Shown here: positions 1-64,000 of the stretch, piece after piece
How the letters are laid out: each line of letters begins with the position of its first letter
Numbering within the stretch: position 1 is the stretch's first letter
NCBI GenBank assembly: GCA_038142525.1
Contig: JAYQKE010000006.1
Coordinates: 42,273 to 106,272 of the forward strand
Source: Rickettsiales bacterium
GTDB taxonomy: Bacteria > Pseudomonadota > Alphaproteobacteria > Rickettsiales > UBA1997
Direction of reading: 5' to 3'
Length of the DNA stretch: 64,000 nt
The notes under the pieces: model-generated
The model's database searches: none
What the model was told of the DNA's origin: nothing
Seen by the model: only the letters and a program-made list of their open reading frames with translations
Made by a program: the position numbers and the translations under genes

Positions 1-342
1 AGAGATTTAGCAGAAAAATTAAATTCTTTTGGATATATTTCTAAATTAGTTAGATTAAAAGTTGGTAATTTTTGCCATAATCAAACAATTTCACTTGATA
101 AGTTAAAAATATTATCTAAATTGGAAAGGACTGGTTTTAAGATACAATCTGCTAGGATATTAGGATTATCTAATATGGAAGTTGATGATGATATTGTATT
201 TAAACTTGGTTGTGGTCAAAAAATCTCATTACCCATTCCTTTTTATGAAGATCAATTTATTAATTTAATTAATAAAAATAAATTGGTAGCTATTATTAAT
301 ATTAGGGCTGGCGAGATCGACAGGATTGTAAGATTCCTATAG
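1..342 (+). CDS. truB: tRNA pseudouridine(55) synthase TruB, 3' part (runs off window start)
   Basis: Frame 1 is open from base 1: RDLAEKLNSFGYISKLVRLKVGNF matches the TruB RDL..L...G....L.R..VG.F motif; lies directly upstream of rpsO-pnp. Confidence 0.85.
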   Translation, partial: RDLAEKLNSFGYISKLVRLKVGNFCHNQTISLDKLKILSKLERTGFKIQSARILGLSNMEVDDDIVFKLGCGQKISLPIPFYEDQFINLINKNKLVAIINIRAGEIDRIVRFL

Positions 343-368
343 TCACAAAATATAAAAATTACTAAATA

Positions 369-638
369 ATGACATTAAATACAGAAGTTAAATCTAAAAT
401 AATAAAAGAATATCAAACTGCCGAATCTGATACTGGTTCTGTTGAAGTGCAATGTGCCATATTAACTGAAAGAATTAAAGGTTTAACTGAACATCTTAAG
501 GAGCATAAGAAAGATCACTCATGTCGAAGAAGCCTTTTAATATTAGTAAATCAAAGAAAAAAATTATTAGGATATCTTAAACAAAAATCTACAGTAAGAT
601 ATGATGATATCATTAATAAATTATCTCTTAGAAAATAG
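369..638 (+). CDS. rpsO: 30S ribosomal protein S15
   Basis: 89 aa; DTGSVEVQCAILTERI...HKKDHSCRRSLL. Confidence 0.98.
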   Translation: MTLNTEVKSKIIKEYQTAESDTGSVEVQCAILTERIKGLTEHLKEHKKDHSCRRSLLILVNQRKKLLGYLKQKSTVRYDDIINKLSLRK

Positions 639-690
639 TAAATGAACTACCAATCTTGGTATGTTCAAATGTAAATAAATTAAAAAATAT

Positions 691-2892
691 ATGTTTAACG
701 AAATTAAAAAGGAAATCACATGGGGTGGTCACAAATTATCTCTAGAAACTGGCAAAGTAGCAAGGCAGGCTTCTGGATCGGTAATTGCCAAAATGGGTGA
801 TACTTCAGTTCTTTGCGCAGTAACTGTTGGTAAAAAACCTTTAGAGGGAGCTGATTTTTTACCACTTACCATCAATTATATTGAAAAATATTATGCTTCA
901 GGAAAAATTCCTGGTGGTTTTTTCAAAAGAGAGGCTAAACCTTCCGAGCTTGCAACTTTAACTTCTAGACTTATCGATAGACCAATTAGACCATTATTTC
1001 CTAGTAATTTTAGAAATGAAATTAATGTTATTTGTCAGCTTTTATCATATGATAAAAAATGTAATCCTGACATTGTAGCGATGATTGGTGCTTCTGCCGC
1101 TCTTCACATATCTGAAGCTCCTTTCTTAGAAGCTATTTCTGGTGCTAGAGTTGGTTATATTGATGGATAATATGTTCTAAATCCAGACTCTGCTACATTA
1201 CAAAATAGTGAGTTAGATTTAATAGTTGCTGGTACTAAAAATTCTGTATTAATGGTTGAATCTGAAGCTGCAGAATTATCAGAAGAAATTATGCTTGGAG
1301 CTGTAAAATTTGGTCATGAGCAATTTCAACCGGTTATTGAAATTATTAATCAATTAAAAGAAGAAGCGGGCAAAGAAGAAGTTAAATCTGAAGTTAAAGA
1401 TGACTCCAAAATTAATGATGAAATCAAAGATTTTTCTGCATCTAAGATTGAAACTGCTTACAAAGTTCAAGATAAGCAAGAGAGGGTTACTCTACTTGAT
1501 GATATTAAATCTGAAATTACCGAAAAATTCTTAGATGAAGATAATGCTATTGGAGTTAATAAAATTGACTCCATATTTAAAAATCTTTCTAAAGATATTG
1601 TTAGAGGTTCAATTTTACAAGATAAGGTTAGAATTGATGGTAGATCACCTGAAGATGTTAGGCAAATTAAGGCTGAAGTTGGTGTCTTACCTCAAGTTCA
1701 TGGTTCAGCATTATTTACTAGGGGCGAAACTCAAGCTTTAGTTATTACAACTATCGGATCTTCTAGAGATGAGCAAATGGTTGATGGCGTTGATGGTAGC
1801 GTTACCAAAGAAACATTAATGTTACATTACAATTTCCCTCCATATTCTGTTGGTGAAGTTGGTTATTTAAAACCTCCTGGAAGAAGAGAAATTGGTCATG
1901 GTAAATTAGCTCTTAGAGCTATTAGCCCAGTTTTCCCTAGCTATGATGATTTTCAATGTGTAACTAGAATTGTCTCTGAAATTACTGAATCAAATGGTTC
2001 TAGCTCTATGGCTACTGTTTGCGGTTCTTCATTATCTTTAATGGATGCTGGTGTTCCTCTTGCTAAGCCAGTTTCTGGTATTGCTATGGGTCTAATTAAA
2101 GAAGGTGATTCTTATGTGGTTTTATCTGACATAATGGGCGATGAAGATCATCTTGGTGATATGGATTTTAAAGTTGCAGGTACTGATGATGGTATTACAG
2201 CTTTACAGATGGATATTAAAATTTCTGGTATTAGCTATGAAATTATGGAAACGGCTCTTGGTCAGGCAAAATCTGGTAGAGGTCATATTCTATCTAAAAT
2301 GGCTGAAGCTCTTTCTGCTCCAAGAGAAGATTTAAATAGTAACATACCTAAAAGTGAATCTATTAAAATATCTCCAAAGAAAATCAAAGATCTAATTGGT
2401 CCAAAAGGTAAAAATATCAAATCAATTTGTGAGCAAACTGGTGTGGTCATTGATGTTGATCAAAGTGGGGTTGTTAAATTATCTTCTAGCGATCCTGAAA
2501 TGATGGAGAAGGCTATTATAATGATTAAAGAATCAGTTTTTGAGCCAGAAGTTGGTGACATTTATGAAGGTACAGTAGTAAAGATAATTAATGCTGGTGC
2601 ATTTGTGAATATCTTTAATAATAAGGATGGTTTTGTTCATATTTCAGAACTTGCTAATCATCGTGTTGATTTTGTTGAGGATATTGTTAATGAAGGAGAT
2701 ATCGTTAAAGTTAAGGTCATTGGTTTTGATAAAAAGTTCAGACCTAAATTAAGTTATCGTTTGATTGATCAAGAGACTGGCGAAGATATATCTCACCTTG
2801 TTGAAAATTCTGACAATGGTCAGAGAGATGATTATGAAAAAGAGGAGGTAAAACCTCCAAAAAAAGAGGTTTTTTTGGTTAATCTAAATTGA
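691..2892 (+). CDS. pnp: Polyribonucleotide nucleotidyltransferase (PNPase); one in-frame TAA at 1168-1170
   Basis: [48 protein letters not shown] and S1 domains; the two ORFs are in the same frame and the gap reads YVLNP...LDLIVAGT. Confidence 0.97.
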
Positions 2893-2925
2893 GATAACGG
2901 CCCAAACTTTAAAGAGACTTTCGCT

Positions 2926-3192
2926 ATGATCTTAAAAATTCTTCTTAAAGTTTGGCCAGCCTTGTTACCAATAATCTTATATATCATTTGGAATTTTCTT
3001 GTAAAAAAATTATTGATTAAAATTTTTACGAAGAAAGATTATATAGAAGCCAATTATCAAGATCTTAATGAGGATCAGAAAAAAAATGAAACATCTCCAT
3101 ATTCTCTAAAAAATAAGCAATTTATTTTTGTTATTTATCTTAGTTTGATTTTCTTAATCATCTCTTTCCTTTCCTTCGCCTTACAGAGTTAA
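2926..3192 (+). CDS. Small two-TM membrane protein, hypothetical
   Basis: 88 aa with hydrophobic N- and C-terminal segments (PALLPIILYIIW). Confidence 0.6.
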   Translation: MILKILLKVWPALLPIILYIIWNFLVKKLLIKIFTKKDYIEANYQDLNEDQKKNETSPYSLKNKQFIFVIYLSLIFLIISFLSFALQS

Positions 3193-3278
3193 AATTAGTG
3201 GTCCGAATTTTTTGGGGAGCATTTCTTTTATCCTTTACATTGTAGTTAATTTATGCCCCCCAGAATTAAATCCTTACT

Positions 3279-4231
3279 TCAATTCTTAATTAAATTAATA
3301 ATCAGATCTATCATTAAATCCTTCTCTTTTGGATTGCTATTTGCAACAAGCAAAGCAATAGCAATTAAGGCGTTATCATTAATTTTTAATTCTCCATTAA
3401 TTTTAAGATTGTGTTTATTTTTTTCTAAAAACCAAATAAACATAAAAGCTCCAATTCTCTTATTGCCATCAGAAAATGGATGATTTTTTATTATTAAATA
3501 GAGAAGATTACCAGCTTGCTCTTCAATTGAAGGATAAAGATAATCGCCAGCAAAAGTTTGTAAAATATTACCCAAAATTCCTTCTAAAGCATTATCTTTT
3601 TGATTACCAAATAATTCTGACGCTTCTTTTTTTGTAATTAATTCTTTTTTAGATTCACAATAGCATTAACAGCTTCGTCATAATTTATCTCATAAGTGAT
3701 ATTTTTAGATAAATCATTTTTAGATAAATCATTAGAATCAAATTTACTAAGAAGGGAAAAACTTTTATTGTAATTTTTGATAATTTCTAAAAGACCTTTA
3801 GCTTCATCAATATTAGAAATTTGTTTGGTAGTAATTAGCTCAATAGTTTGATGTAATTGCTCTAATCTTCTTTCATTAATAGTATAACCCTTTTTAAGAT
3901 GATTTTTGAGGAGTTTGGTTGCCCATTTTCTAAATTCGGTTCCTTGTTTAGAGTTGACCCTATAACCAACTGACAAAATAGCATCAAGATTAAAATATTC
4001 TACAAGATATGTTTTACCATCGCTAGCAGTTGTTGCATTTTTTGCAACAGCTTGATTTTTATCCAACTCTTCTATCTTAAATATTTTATTTAAATGTCTA
4101 GAAATTACAGATTTATCTCTGTCAAAAAGGGATGATATTTGATTTAATGAGAGCCAAACAGTGTCACCATCAAAATTAACATTAATTTCTGTTTGGATAT
4201 TTTTAGAAGTGTAAATTTCAATTTTATTCAT
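3279..4231 (-). CDS. RhuM/Fic-DOC family protein (frameshift near 3640)
   Basis: N-terminal TVWLSLNQISSLFDRDKSVISRHL...YFNLDAILSVGYRVNSKQGTEFRKWA (RhuM-like); C-terminal HPFSDGNKRIG Fic/Doc motif. Confidence 0.88.
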
Positions 4232-4263
4232 AGCTTAAAAATTGTGGTTAATATTAATCTATA

Positions 4264-4434
4264 GGAACCTCTGAAAAACTAAAATATGTATTTAGCAAAA
4301 TCGATCTTTCCCCCCTTTTTTTAGCATAAATTTAGTTTTTTATGGCACAATATGTTCATATTGCACCAAAAAGAAACACAATTTCTGCTAAAAAATGATC
4401 TAAAAATTCCAATTTTTAGTTTTTCAGAGGTTCC
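4264..4434. mobile_element. IS5-family-type MITE, 171 bp
   Basis: Terminal inverted repeats GGAACCTCTGAAAAACTAAAA / TTTTAGTTTTTCAGAGGTTCC, flanked by TATA on both sides; no ORF. Confidence 0.85.
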
Positions 4435-4562
4435 TATATTCTATTTTTTAATAACCAATAATCAACCCCATCAAGTAAAACTTCTCTTATGCTAGACTTG
4501 GAACCAAATCATTCATTACTGCTTTTATGACCGTTTTTCTAGTTGATTCTCCGTAAGAAATA

Positions 4563-4814
4563 TTATTTATCTTCAAATTCCTTTAAAAATTCTACCCCAT
4601 ATTTTATAGAATTATTTTCAAATCTTACCCCTGCATTTTCAAAAGCATTAATCAATTTTTCTAATGTCGAAACTCTTAATTCTCTAACTCCTCTTTCAAA
4701 ATCAGCAATTGTAGTTGCAGATATAGATGATTTACTAGCAAGATCATTTTGCTTCCATCCTAAAAGCTCTCTAGCTGCTCTACATTGTTTGTAAGTAATT
4801 ATTACTCTACTCAT
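4563..4814 (-). CDS. XRE-family helix-turn-helix transcriptional regulator
   Basis: QCRAARELLGWKQNDLA...TIADFERG...TLEKLINAFENAGVRF, typical alphaproteobacterial XRE protein. Confidence 0.9.
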   Translation of the reverse strand: MSRVIITYKQCRAARELLGWKQNDLASKSSISATTIADFERGVRELRVSTLEKLINAFENAGVRFENNSIKYGVEFLKEFEDK

Positions 4815-4828
4815 ATTTAATGTTTTTC

Positions 4829-4857
4829 TTGACTAATAGTATTTCTACACCTATTAT
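4829..4857 (+). promoter_or_regulatory. Sigma70-type promoter divergent from the XRE gene, facing the histidine kinase
   Basis: TTGACT-17 bp-TATTAT. Confidence 0.5.
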
Positions 4858-5673
4858 CTTGTGTAATTATACTGTTTTATTGGTTTTTTAATATTTAGCT
4901 AGAAAAAGCAAACCCCTTTCTGCTATCTAAAATTATCATAATTTATCTTAGGTTATTAGCCAATAAAAGCAATATAAGAGATAATGTTTTTACCAATCAA
5001 TTTATCTTAAACCCATGAATGAAAGCAATCTAAAATCCCTTGCTGGCTCCATTGCCCATGAATCTCGCAATTCCCTTGCTGCTATTAAGCAAATATCTGA
5101 ATTATTACCCCTTTCATAAATTAGTAGACTTTTAGAATTTAAGCTCTTATAATATTGTGTATGGAAATACAAAATATTAGGAATTTATCTCAGGAGTCAA
5201 AAATGTTAATCAGAAAACAAGCCGTTGCTTGTATTGTTGAAAAGAAAATGAGTTGGAAGGAAGTAATGGAAATATTTTCTATTGGCAGGTCATCCCTTGG
5301 AAAGTGGTTAAAAGAATATAGATTACATGGTGAAGATGGATTAAACATTAAAAATAAAGTTGGCAGACCTCCTCAAACCATCTCCAAGCTCAAGCCATGT
5401 CAATGTGCTAATATTGTTAGAATAATAACTGATAATAATCCTCAACAGTTAAAATTTCCTTTTGCTTTATGGACTATAAAGGAACCTCTGAAAAACCAAT
5501 TATCTAATTTATAGATTTGAAACTGTTTAATTTTGTTATTTTTGCCAAAGTTTAGCAAAGTTATTTTATAAAATTTTGTTTGAATTTATTTGATAAAAAT
5601 AGCCAGAAAAGCTTGATTTATCTAGCTTTTTTGCTTATTATTGATATATTAAATTCAAATAAAATATATAATT

Positions 5674-6636
5674 ATGGCAACCCAGCAATCATTTTTTTCA
5701 TTAGCAATTTCTGGTAGAAAATTAAGAGCGGAGAAGTTTCTTAATCAAATGACGGATATTATTCCATGGCAAAGATTGATTGATAAGATAGAGCCTTTTT
5801 ATCCTAATGGTACTAGTGATTACGGTGGCAGGAAGGTGACAGATTTATTATTAATATTTAAGATTCATTTGTTACAGCAGTGGTTTGGTCTTAGTGATCC
5901 AGCTATGGAGGATGCTATATATGATAGAATAAGTTTTCAAAAATTCTTAAATATTGATATTGGTATTGATAATGTTCCGGATGAGACTGTGATATTGAGA
6001 TTCCGTCATTTATTGGAAAAGCATAATTTATCGTCGATTATATTTAACGAGGTAAATTCATATCTTGAAGAGAATGATCTTTTGTTGAAGGAGGGTACGA
6101 TAACTGATGCGACATTAATATCTGCTCCAACTAGTACAAAAAACAAGAAGAGGAAAAGGGACCAAGAGATGTCTTCTACCAAGAAAGGGAAGAATTATTA
6201 TTTTGGCATGAAGTCTCATATTGGTGTGCAAACTAAGGGTAAGCCAATTATTCATTCTATTGTCACGACGACAGCTAAAGATCATGATTCTACTAAAACA
6301 GAGGAGTTATTACATGGTGATGAAACTTCTTTATTTGGTGACAAGGCCTATGATGATAAGGCAATAAAAAGATTTTGTAGGAATCACAATATATTTTATG
6401 GTATAACCAATAGAGCTAAATCTAACAAAAAACTTTCAAATAAGCAAAAAAAGAGGAATAAACAATTTTCATCAGTTCGAGCTAAAGTTGAACATCCATT
6501 TCAAATTATAAAGCATCTTTGGGGCTATAGAAAGGTTAGATATAATGGTTTACAAAAGAATACTAATCAATTACAAATGCTATCATCCCTTGCTAATCTC
6601 TATATGGTTAGAAAAATACTACCAAATACAGCGTAA
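5674..6636 (+). CDS. IS5-family transposase (intact, 320 aa)
   Basis: LQQWFGLSDPAMED, PDETVILRFRHLLE, DATLI, YFGMKSHIG, GDKAY, RAKVEHPF. Confidence 0.95.
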   Translation: MATQQSFFSLAISGRKLRAEKFLNQMTDIIPWQRLIDKIEPFYPNGTSDYGGRKVTDLLLIFKIHLLQQWFGLSDPAMEDAIYDRISFQKFLNIDIGIDNVPDETVILRFRHLLEKHNLSSIIFNEVNSYLEENDLLLKEGTITDATLISAPTSTKNKKRKRDQEMSSTKKGKNYYFGMKSHIGVQTKGKPIIHSIVTTTAKDHDSTKTEELLHGDETSLFGDKAYDDKAIKRFCRNHNIFYGITNRAKSNKKLSNKQKKRNKQFSSVRAKVEHPFQIIKHLWGYRKVRYNGLQKNTNQLQMLSSLANLYMVRKILPNTA

Positions 6637-6716
6637 CAAGGGATAAATGTGTCTAATTTAGCCAAAAATGGTAAAATTAGACAAGAAACTAGAGAAATTA
6701 CCACAAATAATGCCTA

Positions 6717-6770
6717 AATTTGGATAAAGATTGTTAATTTTTAACAAAATTAGCAATCTTTATCCAAATT
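6717..6770. terminator. Long hairpin at the 3' end of the IS5 transposase
   Basis: AATTTGGATAAAGATTGTTAATTTT...AAAATTAGCAATCTTTATCCAAATT inverted repeat; repeated in copy 2. Confidence 0.55.
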
Positions 6771-8124
6771 ATAAAAATTTTTTCTGAAAAATGAAAAAAT
6801 AGACAAAATTAAATAGGAAAATCAGAGGTTCCTTAAAGAAATGGGGATTCACTCCACAAAGACCATTAACCAAAGCGTTTAACAAAGACCCAAAAAGAGT
6901 AACTAAATTTTTACAAGAAGATTACCCTTTAATTAAAAATAAATGTAAAAAAGAAAAAGGAGAAATTCATTTTCTTGATGAGATGGGAATAAATAACAAT
7001 AGCCACTCTTTTCTTAGAGGATATGGAATAAAAGGAAATAAAGAATATCAGCCAGTCTTAACAAAATCAGTTAAAAGAGTAAGTACAAATATGGTTTCAA
7101 CAATCAATAATAATGGTCATTTCAGATTTATGGTCTATGAAGAAAATATGAATATTGAAATATTTCTTAAATTTCTTAGACAATTAATTAAAAACCAAGA
7201 TAAGAAAATATTCTTAATATTAGATAATCTAAGAGTTCATCATGCTAAAAAAGTAAAAGAATGGCAACAAAAACATAAAGATAAAATAGAGTTCTATTTT
7301 CTTCCAGCATATTTCACCTGAATTAAATCCAGATGAATTGGTTAATCAAGATGTTAAGGCAAATGCAGTAAAACATAGGTTAATTCATACAAAAGAAGAA
7401 TTAAATAAAATAGTCAGATCATATTTATATTCTCTACAGAGAGATAAGCAAAAAATAAGAAATTTTTTCAAAAAGAAAAGTGTTAGATATATCTTAACCT
7501 AAAAGTCTACTAATTTATGAAAGTGGTAATAATCAAAGGTAATCTTGATGAACTTAATGAGTTTTTTAATTTAATTTCCACAACTGCCAATCGTGGCCTG
7601 CAAATTAATGACATTATCTTAAAGAATCTTTCTGATGGCAAAATTGATGATTCTAATTTTACCATGCTTTCTATTGTTAATGTAGTTAAATTTGCCATTA
7701 AAGAATTTGCTTTTGAAGATAAAGGTCAAAAAAATCTAGTGACTCTAAATTTATCAGATGATTTTGAATTTTTTGGCTCCGAAACATTAATGATTTATGT
7801 TTTATTTAACCTACTGAAAAATGCTCTTCATCATAAGGCAAAAATAGAAATTTCTTTAGATTCAAAAAATAAAAAATTACATTTTAAAGATGAAGGTCTT
7901 GGAATTCCATCCGATAAGTTAGAATCAATTTTTGATTCCTTTGTAACAAGTGGAAAATCTGGCGGAACCGGACTCGGTTTACCATTTTGCAAAAAAGTAA
8001 TGTTGGCCTTTGGTGGCGATATTATTTGTAAATCACAAAAGGGCAATGGTGCAGAATTTATTTTAAGATTTTAATTATTTTTCTTCTCAAAATCATATTC
8101 TAAATGGTATTAAAGAAGTCGCTA

Positions 8125-9657
8125 TTAATTAATATTCTTTTTATGTTCTATGGCCTCAATATCTTCAGAATCTATAACAACCCTGTAATGAGGATCTTCA
8201 TCTGGATCAGTTTCAACAAATTTACTACCCTTATCAAGTAGCGCCCTACAATCTTCACTTAAATGTAATAAATGTAATTTTTTCTTTAATTTTTTATATT
8301 TTTCAGCCAATTCATCAATTGCTTGTAAGGCCGAATGATCCCAAACTCTAGAATATTTAAAATCAATTGTTACATCCTTTGGATCATTTTTTGGATCAAA
8401 TATTTTTTTAAAAGAAAAGATTGAAGCAAAAAATAAGTGGCCATGAAGAATATAAGTTTTTTTAGTCTTTTTACTCTCGGTCACAGCATGCAAACTTTTA
8501 GCACTATGCCAAGCAAAATTAAGGGCCGAAACTATAACGCCAATAATAACAGCAACTGCCAAATCAGTAAATACAGTAACGATAGAAACTAAAATTAAAA
8601 CAAAAGCATCATTTTTTGGAATTTTTCTAATTATTCTAAAGCTAGACCATTCAAAAGTTCCTATAACAACAGCAATCATAATACCAGTCAAAGCTGCAAC
8701 AGGAATTTGAGCAATCAGGCCAGAAGCAAATAGAATAAAGCAAAGTAAAAATAAAGCAGCAGAAATGCCAGAAATTCTACTTCTACCACCAGATTTAATA
8801 TTAATCATACTTTGACCAATCATAGCACAGCCACCCATACCGCCAAAAAAACCAGTGATAATATTGGCGCTACCTTGTGCTACACATTCTTTACTATTTC
8901 TACCTCTTGTTCCTGTCATTTCATCAATTAAGGTCAAAGTTAGCAAAGATTCAATCAAGCCAATTGTCGCCAAAATAAAAGCATAGGGTAGAATAATTTT
9001 TAAAGTTTCAAAATTATAATCAATTGTTGGAATATTAAAAACAGGTAAGGAGCCTGAAATATCAGCTAAATCACCAACATTTTTTGAAGGTAAATCAAAT
9101 AAAATAACGATCAGGAAAATTATTAAAATTGCTCCAAGTGGTGCTGGAATAAATTTAGTGATTTTTGGTAAGAATTTAATTACTGCTAATGTTAATAAAA
9201 CTAAAGCTAATGTTGTGTAAAGTAAATTACCTTCCATCCAATTACCATCAATTTTAAATTGTGATAATTGTGATAAGAAAATCACAATAGCCAAACCATT
9301 AACAAAACCAAGCATTACAGGGTAGGGTACCATTTTAATAAATTTACCAAGTCGTAAAAATCCAAATGTTACTTGAATTAAACCCATTAAAATTACTGTA
9401 GCAAATAGATATTGCACACCATGATTGGCAACAAGGCTAATCATAACAACGGCCAGAGCGCCAGTTGCACCAGAAATCATTCCTGGTCTACCGCCAAAGG
9501 CAGCAGTTATTAAGCCAACTAAAAAAGCAGCATAAAGACCAACTAACGGTTCTACCCCTGCAATGAATGAAAAGGCTACAGCTTCTGGAACTAATGCTAA
9601 TGCAACTGTTAGACCGGATAAAATTTCAGTTTTATAATTTATATTTTTATTTATCAT
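8125..9657 (-). CDS. SulP-family inorganic anion transporter with STAS domain
   Basis: GLTVALALVPEAVAF, GGRPGMISGATGA, GGMGGCAMIGQS, C-terminal STAS (VWDHSA). Confidence 0.93.
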   Translation of the reverse strand: MINKNINYKTEILSGLTVALALVPEAVAFSFIAGVEPLVGLYAAFLVGLITAAFGGRPGMISGATGALAVVMISLVANHGVQYLFATVILMGLIQVTFGFLRLGKFIKMVPYPVMLGFVNGLAIVIFLSQLSQFKIDGNWMEGNLLYTTLALVLLTLAVIKFLPKITKFIPAPLGAILIIFLIVILFDLPSKNVGDLADISGSLPVFNIPTIDYNFETLKIILPYAFILATIGLIESLLTLTLIDEMTGTRGRNSKECVAQGSANIITGFFGGMGGCAMIGQSMINIKSGGRSRISGISAALFLLCFILFASGLIAQIPVAALTGIMIAVVIGTFEWSSFRIIRKIPKNDAFVLILVSIVTVFTDLAVAVIIGVIVSALNFAWHSAKSLHAVTESKKTKKTYILHGHLFFASIFSFKKIFDPKNDPKDVTIDFKYSRVWDHSALQAIDELAEKYKKLKKKLHLLHLSEDCRALLDKGSKFVETDPDEDPHYRVVIDSEDIEAIEHKKNIN

Positions 9658-9752
9658 TTAGTTAGTTTAATATATTTTTAGATAACTCTCTTTATAAGGG
9701 AGTTGAAGTAACTGAAAGTTTGCGGGGGTTCCTAATATTGAATCAAAGAGAA

Positions 9753-11009
<1,257 letters not shown>

Positions 11010-11091
11010 TTACTTATTTTTTTAGTTAACAATTATTATAATTTGGTATTTCTCCAAAAAGAACATCTTATTAATCATAATTTAATTATCA

Positions 11092-11739
11092 ATGAGTGAA
11101 TTAGATCAAATCAAAAAGGAAGCTCAGATTGAAATTGTCACTACAAAATTATTAGAATTTTATAAAAATAATAAAAAGAAGGTAATTTTTTCTGGCATTT
11201 TTGTTTTTTTTCTAGCTATTTTTGTTGTAACCTATTCTTTTCATATCAAAAATATCAATCAAAAATATTCAGTAATATTACAAGAATTATTTTTACAAGA
11301 TGATTTTGATAATAAAAAATTACAGGAATTAGTTGAGCAAAATAATTCTAAAGCCATTAAGTTAGTTGCTTCTATGCAATATGCTAAAATTTTAATTAGA
11401 GAAGCTAAGATTGATGAGGCTATAAATTTATATTTAACAATTAATAAGGATAGGGATCATGATCAATTTTTTAGGGAATATGCTGGATTGATGGCCATTA
11501 AATATTTGATAGAAAAAAATGATAATAAAAAATATGATATATTAAATATTATCAATAGAATTGAAAAAGATTCATCAAATTTAAAAGATCATATTACTGA
11601 ACAAAAGGCGATATATTTTTGGAAAAATAAGATGATTAAAGAGTCTGAAGAGATATTTCAGAAATTATTAAAAAATATTGAAACTCCAGAAAAAATAAGG
11701 CAGAGAGCAAGAATAATGATAGAAATCGGCATTAACTAA
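11092..11739 (+). CDS. YfgM-like TPR membrane-anchored protein
   Basis: N-terminal TM helix followed by helical TPR-like region ending P..IRQRA. Confidence 0.6.
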   Translation: MSELDQIKKEAQIEIVTTKLLEFYKNNKKKVIFSGIFVFFLAIFVVTYSFHIKNINQKYSVILQELFLQDDFDNKKLQELVEQNNSKAIKLVASMQYAKILIREAKIDEAINLYLTINKDRDHDQFFREYAGLMAIKYLIEKNDNKKYDILNIINRIEKDSSNLKDHITEQKAIYFWKNKMIKESEEIFQKLLKNIETPEKIRQRARIMIEIGIN

Positions 11740-11744
11740 ACTTT

Positions 11745-12610
11745 ATGAAATTTAAATTTATATTTTTTATTACATTATTATCTTTTTACTTTAATTCACA
11801 TGCTAAAAGTGAGGGTAAAATATATTTTACTAAGAGCGAAAATAGAGAAATAAGCCAATGCAATGATTCACATGCTCTATTGGTATTTTCAGAAGAGGAT
11901 AATTCAAATATTCATGAAAAAGAAGCTGATAAAAAAATATATCCAGCATCGCTAGTAAAATTGATGACAGCTTATTTAACTTTTGATGCTATTGAAAAAA
12001 AGAATTATCATTGGATCAGCTTTTAACTGTTTCTCCTAGAGGTAATTTCACTTCCTATATCAATAAAATTACAACTTTACATTTGAAAATTGGTGACAAT
12101 ATCACTGTTAAGGATGCTTTATACGGCATGATCATTAAATCATTTAATGGTGCAGCAGTTACTTTGGCTGAAACAATCGCTGGTAATGAGTGGAAATTTG
12201 CTCAAATGATGAATGATAAGGCTCATCAAATTGGCATGTATAATACAAATTTTAGAAATGCTTCTGGCCTACATGATCCTAATCAATATACAACAGCTTA
12301 TGATTTAAAGAAATTAGTCATATCTATAAAAAATAAATTTCCTAAATATTACAAAATTTTTGCTATGAAAGAGATAGAATTATTAGATCAAAAATTTACT
12401 AGCCATAATAATGTTTTATTAACATATCCTGGAGCAGAGGGTATGAAAACTGGCTTTACTTCACTTGCAGGATTTAATTTAATCAGTGCTGCACATAAAA
12501 ATAACAATAGAATTTTTTCAATTTTACTGTCATGTGAATCTTCTGATATTAGAAATAAGGCAACAAAAGATTTATTAGATAATGCTTTTGCTAAATTGGA
12601 GAAAAGGTAA
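11745..12610 (+). CDS. D-alanyl-D-alanine carboxypeptidase (peptidase S11), frameshift near 12010
   Basis: Signal peptide; YPASLVKLMT (SxxK), SFNGAA (SxN), GMKTGFT (KTG). Confidence 0.9.
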
Positions 12611-12627
12611 AATAGTCATTCCTATAA

Positions 12628-13290
12628 TTGAATAATATGAAAAGAAAGAAGCAGAAGGAGGTTAAAGTTAAAAGTTGGTATTATGATCGATATGTTATGG
12701 TTCTAATACAAAGAAATATTTTATTATTTATGGTTATAGCATCACTTATTGCTATTGCCTTTGGTATGGTATTTGTTAAATATGTTACTGCTACCAAATC
12801 TTTAGAACCCTATGTTGTTGAAATTGAAGAAAAAACTGGTATAGCAACAGTTGTTGACACTATGTCCGCTAAAAAATTTACTGGTGACGAATTAACCAAA
12901 CAATATTTTATTAATCAATTTATCAATGCTTTTAAATCATATAATCCAAAAACTTATAATTCTGATCGTGAGTTAGTTAGATTATTGTCATCTTCTAAAT
13001 CTGATGTTTTTACCAAATATAAAGAACGTATTAATCCTAACCAGTTAGGACTAAATTCTTATATTAAAATAAAAATTAAATCTATTATTTTTACTTCTGA
13101 CAATAATGCTCAAATCAGAATCTTACAAGAATCTTTAATAGATGGCGAATCTTCTACTAAACATGAAATGATAACAATAGGTTTTAAATTTTTTCCAGAA
13201 ATGAATTTAACTTATCAAGAGAGGATGATTAATCCATTTGGCTTCCAGATTTTGGAATATTCTTCTATTGAGGAGAAAATAAATTATTAA
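12628..13290 (+). CDS. virB8: Type IV secretion VirB8 (rvhB8-like)
   Basis: SWYYDRY...QRNIL + TM + EPYVVEIEEKTG...ERMINPFGFQILEY, rickettsial VirB8 pattern. Confidence 0.9.
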   Translation: MNNMKRKKQKEVKVKSWYYDRYVMVLIQRNILLFMVIASLIAIAFGMVFVKYVTATKSLEPYVVEIEEKTGIATVVDTMSAKKFTGDELTKQYFINQFINAFKSYNPKTYNSDRELVRLLSSSKSDVFTKYKERINPNQLGLNSYIKIKIKSIIFTSDNNAQIRILQESLIDGESSTKHEMITIGFKFFPEMNLTYQERMINPFGFQILEYSSIEEKINY

Positions 13291-13423
13291 ATAAATGGTT
13301 ATTTTTAATATTATTTTAGCAAAATTCTCATTGTTATTTTTATTATTAATCCAAACATTAAAGGGCAAATATATTTTTAGAATAATTTCTGATAATCAAT
13401 CAAATTTTAAATTTAAGACAAGA

Positions 13424-14311
13424 ATGTTATCTCAAATACTTAAATTTAATTTTTTATTAAAATTGATTAGAAAGATTTTTGTAAAGAAAGTAGGCTATTT
13501 ATTGTTTATATTAACATTAAATTCCAATAGTGTTTTTTCTGAAGAAATACCAATTACAACTGATTCAAGAATTAAAACATTAGTTTATAATGTAAATGAA
13601 ATATATCAGATGAAGTTTCATTAAGGCTATCAATCATATATTGAATTTGCAGAAAATGAAAAGATAGAAACCATTTCCGTAGGAGAGTCTTTTGCTTGGA
13701 GATTTACCCCAATGGGTCAAAGATTATTTGTAAGACCTCTAGAAATTTCTGCTCATACCAATATGACAGTCATTACTAATAAGAGAACTTATCATTTTGA
13801 TATAAAATCTGGCGAATATGATGGCAAAGTGGATGAAGAATTGGTTTATGTTGTTAGATTTTACTATCCAGAAATTTTAGAAGAAGTTGTTAAAACTCCA
13901 GCAATCAAAGATCCTAAGCCAAAAGCATTACCAAAAAAACCAGCAGATAAACCAAAATTTGAGGGTTTGCCGACCAAAAGAAGTATTTATGAAAGGGTTG
14001 ATGTTCGATATAATGAATTATTAAAGCGCGGTTCTCAAAGAAATTTTGACTATAAAATGGTTGGTTTATCTTATGATCTTATGCCAAAAAAAATATTTAA
14101 TGATAAAAATAGAACATATTTCCAATTTAAAAATGATAATTTAGTTATACCGTCAATTTTTGCTGTGGATATGCTTGGTAATGAAAGACCTTTGAATTAT
14201 ATTATAGAAGATGGTTCTGTAGTTGTGGAAACTGTTGAATTACAATTTAGTTTAAGATTGGGTAATAGTTTATTATGCGTTTTCAATGATAGTATTGATA
14301 AGTTTAAATAG
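13424..14311 (+). CDS. virB9: Type IV secretion VirB9 (rvhB9-like); in-frame TAA at 13622-13624
   Basis: TDSRIKTLVYN, H*GYQSYIEF, TNMTVITNKRTYHFD, YVVRFYYP, TYFQF...PSIF; both ORFs in the same frame; start codon uncertain. Confidence 0.9.
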
Positions 14312-14314
14312 ATA

Positions 14315-14343
14315 TTGACGATAATAAATAAAAAAACTATGAT
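14315..14343 (+). promoter_or_regulatory. Sigma70-type promoter for cysTWA
   Basis: TTGACG-17 bp-TATGAT just upstream of cysT. Confidence 0.55.
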
Positions 14344-14370
14344 GGGGTTCGACTTTAATTTACTGACGGA

Positions 14371-15194
14371 TTGATGAATCTACGAAATTCTAAAAATATT
14401 ATTCCTGGTTTTAATATAACATTATCATTTACCTTAATTTATTTGATAATCATAGTTATATTACCTCTTTCTGGTTTATTTTTTGTAACTGCAAAATTAA
14501 GTTTTTCAGAATTTATTGCTAATGTTACTGAGCCTCAAGTAGTTGCGGCTTATAAGGTTAGTTTTTTTAGCTCCTTTATTGTCGCCATTATTAGTGGTGT
14601 TTTTGGTTTGATAATTGCTTGGGTTCTAGCTAAATATGATTTTTATGGTAAAAAAATATTAGATTATTTTGTTGATTTACCATTTGCAATTCCAACTGCA
14701 GTTTCTGGTATTACTTTGGTTGCGCTTTATGCTAAAAATGGCTGGATAGGATCTATTTTTGATAAATTTGGTATAGAGATAGCATTCACCAAAACTGGCA
14801 TTATTATTGCTTTAATTTTTGTTGGCTTTCCTTTTGTTGTTAGAACTGTTGAACCAATTATTAAGGATTTGGATCGCGAACTTGAAGAAGCTTCTGCTAG
14901 TTTAGGTTCAAATAAATTTCAAACTTTTTCAAAGTAACATTGCCAATAATTTTTCCAGCTCTTTTAACTGGTATAACTACTTCTTTTGCTAGAGCGCTTG
15001 GAGAATATGGATCTGTTATTTTTATAGCTGGCAATATGCCTATGATGACTGAAATTGTCCCTCTTGTTATTATCACAAAATTGGAACAATATGATTATGA
15101 TGGTGCTACTTCTATAGCTTTACTAATGCTTCTGATATCTTTTGTCATGCTTTTAGTAATAAATTATTTACAAAAATTGACTCAAAGAAGATGA
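14371..15194 (+). CDS. cysT: Sulfate ABC transporter permease CysT (frameshift near 14930)
   Basis: DLPFAIPTAVSGI, PFVVRTVEP, EEASASLG, FARALGEYGSVIFIAGN. Confidence 0.93.
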
Positions 15195-16030
15195 ATTTTT
15201 TTAGTAAAAATAAATTAATATTACCAACTGGTAGCTATGCTTTAACAAGATATTTTTTAATATTTTTAGCAATATTATTTCTGCTCTCATTTGTTTTTCT
15301 GCCAGTTATTGTGATATTCATCAATGCTTTTAAAGGTGGGGTTGATCTGTATATCAAATCCATATTAGATGATGAGGCAATTTGCAGACTATTAAGCTGA
15401 CCTTATTAGTCATGACCATATCTGTACCTTTAAATACAATATTTGGAATATGTGCTTCTTGGCTTATTGCTAAATATGATTTTTATGGTAAAAAAATACT
15501 TTTAGCCTTGATAGATTTGCCATTCTCAGTTTCTCCGGTAATTGCTGGTTTAATATATGTTTTGTTATTTGGTTCTTATAATGCTTTTGGATCTTGGTTA
15601 ATAGAAAATGATCTGGATATTATTTTTGCTGTTCCTGGAATTGTTATTGCTACGATATTTGTTACTTTTCCCTTTATTGCCAAAGAATTAATTCCTTTAA
15701 TGGAAACAAGGCTCGTCAGAAGAAGAAGTCGCTATTAGTCTTGGTGCTGGAGGATTTAAAACATTTATGTTTGTAACATTGCCCAATATTAAGTGGGCAT
15801 TATTATATGGTGTTTTACTTTGCAATGCTAGGGCTATGGGAGAGTTTGGCGCTGTATCGGTAGTTTCTGGCCATATTAAGGGTTTAACAAATACAATTCC
15901 TCTCCATGTTGAAATATTATATAATGAATATAATTTTGTTGTCGCCTTCGCTGTGGCATCTATACTCACTGTGATGGCTTTATTTACATTACTATTAAAA
16001 TCTGTAATAGAAGGTAAAATACATAAATAA
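15191..16030 (+). CDS. cysW: Sulfate ABC transporter permease CysW (two frameshifts)
   Basis: [47 protein letters not shown]. Confidence 0.93.
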
Positions 16031-16043
16031 TACTAAAAAATTA

Positions 16044-17237
16044 ATGGCTATAAAAGTTCAGGAAATAAATAAATCTTTTAGTGGAATCAGGATTCTAAAA
16101 GATATAAATTTAGATATTGGTTCGGGTGAGTTAATTGCTTTGATTGGTCCATCAGGTTCAGGAAAAACAACTTTGCTTAGAATTATTGCTGGTTTAGAAT
16201 TTGCAAATTCTGGAAATGTTTTTCTTGGTAATGAAAATGTCAATAATGTTCATATTAAGGATCGAGATGTTGGTTTTGTCTTTCAAAATTATGCTCTATT
16301 TAAAAATATGAATGTCTTTGATAATATTGCTTTTGGTCTTAAGGTTGGTAAAAGAAAAAAAATATATAATAAGGATAAAATCAAAGAAGAAGTAGATAAA
16401 TTATTGGAGTTAATTCGTTTAAAGCATCTTGCTCATCGATATCCTTCAGAATTATCTGGTGGCCAAAGACAGAGAGTTGCTCTAGCAAGGTCGCTTGCAA
16501 TTAAACCGAAATATTTATTATTAGATGAGCCTTTTGGCGCTCTTGATGCTAAAGTTAGAAAAGAACTTAGAACTTGGCTTCGCAGATTACATAATGAATC
16601 TCATATTACTACTATATTTGTTACCCATGATCAGGAGGAGGCGATGGAAGTTGCTGATAAAATAGTAGTTATGGGTGAGGGTAGGATACAGCAAATCGGA
16701 AATTCTGGTGAAATTTATCACGATCCCAATAATATGTTTGTCTATAATTTCTTAGGTGAATATAATGAATTTGCTGGTTTTAAGGATGAAGAAGGTAATG
16801 TGCATTTATCCACAACTGACAAGGTTAATTTTAGTCAAGAATTTGCTAGAAAAATACATCCAAGAAATTGGTTAAATAAATATGTTTCGGTTAATTCAAA
16901 GATTATCGCTAAAAAAATAGGGTTAAAGGCAGTTGAAAATAAGGATGATGTTAAAAAGGAAATTAAACGTAGTAAGAAGGAAAATAGTAATAATGTTATA
17001 ATATTTGCCAGGCCTCATGAGATGGAGATAAGTAGAAAAAGAGAATTTGAAGAATCTATAGAATCTGAATTATCTCACATTAATCCAGCAGGTTTTTCCG
17101 TTAAGTTAGAATTTCAGGCAAAAAATATTTTTAAATTAATCCAAGTTGAGATTACTCATGAATTTGCCGAGGAGTTAAATTTGAAGATAGGGGAAGTTTT
17201 TTATATTAGACCTAAAAAATTAAGAATTTTTGAATAA
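16044..17237 (+). CDS. cysA: Sulfate ABC transporter ATP-binding protein CysA
   Basis: GPSGSGKT, LSGGQRQRVALAR, DEPFGALDAKVRKELR; C-terminal TOBE-like region. Confidence 0.93.
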   Translation: MAIKVQEINKSFSGIRILKDINLDIGSGELIALIGPSGSGKTTLLRIIAGLEFANSGNVFLGNENVNNVHIKDRDVGFVFQNYALFKNMNVFDNIAFGLKVGKRKKIYNKDKIKEEVDKLLELIRLKHLAHRYPSELSGGQRQRVALARSLAIKPKYLLLDEPFGALDAKVRKELRTWLRRLHNESHITTIFVTHDQEEAMEVADKIVVMGEGRIQQIGNSGEIYHDPNNMFVYNFLGEYNEFAGFKDEEGNVHLSTTDKVNFSQEFARKIHPRNWLNKYVSVNSKIIAKKIGLKAVENKDDVKKEIKRSKKENSNNVIIFARPHEMEISRKREFEESIESELSHINPAGFSVKLEFQAKNIFKLIQVEITHEFAEELNLKIGEVFYIRPKKLRIFE

Positions 17238-18064
17238 AATGTCACAAATTGATTATATTAGGATGTCTGGTGCTGGTAATATTTTTACCATTATAGATGT
17301 TAGAAAAGAAAAATATGAATTTTTTAAAAAACAAATTAAAGAAATTGCTAATCAAGATCAAACAAAATGTGATCAGCTGATATTAATTCACCCATCTCTT
17401 CGGGCAGATTGTATGATTGAAATTTTTAATAATGATGCTTCAAAAGTTGGGGCTTGTGGTAACGCCTCTCGTTGTATTGCCTATTTAATGATGGAAGAGT
17501 TCGGTAAGAGCAATATTTCAATTGAAACGGAATGCGATATTTTAGAATGTAAAAAAAAGGATGGTAAAATTGAAGTAAATATGGGTATTCCTAGATTTAA
17601 CTGGCGTCAAATACCTTTAAAAAAAAGAAGTTAAATCTAATAAATTTCGTATCAAACATCCTTTAATAGAGGATTGGGAATTTGGAGTTGTAAATATAGG
17701 GAATCCTCATTTGGTTACTTTTATTGATCATGATATTGAGGATGAAGTATTCTTTGAGGTCGGTCCTTTTTTAGAAAACCACCCTTTATTTCCTGATAAA
17801 ATTAATGTTGAATTTGCTCGTATCATTGGACCAAATCATATTAAAGTAAGAGTTTGGGAAAGAGGTGCTGGAGAAACTAAAGCCTGTGGTACTGGAGCTT
17901 GCGCTGTTGTCGCTATAGCAATTAAGAGATCTTTGATTGATTTTTCAAAAAAAATAACCATATCTTTTGCAGGCGGTGATATATATGTAAAATCAAATGT
18001 TACTGGTTCTTTGAATATGATAGGTGATTATGAATATATGGGCTCTGGATCTCTAAAAAACTAA
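17230..18064 (+). CDS. dapF: Diaminopimelate epimerase (frameshift at poly-A near 17625)
   Basis: MSGAGNIF, ACGNASRC, GNPH, RVWERGAGETKACGTGACA. Confidence 0.93.
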
Positions 18065-18138
18065 AATCAATTATCAAAATTTCTTCTAAAAAATAATTCA
18101 AAAATTCTAATTGGTACAATAAGGGATAAATCTAGATA

Positions 18139-19078
18139 ATGTCTGAAATATTAAATATCATTTTTGCTATTGCTCCAATTTTTATAATTATAATTTTTGG
18201 CTATTCTTTAAGAAAAACTGGAAAGATTCCAAAGGAATTTTGGAGCAATAGTGATTTTTTGATCTATTGGGTTTTTATGCCCGCACTTCTTTTTACTAAA
18301 ATATCTCAGGCAGATTTAGTTTCTCATGCAATTTTCGATTTTTCCATTACCCTTTCTTTAATATTTATTTTTACCTTAATTTATGCAATATTTTCCTTAA
18401 AATCATTCAATTTATCAAAAAATAGTGAATTACCAATGATTCAAGGTAGTTGTAGAATTAATACTGTTGTTGTTCTTGCTATTGCTAGTGGCTTATATGG
18501 AGCAGATGGTTTAGAAATTGCAGTTATTGGAGCGAGCAATTTTTGTACCTTTAATTAATATCTCTATGCCCATTTTTTTATTATTTATCATAAGGGATGG
18601 CAAGATAGATCTTTTGCAAAGAATTAAAAATGATATACTTACTAATCCAATAATTTTGAGTATGTTTATAGGTCTTGTCTTTAATTATTACGACATTAAA
18701 AATGTTCCAATTTTACATCCATCACTAACCATTTTATCAAATACTGCCTTACCAATAATGCTTTTATCACTTGGCGCTAGTTTGAAAATAAAAGAAATGA
18801 AGGGTCAATTTTCTCCAATATTTATTTCTGTTATTGGAAAATTAATTTTGGCTCCAATAGTTACGATAATTTTATGTTATTTAATTCAGTTACCAAATAA
18901 TTTAATTCAAATTGCTGTTATTTATGGTTCTGTACCAACAGGTTTAATAGTTTATAGCTTAGTAAAAAAAGCCAATGGTGATTACAAATTAGCATCAGCA
19001 ATAGTTACTATTCAAATTTTATTGTCATTTATAACTATGCCAGTTTTTATTATATTATCTCAATTTATTTTTAATTGA
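18139..19078 (+). CDS. AEC (auxin efflux carrier) family transporter (frameshift near 18530)
   Basis: About 10 TM segments; IYWVFMPALLF, NPIILS, ALPIMLLSLGA, KLILAP. Confidence 0.85.
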
Positions 19079-20467
19079 AAAAAATATTATTCATTGCCGA
19101 AAAAACATTATTAAATTCTTCAATTGCTTATAGTAATGATGTTAATTTATTATTATCTTCATTAAAAAGAGATGACGCTATAATTTATATAACAAATCCA
19201 GAAGATTTAATCCTATCTATAAATAAAGAATTTATTAATTGTCAGATTATTAAAATTAATGATTGGCAAAAAATTAATAATATAAAAAATGATTCCTATT
19301 TCAAATCAGCCCTTTTTATGTTATTTTCTTTATCAATTCCAAAGGAGTTAAAATTTGCTTCAGCGCTAAATAAATATATATCAATCGAAGAAGATAAAAA
19401 AATTAAAAAATCTCAAATTGATATTATTATTGATAGATCAGAGCCAATATCCAGAACTGATCAATATTACAGGGCGACAAAGAAATTATTTAATTTAAAT
19501 AATAATTATTTTGATAATCCAATTTTTAGGGAAAATGAAGGAGATAAGGAAATTGTTGTTAAAATTGATCAGGAATTAAGTGATAAGAAACAAAAAACTC
19601 TTGGATTTGAAACAATAAATTTAGATTTTAGTAATGACAATAGGGCTTTAACTTATGAAAATCGACATAAATTATTACGAATATTTCAAACTTTAGATGA
19701 AGATGATGATAATCTTTCTCAGATAACAGATAAAATATTAAGAAATTTTGGCAATTTAGATAATTCAGAGAAATTAGCCATTATTAATATAATAAAGAAA
19801 ATATATCATTGTCAGATTAATTTTGAATATTTTTGTTTAAAGCCTTCAAATTGGTATGGTGGTGTGGCGATTGAATTGCTAGGAAATAAAAAAAAGAAAA
19901 TTACCGAACAATATTCTCAGATAAAATTATTTCATTTAATATCAAAGATAAATCATAATATTTTACTAGATGTTCAAAAAAATATTTCTGATCCAAATTT
20001 AATTCTTAAAAATGCTATTTTAGATGGCGTAATTATTCAGGAACAGGTTTTATATCCTGAATTTGGTGATTTAAGAATTTTTACCTCTTTTGGTAAAATT
20101 CAAGGTCTTATATCAAGAGTTCCAGCGAAAAACGAAACTATAGCTAATATGGCGAAGAGGTGGCCATGCCGAGATGTTTATTAATTTAGTTAATAAAAAT
20201 ATACAAGAGATAGATATTTTGGAAAAGGAATTGCGAAAATTGGGTTATGATAAAATTTTTGATGCCATAAAAGCACTTCTTCAAAATGTCAAAAATTCTT
20301 TAGCAACTAATATAGGTCAGAATATTAAGAAATCTGCTTTTATTGGCTTTGATGCGCTTTTAGATGAAAAAGATGGTAAAAAATATTTTGCCTGTAATGA
20401 AATCAATCTATCTTCAGCAATGGGACAAAATCAAATTGAAATTGCTAATTTATTAGAAGATTTATGA
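19075..20467 (+). CDS. Divergent glutathione-synthetase(GshB)/RimK-like ATP-grasp protein (frameshift near 20158; possible in-frame tail to 20728)
   Basis: DIIIDRSEP, LKPSNWYGG, IQEQV...GDLRI, SRVP...ANMAK-GG, FIGFD, NEINLSS follow the GshB motif order. Confidence 0.65.
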
Positions 20468-20720
20468 AAAAATACAAATTTTTGTCCTATATTAGGTGAT
20501 ATCATCGGTAAAATAGAGATAAGTGAAGATATCCCCTTTATGTTAGAAAAATTTGATAAATTTATCTCTCCATATGTAAAATTTCTTATCTTTCAGGAGT
20601 AAATAGAGAATTTATCTGATGAGTTGAAATTTAATCTAATTGCAGAATTGCATTTGCAAATTAGTAATATAAATTTTAATATCATTAACATCTCCAATTA
20701 TACAATTAATAAAATTATTA

Positions 20721-22056
20721 ATGGCTAATTTTTCATTACCATTTACTAAAAAACCTGATTTATCAAAAGTAATATTATATATTAATGCCAGGATTTTTGA
20801 TCCAGAAAGTGGTTTTGATGATATTGGCTATCTTGTAACAAAAGGTAGTAAAATAGCCGATTTTAGGGAGGGTGAGCCTGATCTTGATAAGATCTCTTGC
20901 GATGAAATTATAGATTGTCAAAATCATCTTCTTTGTCCAGCCTTAATTGATATTCAAGTTCATTTTCGTGATCCAGGTCAAACTCATAAGGAAGATTTAA
21001 CTAGCGGTAGTAAGTCAGCTGTTGCTGGTGGCATTGCAACTGTTGTTTGTCAGCCTAATACTTCTCCAGTTTTAGATTCTCCTAAAATCCTTAATTCTCT
21101 TTTCCAAAAAGCTAAAAAACAGGCCTATTGTAATGTAGAAACTTACGTTCGCTATTACTAAAAATATGGCAGGTCAGGAAATGACTGATATGAAAAAACT
21201 TAAAGAGGCCGGAGCAATTGGTTTTACTGATGATGGTTTACCAGTGATGAATGCCCATCTTATGAGGCTTGCTATGGAATTTTCTGCTCAAGAAAATGTT
21301 CCAATTGCACAACATGCCGAGGATTTAAATCTAAGCAATAAGGGCTGTATTAATGAGGGTGAAGTTTCTAAAAAATTAAAGGTGGGAGGTATTCCTAATA
21401 TTTCAGAATCAGTCATTGTTGCCCGTGATTTACATATTTTAGAAAAAACAGGTGGTCATTATCATCTATTACATATTTCTACAAAAGAAGCTTTAGAAGA
21501 AATTAGAAGGGCAAAAAAGAAGGGTCTCAATGCTACTGTTGAAATTTGTCCACATCATTTTACCTTAACTGATGAAGAGATTTTGAAAGAGGGCACTAAT
21601 GCTAAAATGAATCCGCCACTTAGAAGTGCCAAAGATCGTGATGAATTAATTAAGGCTTTGCAAGATGGTACAATTGATGCCATTACAACAGATCATGCTC
21701 CTCATGATCTTGAATCAAAAGATAAGGAATTACCTGAAGTCGCTTTTGGTATTGTTGGGGTTGAAACATTATTGCCATTATCATTAGAGCTTTATCATAA
21801 AAAAATTATTTCCTTGCGTGATTTATTGGCAAAAATGACCTATAAACCAGCAGATATTATTAATATCGAATCTGGGAGAATTAAAAAAGAGGCTAAAGCT
21901 GATTTAATATTAATTGATCTGGAGCAAGAATGGGTCATTGATAAGGAAAAATTTTATAGTAAGTCTAAGAACTCGCCTTTTCATGGTAGAAAAGTAAAGG
22001 GTAAGGTTTTAAAGACTATTATTAGCGGTCATATTGTATATGATTGCCAATTATAA
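20721..22056 (+). CDS. pyrC: Dihydroorotase (frameshift near 21150)
   Basis: DIQVHFRDPG, GFTDDG, QHAED, AKMNPPLR, TDHAPH, SKSKNSPF. Confidence 0.92.
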
Positions 22057-22106
22057 TATCATGTTAGATATGATATTTAGTAATTAATTAATTAAATAAA
22101 TAAATT

Positions 22107-22361
22107 ATGAATAAAAAAGCAAAATTTTTAACTTTAATGGCTACTGGTATCACAATGGTTGCAACTGCTGAATCGGCATTAGCTAAAAAGAAAATGGAAA
22201 AATGCTATGGTGTTGTTAAAGCCGAAAAAAATGATTGTGGTGACAAGTTAGGTAAACATTCATGCGCTGGTCAAGCAACTATGGATGGCGATAAGAATGA
22301 GTGGGTTTATGTACCAAAAGGACTATGTAATAAACTAGTCGGCGGAGAATTAGATTCTTAA
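22107..22361 (+). CDS. DUF2282 / BufA1-type bufferin precursor (signal peptide + 4 Cys)
   Basis: Sec signal ending ESALA; EKCYGVVKAEKNDC...HSCAGQ...WVYVPKGLCNKLVGG. Confidence 0.9.
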   Translation: MNKKAKFLTLMATGITMVATAESALAKKKMEKCYGVVKAEKNDCGDKLGKHSCAGQATMDGDKNEWVYVPKGLCNKLVGGELDS

Positions 22362-22428
22362 TTAATAACTTTTTTATTGGGAGTTATCTTGCGTTAAAAT
22401 TTTAGCCCGTTATTACTCCCTCTATTAA

Positions 22429-22504
22429 GGAGCCTCTGAAAAACTAAAAAAGGGTCAAAAAGATCAATTTTGCTAAATAAATATTTTAGTTTTTCAGAGG
22501 TTCC
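22429..22504. mobile_element. IS5-family-type MITE, 76 bp
   Basis: GGAGCCTCTGAAAAACTAAAA...TTTTAGTTTTTCAGAGGTTCC; TTAA on both flanks. Confidence 0.85.
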
Positions 22505-22570
22505 TTAAATACCACTTCCTATCTTTAAAGAGGCTTTTGCTATAGGTAAATTTATTGACATTAATCTTCC

Positions 22571-23404
22571 TTGAAAAAAACAAACTTACAAAATAATCAA
22601 TTATTTGGTCTAGGGCTAAGACAGATTCATCATTCCTATATCCTTAAAAATAAACCAAAAATTGATTTTTTTGAAATTCATAGTGAAAATTTTATAGCAA
22701 AAGGCGGTCCTTCTATCAATTTTTTAGAGCAAATAGCAGAAATTTATCCCCTGAGTTTTCACTGTGTCGGATTATCTTTAGGCTCTAAATCTGGTATAGA
22801 AAAAGAACATTTAGAAAATATAAAATTTCTTATAGATAAATTTCAGCCCTTTTTAATATCCGATCATCTCTCTTGGAGTTCTTCAAATTTTGGAACATCC
22901 AATGATCTTTTACCAATTCCTTATAATAAAGAATCTCTTGCAGTTTTTATTGATAATATAAAGCGGGTCCAAGATGTTTTTGGTAGAAATATTTTAATTG
23001 AAAATCCAACGGCTTATCTTGAATTTGAAGATTCTGACATGACAGAATTTGAATTTTTAAATAAAATAGCAGAAAAATCTGAATGTCAATTATTGTTAGA
23101 TATTAATAATATCTTCGTTACTTCTAAAAATTTTAATTTAAATCCAATATCCTATCTTGATAATATTGATCTAAATAAAGTTAAAGAAATTCATTTAGCA
23201 GGTCATGTTATTTGCAAAATGGGTCAAGAAGAAATAAGGATTGATACTCATAGTAGGAAAATTTCTCAGGAAGTGTTAGATTTATATCAATATTTTATTA
23301 GAAAAAATAATTTAAATATCCCAACTTTAATTGAGTGGGATGAGGATATCCCAGAATTTAACATTTTGAAACAAGAGTTAAAAATAGTAAAAGAGGTATC
23401 GTAA
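22571..23404 (+). CDS. DUF692 multinuclear non-heme iron oxidase (MNIO, BufB-type)
   Basis: GLGLR..H, FFEIHSENF, FHCVGLSLG, SDHLSW, DLLPIPY, ILIENP, LLLDINN, EIHLAGH, IDTH, TLIEWD. Confidence 0.93.
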   Translation: MKKTNLQNNQLFGLGLRQIHHSYILKNKPKIDFFEIHSENFIAKGGPSINFLEQIAEIYPLSFHCVGLSLGSKSGIEKEHLENIKFLIDKFQPFLISDHLSWSSSNFGTSNDLLPIPYNKESLAVFIDNIKRVQDVFGRNILIENPTAYLEFEDSDMTEFEFLNKIAEKSECQLLLDINNIFVTSKNFNLNPISYLDNIDLNKVKEIHLAGHVICKMGQEEIRIDTHSRKISQEVLDLYQYFIRKNNLNIPTLIEWDEDIPEFNILKQELKIVKEVS

Positions 23405-23414
23405 ATAATAGATA

Positions 23415-24250
23415 TTATAAATAATATTTTAAATTTAATGATAAAGATCTTGTAGATCTCTTTCTAACTTCCCTAATATTAACTTTTGAGGTTTTTTTGC
23501 GATAAATATATTCAGTTCTGCTATATTTTTGATATAGTGATATTGCTAATTTTTTAGTAATTTTTTTTGTAAATGATATAGAAAAATAATCATCCTTTGT
23601 TTTTTCCTTCTGAAATCTAGATATTCTACTATTTACTTTAAAAGTTTTGGTTATTTTTTTTCTAAGATATAAAACTGGATTAACTACTATGCTACTTCCT
23701 TCACCTTCACTGTGAGAATGGCCAATATTAATATCAGATTCAAAATTTAAACTAAACACTCTGCCTAATCCCGCAACTGAAGTAAATCTATTATAATATC
23801 CTTGATTGTCATAGATCAATTTATCGCTTGAATTAAAATTTTTATATTTATCCTGCTCAAAAAGATTGTAGATGTTAAAATAATTTTTACTATCGCTAAT
23901 CATCATTTTATTAGACAATTCTACCTCATATAATTCTTTAGTTTTCCTCATGGCTTTAGTTGTGGTATGTCCTTCTGTTACTTTATTATAAAATTTGAAT
24001 TCATGCATAAATTTTTTATTCTTATATCTAGCGCCACAATTAATATTATAATCTTTAGAATTATAGTCAGAACTATAATTACCACCAAGATATAATGAGG
24101 TTGTAGGTTTTTTTCTGGATGGGAATGGTTTTTTCTTATATCCGCCGATATATCAAAAGAATAAATATAGGTGATAAAAAAAGTAAATAATATGAATGTT
24201 CTTTTATAATAAACACTACATTGTAGAATTTTGTAATAGTTATTTTTCAT
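23415..24250 (-). CDS. Putative outer-membrane beta-barrel protein (DUF481-like), frameshift near 24090
   Basis: Signal-like N-terminus in the 23978-24277 ORF; shifted frame YLGGNYSSDYNSK joins the 197-aa ORF; amphipathic strands and C-terminal SLSLNLKYYL. Confidence 0.5.
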
Positions 24251-24344
24251 TTTGTCAGTGGCTAAGCATAATATCAAAATTCATTTTTAAGATGAACTTT
24301 GATATAAATCTAAATTAGTAATTTTTAAAGTACAAGCTAGTTAA

Positions 24345-24394
24345 GGAACCTCTGAAAAACTAAAAATTCCAATTTTTAGTTTTTCAGAGGTTCC
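24345..24394. mobile_element. Minimal 50-bp IS5-type MITE forming a perfect hairpin
   Basis: 24-bp arm + CC + 24-bp arm (GGAACCTCTGAAAAACTAAAAATT); TTAA on both flanks. Confidence 0.85.
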
Positions 24395-24412
24395 TTAAAG
24401 CTAAAATAAAAG

Positions 24413-25480
24413 TTAAATTGAAGATAATAATTCAATAAATCTTTGATTTTCTTCTTTGGTGCCAATAGTCATTCTAAGGCAATGTGGTAAATTATAGGAT
24501 TTCATATCACGAATTATCAGATTATTTTCTAATAGATATTGATTAATTTTTTGGCATTTCTCTGCAGTTTCAAAATTTATTAAAATAAAATTAGCAAAAG
24601 AATCATAAAATTCGATATTTAATTTTGATAATTTATTTTTAACAAAATTTAGTTGTTCTTGATTATATTTTTTTGATTTTTCTATAAATTTATTATCTTT
24701 TATAGCGGCAATTCCAGCCTTTTGTCTTGCCATAGAAACATTAAAAGGTCCTCTGACTTTATTCAAAGAATCAGCAATATATTGCGAAGAATAGCACCAA
24801 CCAAGACGAAGTGCCGCTAAGCCATGAATTTTTGAAAAAGTTCGCATCATAACTACATTCTCATAATTTTTAACATATTCTATAATATTTGGATAATTAT
24901 CTTCATCAAGATATTCAGCATAGGCCAAATCCATAGCAATAATAACATCTTTTGGAGTATTTTTAACCAATTTATCCATTTCTTCTTTAGTAATATATGA
25001 TCCAGTTGGATTATTGGGATTGGCAATAAAAATAATTTTGGTTTTATTGGAAGTTAATTTTATAATTTTATCAATATCGGTTTTTAAATTTTTCTCCTTG
25101 GCTTTTAGAGTTTTGGCACCAAATTTTGTTGCTGAAATCTCATACATTAAAAAACCATATTCACTTTGAATAATTTCATCTCCTTCTCCAGCAAAGGCTT
25201 CAATTAATAATGATATAATTTCATCACTACCAGCACCGCAGGTAATTCTTCTATTTTCAATATTATATTTTTTAGCAATTGCCTCTCTTAATTCCAATGA
25301 TGGACCATCTGGATAGCGGAAAAGTTTTTCAGAAGATTTTTTATAGGCTACAATAGCTTTTTTACTTGAGCCTAAAGAATTTTCATTGGATGATAATTTG
25401 ATAATATCTTTATTGCCAATTTTGCTTTTTCCTGCTATATAGGGTTTAATTTTTTCTATATATGATTTCGCTTTAATCAT
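24413..25480 (-). CDS. hisC: Histidinol-phosphate aminotransferase
   Basis: IKLSSNEN, RYPD, GAGSDEII, ANPNNPTG, RTFSKIHGLAALRLGW. Confidence 0.95.
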   Translation of the reverse strand: MIKAKSYIEKIKPYIAGKSKIGNKDIIKLSSNENSLGSSKKAIVAYKKSSEKLFRYPDGPSLELREAIAKKYNIENRRITCGAGSDEIISLLIEAFAGEGDEIIQSEYGFLMYEISATKFGAKTLKAKEKNLKTDIDKIIKLTSNKTKIIFIANPNNPTGSYITKEEMDKLVKNTPKDVIIAMDLAYAEYLDEDNYPNIIEYVKNYENVVMMRTFSKIHGLAALRLGWCYSSQYIADSLNKVRGPFNVSMARQKAGIAAIKDNKFIEKSKKYNQEQLNFVKNKLSKLNIEFYDSFANFILINFETAEKCQKINQYLLENNLIIRDMKSYNLPHCLRMTIGTKEENQRFIELLSSI

Positions 25481-25551
25481 GATTTTAATATAGTTGTTGA
25501 AAAATTATGTTATCTCATATATCTATTTTGTCAAAACACAAAATATAATCT

Positions 25552-26738
25552 ATGTTAAGAAAAATATTAATTTCATTACTCTTTATTATTACATCCTGTT
25601 CTTCAGTAAGTAATAAAATTAATTCTGATTTAAAAAAATTAGAGTTTCATCATTATCAGGAATTTCTAACTTCTATGAATAAATTTACTGATAGTTTGAA
25701 TGTCCATCAGAAATTAGATTTATTTTTACCATTTAATGATTCTTATCGTATTTCTAATTTTTGTTATGTTTTTGCCCATTGTAAAGATGTTCCGGGTTTA
25801 AAAATTAACAGATTAAATTGGGAGCAAAAAAAAAGATTTATATCAAATATTAATTAATGCTTATGGTGCTTTAGGATATCATCAGATAGTTGATATTATT
25901 AATAGAGAGTTAATTTTAGAAGAGATGGAGCTGGTCGCCAGAAGGTCACCATTATATAAGGCAAAGGATGGTCCAAATAATAAAAATTGGCAACCTCCAT
26001 TAAAAAGGTCGCATGATTTATATAATATTGCTATTTTTAATGATATGAAAAGTGATGATATTTGGGCTTTAAGATTTGAAGGCCATCATTTGCTACTTAA
26101 TCTTACTTTTAAAAAAGAAGATGAGAAGGTTTTTGTTAGCGCAACGCCAACTTTTATGGGTGCAAGTCCTGCGATCATACCAGAATTACCAAAAAACTTA
26201 GATAAATATTATCCAAGATGGTCAAAAGAGCAAGGGCAAACAGTTGCTATATGAAGATAGTTTATTAGCTAAAAAAATAATTAAATCTTTTGATAAAAAA
26301 AGTCAAAGGCAGTCAAAATTGGCAAAAATAGCTGGTGCAACCTTAGTAGGGGGCGGTAAAGTTTATCTCAATCATCAAGAATTTGCTGGAGGAAAATCTC
26401 CTCATATTTCTTATAGTAATTTGTCAGAAGAATCTAAATTATATCTTAAGGAATTTTTGGCAAAGATTTTTGCTCGTCAAAGAACAGATTTTTTAGATAT
26501 AGATAATTTTTATAAAAGTCTAAAAAATGCTAAAATTGCTTTTGCTGGTAGTTTAGATGATGATGAGGAATTTTATATTAGAGTGCAAACCTCAAGATTT
26601 CTCTTTGAATTATTGCAAACAAGTAATTATTCTATAGAAAGTAAAATTAAAGCTAATCATATTCACAGTATTTTAAGGGATTTAAAATCAGATTTCGATT
26701 TTGATATTTTGCAAAAACATTTAAGCCATTATCATTAA
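25552..26738 (+). CDS. DUF3500-domain lipoprotein (two frameshifts)
   Basis: Lipobox IITSC; WALRFEGHHLLLN, TPTFMGASPA, NHIHSILRD..SDF. Confidence 0.75.
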
Positions 26739-26747
26739 TAAAAAGGC

Positions 26748-27524
26748 ATGAAATATAAAAAAATTGGTATTATTTCTAGTATTAAGCCAGGAGCTTCTGA
26801 AAGAAAGCAGGAACTTATTAAAAAATTTGGTTTTATTGATTATGAATTAAATAAAAATCAAGAGATTGATCTGCTAGTAGCGCTCGGAGGTGATGGTTTT
26901 TTATTACATTCTCTTCATACTTATCAATTTTTAAAAATACCAATTTATGGCGTTAATTATGGTACAATTGGTTTTATGATGAATATTGATAATGATAATT
27001 TGTTAAAATCTATTGCAGAATCAGTTGAGACCATTCTTTATCCATTGCAAATGCGTGCTATTGATATTGATGATATTTGTCATAGCTATATTGCAATTAA
27101 TGATGTTTATCTTTGGCGTCAGAGAAATCAGGCGGCAAAAATAGCAGTAAATGTTAATGGAAAAGTTAGGATAGAGCAGATGATTTGTGACGGTGTTTTG
27201 GTTGCAACTCCTGCTGGTAGTACTGGTTATAATTTATCATTAAAAGGCACTATTATTCCATTTGGTTCAAAAGCCCTTGCTTTAACGCCAATTAGCCCTT
27301 TTAGACCAAGAAGTTGGAATGGTGCTATCTTACCTGATGATTCTATCTTTAAATTTAAAGTCTTTGATCCTATAGAAAGGCCAGTTTCAGTTTCAGCTGA
27401 CTTTTTTGAGGTTAGAAATATTAAAGAAGTTGAGGTTTTTCAATTAAAAACAAGAGATTTTAAAATTTTATCTGACAAGAATCATAGTTTGGAGGAGCGT
27501 ATTATACGAGAACAATTTTTATAA
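26748..27524 (+). CDS. nadK: NAD kinase
   Basis: LGGDGFLL, GTIGFMMN, AIND, DGVLVATPAGSTGYNLS. Confidence 0.93.
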   Translation: MKYKKIGIISSIKPGASERKQELIKKFGFIDYELNKNQEIDLLVALGGDGFLLHSLHTYQFLKIPIYGVNYGTIGFMMNIDNDNLLKSIAESVETILYPLQMRAIDIDDICHSYIAINDVYLWRQRNQAAKIAVNVNGKVRIEQMICDGVLVATPAGSTGYNLSLKGTIIPFGSKALALTPISPFRPRSWNGAILPDDSIFKFKVFDPIERPVSVSADFFEVRNIKEVEVFQLKTRDFKILSDKNHSLEERIIREQFL

Positions 27525-27532
27525 AATAAATA

Positions 27533-28258
27533 ATGAATATATATCCAGCAATAGATTTAAAAGAAGGTAAATGTGTCAGGCTTTATCAAGGTGACATGAA
27601 TCGGGCAACAATTTTTAATGATTCCCCCTTATCTCAAGCACAATTTTTTGAAAAAAATGGTTTTAAATTTCTTCATATTGTTGATTTGGATGGTGCTATT
27701 GTTGGCTCGTCAGTTAATGGGCAAATAGTACAAGAAATTGTTAATAATATTTCTATCCCAGTGCAAATTGGCGGGGGTATCAGAAATTTAGAACAGATTG
27801 AAAAATGGTTATCAATTGGTGTAAATAGGGTTATTATTGGCACTGCAACTCTTCAAAATCCAGAGTTAGTAATAGATCTTGCAGAAAAATTTCCTAATCA
27901 AATAATTGTTGGCATTGATGCTAAGCAAGATTTTGTAGCAATTGATGGTTGGGTTAAAAAATCTGATGTTACAATTATTGATTTGGCGCAAAAATTCGCT
28001 CAGTCAAAAATTGCGAACCATTATTTATACCGACATTATGCGTGACGGTACCATGCAAGGTGTTAATATTGAGGCAACCAAGAATCTTGCTCAAAATTCT
28101 AATGTTCCTATCATTGCTTCCGGCGGTGTTAATTCTATTGCCAATATTAAAGAAATTAATAATATTAAAGAATTTGGAGTTGAGGGTATAATAGTTGGGC
28201 GCGCTCTTATGAGGATAAAAATGGAGAATTTTTAGAAAAATTGAAATCTTATTTATAA
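27533..28258 (+). CDS. hisA: ProFAR isomerase HisA (frameshifts near 28015 and 28207)
   Basis: IYPAIDLKEGKCVRL, LHIVDLDGA, QIGGGIR, IYTDIMRDG, IASGGV. Confidence 0.94.
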
Positions 28259-28270
28259 AAACTTAATAAA

Positions 28271-30634
28271 ATGAAATTTACATTAAATTGGTTAAAAGAA
28301 TATTTAACAACTGAAAAATCAGTTAATGAAATTGCTGATGATTTAACAAATATTGGTCTAGAAATCGAAGAGGTTAGTAATGAATCTGCTTTTTTAGAAA
28401 ATTTTACAGTCGCTAAAATTAATGAAGCTTCTCCACATCCAGATTCAAAAAAATTACAAATTTGTAAAGTTGATACAGGAAAAGAAGTTTTGCAAGTAAT
28501 TTGCGGTGCCAAAAATGCCAGAACAGGAATAAAAATTGCTTTTGCCAAGATTGGCTCGCTAATTCCTTCTAATGGCATGAAGATTAAAAAGGCCAAAATT
28601 GCAGGGATAGAAAGTAATGGTATGATTTGTTCTGCTGAGGAGCTTAATATTGGTGCAGATGGTGAAGGTATTATTGAAATTGATGAAAAATATGAAATTG
28701 GTACAAAATTAAGTGAAATCTATAAAAAGGATATTGTTTTTGATATTAATATCACACCAAATCGCGGTGATTGTTTGGGTCTTTATGGTATTGCAAGAGA
28801 TTTATCGGCACTTGATGGTTATAAATTAAAAGAGTTAGATATTAAAGAAATTTTAGGTGAGTTTGATTCTAAAGTTAAAATTGATATTATAAGTGATGAT
28901 TGTTGTCAATTTTTTGCACGAGAAATTAAGGGGGTAAAAAATTGCCCGTCGCCAAAATGGCTTGCTGATAAATTAAATGCTATTGGTCAAAATTCTATTT
29001 CGGCTATTGTTGATATTACTAATTATGTTATGTTTTGTCTCAATCAGCCAATGCATTCTTATGATTTTGATAAATTACAAGGTAATATTGCGATCAGAAA
29101 AGCTAAAAAAGATGAAGAATTTTTATCTCTTAAAGATTTAGAATATAAGTTAGATGAAAATGATTTGATAGTTACTGATGAGCAAAAAATCTTAGGAATT
29201 GCTGGCATTATGGGTGGCAAATCTAGCACTAGTGATGAAGATACAAAAAATATTTTATTAGAAGCGGCATTTTTTGATGATATTTCGGTTGCTAAAAGCG
29301 GTAGAAGATTAAATCTGCTTTCTGAATCTCGCTATCGTTTTGAAAGAAGAATCGATATTAAAACAGCAAAAATTGCTATTGAATTGGCTACAAAATTAAT
29401 TTTAGAAATTTGTGGCGGTCAGGCTAGTAATGTTATTTTAGCTGAAAATAATTTACCAAAGCAGCAAAAAATCACTTTTAATTTTGATAGGATAGGGCAA
29501 ATCTTGGGATTTAAAATAGAAAATAATAAAATTGCAGAAATTTTAAGAAATTTAGATTTTAAATTAGAAAAAAAATCTGAAAAAGATTACCAAATTCTTA
29601 TTCCAACTCATAGAAATGATATCAAAATAGAACAGGATTTAATTGAAGAAATTGCTAGAATTAATGGTTATAATAATATTATTTCCCATGAAATTAATAA
29701 AGCTATTTTGGCAAAAAAAACTTCTAAAATTGATCGAATTAGAAATTTATTAATAAATTCTAAAATGGATGAAATTATTAATTTTTCTTTTATTAATTCT
29801 AATCTTTCTAAAAATTTTACCGATAATCAGGAAGAATTATTTTTAAATAATCCAATTTCAGAAGATTTAAATTATATGAGGCCAAATTTAGCTATTGGTT
29901 TGCTGGAGGTGATTGCTAAAAATAATGTCAGAGATTTTACGGATTTATCTTTTTTTGAAATTGGTAAAATTTTCTTGGGGACTAGCCCTAAAGATCAAAT
30001 TGAATCAGTTGCTGGAGCTAGATTCGGTTTAAATTGCTTAAAAGATCATTTTGCTGAAAATAGAGAATTTGATATTTTTGATGTTAAAAAAGATCTCTTT
30101 GATATTTTAGAAAAAATTGGTTTTAATGCTGATTCTTTCCAAATTACTGAAGATGCTCCAAAATATTACCACCCTTATAAATCTGGATCTGTAAAGCTTG
30201 GTAAAAATATTATTGGCTATTTTGGTGAAATTCATCCGATAATTCTTGGTAAATTTTCTTTAAAGAAAAAAGTTAATATTTTTGAAATTTTCTTGGATAA
30301 TTTACCACAAAATAATAAAAAGAGAAAAAATAAGCCTCTAGAGATTTCTGATTTTCAGCAGGTCAAAAGAGATTTTGCCTTTTTATTGGATAAGAATATT
30401 AGGGCCGGGGATGTTTTAAAATCTATCTCCAAAATTGATAAAAATCTTATTTCCAATATCAATATTTTTGATCTATATCAGGGCGATAAAATTGGCTCTG
30501 GTCAAAAATCAATTGCTTTTTCAGTTATTTTATCACCAAAAGATAAAACCTTAGAAAGTGCTGAAATTGAGCATTTATCAGATAAGATTATAAAAACTGT
30601 TACAAATTTTGGTGGAATTTTAAGAAGTAATTAA
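28271..30634 (+). CDS. pheT: Phenylalanyl-tRNA synthetase beta subunit
   Basis: MKFTLNWLKEY, VICGAKN, ITPNRGDCL, DLIEEIARING, RDFAF anticodon-binding domain. Confidence 0.97.
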   Translation: MKFTLNWLKEYLTTEKSVNEIADDLTNIGLEIEEVSNESAFLENFTVAKINEASPHPDSKKLQICKVDTGKEVLQVICGAKNARTGIKIAFAKIGSLIPSNGMKIKKAKIAGIESNGMICSAEELNIGADGEGIIEIDEKYEIGTKLSEIYKKDIVFDINITPNRGDCLGLYGIARDLSALDGYKLKELDIKEILGEFDSKVKIDIISDDCCQFFAREIKGVKNCPSPKWLADKLNAIGQNSISAIVDITNYVMFCLNQPMHSYDFDKLQGNIAIRKAKKDEEFLSLKDLEYKLDENDLIVTDEQKILGIAGIMGGKSSTSDEDTKNILLEAAFFDDISVAKSGRRLNLLSESRYRFERRIDIKTAKIAIELATKLILEICGGQASNVILAENNLPKQQKITFNFDRIGQILGFKIENNKIAEILRNLDFKLEKKSEKDYQILIPTHRNDIKIEQDLIEEIARINGYNNIISHEINKAILAKKTSKIDRIRNLLINSKMDEIINFSFINSNLSKNFTDNQEELFLNNPISEDLNYMRPNLAIGLLEVIAKNNVRDFTDLSFFEIGKIFLGTSPKDQIESVAGARFGLNCLKDHFAENREFDIFDVKKDLFDILEKIGFNADSFQITEDAPKYYHPYKSGSVKLGKNIIGYFGEIHPIILGKFSLKKKVNIFEIFLDNLPQNNKKRKNKPLEISDFQQVKRDFAFLLDKNIRAGDVLKSISKIDKNLISNINIFDLYQGDKIGSGQKSIAFSVILSPKDKTLESAEIEHLSDKIIKTVTNFGGILRSN

Positions 30635-30759
30635 ACATCTTTTTGGTAAAATAAAAAGCCTTGAATTAATAAAATGATTTTAATATCTTTTGCTTCCTGA
30701 CATTTTGCATAAATTGATCGTCAAATTTTGCAAAGTTTTTTAAAAAAATTTAGATAATA

Positions 30760-31958
30760 ATGAATATACATGAATATCAAGCCAAACAATTATTGGCAAA
30801 ATATGGTGCTGTTGTACCAGAAGGTTATCTCGCTTTCACTTCCGATGAAGCTATAGAAGTCGCCCAGACTTTAAAAAATAATGGTAATGAAGTTTTTGTT
30901 GTTAAGGCTCAAATCCATGCTGGTGGTAGAGGTAAGGCTGGTGGTGTAAAAGTTGTTAAAACTATAGAAGATGTTGCTAAGGAATCTCAAGAGATGCTAG
31001 GTAAGGTTCTTGTTACTCATCAAACTGGTCCAGAAGGTAAGGAAGTTAAAAGACTTTATGTTGAAGCTGGTTCAAATATTGATAAGGAATATTATCTTTC
31101 TGCAGTATTAGATCGTGCCAATAAGGCTGTTGTTTTCATGGCGTCAACTGAAGGTGGTATGGAAATTGAAGAAGTTGCTGAGGAAACTCCAGAAAAAATT
31201 ATTACTACAATAGTTCCAGTTGAAATTGGTATTTCTGGCTTTCATGCTAGAAAATTAGGCTTTGCTCTTGGTTTAAAAGGTGATTTATTAAAACAATTTA
31301 CTAAATTAATTGGTTCAATCTATCAAGCTTTCATTGATACAGATGCTTCTCAAATTGAAATTAACCCTTTAGTTATTACTAAGGAAGAACAGCTGATTGT
31401 TTTGGATGCTAAATATAATTTTGATGATAATGCTCTTTATCGTCAACCTGCAATTAAAGAACTAAGAGATATTGATGAAGAAGATCCATTAGAGATTGAG
31501 GCTTCTAAACATGAGCTAAATTATGTTAAAATGGATGGTGAGATTGGTGCATGGTTAATGGTGCAGGTCTTGCTATGGCAACTATGGATATCATTAAGCT
31601 ATATGCATCATCTCCCGCTAATTTTCTTGATGTTGGTGGTGGTGCAACTAAGGAAAGAGTTACTGAAGCTTTTAAAATTATTCTTTCTGATAAAAATGTT
31701 AAAGCAATTTTAGTAAATATTTTTGGCGGTATTATGAGATGTGATATCATTGCCGAGGGTATTATTGCCGCTGCTAAGGAGGTTAATTTAGAAATTCCTT
31801 TAATTGTGAGGTTGGAAGGTACTAATGTTGATCTTGGTAAAAAGATTCTTGCTGAATCTGACTTAACAATTATTTCAGCAAATGATTTGGGAGACGCAGC
31901 CGAAAAAGCGGTAAGTGCTATTAAAGGTAATAATGGTCAAGTTGCGACTGCAGTTTGA
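30760..31958 (+). CDS. sucC: Succinyl-CoA synthetase beta subunit (frameshift near 31550)
   Basis: [46 protein letters not shown]. Confidence 0.97.
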
Positions 31959-31982
31959 ATAATTAAATTATAAATATATAAA

Positions 31983-32867
31983 ATGTCTGTTTTAGTTAAT
32001 AAAAATACAAAAGTTATTTGCCAAGGTTTTACTGGTATGCAAGGCACTTTCCATTCAGAGCAAGCAATTGCTTATGGTACAAATATGGTTGGTGGCGTTA
32101 CACCAGGTAAAGGCGGTTCAAAACATTTAGATTTACCAGTTTTTAATACTGTTTTAGATGCTAGAAAAGCAACTGATGCTAATGCTTCAGTTATTTATGT
32201 TCCCTCTCCTTTTGCAAAGCGGATGCAATTTTAGAAGCAATCGATGCTGAAATTGAATTAATTGTTTGTATTACCGAAGGTATTCCAGTTTTAGATATGG
32301 CTAAAGTAAAAAGTTGCTCTTAAAACTTCAAAATCAAGATTAATTGGTCCAAATTGTCCAGGAATTATTACTCCGGGTCAATGTAAAATTGGTATTATGC
32401 CTGGTCATATTCATAAAAGTGGATCTGTTGGTATTGTTTCTCGTTCTGGTACTTTAACTTATGAGGCGGTTCATCAAACAACTAATGAAGGTTTAGGTCA
32501 ATCAACTTGTATTGGTATTGGTGGCGATCCAATTAATGGTACTAACTTTATTGATTGTTTGGATATGTTCCTTTCTGATGAGCAGACTCAGTCAATGATT
32601 ATGATTGGTGAAATTGGCGGTTCTGATGAGGAAGAAGCAGCAGAATTTTTAAAGCATGAAGCTAAAAAAGGCAGATCGAAACCTTGCGTTGGATTTATTG
32701 CTGGTAGAACTGCACCTCCAGGAAAAAGAATGGGTCATGCTGGCGCAATTATTGCTGGTGGTAAAGGAGGAGCTGAAGATAAAATTGAAGCTATGAAATC
32801 TGCTGGTGTTTCTGTTGCTGATTCACCTGCAACCTTAGGTAAAACCCTTGCAGAATTGTTAAAATAA
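31983..32867 (+). CDS. sucD: Succinyl-CoA synthetase alpha subunit (frameshifts 32215-32320)
   Basis: [33 protein letters not shown]. Confidence 0.97.
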
Positions 32868-32886
32868 TCAATTAAATATAACCACT

Positions 32887-33915
32887 ATGACCGTAGATTC
32901 AAATAGAAAAAAAGCTTTAGACGCAGCCCTTTCACAAATTAATAAACAATTTGGTAAAGGATCAGCAATGATGCTTGGTGAAAGGCCGAAAATTGATGTT
33001 GAAATAATTCCTAGCGGCTCTTTGGCACTTGATAAGGCTCTTGGTGTTGGTGGTTATCCAAGAGGCAGAATTATTGAAATTTATGGTCCAGAAAGTTCTG
33101 GTAAAACTACTTTAACTCTTCATGCAATTGCCGAAGCTCAAAAGAAAGGTCTTTCTTGTGCATTTGTTGATGCTGAGCATGCTTTTGATCCTGTTTATGC
33201 TGAGAATCTTGGTATAAATATTGATGAGATGATTATTTCTCAACCAGATAGTGGTGAATCTGCTCTTGAAATTGTTGATACTTTTGTTAGATCTGGAGCT
33301 GTTGATTTGATCGTTGTTGATTCAGTTGCAGCTCTTACTCCTCAAGTTGAGTTGGAAGGTGGTATGGCAGATAATCAAATGGGTTTACAGGCTAGACTTA
33401 TGAGTAAAGCTCTTCGTAAATTGACAGGATCAATTTCTAAAACTGGTTGTACAGTGATTTTTATTAATCAAATTAGAATGAAGATTGGTGTGATGTTTGG
33501 ATCTCCTGAAACTACAACTGGCGGTAATTCTTTAAAATTCTATTCTTCGGTTCGTCTTGATATTAGAAGAGGTTCTCAAATTAAAAGTGGTGATGAAATT
33601 TTAGGTAATGATACTAAGGTAAAAGTTGTTAAAAATAAAGTTGCCCCTCCATTTAAAATAGCAGAGTTTGAAATTATTTATGGCGAAGGGGTTTCTAAAA
33701 TTGGTGAAATTATTGATTTGGCAGTTAAGGAAGATATAATTGAAAAATCTGGTTCTTGGTATGCTTATGATGGTGTAAAAATTGGTCAAGGTAAAGAAAA
33801 TGCTAAAAATTACCTTAAAGATAATCCAGAAATTTCAGATGAGATAGAAAATAAAATTAGATCTTTAGGATCAAAGAAGAATGAAGATGAAGTTGCAACT
33901 GATACTAGTCAATAA
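32887..33915 (+). CDS. recA: Recombinase A
   Basis: [41 protein letters not shown]. Confidence 0.99.
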
Positions 33916-33973
33916 AATAAAGGATTAGTTTGAAAATCTAGAATTACTACAGTGAAGTAGTTGTAATAAAATA

Positions 33974-34426
33974 ATGAGATATATAGATACAAGATCAATA
34001 TCATCAATACCAAATATTCTTGAGAAATATCATTCAAGGCAACATAAAAATCATAATTTATTACATGATGTTGGCTTATCATCATTACTCGCTTCCAAGA
34101 AAAAAAAAGTTCTAACAAAAGCACAAAGAAAAAGGATAGCTAATGAGAGAAGGCGTAAATTCTTTGCTAATATTATCACTCGTCATCAGGATTTACATGA
34201 AGGAGAAAGAAATAAAATTATTGCAAGAGAGAAAAGTAGAATATTAAGTAATATTGTTACAAGACCACGTTCAAAATCTATGTTGGAGTTACAGCGAGAA
34301 GAAAGAAATAGGCGTAGTGAAGTTGAAAGAAGAATCAATAGCGCTAGAGATAGGGCTTATGCTAGAAGGGTTAGATCTAGAAGTAGATGGAGTGAGTTAT
34401 TAGAAAGCCAAGTAAAAAAAGTTTAA
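33974..34426 (+). CDS. Arg/Lys-rich hypothetical protein
   Basis: 150-aa open frame in AT-rich DNA; strongly basic, helical-looking. Confidence 0.6.
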   Translation: MRYIDTRSISSIPNILEKYHSRQHKNHNLLHDVGLSSLLASKKKKVLTKAQRKRIANERRRKFFANIITRHQDLHEGERNKIIAREKSRILSNIVTRPRSKSMLELQREERNRRSEVERRINSARDRAYARRVRSRSRWSELLESQVKKV

Positions 34427-34433
34427 ATAAATA

Positions 34434-34970
34434 TTATTTTTTCCATTTAATATTACAGCCCATAGAAGGATATTGAGAAGAGTCTATTTCTTTTTCTGCA
34501 ATTCTAAGATCAATTCCTGTAGAATTTTTATTATTATTTGGTGAAGAGTTATCCATTCTACCGCGATAGATCAATTCATTATTTTTATTAAAAAGGTAAA
34601 ATTCTGGAGTACATTCTGCTTGATATTTTTTGGCAATTTCTTGCGATTCATCATATAAATATGGAAATTTTAATCCTAATTTTTGCCATAATTCTTGCAT
34701 TCTTTCTGGTGCATCTTCAGGATAATTTTTTACATCATTAGAACTAATCGCTACAAACTCAATTTTATCCTGATATTTATTATTAATATCAATAATCTGA
34801 TCATGATAATGAATAACAAAAGGGCAGTGATTGCAGATAAACATTATTAATTTACCCTTATCTTTTGGAAGTAAATTAGAATTAAAATTCTTGTTATTAA
34901 CTGTATTTAAGAGATTAAATTCTGGTAATTTTGTATCAAGATTTAACATTTTGGAATAAGTCAAAACCAC
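34434..34970 (-). CDS. Thioredoxin-fold AhpC/TSA-like protein
   Basis: MFICNHCPFV, FPYLYDESQEIAK, ECTPEF, YRGRMD, SMGCNIKWK. Confidence 0.9.
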   Translation of the reverse strand: MVLTYSKMLNLDTKLPEFNLLNTVNNKNFNSNLLPKDKGKLIMFICNHCPFVIHYHDQIIDINNKYQDKIEFVAISSNDVKNYPEDAPERMQELWQKLGLKFPYLYDESQEIAKKYQAECTPEFYLFNKNNELIYRGRMDNSSPNNNKNSTGIDLRIAEKEIDSSQYPSMGCNIKWKK

Positions 34971-34972
34971 AA

Positions 34973-36211
34973 TTATTCTAATAAATTTCTTAAATCTATA
35001 ATAACTTTATCATTAAAATTATTATAATTTTTGATTTCTTTAAATTCTAACCATTCAGTTAAAATTACAACATAATGCGCCGAATTGAAACATTCTTTAA
35101 TATTTTGACAATAATTTATTTGATCATCCAATATTTTTTTACTATTTTCAATGGCCTCAGGGTCAAAAGCAGTAATTTGAAAATTATCTTTAAGAAGGTG
35201 TTTGATAATTTCAATTGCAGGGCTCATCCTAACATCATCAGTTCCAGCCTTAAAAGCTAAACCTAAAATAGCAATTTTTTTGTTATCAGAGGTAATTTTT
35301 TTAATTTTTTCTGCCATATCGGCAAATCTTTGATTATTTGAGTCAATTACTTGATCTAAAATTGATAATTTTTGCTTATATTCTTTAGCAATGTGAGATA
35401 AAGCCAAAGAGTCCTTAGGAAAACAAGAGCCGCCAATTCCAGGACCTGGATTAAGAAATTTACTGCCAATTCTTTCATCCATACCCATTGCTTTAGTTAG
35501 ATCAGAAATATTACATCCGCTAGCTTCACAAAGGTTAGAAATTTCATTGATAAAAGCAATTTTGGTCATTAAAAAAGCATTTGAACTATATTTAATTAAT
35601 TCTGCAGTTTTGACATCAGTAAAAAGAATGGAAAAGTTATTTTTAATCCAATTTTGATAAAGTTCTTCTATTAATTTTTGGGATTTTTTATTTTGGACAC
35701 CTGCAACAATACGATCTGGCTTCATAAAATCCTCTATAGCAAAACCCTCTCTCATAAATTCTGGATTAGAAGCAATATCAATTTTTTGGCCAGAATTTTC
35801 TTCAATAATTTTTTGAACTTTATGATTTGTTCCAATAGGAACGGTGGATTTAATGATAATTAATTTATATTCATTAATATATTCCGCCATTTCTTTAGAG
35901 GCAGACATAATGTAGCAAAGATCAGCTTCACCGGATTTTTCATCTTGTGGGGTACCAACGGCCAAAATATTGATAATAGAATTTTTAATACCATATTTTA
36001 AATCAGTTGAAAATTCAATATTGTCATTATCAATTGCTTTGCAAAGCATTTCCTCCATATTTTTTTCATAAATTGGAGATTTTCTAGCTTTTAGCATTGC
36101 AATTTTTGTTGGATCCTTATCAATACAAATAACCTTATGGCCTTCATTGGCAAAGCAAATTGCAAAAGCTGTTAATCCAACATATCCTGTTCCAATAATT
36201 GTAATATTCAT
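34973..36211 (-). CDS. ugd: UDP-glucose 6-dehydrogenase
   Basis: IGTGYVGL, KSTVPIGT, NPEFMREG, GGSCFPKD, GLAFKAGTDDVR. Confidence 0.93.
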   Translation of the reverse strand: MNITIIGTGYVGLTAFAICFANEGHKVICIDKDPTKIAMLKARKSPIYEKNMEEMLCKAIDNDNIEFSTDLKYGIKNSIINILAVGTPQDEKSGEADLCYIMSASKEMAEYINEYKLIIIKSTVPIGTNHKVQKIIEENSGQKIDIASNPEFMREGFAIEDFMKPDRIVAGVQNKKSQKLIEELYQNWIKNNFSILFTDVKTAELIKYSSNAFLMTKIAFINEISNLCEASGCNISDLTKAMGMDERIGSKFLNPGPGIGGSCFPKDSLALSHIAKEYKQKLSILDQVIDSNNQRFADMAEKIKKITSDNKKIAILGLAFKAGTDDVRMSPAIEIIKHLLKDNFQITAFDPEAIENSKKILDDQINYCQNIKECFNSAHYVVILTEWLEFKEIKNYNNFNDKVIIDLRNLLE

Positions 36212-36293
36212 CTAAAATTAGATTCGACTTCCTCAAGGAGGAGTTTTTTATATCGAGTTATACCAATTATTATTTTAAAATTGATAAATGGTA

Positions 36294-37006
36294 TTATCTC
36301 TCTGCAATCACATAAATTATATGCCAATCTTCAGAAATATCCTGAATTTTCATTAATTTTTTCAAATCAGAAATTTTTAAACTAGATTTTCTATCAATAG
36401 AATATCCAGCACCAATTTTTTCATCGATTGTAGTAATTCATAATAATTATCATATTTTAGAGTAATTCTCTTTTCAAGAATTTTATATGAAGAGAATATT
36501 TTTAGATGATTTTCAAGAAATTTTTTATCATGAAATTCATTAATATTAAGATTATTTATTTTTAAATTTTTAATATTATTTAAGCTATTTTTAGTAATAA
36601 TTGAAAAGCAAAATAAACCCTTTTCACTTAAGATATTTTGAATATTTTTAAAAATTTTTTCAAAATCATTAAGCCATTGCAAGGCAAGTGAAGAAATGAC
36701 CAAATTAAAAGATTCTTTTTGTAAGGGTAGGTGATTGATATCAGCGTTAATATTAAAAGGAGATTTTGATTCTTTGAGCATTGAATTTGCCAAATCTAAG
36801 GCAAAAAAATTAGTAATTTGTTGTTTTTGAGAGATTAAATCATATAAAAATCCTGTTCCAGAACCAAGATCAATGATTTTTGAAGAATTATTCAGATAAG
36901 GCAGACAAAAATCTATTAAATCGCTAGCTACTTGTTTTTGCAAAATAGCATTTTGATTATAGATTTTTGCTGCTTTATTAAAATTGTTTTTAATATTATT
37001 TTTCAA
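36294..37006 (-). CDS. bioC: BioC-like SAM-dependent methyltransferase (frameshift near 36415)
   Basis: FNKAAKIY...LQKQVA, DLGSGTG, ISSLALQW; shifted tail MKKIGAG. Confidence 0.75.
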
Positions 37007-37592
37007 GATTTTCTAAAGCAAAATCCCAATTAACTTGATTATTTAAAAAAGTTTCAATATATTTTGGTCTAGCATTTTGAAAATCTAAATAATAAGCATG
37101 CTCCCAAACATCCATAGTAATTAATGGTTTTAAGTTAGTTCCAAGTGGGGTTTCGGCGTTTAAAGTTTTAACAATTTTTAATTTATCATTTTCATCAGCA
37201 ACTAACCAAGCCCAGCCAGAACCAAATTGAGTAGCACCAGCTATTTTAAACTCCTCTACAAATTTTTCAAAAGATCCAAAATCTTCTTCAATTTTTGCTA
37301 ATAATTTGCCAGATGGTTTACCGCCACCATTTTTTTTCATAGAGTTCCAATAGAAAGTATGATTCCAGATTTGAGCAGAATTATTAAAAATCCCAGCTTG
37401 GTTTTTTTCTCTAGAAATATTAATAATTTCTTCAAGAGATTTATTTGCTAGATCAGTGTCAGCAATTAAATTATTAAGATTAGTAACATAAGTTTGGTGA
37501 TGTTTGCCATGATGAAAATTTAAAGTATTTTCAGAGATAAAAGGTTCTAAATCCTTTTTATCATATGGTAAATTTGGTAAAGTAATGGTCAT
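36996..37592 (-). CDS. sodB: Superoxide dismutase (Fe/Mn family, Fe-type)
   Basis: FHHGKHHQTY, AQIWNHTFYW, QFGSGWAWL, DVWEHAYY. Confidence 0.95.
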   Translation of the reverse strand: MTITLPNLPYDKKDLEPFISENTLNFHHGKHHQTYVTNLNNLIADTDLANKSLEEIINISREKNQAGIFNNSAQIWNHTFYWNSMKKNGGGKPSGKLLAKIEEDFGSFEKFVEEFKIAGATQFGSGWAWLVADENDKLKIVKTLNAETPLGTNLKPLITMDVWEHAYYLDFQNARPKYIETFLNNQVNWDFALENLEK

Positions 37593-37646
37593 AATATTTA
37601 ATGTTTTTAGTTATTTAAAGGTAGGAAATACTATTATTAATTAAAA

Positions 37647-38839
37647 TTATTTCATTATAAATCTCAAGGCATTTAATTTAATAAAACCTTCAGCATCTTT
37701 TTGGTTATAGACTTCATCTTGTTCAAAGGTAACATATTCTTCCCTATAAAGGCTTTTTGGGGATTTGCGCCCTAAAAGGATGATATTGCCCTTATAAAGA
37801 TGTAATCTGACAAGACCTTCAACATTTTCTTGAGATTTGTCAATTAAGGCTTGTAACATTTCTCTTTCTGGTGCAAACCACATGCCATTATAAATTAATT
37901 TAGCATATTTTGGCATAATTTCATCTTTGAGATGTGCCGCTTCACGGTCTAGGGTAATTGACTCAATTGCTCTATGAGCATCAAGTAAAATTGTACCGCC
38001 AGGAGTTTCGTAAGCTCCACGAGATTTCATGCCAATGAAACGATTTTCAACAATATCAATTCTGCCAATGCCATTATCATGGCCATATTGATTGAGTTTT
38101 TCTAATAAATTAGCTGGTGATAATTTTTGGCCATTAATAGTTATTGGGTCACCTTTTTTAAATTCAATTTCAATAATATCGCCATTTTCTTTGGCATCTT
38201 TTGATGTTTTGTTCTCTGAAAAATATATTCTGGCGCTTCTTGCCAAGGATCTTCAAGAACTTTACCTTCGGATGATGTATGAAGAAGATTGGCATCGACA
38301 GAATAGGGCGCCTCACCTCTTTTATCTTTGGCAATTTCAATATTATGTTTTTCGGCGTAAGAGATTAATTTTTCACGAGAATTAAGATTCCATTCTCTCC
38401 AAGGAGAAATAACTTTAATATCAGGATTGCAAGCATAATAACCCATTTCGAAGCGAATTTGATCATTACCTTTGCCAGTTGCGCCGTGAGAAACGGCATC
38501 TGCACCAACTTTTTTGGCAATTTCAATTTGTTTTTTAGCAATTAAGGGCCTAGCAATGGAAGTTCCAAGAAGATATTTACCTTCATAAATTGTGTTGGCA
38601 CGAAACATAGGAAAAACATAATCACGGACAAATTCTTCTTTGAGATCCTCAATAAAAATATCTTTAACACCAAATTTTTCTGCCTTTTTTCTAGCTGGTT
38701 CTAATTCTTCACCCTGACCAAGATCGGCAGTAAAAGTAACAACTTCACAGCCATAAGTTTCTTTGAGCCAAGCTAAAATTACCGAAGTATCTAAACCGCC
38801 GGAATAGGCTAAAACTACCTTTTTTATCTTCTTTGACAT
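37647..38839 (-). CDS. argG: Argininosuccinate synthase (frameshift near 38205)
   Basis: [42 protein letters not shown]. Confidence 0.97.
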
Positions 38840-38916
38840 TAATATCTTGAAATAATTTATTTTGTTAATATTCTAATTTTCAGGGACTCCCTAATTACAA
38901 ATTAATTTCTTCTAAA

Positions 38917-39335
38917 ATGCAAATAAAAGAATTAGCTACAGATACTGAAATTAAAGATAGTTTTAAGATAATGTCTCAAATTTATCAAGATTTAGGTGAG
39001 TATGATTATGTTACTAATGTTCTTAATGCAATAACTGATGGTTATAAATTAGTTTCGCAGTTTATAAGAATAAGGAAATTATTGCGGTAGTTGGTATTAC
39101 AGTTGGTGATAATATGCAATATGGCAAGGTAGTTAGAGTTGAAGATTTTATGATTTGCCGTAAAAATCGTGGCATTGGTGCTGGTAAAATGCTTTTAAAA
39201 TGGGTTGATTGGCAGGCATTAAAATTTAAAACTGATATTATTTTATCTAATTTAGGTTCTGAAAGAAAAGAATCTCATAAAATTTTCCTGAGGGAAGGAT
39301 TTTTTATTGAAGGAATTATTTTTTGTAAGAAATAA
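38917..39335 (+). CDS. GNAT-family acetyltransferase (frameshift near 39055)
   Basis: MQIKELATDTEI...GYKLV, then RVEDFMI...NRGIGAGKMLLKW...RKESHKIF.REGF. Confidence 0.75.
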
Positions 39336-39384
39336 AAAAGAATTTTTAAATTTTAAGTAATTAATATAAAGACAATAATAAAGG

Positions 39385-40912
39385 ATGACAGATAATAAAT
39401 TTCGTATAGAGACAGATTCATTTGGGGATATAAATGTACCAGCCAATGCTTATTATGGTGCTCAAACTCAAAGATCTACTCAAAATTTTGCCATTTGTAT
39501 TGATAATAAGGGTCATAAAATGCCAAAAGAAATGGTTAAAGCCATGCTTTATGTTAAAAAATCTGCAGCTCTAACTAATAAGGAAATTATGTTAGACAAT
39601 CCTGGAGCTAAGGAATATAATAAATTTTCTGAAAAAACTGCCAATCTTATTGATCAGTCTGTGGATAAAATTCTTTCTGATTTTGATAATTTTTATGAAA
39701 ATCATTTTCCCCTTGTAGTTTGGCAAACCGGTTCTGGTACGCAAACTAATATGAATTGTAATGAAGTTATTGCCTCAGTTGCTAATGAAATTGCTACAGG
39801 TCAAAAAGGTGGGAAGGAGCCAGTTCATCCCAATGATCATTGTAATTTGGGTCAATCTTCCAATGACACATTTCCAACTGCTATGCATGTCATGACTCTT
39901 TTAACAATTTCTGAGAAGTTATTTCCTACTTTATTTAATTTTTATGAAGCTTTAAAAAATAAAGAAGAAGAATTTAAAGATATTATTAAAATTGGTCGTA
40001 CCCACACTCAAGATGCAACTCCAGTTACTTTAGGACAAGAATTTTCTGGTTATAAATATCAGATTTTTAGTAATATTTTAAGACTTAATGATGCTATTGA
40101 TGGTTTATTATTTTTAGCACAAGGTGGAACTGCCGTTGGTACAGGAATTAATTCTCATAAGGATTTTTCAGAAAAATTTGCTCAAAATATTACTAAAATT
40201 ACTGGTATTAAAGAAAAATTTGCCAAAATAATTAAAAAAGCTAATTCTTATGATGATTGGGCAGATGTTAAAGAGAAATTTACTTCTAGGAAAGATCAAT
40301 TTATTTCTAGCCATAATAAGTTTGAGTCTCTTGCAACTTGTGATGCGCTTGTTAATTTGTCAGGATGTTTGAATGTAATTGCAACTTCAATTATGAAAAT
40401 TGCTAATGATATTAGATTTTTGGCGTCTGGCCCTAGATCTGGTCTTGGAGAAATTTCTCTTCCTGAAAATGAGCCAGGATCTTCAATTATGCCAGGAAAA
40501 GTTAATCCAACACAATGCGAAGCCCTGACTATGATTTCTTGCCAAGTAATTGGTAATCATACTGCTATTACAATTGGTGGTACTAATGGTCATTTTGAAT
40601 TAAATGTTTTTAGGCCGATGGTGATTTATAATATTCTTAATTCAGTAAATTTAATTTCTGAGTGTTTAAATAGCTTTATTGACAAATGTCTTAATGGTAT
40701 TCAGCCAAATTTTGATAGAATTAATGAATTATTAAATAATTCTTTAATGTTAGTTACCGCTTTAAATCCCCATATTGGTTATGATAATGCGGCAAAAATT
40801 GCTAAAAAAGCTCATAATGATGGTACAACTCTCAAAGAAGTCTGCTTTAGAATTAGGACTTGTCACTGAAGAGCAGTTTAACCAATGGGTAGATTCAAAA
40901 AAAATGATTTAA
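39385..40912 (+). CDS. fumC: Fumarate hydratase class II (frameshift near 40840)
   Basis: [45 protein letters not shown]. Confidence 0.96.
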
Positions 40913-40918
40913 AATCTT

Positions 40919-41743
40919 ATGAAGAAAATTTTAGTTACAACAGATTTATCGGCTAGATCGGATAGGGCGGTATTAAGAGCTATAAAATTAGCTGAAGAAT
41001 TTAATTCTAAATTAACGATTCTTCATGTAATTGATGATCAAATTCCAAGAGGCTTAATTGATAGCTCTAGATCTATAGCTAAGGATGAAATTAAAAATTG
41101 TTTAAAGGATTATAATTCAGATGTAAAAATAACTATAAAGATAGTTGAGGGTAATGCTTATGAGCAAATTTTAAAAGCCTCTTATGAAGAGGATTTCGAT
41201 CTATTGGTGGTGGGTATTCATCGCCATGTTGATAGTAATCAACCAGTGATTGGTCAGGTTATTCAAAGATTAGTTAATTTTTCTCACAAACCAATTATTA
41301 TTGTTCGCAATAGGTATGAAAAGAGTTATGATAAGATATTATCCTCTATCGATTTTACTAATTCTTCTATTATTTCTTTAAAATTTGCGGTTAAAAGTTT
41401 TGTAAAAGCTAATTTTAGTTTAATACATACCTATCAGGTACCTTTTATGGGTATTGCAGGTTCAAGTTCTGTAATTTCTGATCAAGCTAAAAAAGCTAGT
41501 GAAGATAATTTAAATGAAATTACGCAAGATATAGAAGAAAAATATCAGGTAAAAATTAATAAAATAATTAAGAAGGGTCATATAGCTAATATTCTTTTTG
41601 AAGAATTGGAGTATTTAAAGCCTGATTTATTAGTTATAGGATGTTCTGAAAAACATTTTCTTGCTAGATTTGCCGATTCTAGTATTATGGATCAAGTTTT
41701 ATCAGATCCTCCATGTGATGTTTTAATAGTTGGTAAGAAGTAA
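40919..41743 (+). CDS. Tandem-domain universal stress protein
   Basis: KILVTTDLSARSDRA and a second KILSSIDF domain; ends PPCDVLIV. Confidence 0.9.
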   Translation: MKKILVTTDLSARSDRAVLRAIKLAEEFNSKLTILHVIDDQIPRGLIDSSRSIAKDEIKNCLKDYNSDVKITIKIVEGNAYEQILKASYEEDFDLLVVGIHRHVDSNQPVIGQVIQRLVNFSHKPIIIVRNRYEKSYDKILSSIDFTNSSIISLKFAVKSFVKANFSLIHTYQVPFMGIAGSSSVISDQAKKASEDNLNEITQDIEEKYQVKINKIIKKGHIANILFEELEYLKPDLLVIGCSEKHFLARFADSSIMDQVLSDPPCDVLIVGKK

Positions 41744-41876
41744 TACCATTTCCCATCTTTAAAGCCTAGAATCGGTATAAAATTTACATAAAAAATAGAG
41801 GAATTACATAAAGAATAATTAGCACCAAAAAGGCTAAACAGACAAAATATTTTAAAAATTCTATCATTTTTTAAAA

Positions 41877-42698
41877 TTAATTTGATTTTGTAATTTCGTC
41901 AAATCTTTTAATAATAGTTAAAAATTCTTCTAAATTTTCTAATTTTAGCATGCATGGTCCATCAGATGGTGCGTTATCTGGATCTTGATGAGTTTCAACA
42001 AAAAGACCTGCGACACCAACCGCAATTGTTGCTCTTGCTAAATATTCAACAAATTCTCTTTGTCCGCCACTTGCACCTCCCAAACCTCCAGGTTGTTGTA
42101 CCGAATGAGTAGCATCAAAAATAACCGGATAACCAGTTTTAGCCATAATTGGTAAAGCTCTCATATCAGAAACTAATGTATTATAACCAAAACTAGCTCC
42201 TCTTTCAGTTAATAAGATTTTTTCATTACCAGAATCTTCTAATTTTTTAACAACATTATTCATATCCCAAGGTGCTAAAAATTGACCTTTTTTAACATTA
42301 ATAATTTTATTAGTTTTGGCCGCAGCAACTAATAAATCAGTCTGGCGGCATAAAAAGGCAGGAATTTGTAAAATATCAACTGAATCCTTAACTAAATTAC
42401 ATTGTTGCTCATTATGAATATCAGTTAGAATAGGGCGACCAAAGGTTTTTTTAACTTCTTCAAAGATCGGCAAGGTTTTTTCTAATCCAAGACCCCTTTT
42501 GCCCGAAATGGAACTACGATTAGCTTTATCAAAAGATGATTTATAGATAAAATTAATATTTAATTTATCAGTAATATTTTTAATCTTTTCAGCCATCATC
42601 ATAGAATGGTCACGATTTTCAGTTTGGCAAGGTCCAGCAATTAATGTAAATGGTAAATTATTGCTAATTTCTAGATTATTAATTTTGATATTTTTCAT
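41877..42698 (-). CDS. kdsA: KDO 8-phosphate synthase
   Basis: [45 protein letters not shown]. Confidence 0.97.
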
Positions 42699-42786
42699 TT
42701 ATTTTTTAAAAAATAATTTAGTTATATAATTTTGAAGAAAGTTCTTGAATTTAGTAATATAAAATTTATATCTTTATGATTATTAT

Positions 42787-43164
42787 ATGCAACTAGATAG
42801 TGTTGTTATTAAATTGGTTTTGCTCTTCTATTTAACAGGTTTCTTCATCAAGGTGATTAATATATATCAATTTATCATAAAAATTTGTATTTTGTTGAGC
42901 ATCCTTTTGTTAAATGCTTGCGTTGTTTCTGAAAATCCAGGACCTGAATATATAAATCCAAGATATCCAGTCTTTGCACCATATGGTTATAATCCATATC
43001 AGCAACCAGGAGCATTTTCCCCTCCTGCCGCACAACCTGGTTCAAGATATTATACTAATCCATATGAATTTCCTCAACCTAATTATTATCAATATTATGA
43101 TAGTGATAGATATTATAAGCCTCCAAATACTTATGATAGTAGGTCTTCTGCAGATTCCAGATAA
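42787..43164 (+). CDS. Pro/Tyr-rich putative lipoprotein (true start possibly downstream, near 42853)
   Basis: LLLNAC lipobox followed by a low-complexity P/Y/Q/N-rich region. Confidence 0.55.
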   Translation: MQLDSVVIKLVLLFYLTGFFIKVINIYQFIIKICILLSILLLNACVVSENPGPEYINPRYPVFAPYGYNPYQQPGAFSPPAAQPGSRYYTNPYEFPQPNYYQYYDSDRYYKPPNTYDSRSSADSR

Positions 43165-43182
43165 CCCATTATATAGAAATTT

Positions 43183-43416
43183 ATGAAGAATGTAGAAATA
43201 TATACTACTAAAATTTGTCCTTATTGTGTAAGAGCGAAAAAGATGTTTGATCAAAGGTCTATCTCCTATAAAGAAATAAAAATTGATTCTGCTGATTTAA
43301 TGGAAGAGATGATTAAAAGATCTGGCGGTAGAAGAACCGTGCCACAAATTTTTATTGATGATCAGCATATTGGTGGTAGCGATGATCTATATGAGTATTT
43401 TAAAAATATAGAATAA
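43183..43416 (+). CDS. grxC: Glutaredoxin 3
   Basis: CPYC, RTVPQIFI, IGGSDDL. Confidence 0.95.
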   Translation: MKNVEIYTTKICPYCVRAKKMFDQRSISYKEIKIDSADLMEEMIKRSGGRRTVPQIFIDDQHIGGSDDLYEYFKNIE

Positions 43417-43496
43417 TAGATTACCCCTTCTATTAATCCCTTTACTTTAGAACTAAAAACTGGCATAATCGAGATTGTTTAATTTTATTTTATGGA

Positions 43497-44036
43497 ATGA
43501 TCCTGACAAGATATTCAATTCTTATGTCTTTAAAAATAATAAATTTTTTATTAATATTATCTCTTACCTCTTGTGGTCCATATTGGTATAAACCTATGGG
43601 TAAAATATTTAAGCAGGCTCCAAAAGCCCCAGAGGAGGGTAGTTATGGCTATAGGCTTGGGTGGATACATGGTTGCGAGTCTGGTTTAGCCACGAATTTT
43701 GGTGGAGTATTTTATATGACATTTTATGATTGGAAGAGGGATTCAGACCTTCTTGCAACCAATGTTGATAGAGAGTTGTTAAAAGAAAGATATGAAGAAG
43801 AATTACCAATAGATTGGAATAATAGTGATATTGTTGAAAAAAATATGTATGATTATAATACAATTTTTTGGAGGGCCCATCTATATTGTCGACATAGTGC
43901 TTTAGGCTCACTAAAGATGGTTGGATTTGATCCATCTTTACCAGGTAAGGGTGATAGATTTATGCTTGGTAACCATAGTGCAAGTGACTTATATCGCCTT
44001 GATAGTTTTGGTGATACAAGGTGGAGTAATTGGTAG
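43497..44036 (+). CDS. Hypothetical lipoprotein
   Basis: Lipobox LTSC; GYRLGWIHGCESG and WRAHLYCR motifs. Confidence 0.65.
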   Translation: MILTRYSILMSLKIINFLLILSLTSCGPYWYKPMGKIFKQAPKAPEEGSYGYRLGWIHGCESGLATNFGGVFYMTFYDWKRDSDLLATNVDRELLKERYEEELPIDWNNSDIVEKNMYDYNTIFWRAHLYCRHSALGSLKMVGFDPSLPGKGDRFMLGNHSASDLYRLDSFGDTRWSNW

Positions 44037-44141
44037 ATGATATTATACATTTCCCAACTTTAAAAAGACTTTTATCTATGGTCCCATGGGGTTGCTTTCA
44101 TAGAATTTTATAATGATTTAAGTTTTTAATGAGTTTTAATT

Positions 44142-45503
44142 ATGTTTGATAAAATTGACTTAAATAAGATAGATAAGGTAAAAAAACGAGAGAAACTTAT
44201 TTCTTTAGTGCAAAATGGTAAAAATTCTAAAGCAAAATCTATATTTGAAGATTTACATCCAGCTGATCAAGCGGAAATGATTTCTAGTATTGATCCTGAA
44301 TTTAGAATCAAAATGGTTGCAATAATTTGCAATATAGAATTAAAATTTTTAATTTATCTTGAAGATCATATTAAAGAAGAAGTTATAGAATTATTAGGTT
44401 CAAAATATGCTGCCAGTGGTATCAAAAATTTGGATTTAGATGATATTGTAAAAATCATTGAGGTTTTAGATAAGAATGAAATTGATGAGATAACTAAAAA
44501 TTTTTCAAAAAGTTTATCCAGAGATATTGAGATAACATTAAACTATCCAAAGGATAGTATAGGTAGAGCAATGAATCAAAATTTTATTGCTTTAAATTCC
44601 AAATGGAACATTGGTCAGGCAACAAAATTTTTGCAGGAAAAAAAAGATCTTCCTGATGATTTTTATAATATTATTTTAATTAATGATGATAATATTCCAG
44701 TTGCAGAAATCTCTATTGCTAAAATTATAAAACATAAAAAAGGCGTTATTCTTGCCGATTTAATTTCTAAAGAAGATCGAATGCAATCTATAAATGCTAA
44801 TTCTAATAAGGAAGAGGCAGCTAGATATTTTACCAAATATTCTTTACAATATTTGGTAATTACAGATGATGAGGGTAAGTTAGTTGGCTTAATATATGCC
44901 AATGATGTAATAGATATTGTGGATGAAGAAGATGAAGAAGATATTTTATTAATGGCGGGTGTAAATGATACCAACTTTCATTCTTCTAATTTTATTACCG
45001 CTAAATCTAGAATTCCATGGCTTGTAATTAGTTTAATTTTTACCAGCCTGTCCGCGGCAATTATAACTTTTTTTACTAAAGAAATTGAGAAAATGGTAAT
45101 ATTAGCTGTTTTACTTCCTATAGTTGCTTCAGTTTCTGGTTCTGCAGGAAATCAAACATTGGCAATTATGGTTAGAGCAATCGCAACATTAGAGATTAGA
45201 GATGTTGGTTATTGGAAGGTAATATTTAAAGAGTCAATAGTTGGATCTTTAAGTGGATTATTTTTAGCTTTTATTGCCTCTATTGTTTGCTATATTTGGC
45301 AATATAATTATATATTATCTATATCAATTTTTATATCTATTTTTATAACCATTATAATTTCTTGTTTATTTGGTGCAATAATTCCTATCATATTGAGTAA
45401 ATTAAAGTTTGACCCAGCAATATCTTCCGGTGTTTTTCTAACTACCTTAATAGATGCAACAGCTTTCTTTGTATTTTTAGGTCTCATTTCAATTATCTCC
45501 TAA
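44142..45503 (+). CDS. mgtE: Magnesium transporter MgtE
   Basis: LHPADQAE, YPKDSIGRAM, CBS pair, RIPWL, GSAGNQT, DPAISSGVFLTTLID. Confidence 0.94.
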   Translation: MFDKIDLNKIDKVKKREKLISLVQNGKNSKAKSIFEDLHPADQAEMISSIDPEFRIKMVAIICNIELKFLIYLEDHIKEEVIELLGSKYAASGIKNLDLDDIVKIIEVLDKNEIDEITKNFSKSLSRDIEITLNYPKDSIGRAMNQNFIALNSKWNIGQATKFLQEKKDLPDDFYNIILINDDNIPVAEISIAKIIKHKKGVILADLISKEDRMQSINANSNKEEAARYFTKYSLQYLVITDDEGKLVGLIYANDVIDIVDEEDEEDILLMAGVNDTNFHSSNFITAKSRIPWLVISLIFTSLSAAIITFFTKEIEKMVILAVLLPIVASVSGSAGNQTLAIMVRAIATLEIRDVGYWKVIFKESIVGSLSGLFLAFIASIVCYIWQYNYILSISIFISIFITIIISCLFGAIIPIILSKLKFDPAISSGVFLTTLIDATAFFVFLGLISIIS

Positions 45504-46037
45504 ATGCATCAAAAACTATTCACTATATTATTTATATTATTACTCTCAAACAACATATATGCTAAAAATAGTGCTGTTAAAACCAATATTAAGTCAAAGA
45601 TTGTAAAAATCGTTAAAGATAAGAATTTTATTGAATTTAAGGGTAATGTTATTTTAGTGCAGGAGGATATTAGTTTTTTAGCAAATCAAATGTTAGTATT
45701 TACTGATAAAAATAAAAAAATGAGTGATAAGGCTGAAATTCAACTAATTAAGGCTAAAGGCAAAGTCAAAATTTTTAATCAAGAATTTATTGCAACTGGT
45801 GATTCTGGGATTTATGATGTGGATAAGGATATTTTTAAAATATTTGGTGATGTTATTTTAAATGAAGGTACAAAAATTGCTTATGGTACAGAGTTTATTT
45901 ATGATGTTAGTAATAAAAAAGGAAGCCTATCTTCATCTGTAAAAAATAATGATGGCAAGGTAAGTAGACCAACAGTTATTATTCATGAAGATTTAAATAA
46001 TTTAAAACAAGGAATTAATGAAGATTCTGACAATTAA
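45504..46037 (+). CDS. lptA: LptA/OstA-family LPS transport periplasmic protein
   Basis: Signal peptide; FKGNVILVQ, AKGKVKI; directly upstream of lptB. Confidence 0.8.
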   Translation: MHQKLFTILFILLLSNNIYAKNSAVKTNIKSKIVKIVKDKNFIEFKGNVILVQEDISFLANQMLVFTDKNKKMSDKAEIQLIKAKGKVKIFNQEFIATGDSGIYDVDKDIFKIFGDVILNEGTKIAYGTEFIYDVSNKKGSLSSSVKNNDGKVSRPTVIIHEDLNNLKQGINEDSDN

Positions 46038-46736
46038 AAATATTGCAAAAAGCTATGGTAGCAAATCTGTTATTAAAGATAGTTCTTTAGAGATAAAGCA
46101 GGGTGAAGTTGTTGGCTTGCTTGGTCCTAATGGAGCTGGGAAAACAACTTGTTTTTACATTATAGTTGGCCTTATTGCTGTTGATAGTGGTAATATTTTT
46201 TAGATGATTTAGATATTACTCAAATGGCAATGCATGAAAGGTCAAAATTGGGTATTGGCTATTTACCTCAAGAATCATCAATTTTTAGAAAGATGAATGT
46301 TGAAGATAATATTATGTCTATTTTAGAAATTAATGAGGATGATAAAGAAGTTAGAAAAAAAAGATTAGAAGAATTATTAAAAGAATTTTCCATAACTCAT
46401 ATTAGAAAATCTCATGCTTTATCTCTTTCTGGTGGTGAAAGAAGGAGGGTAGAAATTGCCAGATCCTTAGCTACAAATCCAGATTTTATATTATTAGATG
46501 AACCTTTTGCTGGAGTCGATCCAATTGCTGTAAAAGATATTATGAATATGGTTAAACAGTTAAAAAATCGTAATATTGGGGTTTTAATTACTGATCATAA
46601 TGTTCAGGAAACTCTACGGATTGTTGATAAGGCTTATATTGTTTATGATGGTAATATTTTAACATCTGGAAATAAGGAAGAGATTATCAGTAACGAGGAG
46701 GTGAAGCGTGTTTATCTCGGTGACAACTTCGCATAA
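46018..46736 (+). CDS. lptB: LPS export ABC ATPase LptB (frameshift at poly-T near 46200)
   Basis: [40 protein letters not shown]. Confidence 0.96.
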
Positions 46737-46757
46737 GACTAATTTTTACTGCCAAAT

Positions 46758-47799
46758 TTGGCGTTATTTTATTATTTTAAATTTATGTTAATAAGAATAT
46801 TTCTAACATTATTAATTTTTCTGATATCTAATATGGCTTATGCTATTAAAGATAAGGATACTGTTTTTAATGTTTCTTTTGATACAACTCGTGAATTATA
46901 TTATGACTACAATATGTTGTTCAAAAAATATTGGCTAGAAAAAGCAGGTGAAGAAATTAAAATTTATAGTTCTTTCGGTGGTTCAGGAAAGCAGGCAAGA
47001 AGTGTAATTGATGGTTTAAAAGCAGATGTTGTAACACTTGCTTTGTCATATGATATTGATGCTATTGTTCAAAGGAAAGGGTTAATTGATAAAAATTGGC
47101 AAAGTGAATTTCCTAATAATAGTTCACCTTACTTATCAACTGTAGTTTTTTTAGTTAAAAAAGGTAATCCAAAAAATATTCACGATTGGGATGATTTAAT
47201 TAGAGATGATGTTAAGGTTATTACCCCGAACCCAAAAAGTTCTGGTGGTGCTAGATGGAACTATATGGCAATTTATAGCTATGCTAAGGAGAGATATAGT
47301 GATAATAATAAAATTAAGAATTTTATTAAGAAAATTTTTACTAATGTTCCAATTTTGGATGTTAGCTCACGCGCATTTGCTACTACTACTTTTGTAGCTA
47401 GAAATATTGGAGATGTAGTTATTTCTCCTGAAAGTGAAGCATATTTGGCCATTGATAAATTAGGTAGTGATAAGTTTGATATTATCTATCCATCCTCTAG
47501 TATTTTGGTTGATTCTCCAATTGCTATAGTTGATAAAAGAGTTGATAAAAAGAGTAATAGGAAATTAGCGACAGAATATTTAAAATATCTTTATAGTCAG
47601 GAGGCTGACAGAGATTTTTGTAAAAAATCATTATAGACCAGCAAATAAAAAGATTTTAGATAAATATCGTAAGAAATTTCCAAAGATGAAATTATATTAC
47701 ATTGAACAATTGGGCGGTTGGGAAAAAGCACAAAAAGAGCATTTTGATGCTAATGCTTTATTTGATAAGATTTATAGTGAAATAGTAGCTATTAACTAG
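46758..47799 (+). CDS. sbp: Sulfate ABC transporter substrate-binding protein (frameshift near 47610)
   Basis: NVSFDTTRELY, GGSGKQARSVIDG, NPKSSGGARWNY; shifted tail GGWEKAQKEHF. Confidence 0.92.
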
Positions 47800-47817
47800 T
47801 TTAAGAAAATACTGACA

Positions 47818-48866
47818 ATGTTAGAAAAACTAGTTCGGGATAAAATTGCTCAAGAAAATTATATCACTATTAAAGATTTTATCAATCTATCACTTTTTCA
47901 TCCAGAATTTGGTTATTATATTAATCAAAATCCTATTGGTAAAGATGCTGATTTTACCACCTCTCCTGAAATTTCACAAATATTTGGTGAAATTATAGCT
48001 TTTTTTCTGATTGATTTTTGGCAAAGAAAATATCCAAACCAACAGATTAATTTAATTGAAATGGGTGCAGGTCAGGGCACCTTAATGTCAGATTTTCTAA
48101 GAATTGCTAGGCAAATACCAGCATTTTACCAAAATATCAATATTCATATAATTGAAATTAATCAAAAATTAATCAAAATTCAGCAAAATAGATTGAAAGA
48201 TTTTGATATTAAATGGTGGAACAATTTTGATGAATTTAGTCAAAATTGTCAGAATTTACCAATCTTTTTTATTTCAAATGAATTATTTGATTGTTTTGCT
48301 ATTGATCAATTTATTCTAGAAGATGATATTTGGTATCAAAAAGTTTTAATTTTAGAAGAAAATCAATTAAAATTTGATAAAATTAAGGTAAAAACCGATA
48401 TTAATTTATCAATTCCTAAAGAATTTCAAAAGAATCTTAAAAATGGCTCTATTTTTGAAAAAAATATTGCAGCTGAAGAATTTATAAGAAAATTATCAGA
48501 AAAAATATCTCAAAATAATGGCATTGCTATAAATATTGATTATGGTTATTATGAGAATTTTTTAAAGATACATTACAATCAGTAAAAAATCATAAATTTA
48601 ATAATATTTTAGAAAATATCGGCAAATCTGACTTTACATCTTATGTTAATTTTCATCAATTAGCAAAAATCTCAATGCAAAATAAATTAAATGTTAATTT
48701 TATGACCCAAAGAGAATTTTTATTATCAAATGGTTTAGAATTAAGGCATAAAATTCTAGTGCAATCGGCAAAAAAAGATCAGGATAAGATAAGTTTAGCA
48801 ATTGATAGGCTCATTGATAAAAATAAAATGGGCGATATATTTAAGGTGATGGTTAATTATAGATAA
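47818..48866 (+). CDS. MidA/NDUFAF7-family SAM-dependent methyltransferase (frameshift near 48560)
   Basis: GYY, DFTTSPEISQIFGE, EMGAGQG, SNELFD, IDYGY, MGDIFKV. Confidence 0.9.
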
Positions 48867-48870
48867 ATTA

Positions 48871-49216
48871 TCAATTTGAAGCTAAAATTCTATTTTTACC
48901 TTTCATTGCTAATTGAATTTCATCCATAGTTCTAATTTGTGATAATTTTATATCTTTATTATTAAGATATTTATCAGATAAAATCCTCAATCTTTCAGGT
49001 CTGGTAAGATAAACCCATTCAATTTTAAGAGTCTTAACTTCATCTTGTAAATATTCTATTTCTTCATTGATATTATCTAACTTAACCTGTAAATTACCTG
49101 TTTTAAATTGAATAAAAAATAGCGAACAAATTCTTTGCCAAAACAGTCAAGAATAATATAAAATTGAAAAAATAAATTTTATATAATTTGTCTAATTTTA
49201 AATATAAGAAATTCAT
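48871..49216 (-). CDS. ftsL: Cell division protein FtsL (not in ORF track; frameshift near 49115-49135)
   Basis: TM segment then coiled coil ending LKIEWVYLTRPERLRILSDKYL (alphaproteobacterial FtsL signature); directly downstream of rsmH. Confidence 0.82.
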
Positions 49217-49228
49217 AATTAATATAAT

Positions 49229-50161
49229 TTAATTTTTAATCGCTACACGCATTCTTGCAGATCTTGCCCTAATATTTTCTTTAATCTCTTCTTTGGTAGG
49301 TTTTATGGCTTTTAGTTTTTTACAAGAGAAGGGATATTTTTCACTATCAATTTTTACAGGATTTTGAGCATATTTAGATCTAGCTCTATTTTCATAATCA
49401 CTATTTTGTTTGATAAAATATTTAACTATTTTATCTTCCAAAGAATGAAAAGAGACTATAATTAATTTCCCGTCTTTTTTTAAAATATCTTTACTATCTT
49501 TGAGAATTTTTTCTAATTGACCTAATTCATCATTAACAAAAATTCTAATGGCTTGAAAAGTTTTAGTAGCAGAATCAATTTTTGAATGACCTCTTTGGCC
49601 AATAGCCTTTTTAATAATGTCGGCTAATTCTAAAGTTGTTTCAATTTTTTTAATTTTTCTATTTTCTACAATTTTTTTGGCAATTTTGCGTGACCTTCTT
49701 TCGTCACCATAATTATAAATAATATTTGCCAATTCTTCTTCAGCAGTATTATTAATTACCTCAAAAGCAGTTAATTTTTGCTCCTGATTCATTCTCATAT
49801 CTAATTTTGCATTTTTTTGGAAAGAAAATCCTCGATCTGATTGATCAATTTGCATAGAAGAAACTCCTAAATCTAAAATTAAAGCATCAAATTTTTGACC
49901 ATCTAAATGCTTTTTAATATCAGCAAATTCACTAGAAATAAAATTAAAGCGATCACCATATTCTTTTTTAAAATTATTGGCAATTTCTATGATATTTTTA
50001 TCACGATCAAAGGCTAAAATATTACAATTTGCAGCTTCTAAAATTCTACGGCTATAACCACCAGCACCAAAAGTACCGTCAATATATCTCTTACCATTTT
50101 CAGGTTTTAAATATTCTATAATTTGATCAATTAAAACTGGTTTATGTATCATTTTTACCAC
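49229..50161 (-). CDS. rsmH: 16S rRNA m4C1402 methyltransferase
   Basis: HKPVL, DGTFGAGGYS, DLGVSSMQID, SFHSLEDKIVK, RARSARMR. Confidence 0.97.
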   Translation of the reverse strand: MVKMIHKPVLIDQIIEYLKPENGKRYIDGTFGAGGYSRRILEAANCNILAFDRDKNIIEIANNFKKEYGDRFNFISSEFADIKKHLDGQKFDALILDLGVSSMQIDQSDRGFSFQKNAKLDMRMNQEQKLTAFEVINNTAEEELANIIYNYGDERRSRKIAKKIVENRKIKKIETTLELADIIKKAIGQRGHSKIDSATKTFQAIRIFVNDELGQLEKILKDSKDILKKDGKLIIVSFHSLEDKIVKYFIKQNSDYENRARSKYAQNPVKIDSEKYPFSCKKLKAIKPTKEEIKENIRARSARMRVAIKN

Positions 50162-50603
50162 TTAATCTTAAAATATTTCTTTTCTCTTTAGCTCTAATTT
50201 TAGCAGAAGAGGCATAGTCAGAGAATTTTTCTGGTTGCCAAATTTCAAAAGTTTTACCTTTACCAACAAAAATTGCCTTATCATTTAAATCGGCAATAGA
50301 AATTAAATTTTCTGGCAAAATAATTCTACCATCTTGATCCATAGAAATTTGCATCGATCCAGCAAGAATTGTTGTGGCAAATGAGTCGCGATCTTCGCAA
50401 AAAGGATCGAGATCATCAATTGCATCACTTAATTTTTTAATTCTCTCAATATTGCAACCCTCAATACATGGATTAACGAATGATTCATATAAAATAACTC
50501 CAGAAAAATTTTCATCAGATAAATATGGGCGAAATTGAGCAGGTACGGAAACTCGCCCCTTTTTGTCAATTTTGTTAATGAATGTTGATAAAAACAAAGC
50601 CAT
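50142..50603 (-). CDS. mraZ: Division/cell-wall cluster repressor MraZ
   Basis: KIDKKGRVSVPAQFR and DQDGRIILP repeats; FEIWQP. Confidence 0.96.
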   Translation of the reverse strand: MALFLSTFINKIDKKGRVSVPAQFRPYLSDENFSGVILYESFVNPCIEGCNIERIKKLSDAIDDLDPFCEDRDSFATTILAGSMQISMDQDGRIILPENLISIADLNDKAIFVGKGKTFEIWQPEKFSDYASSAKIRAKEKRNILRLSGKNDT

Positions 50604-50617
50604 ATGCCAATATATTC

Positions 50618-50662
50618 CGGAATTTTATGGGATTTAACGGTTTAATATGGAATATTGTGGGA
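50618..50662. promoter_or_regulatory. Probable MraZ-binding repeats
   Basis: Five YGG-centred units at exact 10-bp spacing (CGGAA, TGGGA, CGGTT, TGGAA, TGGGA) immediately upstream of mraZ. Confidence 0.65.
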
Positions 50663-50815
50663 GAATACTATAAATAAGTCAAGAAGTTTATAAGAAGAAT
50701 GTCCAGTTGTGTCACATGGGAGAACCTGATTTAAAGGTCGGAATAAGTTATTTAATTTGATTGAGATCAAAATTTTATAATTTATAATATCATTTTATAA
50801 ATTATAAGAATTACA

Positions 50816-51040
50816 ATGTTTGAACAGACCTTTAAAAATATAGATAATATTCTTCATAAAGATTCTGATTGCGGTAACGAGCTTGATTATGTTGAACAAA
50901 CTTCTTGGCTATTATTTTTAAAATATTTAGATGATTTAAGAGATTTTGTTGATCAAAAATTATTTCCTTATCTTAGAAATTTCAAAGAAAATACTAGCAA
51001 CCCAAACATAGTTGAATATAAAATTGAAGAAATATTATGA
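50816..51040 (+). pseudogene. N-terminal remnant of a type I R-M methyltransferase (HsdM)
   Basis: MFEQTFKNIDNIL..D..C..ELDYVEQTSWLLFLKYLDDL...KLFPYL..FK...EYKI; no catalytic motifs. Confidence 0.78.
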
Positions 51041-51591
51041 AAATAATAGATCAAAAAAGCTTAGAAAATGCTTATAAATTATTTGAAACAAATGATATTG
51101 ATAAAATTGAAATTGGCACAATCAAAGGTTTAAAAGATATTCATAAATATTTATTTAATAATTTATATGATTTTGCAGGACAAGTAAGAGATAAAAACAT
51201 CTCAAAAGGCAATTTTAGATTTGCAAATTGCTTATATTTGAATGAAATTTTACCAAAAATTGAGCAAATGCCACAAAATAATTTTAAAGAAATTATCGAA
51301 AAATATGTTGAAATAAACATCGCCCATCCATTTATGGAGGGTAATGGTAGATCAATGCGAATCTGGCTAGATATGATCTTAAAAAAACAGCTTAAAAAAG
51401 TAATTAATTGGCAATTAATTGATAAAATTCTCTATCTACAAGCAATGGAGAGGAGTCCAATTAATGATTTAGAATTAAAAACATTAATTGAATCGAACCT
51501 AACTGACAAAATTAATGATAGAGAGATAATTTTTAAAGGAATTGAACAATCTTATTATTATGAAGGGTTGGAAAAGGAAGAAGATGAATGA
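51037..51591 (+). CDS. fic: Fic protein adenylyltransferase (class III-like, C-terminal autoinhibitory helix)
   Basis: [16 protein letters not shown] catalytic motif; C-terminal SYYYEG. Confidence 0.92.
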
Positions 51592-51652
51592 TATAAGGCA
51601 AAATTGGGAGATTGAAATTATTTTAGTTGCTTGAGTATTAAATAATCCGAAT

Positions 51653-51769
51653 TGGCTGGGATGGCAGGATGACGTCATCGCTTCGCTTGACTAGCAAATT
51701 ACTCAGAATTTTTTCAAAATTCCTGCGTCATTTGTCGAACCTAACGGTCCTCATGCCTGCACTTTTACA
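51653..51769 (-). repeat. tRNA-Gln-3'-end structured repeat, distal copy (117 bp)
   Basis: Identical to 55547-55663 except for one base; on the minus strand ends ATCCTGCCATCCCAGCCA, the tRNA-Gln 3' end. Confidence 0.92.
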
Positions 51770-52481
51770 GTAAAATTGAGCTTGTATAATTAATTGATGT
51801 TAGAATTATTATGTCGAATTGGTCGCCCATAATTGACATTATTTGAACCAAATATCAAAAAGAATTAAGACTTTTATATTTGCAAGTTAAATAAGGGAAC
51901 CTCTGAAAAACCAATTATCTAATTTATAGATTTGAAACTGTTTAATTTTGTTATTTTTGCCAAAGTTTAGCAAAGTTATTTTATAAAATTTTGTTTGAAT
52001 TTATTTGATAAAAATAGCCAGAAAAGCTTGATTTATCTAGCTTTTTTGCTTATTATTGATATATTAAATTCAAATAAAATATATAATTATGGCAACCCAG
52101 CAATCATTTTTTTCATTAGCAATTTCTGGTAGAAAATTAAGAGCGGAGAAGTTTCTTAATCAAATGACGGATATTATTCCATGGCAAAGATTGATTGATA
52201 AGATAGAGCCTTTTTATCCTAATGGTACTAGTGATTACGGTGGCAGGAAGGTGACAGATTTATTATTAATATTTAAGATTCATTTGTTACAGCAGTGGTT
52301 TGGTCTTAGTGATCCAGCTATGGAGGATGCTATATATGATAGAATAAGTTTTCAAAAATTCTTAAATATTGATATTGGTATTGATAATGTTCCGGATGAG
52401 ACTGTGATATTGAGATTCCGTCATTTATTGGAAAAGCATAATTTATCGTCGATTATATTTAACGAGGTAAATTCATATCTT

Positions 52482-53862
52482 AAGACCTTTGCATAAATCA
52501 TTGATTTTTCTCTAATTTTCCTTCAGAATATTTTTTTGAAGGAAATTTTTGGAAAAAACTGTATTTTTTGATATTTTTGACAATTTATTGGCAAAAATAT
52601 TGGTTATTTCGGTGTTTTTGTGGTATTCTTTGTTGTTTTGTGGATTTTGGACACAATTATCCTAATTCCAGTTGTTTTGGTGGCACCAATGCTTTTATTT
52701 TATTAACTGCTTTGAGTAGATTTAAACAAATAGCTTTTTAGAGTAAATTGAGCATTTACTTTTTTTGTTGTAAAATAAGAAGCTTTATTGAATTTAAATC
52801 TTCTTTTTAGAGTTCCAAAAGATTGTTCAACAATAAATCTTCTTTTTGATACAGCTTTATTAAATCTTTTTTGCCATTTGGTCATGGGTTTTCCTTTTGG
52901 CTTTTTATACATCAATCTGGTTTTGATGCCTTTTTTTCGTAAGATATCTCTATTTCCTTTAGAATCATAACCCTTATCTCCAGAAAATTTATCACAATCC
53001 GTTACCATATCCTCCATTTGATTAATCTCAGATTGATTGGCTGGAATTGTTTTGGTTTTATTGATAAATCCTTCTTCATCTGTTGTGGCAAATGATTTAA
53101 ATCCAAAATGATATTTATTTCCCTTCTTTAGCCAAGTGGCATCTGGATCTGCCGATTCTGATTGCTCAATAGTTAAGTTTCCTATTTTATTATTAGAAAT
53201 TTGATCTTCATTCCTGTCTTTAGTAATATTATCTTCTATTGTCTTTGTCCTATTTGGTCTAGAATTAGACTCAATCAATGTAGCATCTATTACTGCAAGA
53301 TTAGCTTTTTTAACTTTGAGATTATTCTCTGATAATTGATTATTAATCTCAGATAATAATTTATCTAACAAATCTCTTTCAATTAATTTATTTCTGAATC
53401 TACAGATAGTTGAATGATCTGGCACCTTATCACTAATATCAAAGCCACAAAATGATATAAAATCAAGCCTTACCTTTACAGCATATTCTAATTCTTCATC
53501 GCTTAAACTATTCCATTGACCAAGTAGAACAAGCTTTAACATAGATATTTTATCATAAGATTTTCTACCTCTGTCGCTATTTTCATTAAAGTCTTTTTTG
53601 TGAATCTTGACCAAATAAGATCTCAACCTCTCCCAATTTATTAATTTATCTAACTTTAACAATTTACTGTCATTTTTTAATCTCTCTTGAATGGAAATAG
53701 AAGCAAAAGTAACCATAATTTATTAATATTTCATTATAATAAACAGCAATAAAGCTAGATAAATACTAGCTTTATTGCTGTTTTATTCAAGAAAAAATTG
53801 ATGAAATTAAGAAAAAACCAAGAGAAAGTTAGGGAAATTTTAATGATCTATGCAAAGGTCTT
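52482..53862 (-). mobile_element. Second IS5-family element (IS1106-like ends) nested in IS5 copy 2
   Basis: TIRs AAGACCTTTGCATA(A/G)ATCATT; ATCTT duplicated at 52477-52481 and 53863-53867. Confidence 0.92.
52703..53716 (-). CDS. IS5-family transposase (late frameshift near 52735)
   Basis: LLGQWNSLSDEELE, PDHSTICRFRN, IDATLIES, DPDATWLKKG, GDKGY, RFIVEQSFGTLK. Confidence 0.93.
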   Translation of the reverse strand: MVTFASISIQERLKNDSKLLKLDKLINWERLRSYLVKIHKKDFNENSDRGRKSYDKISMLKLVLLGQWNSLSDEELEYAVKVRLDFISFCGFDISDKVPDHSTICRFRNKLIERDLLDKLLSEINNQLSENNLKVKKANLAVIDATLIESNSRPNRTKTIEDNITKDRNEDQISNNKIGNLTIEQSESADPDATWLKKGNKYHFGFKSFATTDEEGFINKTKTIPANQSEINQMEDMVTDCDKFSGDKGYDSKGNRDILRKKGIKTRLMYKKPKGKPMTKWQKRFNKAVSKRRFIVEQSFGTLKRRFKFNKASYFTTKKVNAQFTLKSYLFKSTQSS

Positions 53863-54799
53863 ATCTTGAAGAGAATGATCTTTTGTTGAAGGAGGATACG
53901 ATAACTGATGCGACATTAATATCTGCTCCAACTAGTACAAAAAACAAGAAGAGGAAAAGGGACCAAGAGATGTCTTCTACCAAGAAAGGGAAGAATTATT
54001 ATTTTGGCATGAAGTCTCATATTGGTGTGCAAACTAAGGGTAAGCCAATTATTCATTCTATTGTCACGACGACAGCTAAAGATCATGATTCTACTAAAAC
54101 AGAGGAGTTATTACATGGTGATGAAACTTCTTTATTTGGTGACAAGGCCTATGATGATAAGGCAATAAAAAGATTTTGTAGGAATCACAATATATTTTAT
54201 GGTATAACCAATAGAGCTAAATCTAACAAAAAACTTTCAAATAAGCAATTAAAAAAAAAAAAGAGGAATAAACAATTTTCATCAGTTCGAGCTAAAGTTG
54301 AACATCCATTTCAAATTATAAAGCATCTTTGGGGCTATAGAAAGGTTAGATATAATGGTTTACAAAAGAATACTAATCAATTACAAATGCTATCATCCCT
54401 TGCTAATCTCTATATGGTTAGAAAAATACTACCAAATACAGCGTAACAAGGGATAAATGTGTCTAATTTAGCCAAAAATGGTAAAATTAGACAAGAAACT
54501 AGAGAAATTACCACAAATAATGCCTAAATTTGGATAAAGATTGTTAATTTTTAACAAAATTAGCAATCTTTATCAAATTATAAAAATTTTTTCTGAAAAA
54601 TGAAAAAATAGACAAAATTAAATAGGAAAATCAGAGGTTCCTAAGAGCTAAATTTTAAATAATAAGATCAATTATGAATTCTAATTTATTAAGAATTAAA
54701 ATTATTTGATAGCAAAGATATTGATAAAATTGAAATTGACACCATTAAAAGCAGGGCTGGCGGATTATTCAAAACATAGTTTATAAATTACACCTTGTG

Positions 54800-55141
54800 T
54801 TAATTTTTGATAAATTTTAATTTGGCAATATTATTTAAAATGTCTTTTTTATTTATATTACCCATTTCATTTTTTGAATAAATAGAAATTACATATAAAA
54901 TATCATTTACTTTTAAGTAATATATTATTCTAAATCCAGATGACTTACCCTTATTAATTGATGAATTTTTTATTCTTGCTTTAAATATAGGAAGCTTAAT
55001 TCCCTGTATTTTATCAGATTTAATTTCTTTATTTTCTGAAATATCTTTAATAAAAAAATCAATATCTTGTTTAAAATTTTTATATCTTTTTGCTAGTTTT
55101 TTAACATCTGATTTTGCAAGATCTGATAAAATAACCTTCAT
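54800..55141 (-). CDS. RelE/ParE-family toxin
   Basis: AKSDVKKLAKRYK...KARIKNSSINKGKSSGFRIIYY...ISIYSKNE. Confidence 0.85.
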   Translation of the reverse strand: MKVILSDLAKSDVKKLAKRYKNFKQDIDFFIKDISENKEIKSDKIQGIKLPIFKARIKNSSINKGKSSGFRIIYYLKVNDILYVISIYSKNEMGNINKKDILNNIAKLKFIKN

Positions 55142-55144
55142 ATT

Positions 55145-55423
55145 TTATTCAATATCTTTTTTTACATCTTCCCAATCATGACCTTCAAATTGATTACTTT
55201 CAATTTGTTTAGCATATTCTTCAATAACTGGCTTTAATATTAAATCTGCCTCATCTTCCAAAATATCATCACTATAAGAAATGTTTTGTTTCTCAATTTT
55301 AACTTTAGCATATTTATCAATTGCAGTAATTGCCATATCTCTCATTGTCTTACCACTCATAACAGAAAGAGATTTTAATGTTTTGTGCAAAGAATCTGGT
55401 AAATCTATAGTTAATCTAGTCAT
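55145..55423 (-). CDS. Ribbon-helix-helix antitoxin
   Basis: MTRLTIDLPDSLHKTLKSLS...GKTMRD; acidic C-terminus ending WEDVKKDIE; 3 bp upstream of the toxin. Confidence 0.8.
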   Translation of the reverse strand: MTRLTIDLPDSLHKTLKSLSVMSGKTMRDMAITAIDKYAKVKIEKQNISYSDDILEDEADLILKPVIEEYAKQIESNQFEGHDWEDVKKDIE

Positions 55424-55451
55424 ATTATTTGAATTTTAATTAATAATTAAC

Positions 55452-55490
55452 ATTATACCTTAAAAAAGTAAAAAAGTAAATACTTTTTTA
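55452..55490 (-). promoter_or_regulatory. TA promoter -10 box and operator repeats
   Basis: TATAAT on the minus strand at 55452-55457; AAAAAAGT twice plus inverted ACTTTTTT at 55462-55489. Confidence 0.5.
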
Positions 55491-55546
55491 TATTTAAAAT
55501 AAACTTACCTTAGAAATTGTTCTTAAAACTGAATAGCTATCCTAAT

Positions 55547-55663
55547 TGGCTGGGATGGCAGGATGACGTCATCGCTTCGCTTGACTAGCAAATTACTCAG
55601 AATTTTTTCAAAATTCCTGCGTCATTTGTCGAACCTAACGGTTCTCATGCCTGCACTTTTACA
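55547..55663 (-). repeat. tRNA-Gln-3'-end structured repeat, proximal copy (117 bp)
   Basis: 47 bp downstream of tRNA-Gln; minus strand folds into the T-stem GCAGG/CCTGC closing three hairpins, then CATCCCAGCCA. Confidence 0.92.
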
Positions 55664-55710
55664 AATAAGTATCAGTTTTATGAAATGATCAAGTAAAATT
55701 ATCATCGAAT

Positions 55711-55785
55711 TGGCTGGGATGGCAGGATTCGAACCTGCGCATGACGGGATCAAAACCCGTTGCCTTACCACTTGGCCACATCCCA
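55711..55785 (-). tRNA. tRNA-Gln (anticodon TTG), CCA encoded
   Basis: TGGGATGTGGCCAAGTGGTAAGGCAACGGGTTTTGATCCCGTCATGCGCAGGTTCGAATCCTGCCATCCCAGCCA folds into a canonical cloverleaf. Confidence 0.97.
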
Positions 55786-55862
55786 TTAAGAAGTGTGATA
55801 GTAGAATAATCCACAAATCGGATGAAGTTTCAAGGGTAAAAGGCAATTAAATTAAAATTTGT

Positions 55863-55883
55863 CCTTACCACTTGGCCACATCC
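55863..55883 (-). repeat. 21-bp duplicate of the tRNA-Gln 5' end/D-arm
   Basis: CCTTACCACTTGGCCACATCC identical to 55763-55783, offset exactly 100 bp. Confidence 0.85.
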
Positions 55884-56067
55884 TAAAAATATATAATTAT
55901 CATTTAATAACAAATGAAATAGATCGAGATAGATTCCTATTTTTTTTAGTTAAAGTCAAGAAATAATTAAAAAATATCAGATAATATCACTTTTATCTTT
56001 TAATTTAAAAAAAATATCTAACAATTAAATATGGTAAAATTTTATCATGATAATTTTTTTTTAATAT

Positions 56068-56478
56068 ATGAAAATAATCAGCTATTTATTAATATCTATT
56101 TCATTATTTTTAACGACATCTTGTTATAATAACATTTTTAATAAAGAAGGTGTTAAGAAACAGAAATTTTTATCAAATCATAGTGATATACCATTATTTA
56201 AAGATTTTGAAATTGTTGAAAATTAAACTTTAGATTTTGATTCACCCTCTGGTAATATATCAAATATTACTTATAGATCATCATCAAAAATAGAAGATAT
56301 TGTAAAATATTATCAAGAGAATTTGCCTAATTTGGGTTGGAAAGAAATTGATAAATCAACAAATTATACTTCTTTTTCAAGAGGTGGTGAGATATTAAAA
56401 ATTTCTTATGATGAATTAGATGGATATTTGGATGGATATATTATGGTTAAATTTTTTATTGTAAGGGATAATGTCTAG
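56068..56478 (+). CDS. Hypothetical lipoprotein (not in ORF track; in-frame TAA at 56224-56226)
   Basis: MKIISYLLISISLFLTTSC lipobox; DIPLF...*TLDFDSPSGNI...YYQENLPNLGW...FSRGGEILKI resembles a conserved alphaproteobacterial family; overlaps the fadJ start. Confidence 0.65.
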
Positions 56479-58625
56479 GGATATACAGTTAAAAATTAAA
56501 AATGATATCGCTTATTTAGTTTTTAATTTAGCTAATGAAAAAGTTAATAAATTAAGTGAGAGAATATTAGTAAAATTTGATAATATATTAGAAAGGGTTG
56601 AAAAAAAATCCAATTTGAAGGCTCTGGTAATTTCTAGCACTAAAAAAGATATTTTTATTGCAGGTGCCGATATTAATGAAATTAAAGATATTAATAGTAA
56701 AAAACTTGCCCTTAAAAAAGTCACTGAAGCTCAAAATATTTTATTTAGATTGGAAAATCTTCAAATACCAACAATTTCTTTGATTAATGGTGCTTGTCTT
56801 GGTGGTGGGTTAGAGCTGGCCTTATCTTGTAAATATAGAATTGCCGTTAAAAATCCTAAAACAAAATTGGGATTACCAGAAGTAAATTTAGGTATATTTC
56901 CTGGCTTTGGCGGTACTCAGAGATTGCCAAGATTAGTTGGTTTAGAGCAGTCATTAAAAATGATACTTGCTGGTAAGCCAATCGATGCCATCAAATCTTA
57001 TAAAATTGGTTTGGTTGATACAATTATTAATGAGGAATTTCTTGATGATGAAGTTGAACAATTTTTGCAAGAAATATCTAATAATTTAGATAATAAATTT
57101 TTAAGGAGAAGAGATAAATTTTCAAAAAAAAGATTTGTAATTGAAACTTTATTTTTAAAAAAGCATTTAGTTTTTTATTTTGCTCGCAAAAATTTAATCA
57201 AAAAAACAAAGAATTTTTATCCAGCACCTTTAGTCGCTTTGAAGGTTATTAAAGATACTTATAATAAGCGTAACAAAATAGATGGTTGTAAGATAGAAGC
57301 TAAAGAATTTTCAAAATTGGTAATAGGAAAAATTTCAAAAAATTTAATTCATATATTTTTTGCTAGCGAGGAAGTTAAAAAGAAATATCAGATGAAGGGC
57401 TGCAAAAATTTCTAAAGCTGGCTTATTAGGTGCTGGAATTATGGGTGGTGGCATTGCCTTTATCTTAAGTAAAATTGATATCAGAGTTAGGATGAAGGAT
57501 ATCAATAATGCCGCAATTGCTCTTGGTTATAAACAATGTTTTAAAATTTATAATCAATTATTAAAAATCAGAAAATTCTCTAAAAGTGCAATATCTCAGA
57601 AGATGAATAAAATTGATCATGATTTAACTTATGACAATCTTAAAAATTCTGAAATTATAATTGAGGCTATAATTGAAAATATCGATATTAAGAAATCCAC
57701 CTTTACTGAATTAGAAAAACATGTAAATAAAAATGCTATTATAGCTAGCAATACATCTTCTCTTTCAATTGATGAAATGTCAAAATCCTTAAAATATCCA
57801 GAAAGATTTGCTGGTATGCATTTTTTTAATCCAGTTAATAGAATGCCATTAGTTGAAGTAATAAGAGGTAAAAAGACGAGTCAAAAAACTATTGATAAGA
57901 TAGTCTCTCTTACTCTTGATATGGGTAAAACCCCTATAGTTGTTCAAGATGTTGCTGGATTTTTAGTTAATAGAATTTTATTACCATTTATCAATGAAGC
58001 TGGATTTTTATTAGAAGAAGATGGTGATATTAAAAAAATTGATAAAATTCTTGCTGAATTTGGAATGCCTATGGGACCATTTATTTTATCTGATATTGTG
58101 GGAATAGATGTGGGGCACAAGGTTGCCGTTAGTCTTTTTGAAGCTTATGGCAGAAGAATGAAGGTTTGCCAGATATTGTCAAAAATCTCTGGAGATAAAA
58201 AATTACTTGGCAAAAAATCTAATTTAGGATTTTATAAATATAGTAAATCTGGCAAAAATTTAGGAATTAATTCAGATATTAAAAATAAGCTAGATAAGAT
58301 TAGAATTTCTCGTAAAATTTCTGTTAATAAATTATCAAAAGAAGAAATTATTGAAAGATCAATTTTAATAATGGTTAATGAGGCTAGTAGATGTTTGGAA
58401 GAGGGGGTTGTAGAATCTGCAACTGAACTTGATATTGCTATGATTTTTGGTACTGGTTTTCCGCCATTTCGTGGTGGCTTATTAAAATATGCTGATGTCA
58501 TTGGTCCAAAAAGAATAGTTGAAAAACTAAGAAAATATCAAAAATCTTCCGGTGTAAGATTTACGCCAAGTAAATTATTATTACAAATGGCAAAAAATAA
58601 TAAAAAATTCTATGACAAAGGATAA
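56471..58625 (+). CDS. fadJ: Fatty-acid oxidation complex alpha subunit (enoyl-CoA hydratase / 3-hydroxyacyl-CoA dehydrogenase), frameshift near 57395
   Basis: FIAGADINE, CLGGGLELAL, GLPEVNLG..PGFGGTQRLPR, GAGIMGGGIA, ASNTSSL, GMHFFNPV, GTGFPPFRGG. Confidence 0.9.
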
Positions 58626-59139
58626 GATTGACGAGATGATTAGGGTTAATCACGCTGGTGAATATGGTGCAAAAAGAATTTATTCTGGTCAAATAGCTGC
58701 TTTAAAAAATTCTAATAAAGAAGTTGTGGATGTTTTAAAACATATGAAGGAGCAAGAAGATGAGCATTTTGAATATTTTAATAAAAAAATTAATAAGGAT
58801 AGGGTTAGACCAACATTGATGCAACCTGTTTGGAATATTGCCGGTTTTGCCATGGGATATGTTACTGCGAAAATGGGAAAGAAAGCTGCAATGACTTGTA
58901 CTGTAGCGGTTGAGGAGATTATAGATTGTCATTATGAAGAGCAACTACGAGAATTAAAAAAAGAGCCAGAGGAAAATAAAGAATTGATAGATAAAATTAA
59001 AAAATTTCAAGAAGAAGAATTGGAGCATAGAGATATTGCTCTTGAAAATAAAGCCGAAGATTTAAAAATATATCAACCATTAAAATTTATTATAGGATCT
59101 GCTAGTAAGTTAGCTATTCAAATATCAAAGAAAATTTAA
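58612..59139 (+). CDS. coq7: Demethoxyubiquinone hydroxylase Coq7
   Basis: MIRVNHAGEYGAKRIYSGQ, QEDEH, AVEEIIDCHY, EEELEHRD di-iron motifs. Confidence 0.93.
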   Translation: MTKDKIDEMIRVNHAGEYGAKRIYSGQIAALKNSNKEVVDVLKHMKEQEDEHFEYFNKKINKDRVRPTLMQPVWNIAGFAMGYVTAKMGKKAAMTCTVAVEEIIDCHYEEQLRELKKEPEENKELIDKIKKFQEEELEHRDIALENKAEDLKIYQPLKFIIGSASKLAIQISKKI

Positions 59140-59141
59140 TA

Positions 59142-61294
59142 ATGTCAGAATTTTTATTGGAAATCTTTTGTGAAGAAATTCCAGCTAGAATGCAAAAAAG
59201 GCTATTGCTGATTTTGAAAAAATTTTTTGTGATTTTTTTACAGAAAATGATATAATATATGAAGCAGAAGAAATATCATCATTTATATCACCAAATAGAA
59301 TGGTTTTTTTAGCCAAAAATATTCCTGATATAAAGATTACCTCAGAAATTGAAAGATTTGGACCTAAAATAAATGCTAATCAAAGTGCTATTGATGGTTT
59401 TTTAAAGTCAGTAGGATTAAAAAATGTTTCTGATTTGGATATTAGGGTTAAAAATAATATGGAATATTATCATACTAAGATTCCTAAGAAAAAAATTGAA
59501 ATATTTGACCTTTTGCAAAAAAAACTTCCTGATTTGATGAAGGGAATGTCTTTAAAATGGCCAAAGACTATGAGGTGGCATGGTAAAGATTCCAATGAGG
59601 ATTATTGGATCAGGCCAATTAGAAATATTTTAGCAATTTTTGATCAGAAATTAGTTAAATTTGAATTTGCCAATTTAGCATCTAAAAATTCAATAATCAT
59701 ACTTAATAAGAGGGTTAAAATTGAGAATTTTAATTCCTATAAAGATAAATTATTAGAGAAAAATATTATTTTTGATCATAATCAAAGAAAAGAGATAATA
59801 TATAATAATATAGAAAAGATTTGTGAAGATAGGCATATAGATATAATAGAAAATCCTCATAATAGTCATTTAATGAATGAAATTATTGGACTTACTACAT
59901 CTCCTAATATTATGGTTGGGAAAATTGATGATGAGTTTCTAGATTTGCCCCCAGAAATTTTAGTTTTAACAATCAAAAGTCATCAAAAATACCTTTGTAC
60001 TGAAGATAAATATAGAAATTTAGCGCCATATTTTATTTTTGTCAGTGATATTGATTGTAAAAATAATGATAAAATTATTCTTGATAATGAAAAGGTTTTA
60101 AGGGCCAGGTTAAGTGATGCTGAATTTTTTATAAAGGAAGATGAGAAGATAGAATTTGCTGATAGAACTACATTACTTAAAAATATTATATTTCATGAAA
60201 AGCTAGATTCGCTTTTTAATAAAGTTTCTAGAATCAGCGCTATGAATAAATTTATGTCAATATGGGTTCCGCATTCTGATATGTCCATTTTGGAACAAAT
60301 ATCTTTATTATGTAAAAATGATTTAACCACCAAGGCAGTATCCGAATTTCCAGAATTACAAGGTATGATCGGTAGTTATTATTGTAAAAAAGCTAATATT
60401 GATCACAGAATATGTAATGCAATATCAGAGCAATATATGCCAGTTGGTGCTAGTGATGCTTTACCTATGACTAATCATGGGCAATTATTGGCAATATCAG
60501 ATAAGTTAGATACAATTAGTGGTTTATTTTTAATAAATCAAAAACAAAGCAGCTCGAAAGATCCTATGGGGGTTAGAAGAATGGCTATAGGTATTATTAA
60601 TATTATCCTTCATAATGACCTTCATATTCCTTTAAAGATTATTATTGATAAATCTTTATCATTATTTCCAAATTCTATTATATTAAATAATAATCCTGAG
60701 ATTAACTCAAAAAACATCTTGTCTTTTAAAAAGAAATTATCTCTTGAAATTATCAGTTTCTTTTTAGACAGGTTAAAATTTATTTTAAAAGATGATAAAT
60801 CTATTAATCCTAAAATAGTTAATGAAGTTGCCAGATCTTATGAATTTCAATTAAAAAATAACAAACAAAGGAAATATAACTTAATTGATTTTGTAAATAG
60901 AGTTAGGTTTATTAATGATTTTGTTAAAAATAGTGAGAATGAATCAATTATTAATTCTTATAAAAGAGTAGCAAATATTGTAAATATTGAGGAAAATAAA
61001 TCAGGAGAGAGTCTTAATACTCAAATGAAGGGTAGAATTTTTCTTAGAACAAGATATGAGAGAATTTTGGATAATCAGACCAGAAGAATTTATAAAAAAA
61101 TAGAAAAATTATCTAAAACCCATAAATATCAAGAATGCTATCACTTATTAAGAATTTTAGAAAAACCGTTAGAAAATTTCTTTGATCATGTTACTATTAA
61201 TGTTGATAATAAAAGCACCAGGATAAAAAGATTGACATTGCTTGCTAGAATTAAATATCTTTTTGAAAATATCTTTGATTTTTCTAAGATTTAA
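59142..61294 (+). CDS. glyS: Glycyl-tRNA synthetase beta subunit (frameshift near 59200)
   Basis: FLLEIFCEEIPARMQ, WPKTMRW, WIRPIRNI, VLRARLSDAEFF, EFPELQG, SSKDP. Confidence 0.94.
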
Positions 61295-61453
61295 TAATTT
61301 TGGTATTGTTAATTTATTATAAATTTTCCTGATAAGTAGATTTTTAATAAAAATATTTATTTTAAATTAATTAATTGTAAATTACTCGGAATTTTCTTCA
61401 AAAATTCTTATACAAAAGTCTCTTTAGAGGTAGGAAATGAGTGAGTATTGTGG

Positions 61454-62352
61454 TTAAGAATTTAGTTTTAAAATATGGTTGATATAGATTGTGCCACCAA
61501 GAGCATTTTTTTGACCAATTTTATATTCTCCACCCCTGGCAATGGGATATTTAAAATTATTAGCGAATATTGTGAAGCCAAAATTATTTTGAAAAGAAAA
61601 ATTATTATCAAATAGATCTATATCTATTTTGGTATTTTTATATTTTGATTCTAGTTTTTCTTTTAATATTAATATTTTTTTAATATTTTCTTTTCAGATT
61701 CTAGATTTTTTTTATTTATTAACTCTTCATCAAAATTATTTAGGGTAATTTTTAATAAAATATCGGCAAATTTTTCTCCATATTTTTTTATATTAATAAT
61801 ATCTTTTTCCTCTATAGATTTTATTAAATTTTTAGGTTCGGTAACATTTAATTTTGTAATTAATCTTGATAAAATGCCGGGAACTGAAAAACTAATAATA
61901 TTATCTTCAATGCCCAATTTATTTAGGATTTTTAATATTAAGTCAATTATGTAGAAATTAACATTTGGTGATTTTGGTGATATAATTTCAATACCCGCTT
62001 GGGTTAGTTGTCTTTCATAGAATAGATCTTTATTTTCAGATTTTAAGACATCGCCAATATAAGATAATTTTAATTCTGAGTTGATATCGGAGAATTTAGT
62101 TTCAACTAATCTAATAATTTGTGGAGTAATATCATTTCTGACTTTAAGGAATTTTTTGGATAAAATATCCATTGCTTTAAAGGAGTCATCATCAATTTTA
62201 TCATCAAATTCTAATAAAGGAGTTTTGATAATATTAAAATTTTCATTTTGAAATGAGTCTTTAATGACTTGAATAATTTTTTCGTTTTTTTTGGCCTCAT
62301 CACCTATTAAATCATAAAATCCAACTGGTAAGAGATAATCTTTATTTATCAT
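61454..62352 (-). CDS. hisZ: ATP phosphoribosyltransferase regulatory subunit HisZ (frameshift near 61675)
   Basis: LLPVGFYDL, VRNDITPQIIR, LSYIGDV, RQLTQAGIEII; shifted tail IARGGEY...ALGGTIY; no HisRS anticodon domain. Confidence 0.78.
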
Positions 62353-62362
62353 AATTTTTAGT

Positions 62363-64000
62363 TTAAACTCCGCCAAATTTTTCTAATTGGGTATAGTCAA
62401 TTTTTCCTGTATTGAGGATAGGGATGTTTTTTCTATATTCAATATTTCGTGGTGCAAAAATTGTGCCTATATTTTGTTCTTTAAATAATTTGGTAATTTT
62501 GTCTTTAGTTAGCTCTTTGTCATCAGTAAATAAGATAAGATTTTCCTGAGAATCTTTATTAATAAGCGAAATTACAGCGTGATTTTTTCTGGTGATATTT
62601 TTCTAATATAAGATTCAACTAAATTTAGCGAAACCATTTCACCAGCAATTTTAATAAATCTTTTGACACGGCCAGTAATTATCAAATAATCTTCTGAATC
62701 AATTTTAACTACATCTCCCATATCGTGATATTGTTTGGCTTTTTTGATTTTATCTGAATTTTTAGGATCTAAATAGCCTGCCATTACATTATCAGCTTTG
62801 ATAAGCAATTTACCTCCTTCTGAGATATTTTCTATTTTTTCTATTTTATGAGTAATTTTTGGTAATAATTTGCCTATTGTACCAAATTTATTATATCTTG
62901 CTGTATTCAAAGATATAACGGGCGAAGTTTCTGTTGCACCATAGCCTTCTAATATTCTTAGACCAAATTTTTCAAAATAGATATTTTTAGTTTCTGAAGT
63001 AATTTTTTCTGCTCCAGCAAAAATATATCTAACCGAAGAGAAGTCCAAATTATCAGCAAATTCACTATATTTTTTTAAGAAATAATTGGTACCAAACATA
63101 ATAGTTGCTTTGAAATGATAAATTAAATTTGGAATTTTATTATAATGAATAGGAGAGGGGTAAAAATAGGTTGTAACGCCAGAAAAAATAGGCAATAGTG
63201 AGCCAATAACCAAACCAAATGAATGAAAAATTGGTAAAGAGTTAAAAGCTTTATCTGACATATTAAAATCAATGATGGATTTTAATTGTGCAATATTACT
63301 ATTGATATTTTTGTGTGTTAGGGCTACTGCCTTAGGATTACCCTCCGATCCTGAGGTAAATAAAATTATGGCCGTATCTATGGCTTTGCTTTTATTAATT
63401 TTATCCAGATATTTTGTAATGCATTTAGAGCGAAAAAGAGCTTTGATTTTGTCTGTGATGAAAATTGTATTTTTAACATCTTCAAGATAAATAATTTTGA
63501 TATTTTTTTCTGTAGCTAATTGTATAAATTGTTCCAAACCAGCCTTTTTAATAAAGGTTTTTGAAGAATAGATATATTTTAATCCAGAATTTAAGCTAGA
63601 ATTAATCAATCTTTCACATCCTCCAGAGAAATTTAAAATTGCTGGAATTTTGCCAATTAATTGTAAGGCGAAAAAAGTGACCATTGAGGCTGAGATATTT
63701 GGTAGTAATAATCCAATTTTTGTTTCTGATTTCACCTCCTTTGCTATTTTTTCTCCCAATAAAATTGCTCCAATAATTAATTTATTATAGTTGATATTGG
63801 TTTGGTTAAAATCAGTTATAATAATTTTGTTTTTGGTATTATTTTTAGCTTCAATTAATTTATAAAATAGAATTTCATCCTTTGTGATAGAGTCATAATA
63901 ATTTTCTGACATTATTTGAAAAAGCTTTTGTTTGGCAGATTTTCTATTTTCTTTCCAAGTTAGTTTTTTATCTAATGTAATTTTTTGCTCTTTTGAGAGG
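62363..64000 (-). CDS. aas: Aas-like acyl-ACP synthetase/acyltransferase, AMP-binding part (runs off window end; frameshift near 62575)
   Basis: LFTSGSEGNPKAV, LPIFHSFGL, LEGYGATETSP, GRVKRFIKIAGEMVSL; shifted tail IPILNTGKIDY. Confidence 0.88.

Follow-up and report, generated by a model that had tools for sequence, protein, structure and literature searches.

tRNA-linked repeats (TLRs), a family long known from E. coli, are small structured elements found immediately after a tRNA or 5S rRNA gene and oriented like it; each finishes with a copy of the 3' end of that gene. Arrays of one to five tandem units are usual, and are classically explained by unequal crossover between the tail copies. 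The 178-bp elements distal to tyrT and tyrV in E. coli (rttR; Rfam RtT, RF00391) share a number of features with the locus described here: a position directly downstream of a tRNA and in its orientation, a 3' end copied from that of the tRNA, the boxes AUGAGAACC and GGUUCGA(C), pairing of the 5' strand with the tail in a closing stem, a multi-hairpin interior, and tandem units with a spacer. In the E. coli small RNAs RrA, RrB and RrF, which are TLRs after the 5S rRNA genes of rrnA, rrnB and rrnD, the 3' end likewise repeats that of the gene upstream. According to PMC8144298, the last 18-19 nt of each TLR equal the upstream gene's 3' end, the copy is proposed to be an RNase E processing signal, and RrA, RrB and RrF have a terminator on each side and, in vitro, bind Hfq and CsrA via GGA motifs. 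E. coli TLRs, and likewise members from Pasteurellaceae, are expressed as discrete RNAs, according to PMC8144298 and PMC4986893.

Two other systems resemble the locus. Integron arrays (attI, attC, IntI) are also anchored at one fixed site and have structured imperfect palindromes with a variable centre at their unit ends; in integrons, the folding of one strand matters. In tRNA-targeted islands and cis-mobilisable elements, foreign DNA sits between direct repeats of a tRNA 3' end, as it does here, and the tRNA-Gln locus described below also varies between species of the genus.

The tRNA-Gln locus and its repeats

The window is a 64-kb stretch of DNA from a marine Rickettsiales bacterium; coordinates refer to the forward strand, and the tRNA sense is the minus strand. 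A preliminary description had given the order, in the tRNA sense, as tRNA-Gln, a first repeat, an antitoxin-RelE pair with a fic remnant and a later IS, a second repeat, fic with an hsdM remnant, and mraZ. This order and the parse of the repeat were reproduced by the sequence, ARAGORN and a repeat search, and Pfam confirmed the gene content. The features are listed below from the tRNA end; E-values of model R1, a covariance model described in the next section, are rough, and part of its bit scores comes from tRNA-derived letters.

55861-55883, minus: 23-nt copy of the tRNA-Gln 5' end, lying about 75 nt ahead of the gene (sequence)
55711-55785, minus: tRNA-Gln(UUG) gene with encoded CCA, the anchor of the array (ARAGORN, ttg; Rfam tRNA model, 69.6 bits)
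55664-55710, minus: spacer S, 47 nt, from the tRNA to the first unit (sequence)
55547-55663, minus: TLR unit R1, with closing stem, three hairpins and 18-nt tail (repeat; fold; model R1, full length, 32.2 bits, E = 2.4e-8)
55145-55423, minus: ParD-like antitoxin gene (Pfam PF09386, E = 4e-5, 24.4 bits, below the curated cut-off of 27.3)
54800-55141, minus: toxin gene of the ParE/RelE family, belonging to a type II toxin-antitoxin pair (Pfam PF05016, 24.5 bits, cut-off 23)
54699-54749, plus: short piece of another fic gene, N-terminal part (51 nt, 86% identity with 51076-51126)
51896-54642, plus: outer IS5-type element (Pfam DUF772 and DDE_Tnp_1; inverted ends in the sequence)
52476-53861: inner IS5-type element interrupting the outer one, transposase 52703-53716, minus (Pfam)
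51771-51822, minus: degenerate second spacer S', consisting of CCA and the start of a spacer, just upstream of R2 (local alignment with S)
51653-51769, minus: TLR unit R2 (98% identity with R1 across the 125-nt repeat; model R1, full length, 29 bits, E = 2.9e-7)
51037-51591, plus: fic gene, convergent with the repeat (Pfam PF02661, E = 8.4e-13)
50816-51040, plus: HsdM N-terminal remnant (Pfam PF12161)
50142-50603: MraZ gene (Pfam)

tRNA-Gln(ttg) is the sole tRNA that ARAGORN finds in the window. The direct repeat is 125 nt long (51645-51769 and 55539-55663, 3,894 bp apart), and a 23-nt block with the tRNA 3' end is present in three copies (51648-51670, 55542-55564 and 55706-55728). In both copies, the final stretch consists of the tRNA's last 18 nt and the adjoining 5 nt of flank; in R1 the tail, CCA included, is at 55547-55564. 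The sole difference within the 117 nt is an A at 55643 and a G at 51749, and, as the preliminary description had pointed out, the G could still pair, as G-T. The four-way junction of the preliminary description is the predicted minimum-free-energy fold with RNA and DNA parameters alike, and its computed stability is only modestly above that of shuffled sequences (RNA, z = -1.51, 8 of 200 shuffles equally good; DNA, z = -2.51, 2 of 200). The closing stem is weak in the window (5 + 4 pairs), and the window copies ranked 10-12 of 31 when cognate and foreign tails were compared.

A consensus scan placed a promoter-like site for the ParD-like gene at 55480-55452. The toxin also matches PF06296 (23.4 bits, below the cut-off of 27). 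The transposase of the outer IS is split into two parts, 52089-52496 and 53850-54446; high-depth contigs in which 52475 is joined to 53862 represent an outer IS without the interruption, which is present elsewhere.

Misassembly, which would have undermined the preliminary description, is unlikely, since the junctions are covered at about the depth of the flanks and are seen in two further contigs of the same species. In contigs from DNA runs, the unique junctions 54615-55573 and 51719-51916 had depths of 34.6 and 25.5, respectively, with flanks at about 31; the two same-species metagenome contigs are 99.8% identical and share the window junctions. The runs and metagenome contigs used for this comparison may include the window's own source sample.

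Membership in the TLR/RtT family

Model R1 was trained on 13 elements from other proteobacteria, located behind genes for tRNA-Arg, -Ser, -Pro and -Gln(CUG), together with L097, which has no tRNA call nearby; the training set contained nothing from E. coli or from the window's family. R1 and R2 are its only matches at E <= 1 in the 64-kb window. The tRNA-Gln gene itself gave no match, and the reverse strand of R2 scored 2.6 bits. The same model matched all four E. coli tyrT/tyrV RtT units at full length (37-38 bits). It found 11 sites in E. coli K-12, the best three of which (52.9-55.2 bits), near 3.42, 4.04 and 4.17 Mb, we take, by their positions on the K-12 map, to be the 5S-distal TLRs RrA, RrB and RrF; if so, these belong to the same family as the window units.

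In contrast, the Rfam model RF00391 did not match the window copies at E <= 1 (10 kb searched) or E <= 10 (161 nt searched). Family membership therefore rests on our own model, and the window copies are to be regarded as divergent, reduced members. They lack about 31 model positions, corresponding to the CCCGAAGGG hairpin and the next hairpin, and the central arm is replaced by a hairpin that is also found in MITE-like repeats of the genome. Common to the window element and the RtT consensus are the AUGAGAACC box, GGUUCGA(C), a GCGAAGCGA-type hairpin, and AUCC with the cognate tail. Identity to the tRNA end extends over 23 nt in the window, where 18-19 nt is characteristic of TLR tails. The window units further differ from E. 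coli TLRs in their host, a marine Rickettsiales, in their tRNA, Gln, and in being separated by 3.8 kb of genes; in contrast to RrA, RrB and RrF, a consensus scan found no terminator-like sites flanking them.

The preliminary description had named findings that would count against it. One, that the repeat is a known Rfam family, holds in substance, as it is a distant TLR/RtT member, even though the RF00391 model itself does not reach it. Another, a MITE scattered independently of tRNAs, does not hold, as the full element is present in its own genome only at the two window sites. The relatives behind tRNAs of other proteobacteria that it had suggested exist: similar elements were found there.

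The relatives provide the evidence for structure. In their fold, 81.3% of cells are paired, compared with 30-50% when the partners are slid, and the covariation score of 0.345 (0.154 in shuffles) was reached by none of 500 shuffles. Helix 3 is 100% paired in the relatives, with six of its nine pairs changed on both sides. These many compensatory changes bear out the proposal of a structured single-strand element. G-T pairs are in modest excess over A-C pairs, 30 versus 15 in the window's family and other matches outside the training set and E. coli, and 25 versus 18 in the training set. The expected co-variation with the neighbouring tRNA was also observed: the tail tracks tRNA identity across Gln, Pro, Arg, Ser and Tyr genes. 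We conclude that the window repeats are new, divergent and reduced members of the TLR/RtT family behind tRNA-Gln, as shown by a profile independent of E. coli and the window's family, with their structure supported by covariation in the relatives, and that they probably do not represent a new cassette-capture system.

A probable tandem array interrupted by genes

Tandem units are the rule among the relatives: three plus one in E. coli, two each in G007 and L085, four in G077, and three (by tail copies) or four (by the model) in L105. The related metagenome contig L120 reads tRNA-Gln, S, unit, S, partial unit, with no genes between; spacers homologous to S are present in this contig and in G004. 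In the five relatives' loci that carry tail copies, all of these lie within 300 nt of tRNA-Gln, and most arrays are bare tandems without cargo. Of three more widely spaced pairs checked elsewhere, two were linked to separate tRNA genes and one ran into a contig end.

It is reasonably probable, in our judgement, that R1 and R2 are units of a TLR array behind tRNA-Gln and not dedicated cassette-capture sites. R1 would be co-transcribed with tRNA-Gln and, because its tail copies the tRNA 3' end, could be trimmed by tRNA-processing nucleases to a CCA-ended RNA of about 117 nt. The suggestion in the preliminary description that the repeats are processing sites fits the E. coli relatives as presented in PMC8144298. 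A consensus scan of this strand found no terminator-like site between tRNA-Gln and R1. In two RNA runs, contigs extend across the tRNA, S and one repeat unit, which gives weak support for co-transcription, as RNA libraries may hold DNA; run data were used as assembled contigs throughout.

The ancestral order would have been tRNA-S-R1-S'-R2. The degenerate CCA and spacer start upstream of R2 are as expected of a former tandem; S and S' align with a score of 23, and scores as high came from 24 of 2,000 shuffled sequences and from 37 genomic windows out of 2,000. The 3.77 kb between the units (ParDE, the fic fragment and two nested IS) would have arrived later, at the unit boundary directly behind the R1 tail, either because the tail mimicked the tRNA 3' end that integrases classically target, and so served as a decoy, or because repeat copies recombined by homology. 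G002, from the same genus, is a second example, with genes sitting precisely at the tail of a TLR behind tRNA-Ser, and hints that the tail position is not random. Its junction tails resemble hybrids of a resident and a foreign core, and its duplicated segment comprises the tRNA end, the spacer and three quarters of a unit, compared with a whole unit in the window.

A simple late insertion leaves unexplained why the fic pieces are 86% alike beside repeats that are 98% alike. The same numbers are a difficulty for a plain segmental duplication of a block of spacer, TLR and fic, as they would require later homogenisation of the repeats. In that history, which would leave the TLR identity intact, the block then decayed, ParDE replaced most of one fic gene, and the IS landed upstream. 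The fic fragment next to R1 does have the orientation of the intact fic at R2, the first ~10 nt after CCA are similar at the tRNA, R1, S' and R2, and unequal crossover is the usual explanation of TLR tandems. The distance from tail to fic, however, is 54 nt at R2 and about 790 nt at R1, with ParDE between, and we regard the duplication as rather unlikely.

Proposed recombination at the repeats

The preliminary description saw in the locus an integron-like array of small cassettes stacked behind a tRNA. The results do not support this. A single interval has repeats at both ends: when filters were switched off, model R1 found no third copy above 10 bits between the HsdM remnant and mraZ. That interval is a patchwork of a toxin-antitoxin pair, a gene fragment and nested IS, and the short distances in the relatives, with the direct tandem of L120, speak against stacking. 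Unlike integrons, the window has no intI-like gene, and the usual state of the family is bare tandem units. The islet indeed lacks an integrase, as had been noted: no PF00589 match was found on the window's contig, the genome's five matches all being on other contigs. Nor was the proposed HUH nuclease found: no HUH (Y1) gene was detected in the islet, in G000 or in four other genus genomes searched, and across the family there is no association (Y1/HUH in 5 of 17 genomes with the repeat and 17 of 84 without, in a genome-list comparison).

In a sharpened form of this idea, TLR units would be folded single-strand att-like sites whose closing stem re-creates the tRNA 3'-end duplex, like CTX phage attP or integron attC, and small cassettes would enter and leave at the tails via a recombinase encoded elsewhere. 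Covarying helices, which need single-strand folding, are in line with this, and in several lineages changes in the 5' strand follow those in the tail (GCAGG/CCTGC in the window, GAAGG/CCTTC in G007 and G050, 10 pairs in E. coli). In the window and, independently, at tRNA-Ser of G002, foreign genes lie exactly between a tail and the next CCA and spacer. A single-repeat joint from 51649 to 55544 in contigs from two RNA runs would also agree with excision, but can be explained as assembly collapse across the 125-nt repeat. Against it stand the lack of a recombinase nearby, the single bounded interval, the predominance of bare arrays, the lack of association with Y1/HUH genes, and the outcome at the wider-spaced pairs. 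Moreover, the duplications in the two cargo cases have different limits, which fits homology better than a fixed crossover point. We give this reading little credence.

Very improbable is the possibility that the TLRs are scars of tRNA-targeting integrative elements, an attP arm with a displaced tRNA 3' end and no RNA function, resembling cis-mobilisable elements after tandem accretion, with the window one still carrying cargo. Three direct copies of the tRNA 3' end starting in the T-loop match the attL/attR layout that Williams reportedly described in 2002 for T-loop-type integration sites; the hybrid-looking G002 junction tails and the tyrosine recombinase gene found some 100 nt upstream of tRNA-Gln in G051 point the same way. 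Scars, however, would not keep conserved sequence and covarying helices in alpha- and gammaproteobacteria behind five tRNA identities, and elements also lie behind the sites that we take, from their K-12 positions, to be 5S rRNA genes, which are not known to be integrase targets. A normal attR has the T-stem 5' strand next to the loop, whereas about 90 nt lie between them in the window; in contrast to tRNA-targeted islands, the locus has no integrase at the tRNA-proximal end, and the repeat has a conserved structured body of about 95 nt, also where cargo is absent. The discrete RNAs from E. coli and Pasteurellaceae members, as described in the papers cited above, also disagree with scars.

Upstream of the tRNA-Gln gene, the 23-nt copy of its 5' end at 55861-55883 is found in contig L120 too, and is probably a decayed tRNA duplicate.

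Two repeat units behind tRNA-Gln

Behind the tRNA-Gln gene, two copies of a 117-nt unit, R1 and R2, share a gene-bearing stretch (the islet) with a toxin-antitoxin pair, gene fragments and insertion sequences. The order in the sense of the tRNA is as follows.

Features of the tRNA-Gln locus, in tRNA sense
55711-55785, minus: tRNA-Gln(UUG), the sole tRNA gene of the window
47 nt between tRNA-Gln and R1, tRNA sense: spacer S
55663-55547, minus: unit R1, 117-nt element, 47 nt past tRNA-Gln and on the same strand as the tRNA
After R1: ParD/ParE-RelE toxin-antitoxin pair
After the ParD/ParE-RelE pair: fic gene fragment, 51 nt
51896-54642, after the fic fragment: IS5-type element split by a second IS
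Between the IS pair and R2: non-coding DNA, ~130 nt
51769-51653, minus: unit R2, second copy of the 117-nt element
Past R2: intact fic gene and HsdM N-terminal remnant
Past the HsdM remnant: mraZ operon, the last part of the order

A repeat search returns R1 and R2 as a 125-nt direct repeat with 98% identity and a spacing of 3,894 bp. [quoted passage not shown] R2 has no tRNA gene of its own and is preceded by a degenerate 'CCA plus spacer'. Contigs from DNA runs cross both unique junctions with a depth close to that of the flanks, and the same junctions are found in two metagenome contigs of the same species. The junction depth and the two agreeing contigs make a misassembly unlikely, with the proviso that these data are perhaps not independent of the assembly. 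The repeat that the preliminary description placed behind tRNA-Gln is real. Within the nested IS (51896-54642), contigs at ~20-130 times the flank depth join 52475 to 53862, which corresponds to an uninterrupted outer IS and indicates that the sample holds multiple copies of each IS.

The first 23 nt of tRNA-Gln are copied at 55861-55883 (minus strand), ~75 nt upstream of the gene, and the sequence beyond could be a decayed tRNA. The same copy is present in L120, a related metagenome contig.

Relation to the tRNA-linked repeats of E. coli

The tRNA-linked repeat (TLR, or RtT) of E. coli is a unit behind a tRNA gene with a tail copying the tRNA 3' end, and it has the same boxes as the window units, yet the latter escape the Rfam model RF00391. 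[quoted passage not shown] The 178-bp repeats distal to E. coli tyrT/tyrV have the layout of the window's relatives and share their boxes (AUGAGAA-C, GGUUCGAC, a hairpin of the GCGAAGCG type, and AAUCC plus a tRNA-Tyr tail); this region is recognised as Rfam RtT at 133-137 bits.

A direct Rfam scan matched no family to the window repeats, and RF00391 gave no match at E <= 1 in 48000-58000, nor at E <= 10 on 51630-51790 (161 nt). The curated Rfam score of RF00391 is 45 bits, of which the window units fall short; as a control, four E. coli units scored 133-137 bits and an intermediate Kangiella element 33.7 bits. We built our own covariance model (model R1, not to be confused with unit R1) from an alignment of 13 elements, none of them from E. 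coli, that stem from gammaproteobacteria and from those alphaproteobacteria that do not belong to the window's family. It matches R1 and R2 over their full length at 32.2 and 29 bits, respectively, and these are its sole matches in the 64-kb window at E <= 1 (E-values of this model are rough owing to a short calibration). The tRNA-Gln gene gives no match. The four E. coli tyrT/tyrV units are matched over their full length at 37-38 bits, and E. coli K-12 contains 11 sites, the best three of which, at 3.42, 4.04 and 4.17 Mb, we take to be the 5S-distal TLRs. About 31 positions of the model are missing from the window units.

R1 closely follows a tRNA gene and is on its strand, as TLRs are behind tRNA or rRNA genes, and the window units end in a copy of the tRNA 3' end, as TLRs do with 18-19 nt of the upstream gene. 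TLRs come as 1-5 head-to-tail units per locus; the window has two, 3,894 bp apart, and L120 has them in direct tandem. We conclude that both window repeats belong to the TLR family, as members of a divergent and reduced form. For all its striking look, the 'tRNA half with an expanded T-loop' is an element of a known kind. Against the reading in the preliminary description, the element belongs in substance to a known Rfam family, although the Rfam scan of the units themselves is blank; it is not a scattered MITE. According to PMC8144298, TLRs have long puzzled students of the E. coli genome, and the window element is a new, divergent member of this enigmatic family. Our literature search on tRNA-linked repeats, a term that turned up in PMC8144298 and in an editorial (PMC9245011), returned nothing on Rickettsiales and nothing on gene insertion at such repeats.

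The fold proposed in the preliminary description is the minimum-energy fold of the window repeat with both RNA and DNA parameters, and it is modestly more stable than that of shuffled sequences (z = -1.5 for RNA, -2.5 for DNA). When the six-part structure is imposed on the 13-element alignment, 81.3% of cells are paired, compared with 30-50% when partners are slid. The covariation score is 0.345 versus 0.154 in shuffles, none of 500 shuffles scoring as high, and one helix is 100% paired with six of its nine pairs altered on both sides. The predicted helices of the TLR family covary in the relatives, and the structural description of the repeat was a good one that agrees with the RtT architecture. 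A strand test comparing G-T with A-C pairs gave a weak signal, and a test of cognate versus foreign tail pairing was too noisy to favour either side.

In G004, a genome of the same genus, tRNA-Gln is followed by a homologous 49-nt spacer, a homologous element with a different central arm, and then virB4 and citrate synthase genes; the tail lacks CCA, as does G004's own tRNA gene. Two further genomes of the genus, G002 and G003, share the gene order upstream of the locus and differ downstream of it. In other genera of the family, one or two units stand directly behind tRNA-Gln, with tails matching their own tRNA. Scanning one genome for each GTDB species with a motif, we obtained 44 loci; in at least 12 of these, the motif closely follows a tRNA gene and precedes a repeat of the 3' end of this tRNA. 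The tRNAs concerned are Gln and Pro in Rickettsiales MAGs, and Arg and Ser in gammaproteobacterial records or MAGs (among them Rheinheimera and an Algicola MAG). At more loci, including four Kangiella MAGs, the element adjoins a tRNA-Ser gene and failed a strict tail test. Variation of the tail with tRNA identity, a check proposed in the preliminary description, is borne out: the tail tracks the neighbouring tRNA over at least five identities.

At E <= 1e-3, our model finds the element in 17 of the 101 genomes that represent the window's family; at E <= 1e-4, it finds it in four of 151 sampled Alphaproteobacteria and in 46 of 151 sampled Pseudomonadota, the last with up to 20 copies in a single genome; the window's own genome is counted in each case. 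As indicated by these matches, the TLR family is far wider than the Rfam model sees, with a patchy spread. Tandem units without cargo are the rule among the loci examined; L120 (78% identity), for instance, has tRNA-Gln, spacer, unit, spacer and partial unit, with no insert in between. Tail tracking over tRNA identities, covarying helices and the wider family together provide a comparative data set for the question of whether the element acts as RNA or as DNA.

The central arm of the Rickettsiales units is of two unrelated types, one at loci L025, L120, L057 and L085 and the other in the window and at L076, L062 and L061. Each type is common to several genera, as though the arm were a swappable module; the first type was not detected in the window's genome. 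[quoted passage not shown] There, the 5' strand of a unit could thus pair with either the tRNA end or its own tail.

Transcription and processing

TLRs have been a riddle since 1978. PMC8144298 describes three 5S-distal copies as transcribed through terminator read-through, processed, and bound by Hfq and CsrA in vitro, and PMC4986893 describes RtT RNAs on Northern blots in Actinobacillus. Release of a discrete RNA from the tRNA or rRNA transcript is a mark of TLRs; at the window locus, contigs from two RNA runs extend across tRNA, spacer and a unit (being contigs, they carry no ends, strand or level). RNA cover is missing in parts between 55509 and 55544, a contig-derived gap that says nothing on RNA ends. 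Contigs from two RNA runs also join 51649 to 55544, the single-unit form; we give this joint little weight, as a fic transcript running into R2 antisense and a tRNA transcript running into R1 in sense may have been merged by the assembler.

A consensus scan found no terminator-like site between tRNA-Gln and R1. R1 would be transcribed together with tRNA-Gln, as a trailer, and its resemblance to the tRNA at the 3' end would lead tRNA-processing enzymes to cut it out, by analogy with RrB, for which PMC8144298 proposes the copied gene end as a processing signal. Copy number would change through recombination between tail copies of at least 20 nt.

Origin of the genes between the units

The preliminary description read the islet as an integron-like array of cassettes stacked behind a tRNA, with a recombinase acting in trans. 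The evidence is mostly against such an array, and an integron-like mechanism is not supported: relatives have bare tandems, the window has one bounded interval with patchwork cargo, and the islet has no recombinase. An integron has a recombinase gene beside the anchor and a site at every cassette end, whereas neither was found here. A Pfam scan of the 10 ORFs between 50142 and 58625 detected no recombinase, and the five PF00589 hits in the window's genome (Xer-like and three other recombinases) are all on other contigs. With filters off, our model finds only two units in 49500-56500 and none at the far end of fic/hsdM. The interval itself is a patchwork (ParD/ParE, fic fragment, nested IS) rather than a clean cassette. 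As to variation of cassette content between strains, two contigs of the same species carry identical junctions, and a single-repeat joint is seen in RNA-run contigs only, perhaps through assembly collapse. An HUH/Y1 partner was also rejected, as Y1 shows no enrichment in the family and was not found in the window's genome (87% complete) or in the four other genomes of the genus searched.

Wider-spaced pairs of units occur elsewhere. One genome, G361, has a Y1_Tnp gene between two units, the second of which is cut by the contig end. In G347 (locus L130, G347:C1, 656-5409) two blocks of matching layout, each a tRNA-Ser(GGA) gene with two units, surround four accessory genes (acetyltransferase, LysR, pirin, isochorismatase), with no recombinase present. 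The pair in G285 belongs to two distinct tRNA-Arg genes with one unit apiece. In the family-wide list, one recombinase lies beside tRNA-Gln, on the upstream side; this tyrosine recombinase gene (G051:C1:117364-117959, another genus of the family) ends ~100 nt upstream of the tRNA.

What speaks rather for an array is a second gene-bearing interval within the genus; the single-unit joint of the RNA-run contigs points the same way, with little weight. In G002 (locus L125, G002:C6, 3651-6538) a tRNA-Ser(GCU) gene, spacer and unit are followed by 2.4 kb with genes for a coiled-coil membrane protein and a Bro-N protein, and then by an inverted T-arm fragment and a degenerate tail. On the far side, 8 nt from the tRNA 3' end appear again, with the spacer and with a unit cut to three quarters of its length, so that the interval is flanked by a 158-nt repeat with 99% identity. 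In both the window and G002, foreign DNA begins right after a tail. The tRNA 3' end is a classical integration target, and the tails, being copies of it, may attract integrating DNA; equally, the intervals may stem from homologous crossovers. The duplicated segment has different limits in the window and in G002, which is easier to reconcile with homology than with crossover at one fixed point. Given the degenerate 'CCA plus spacer' upstream of R2, the simplest history is a tandem pair that was later split at the unit boundary, and the genes of the window interval would have arrived secondarily. The window 'cassettes' are ordinary mobile debris, and the practical message is a sobering one: a known kind of element with ordinary cargo.

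We consider it quite improbable that TLRs are folded single-strand attachment sites, whose closing stem rebuilds the 3'-end duplex of a tRNA or 5S RNA and at which a recombinase encoded elsewhere or of Xer type moves small cassettes behind stable-RNA genes. If this were true, a single Rickettsiales genus would offer two live cases, one at tRNA-Gln in the window and one at tRNA-Ser in G002. A tRNA-targeted island has an integrase gene inside it, beside the tRNA-proximal repeat; the Pfam scan of the islet found none there. A MITE has many copies scattered independently of tRNA genes, whereas the 1.93-Mb assembly has the whole window element at just two places, both at the tRNA-Gln locus, and it was rejected as a MITE or dispersed repeat. 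An attP site of a phage or integrative element was likewise discarded, a motif scan of viral contigs having returned two uninformative loci (a phage tRNA cluster and a contig end).

The central hairpin alone recurs in at least four MITE-like elements of the window's genome. These belong to a family of ~240 bp with terminal inverted repeats (C4:27910-28125, C15:204985-205312 and others, L003-L006), whose terminal motif has 32 occurrences at up to 2 mismatches. Some copies bear the same long hairpin as the central arm of the window repeat, and one lies just downstream of a Xer-like recombinase gene on C4.
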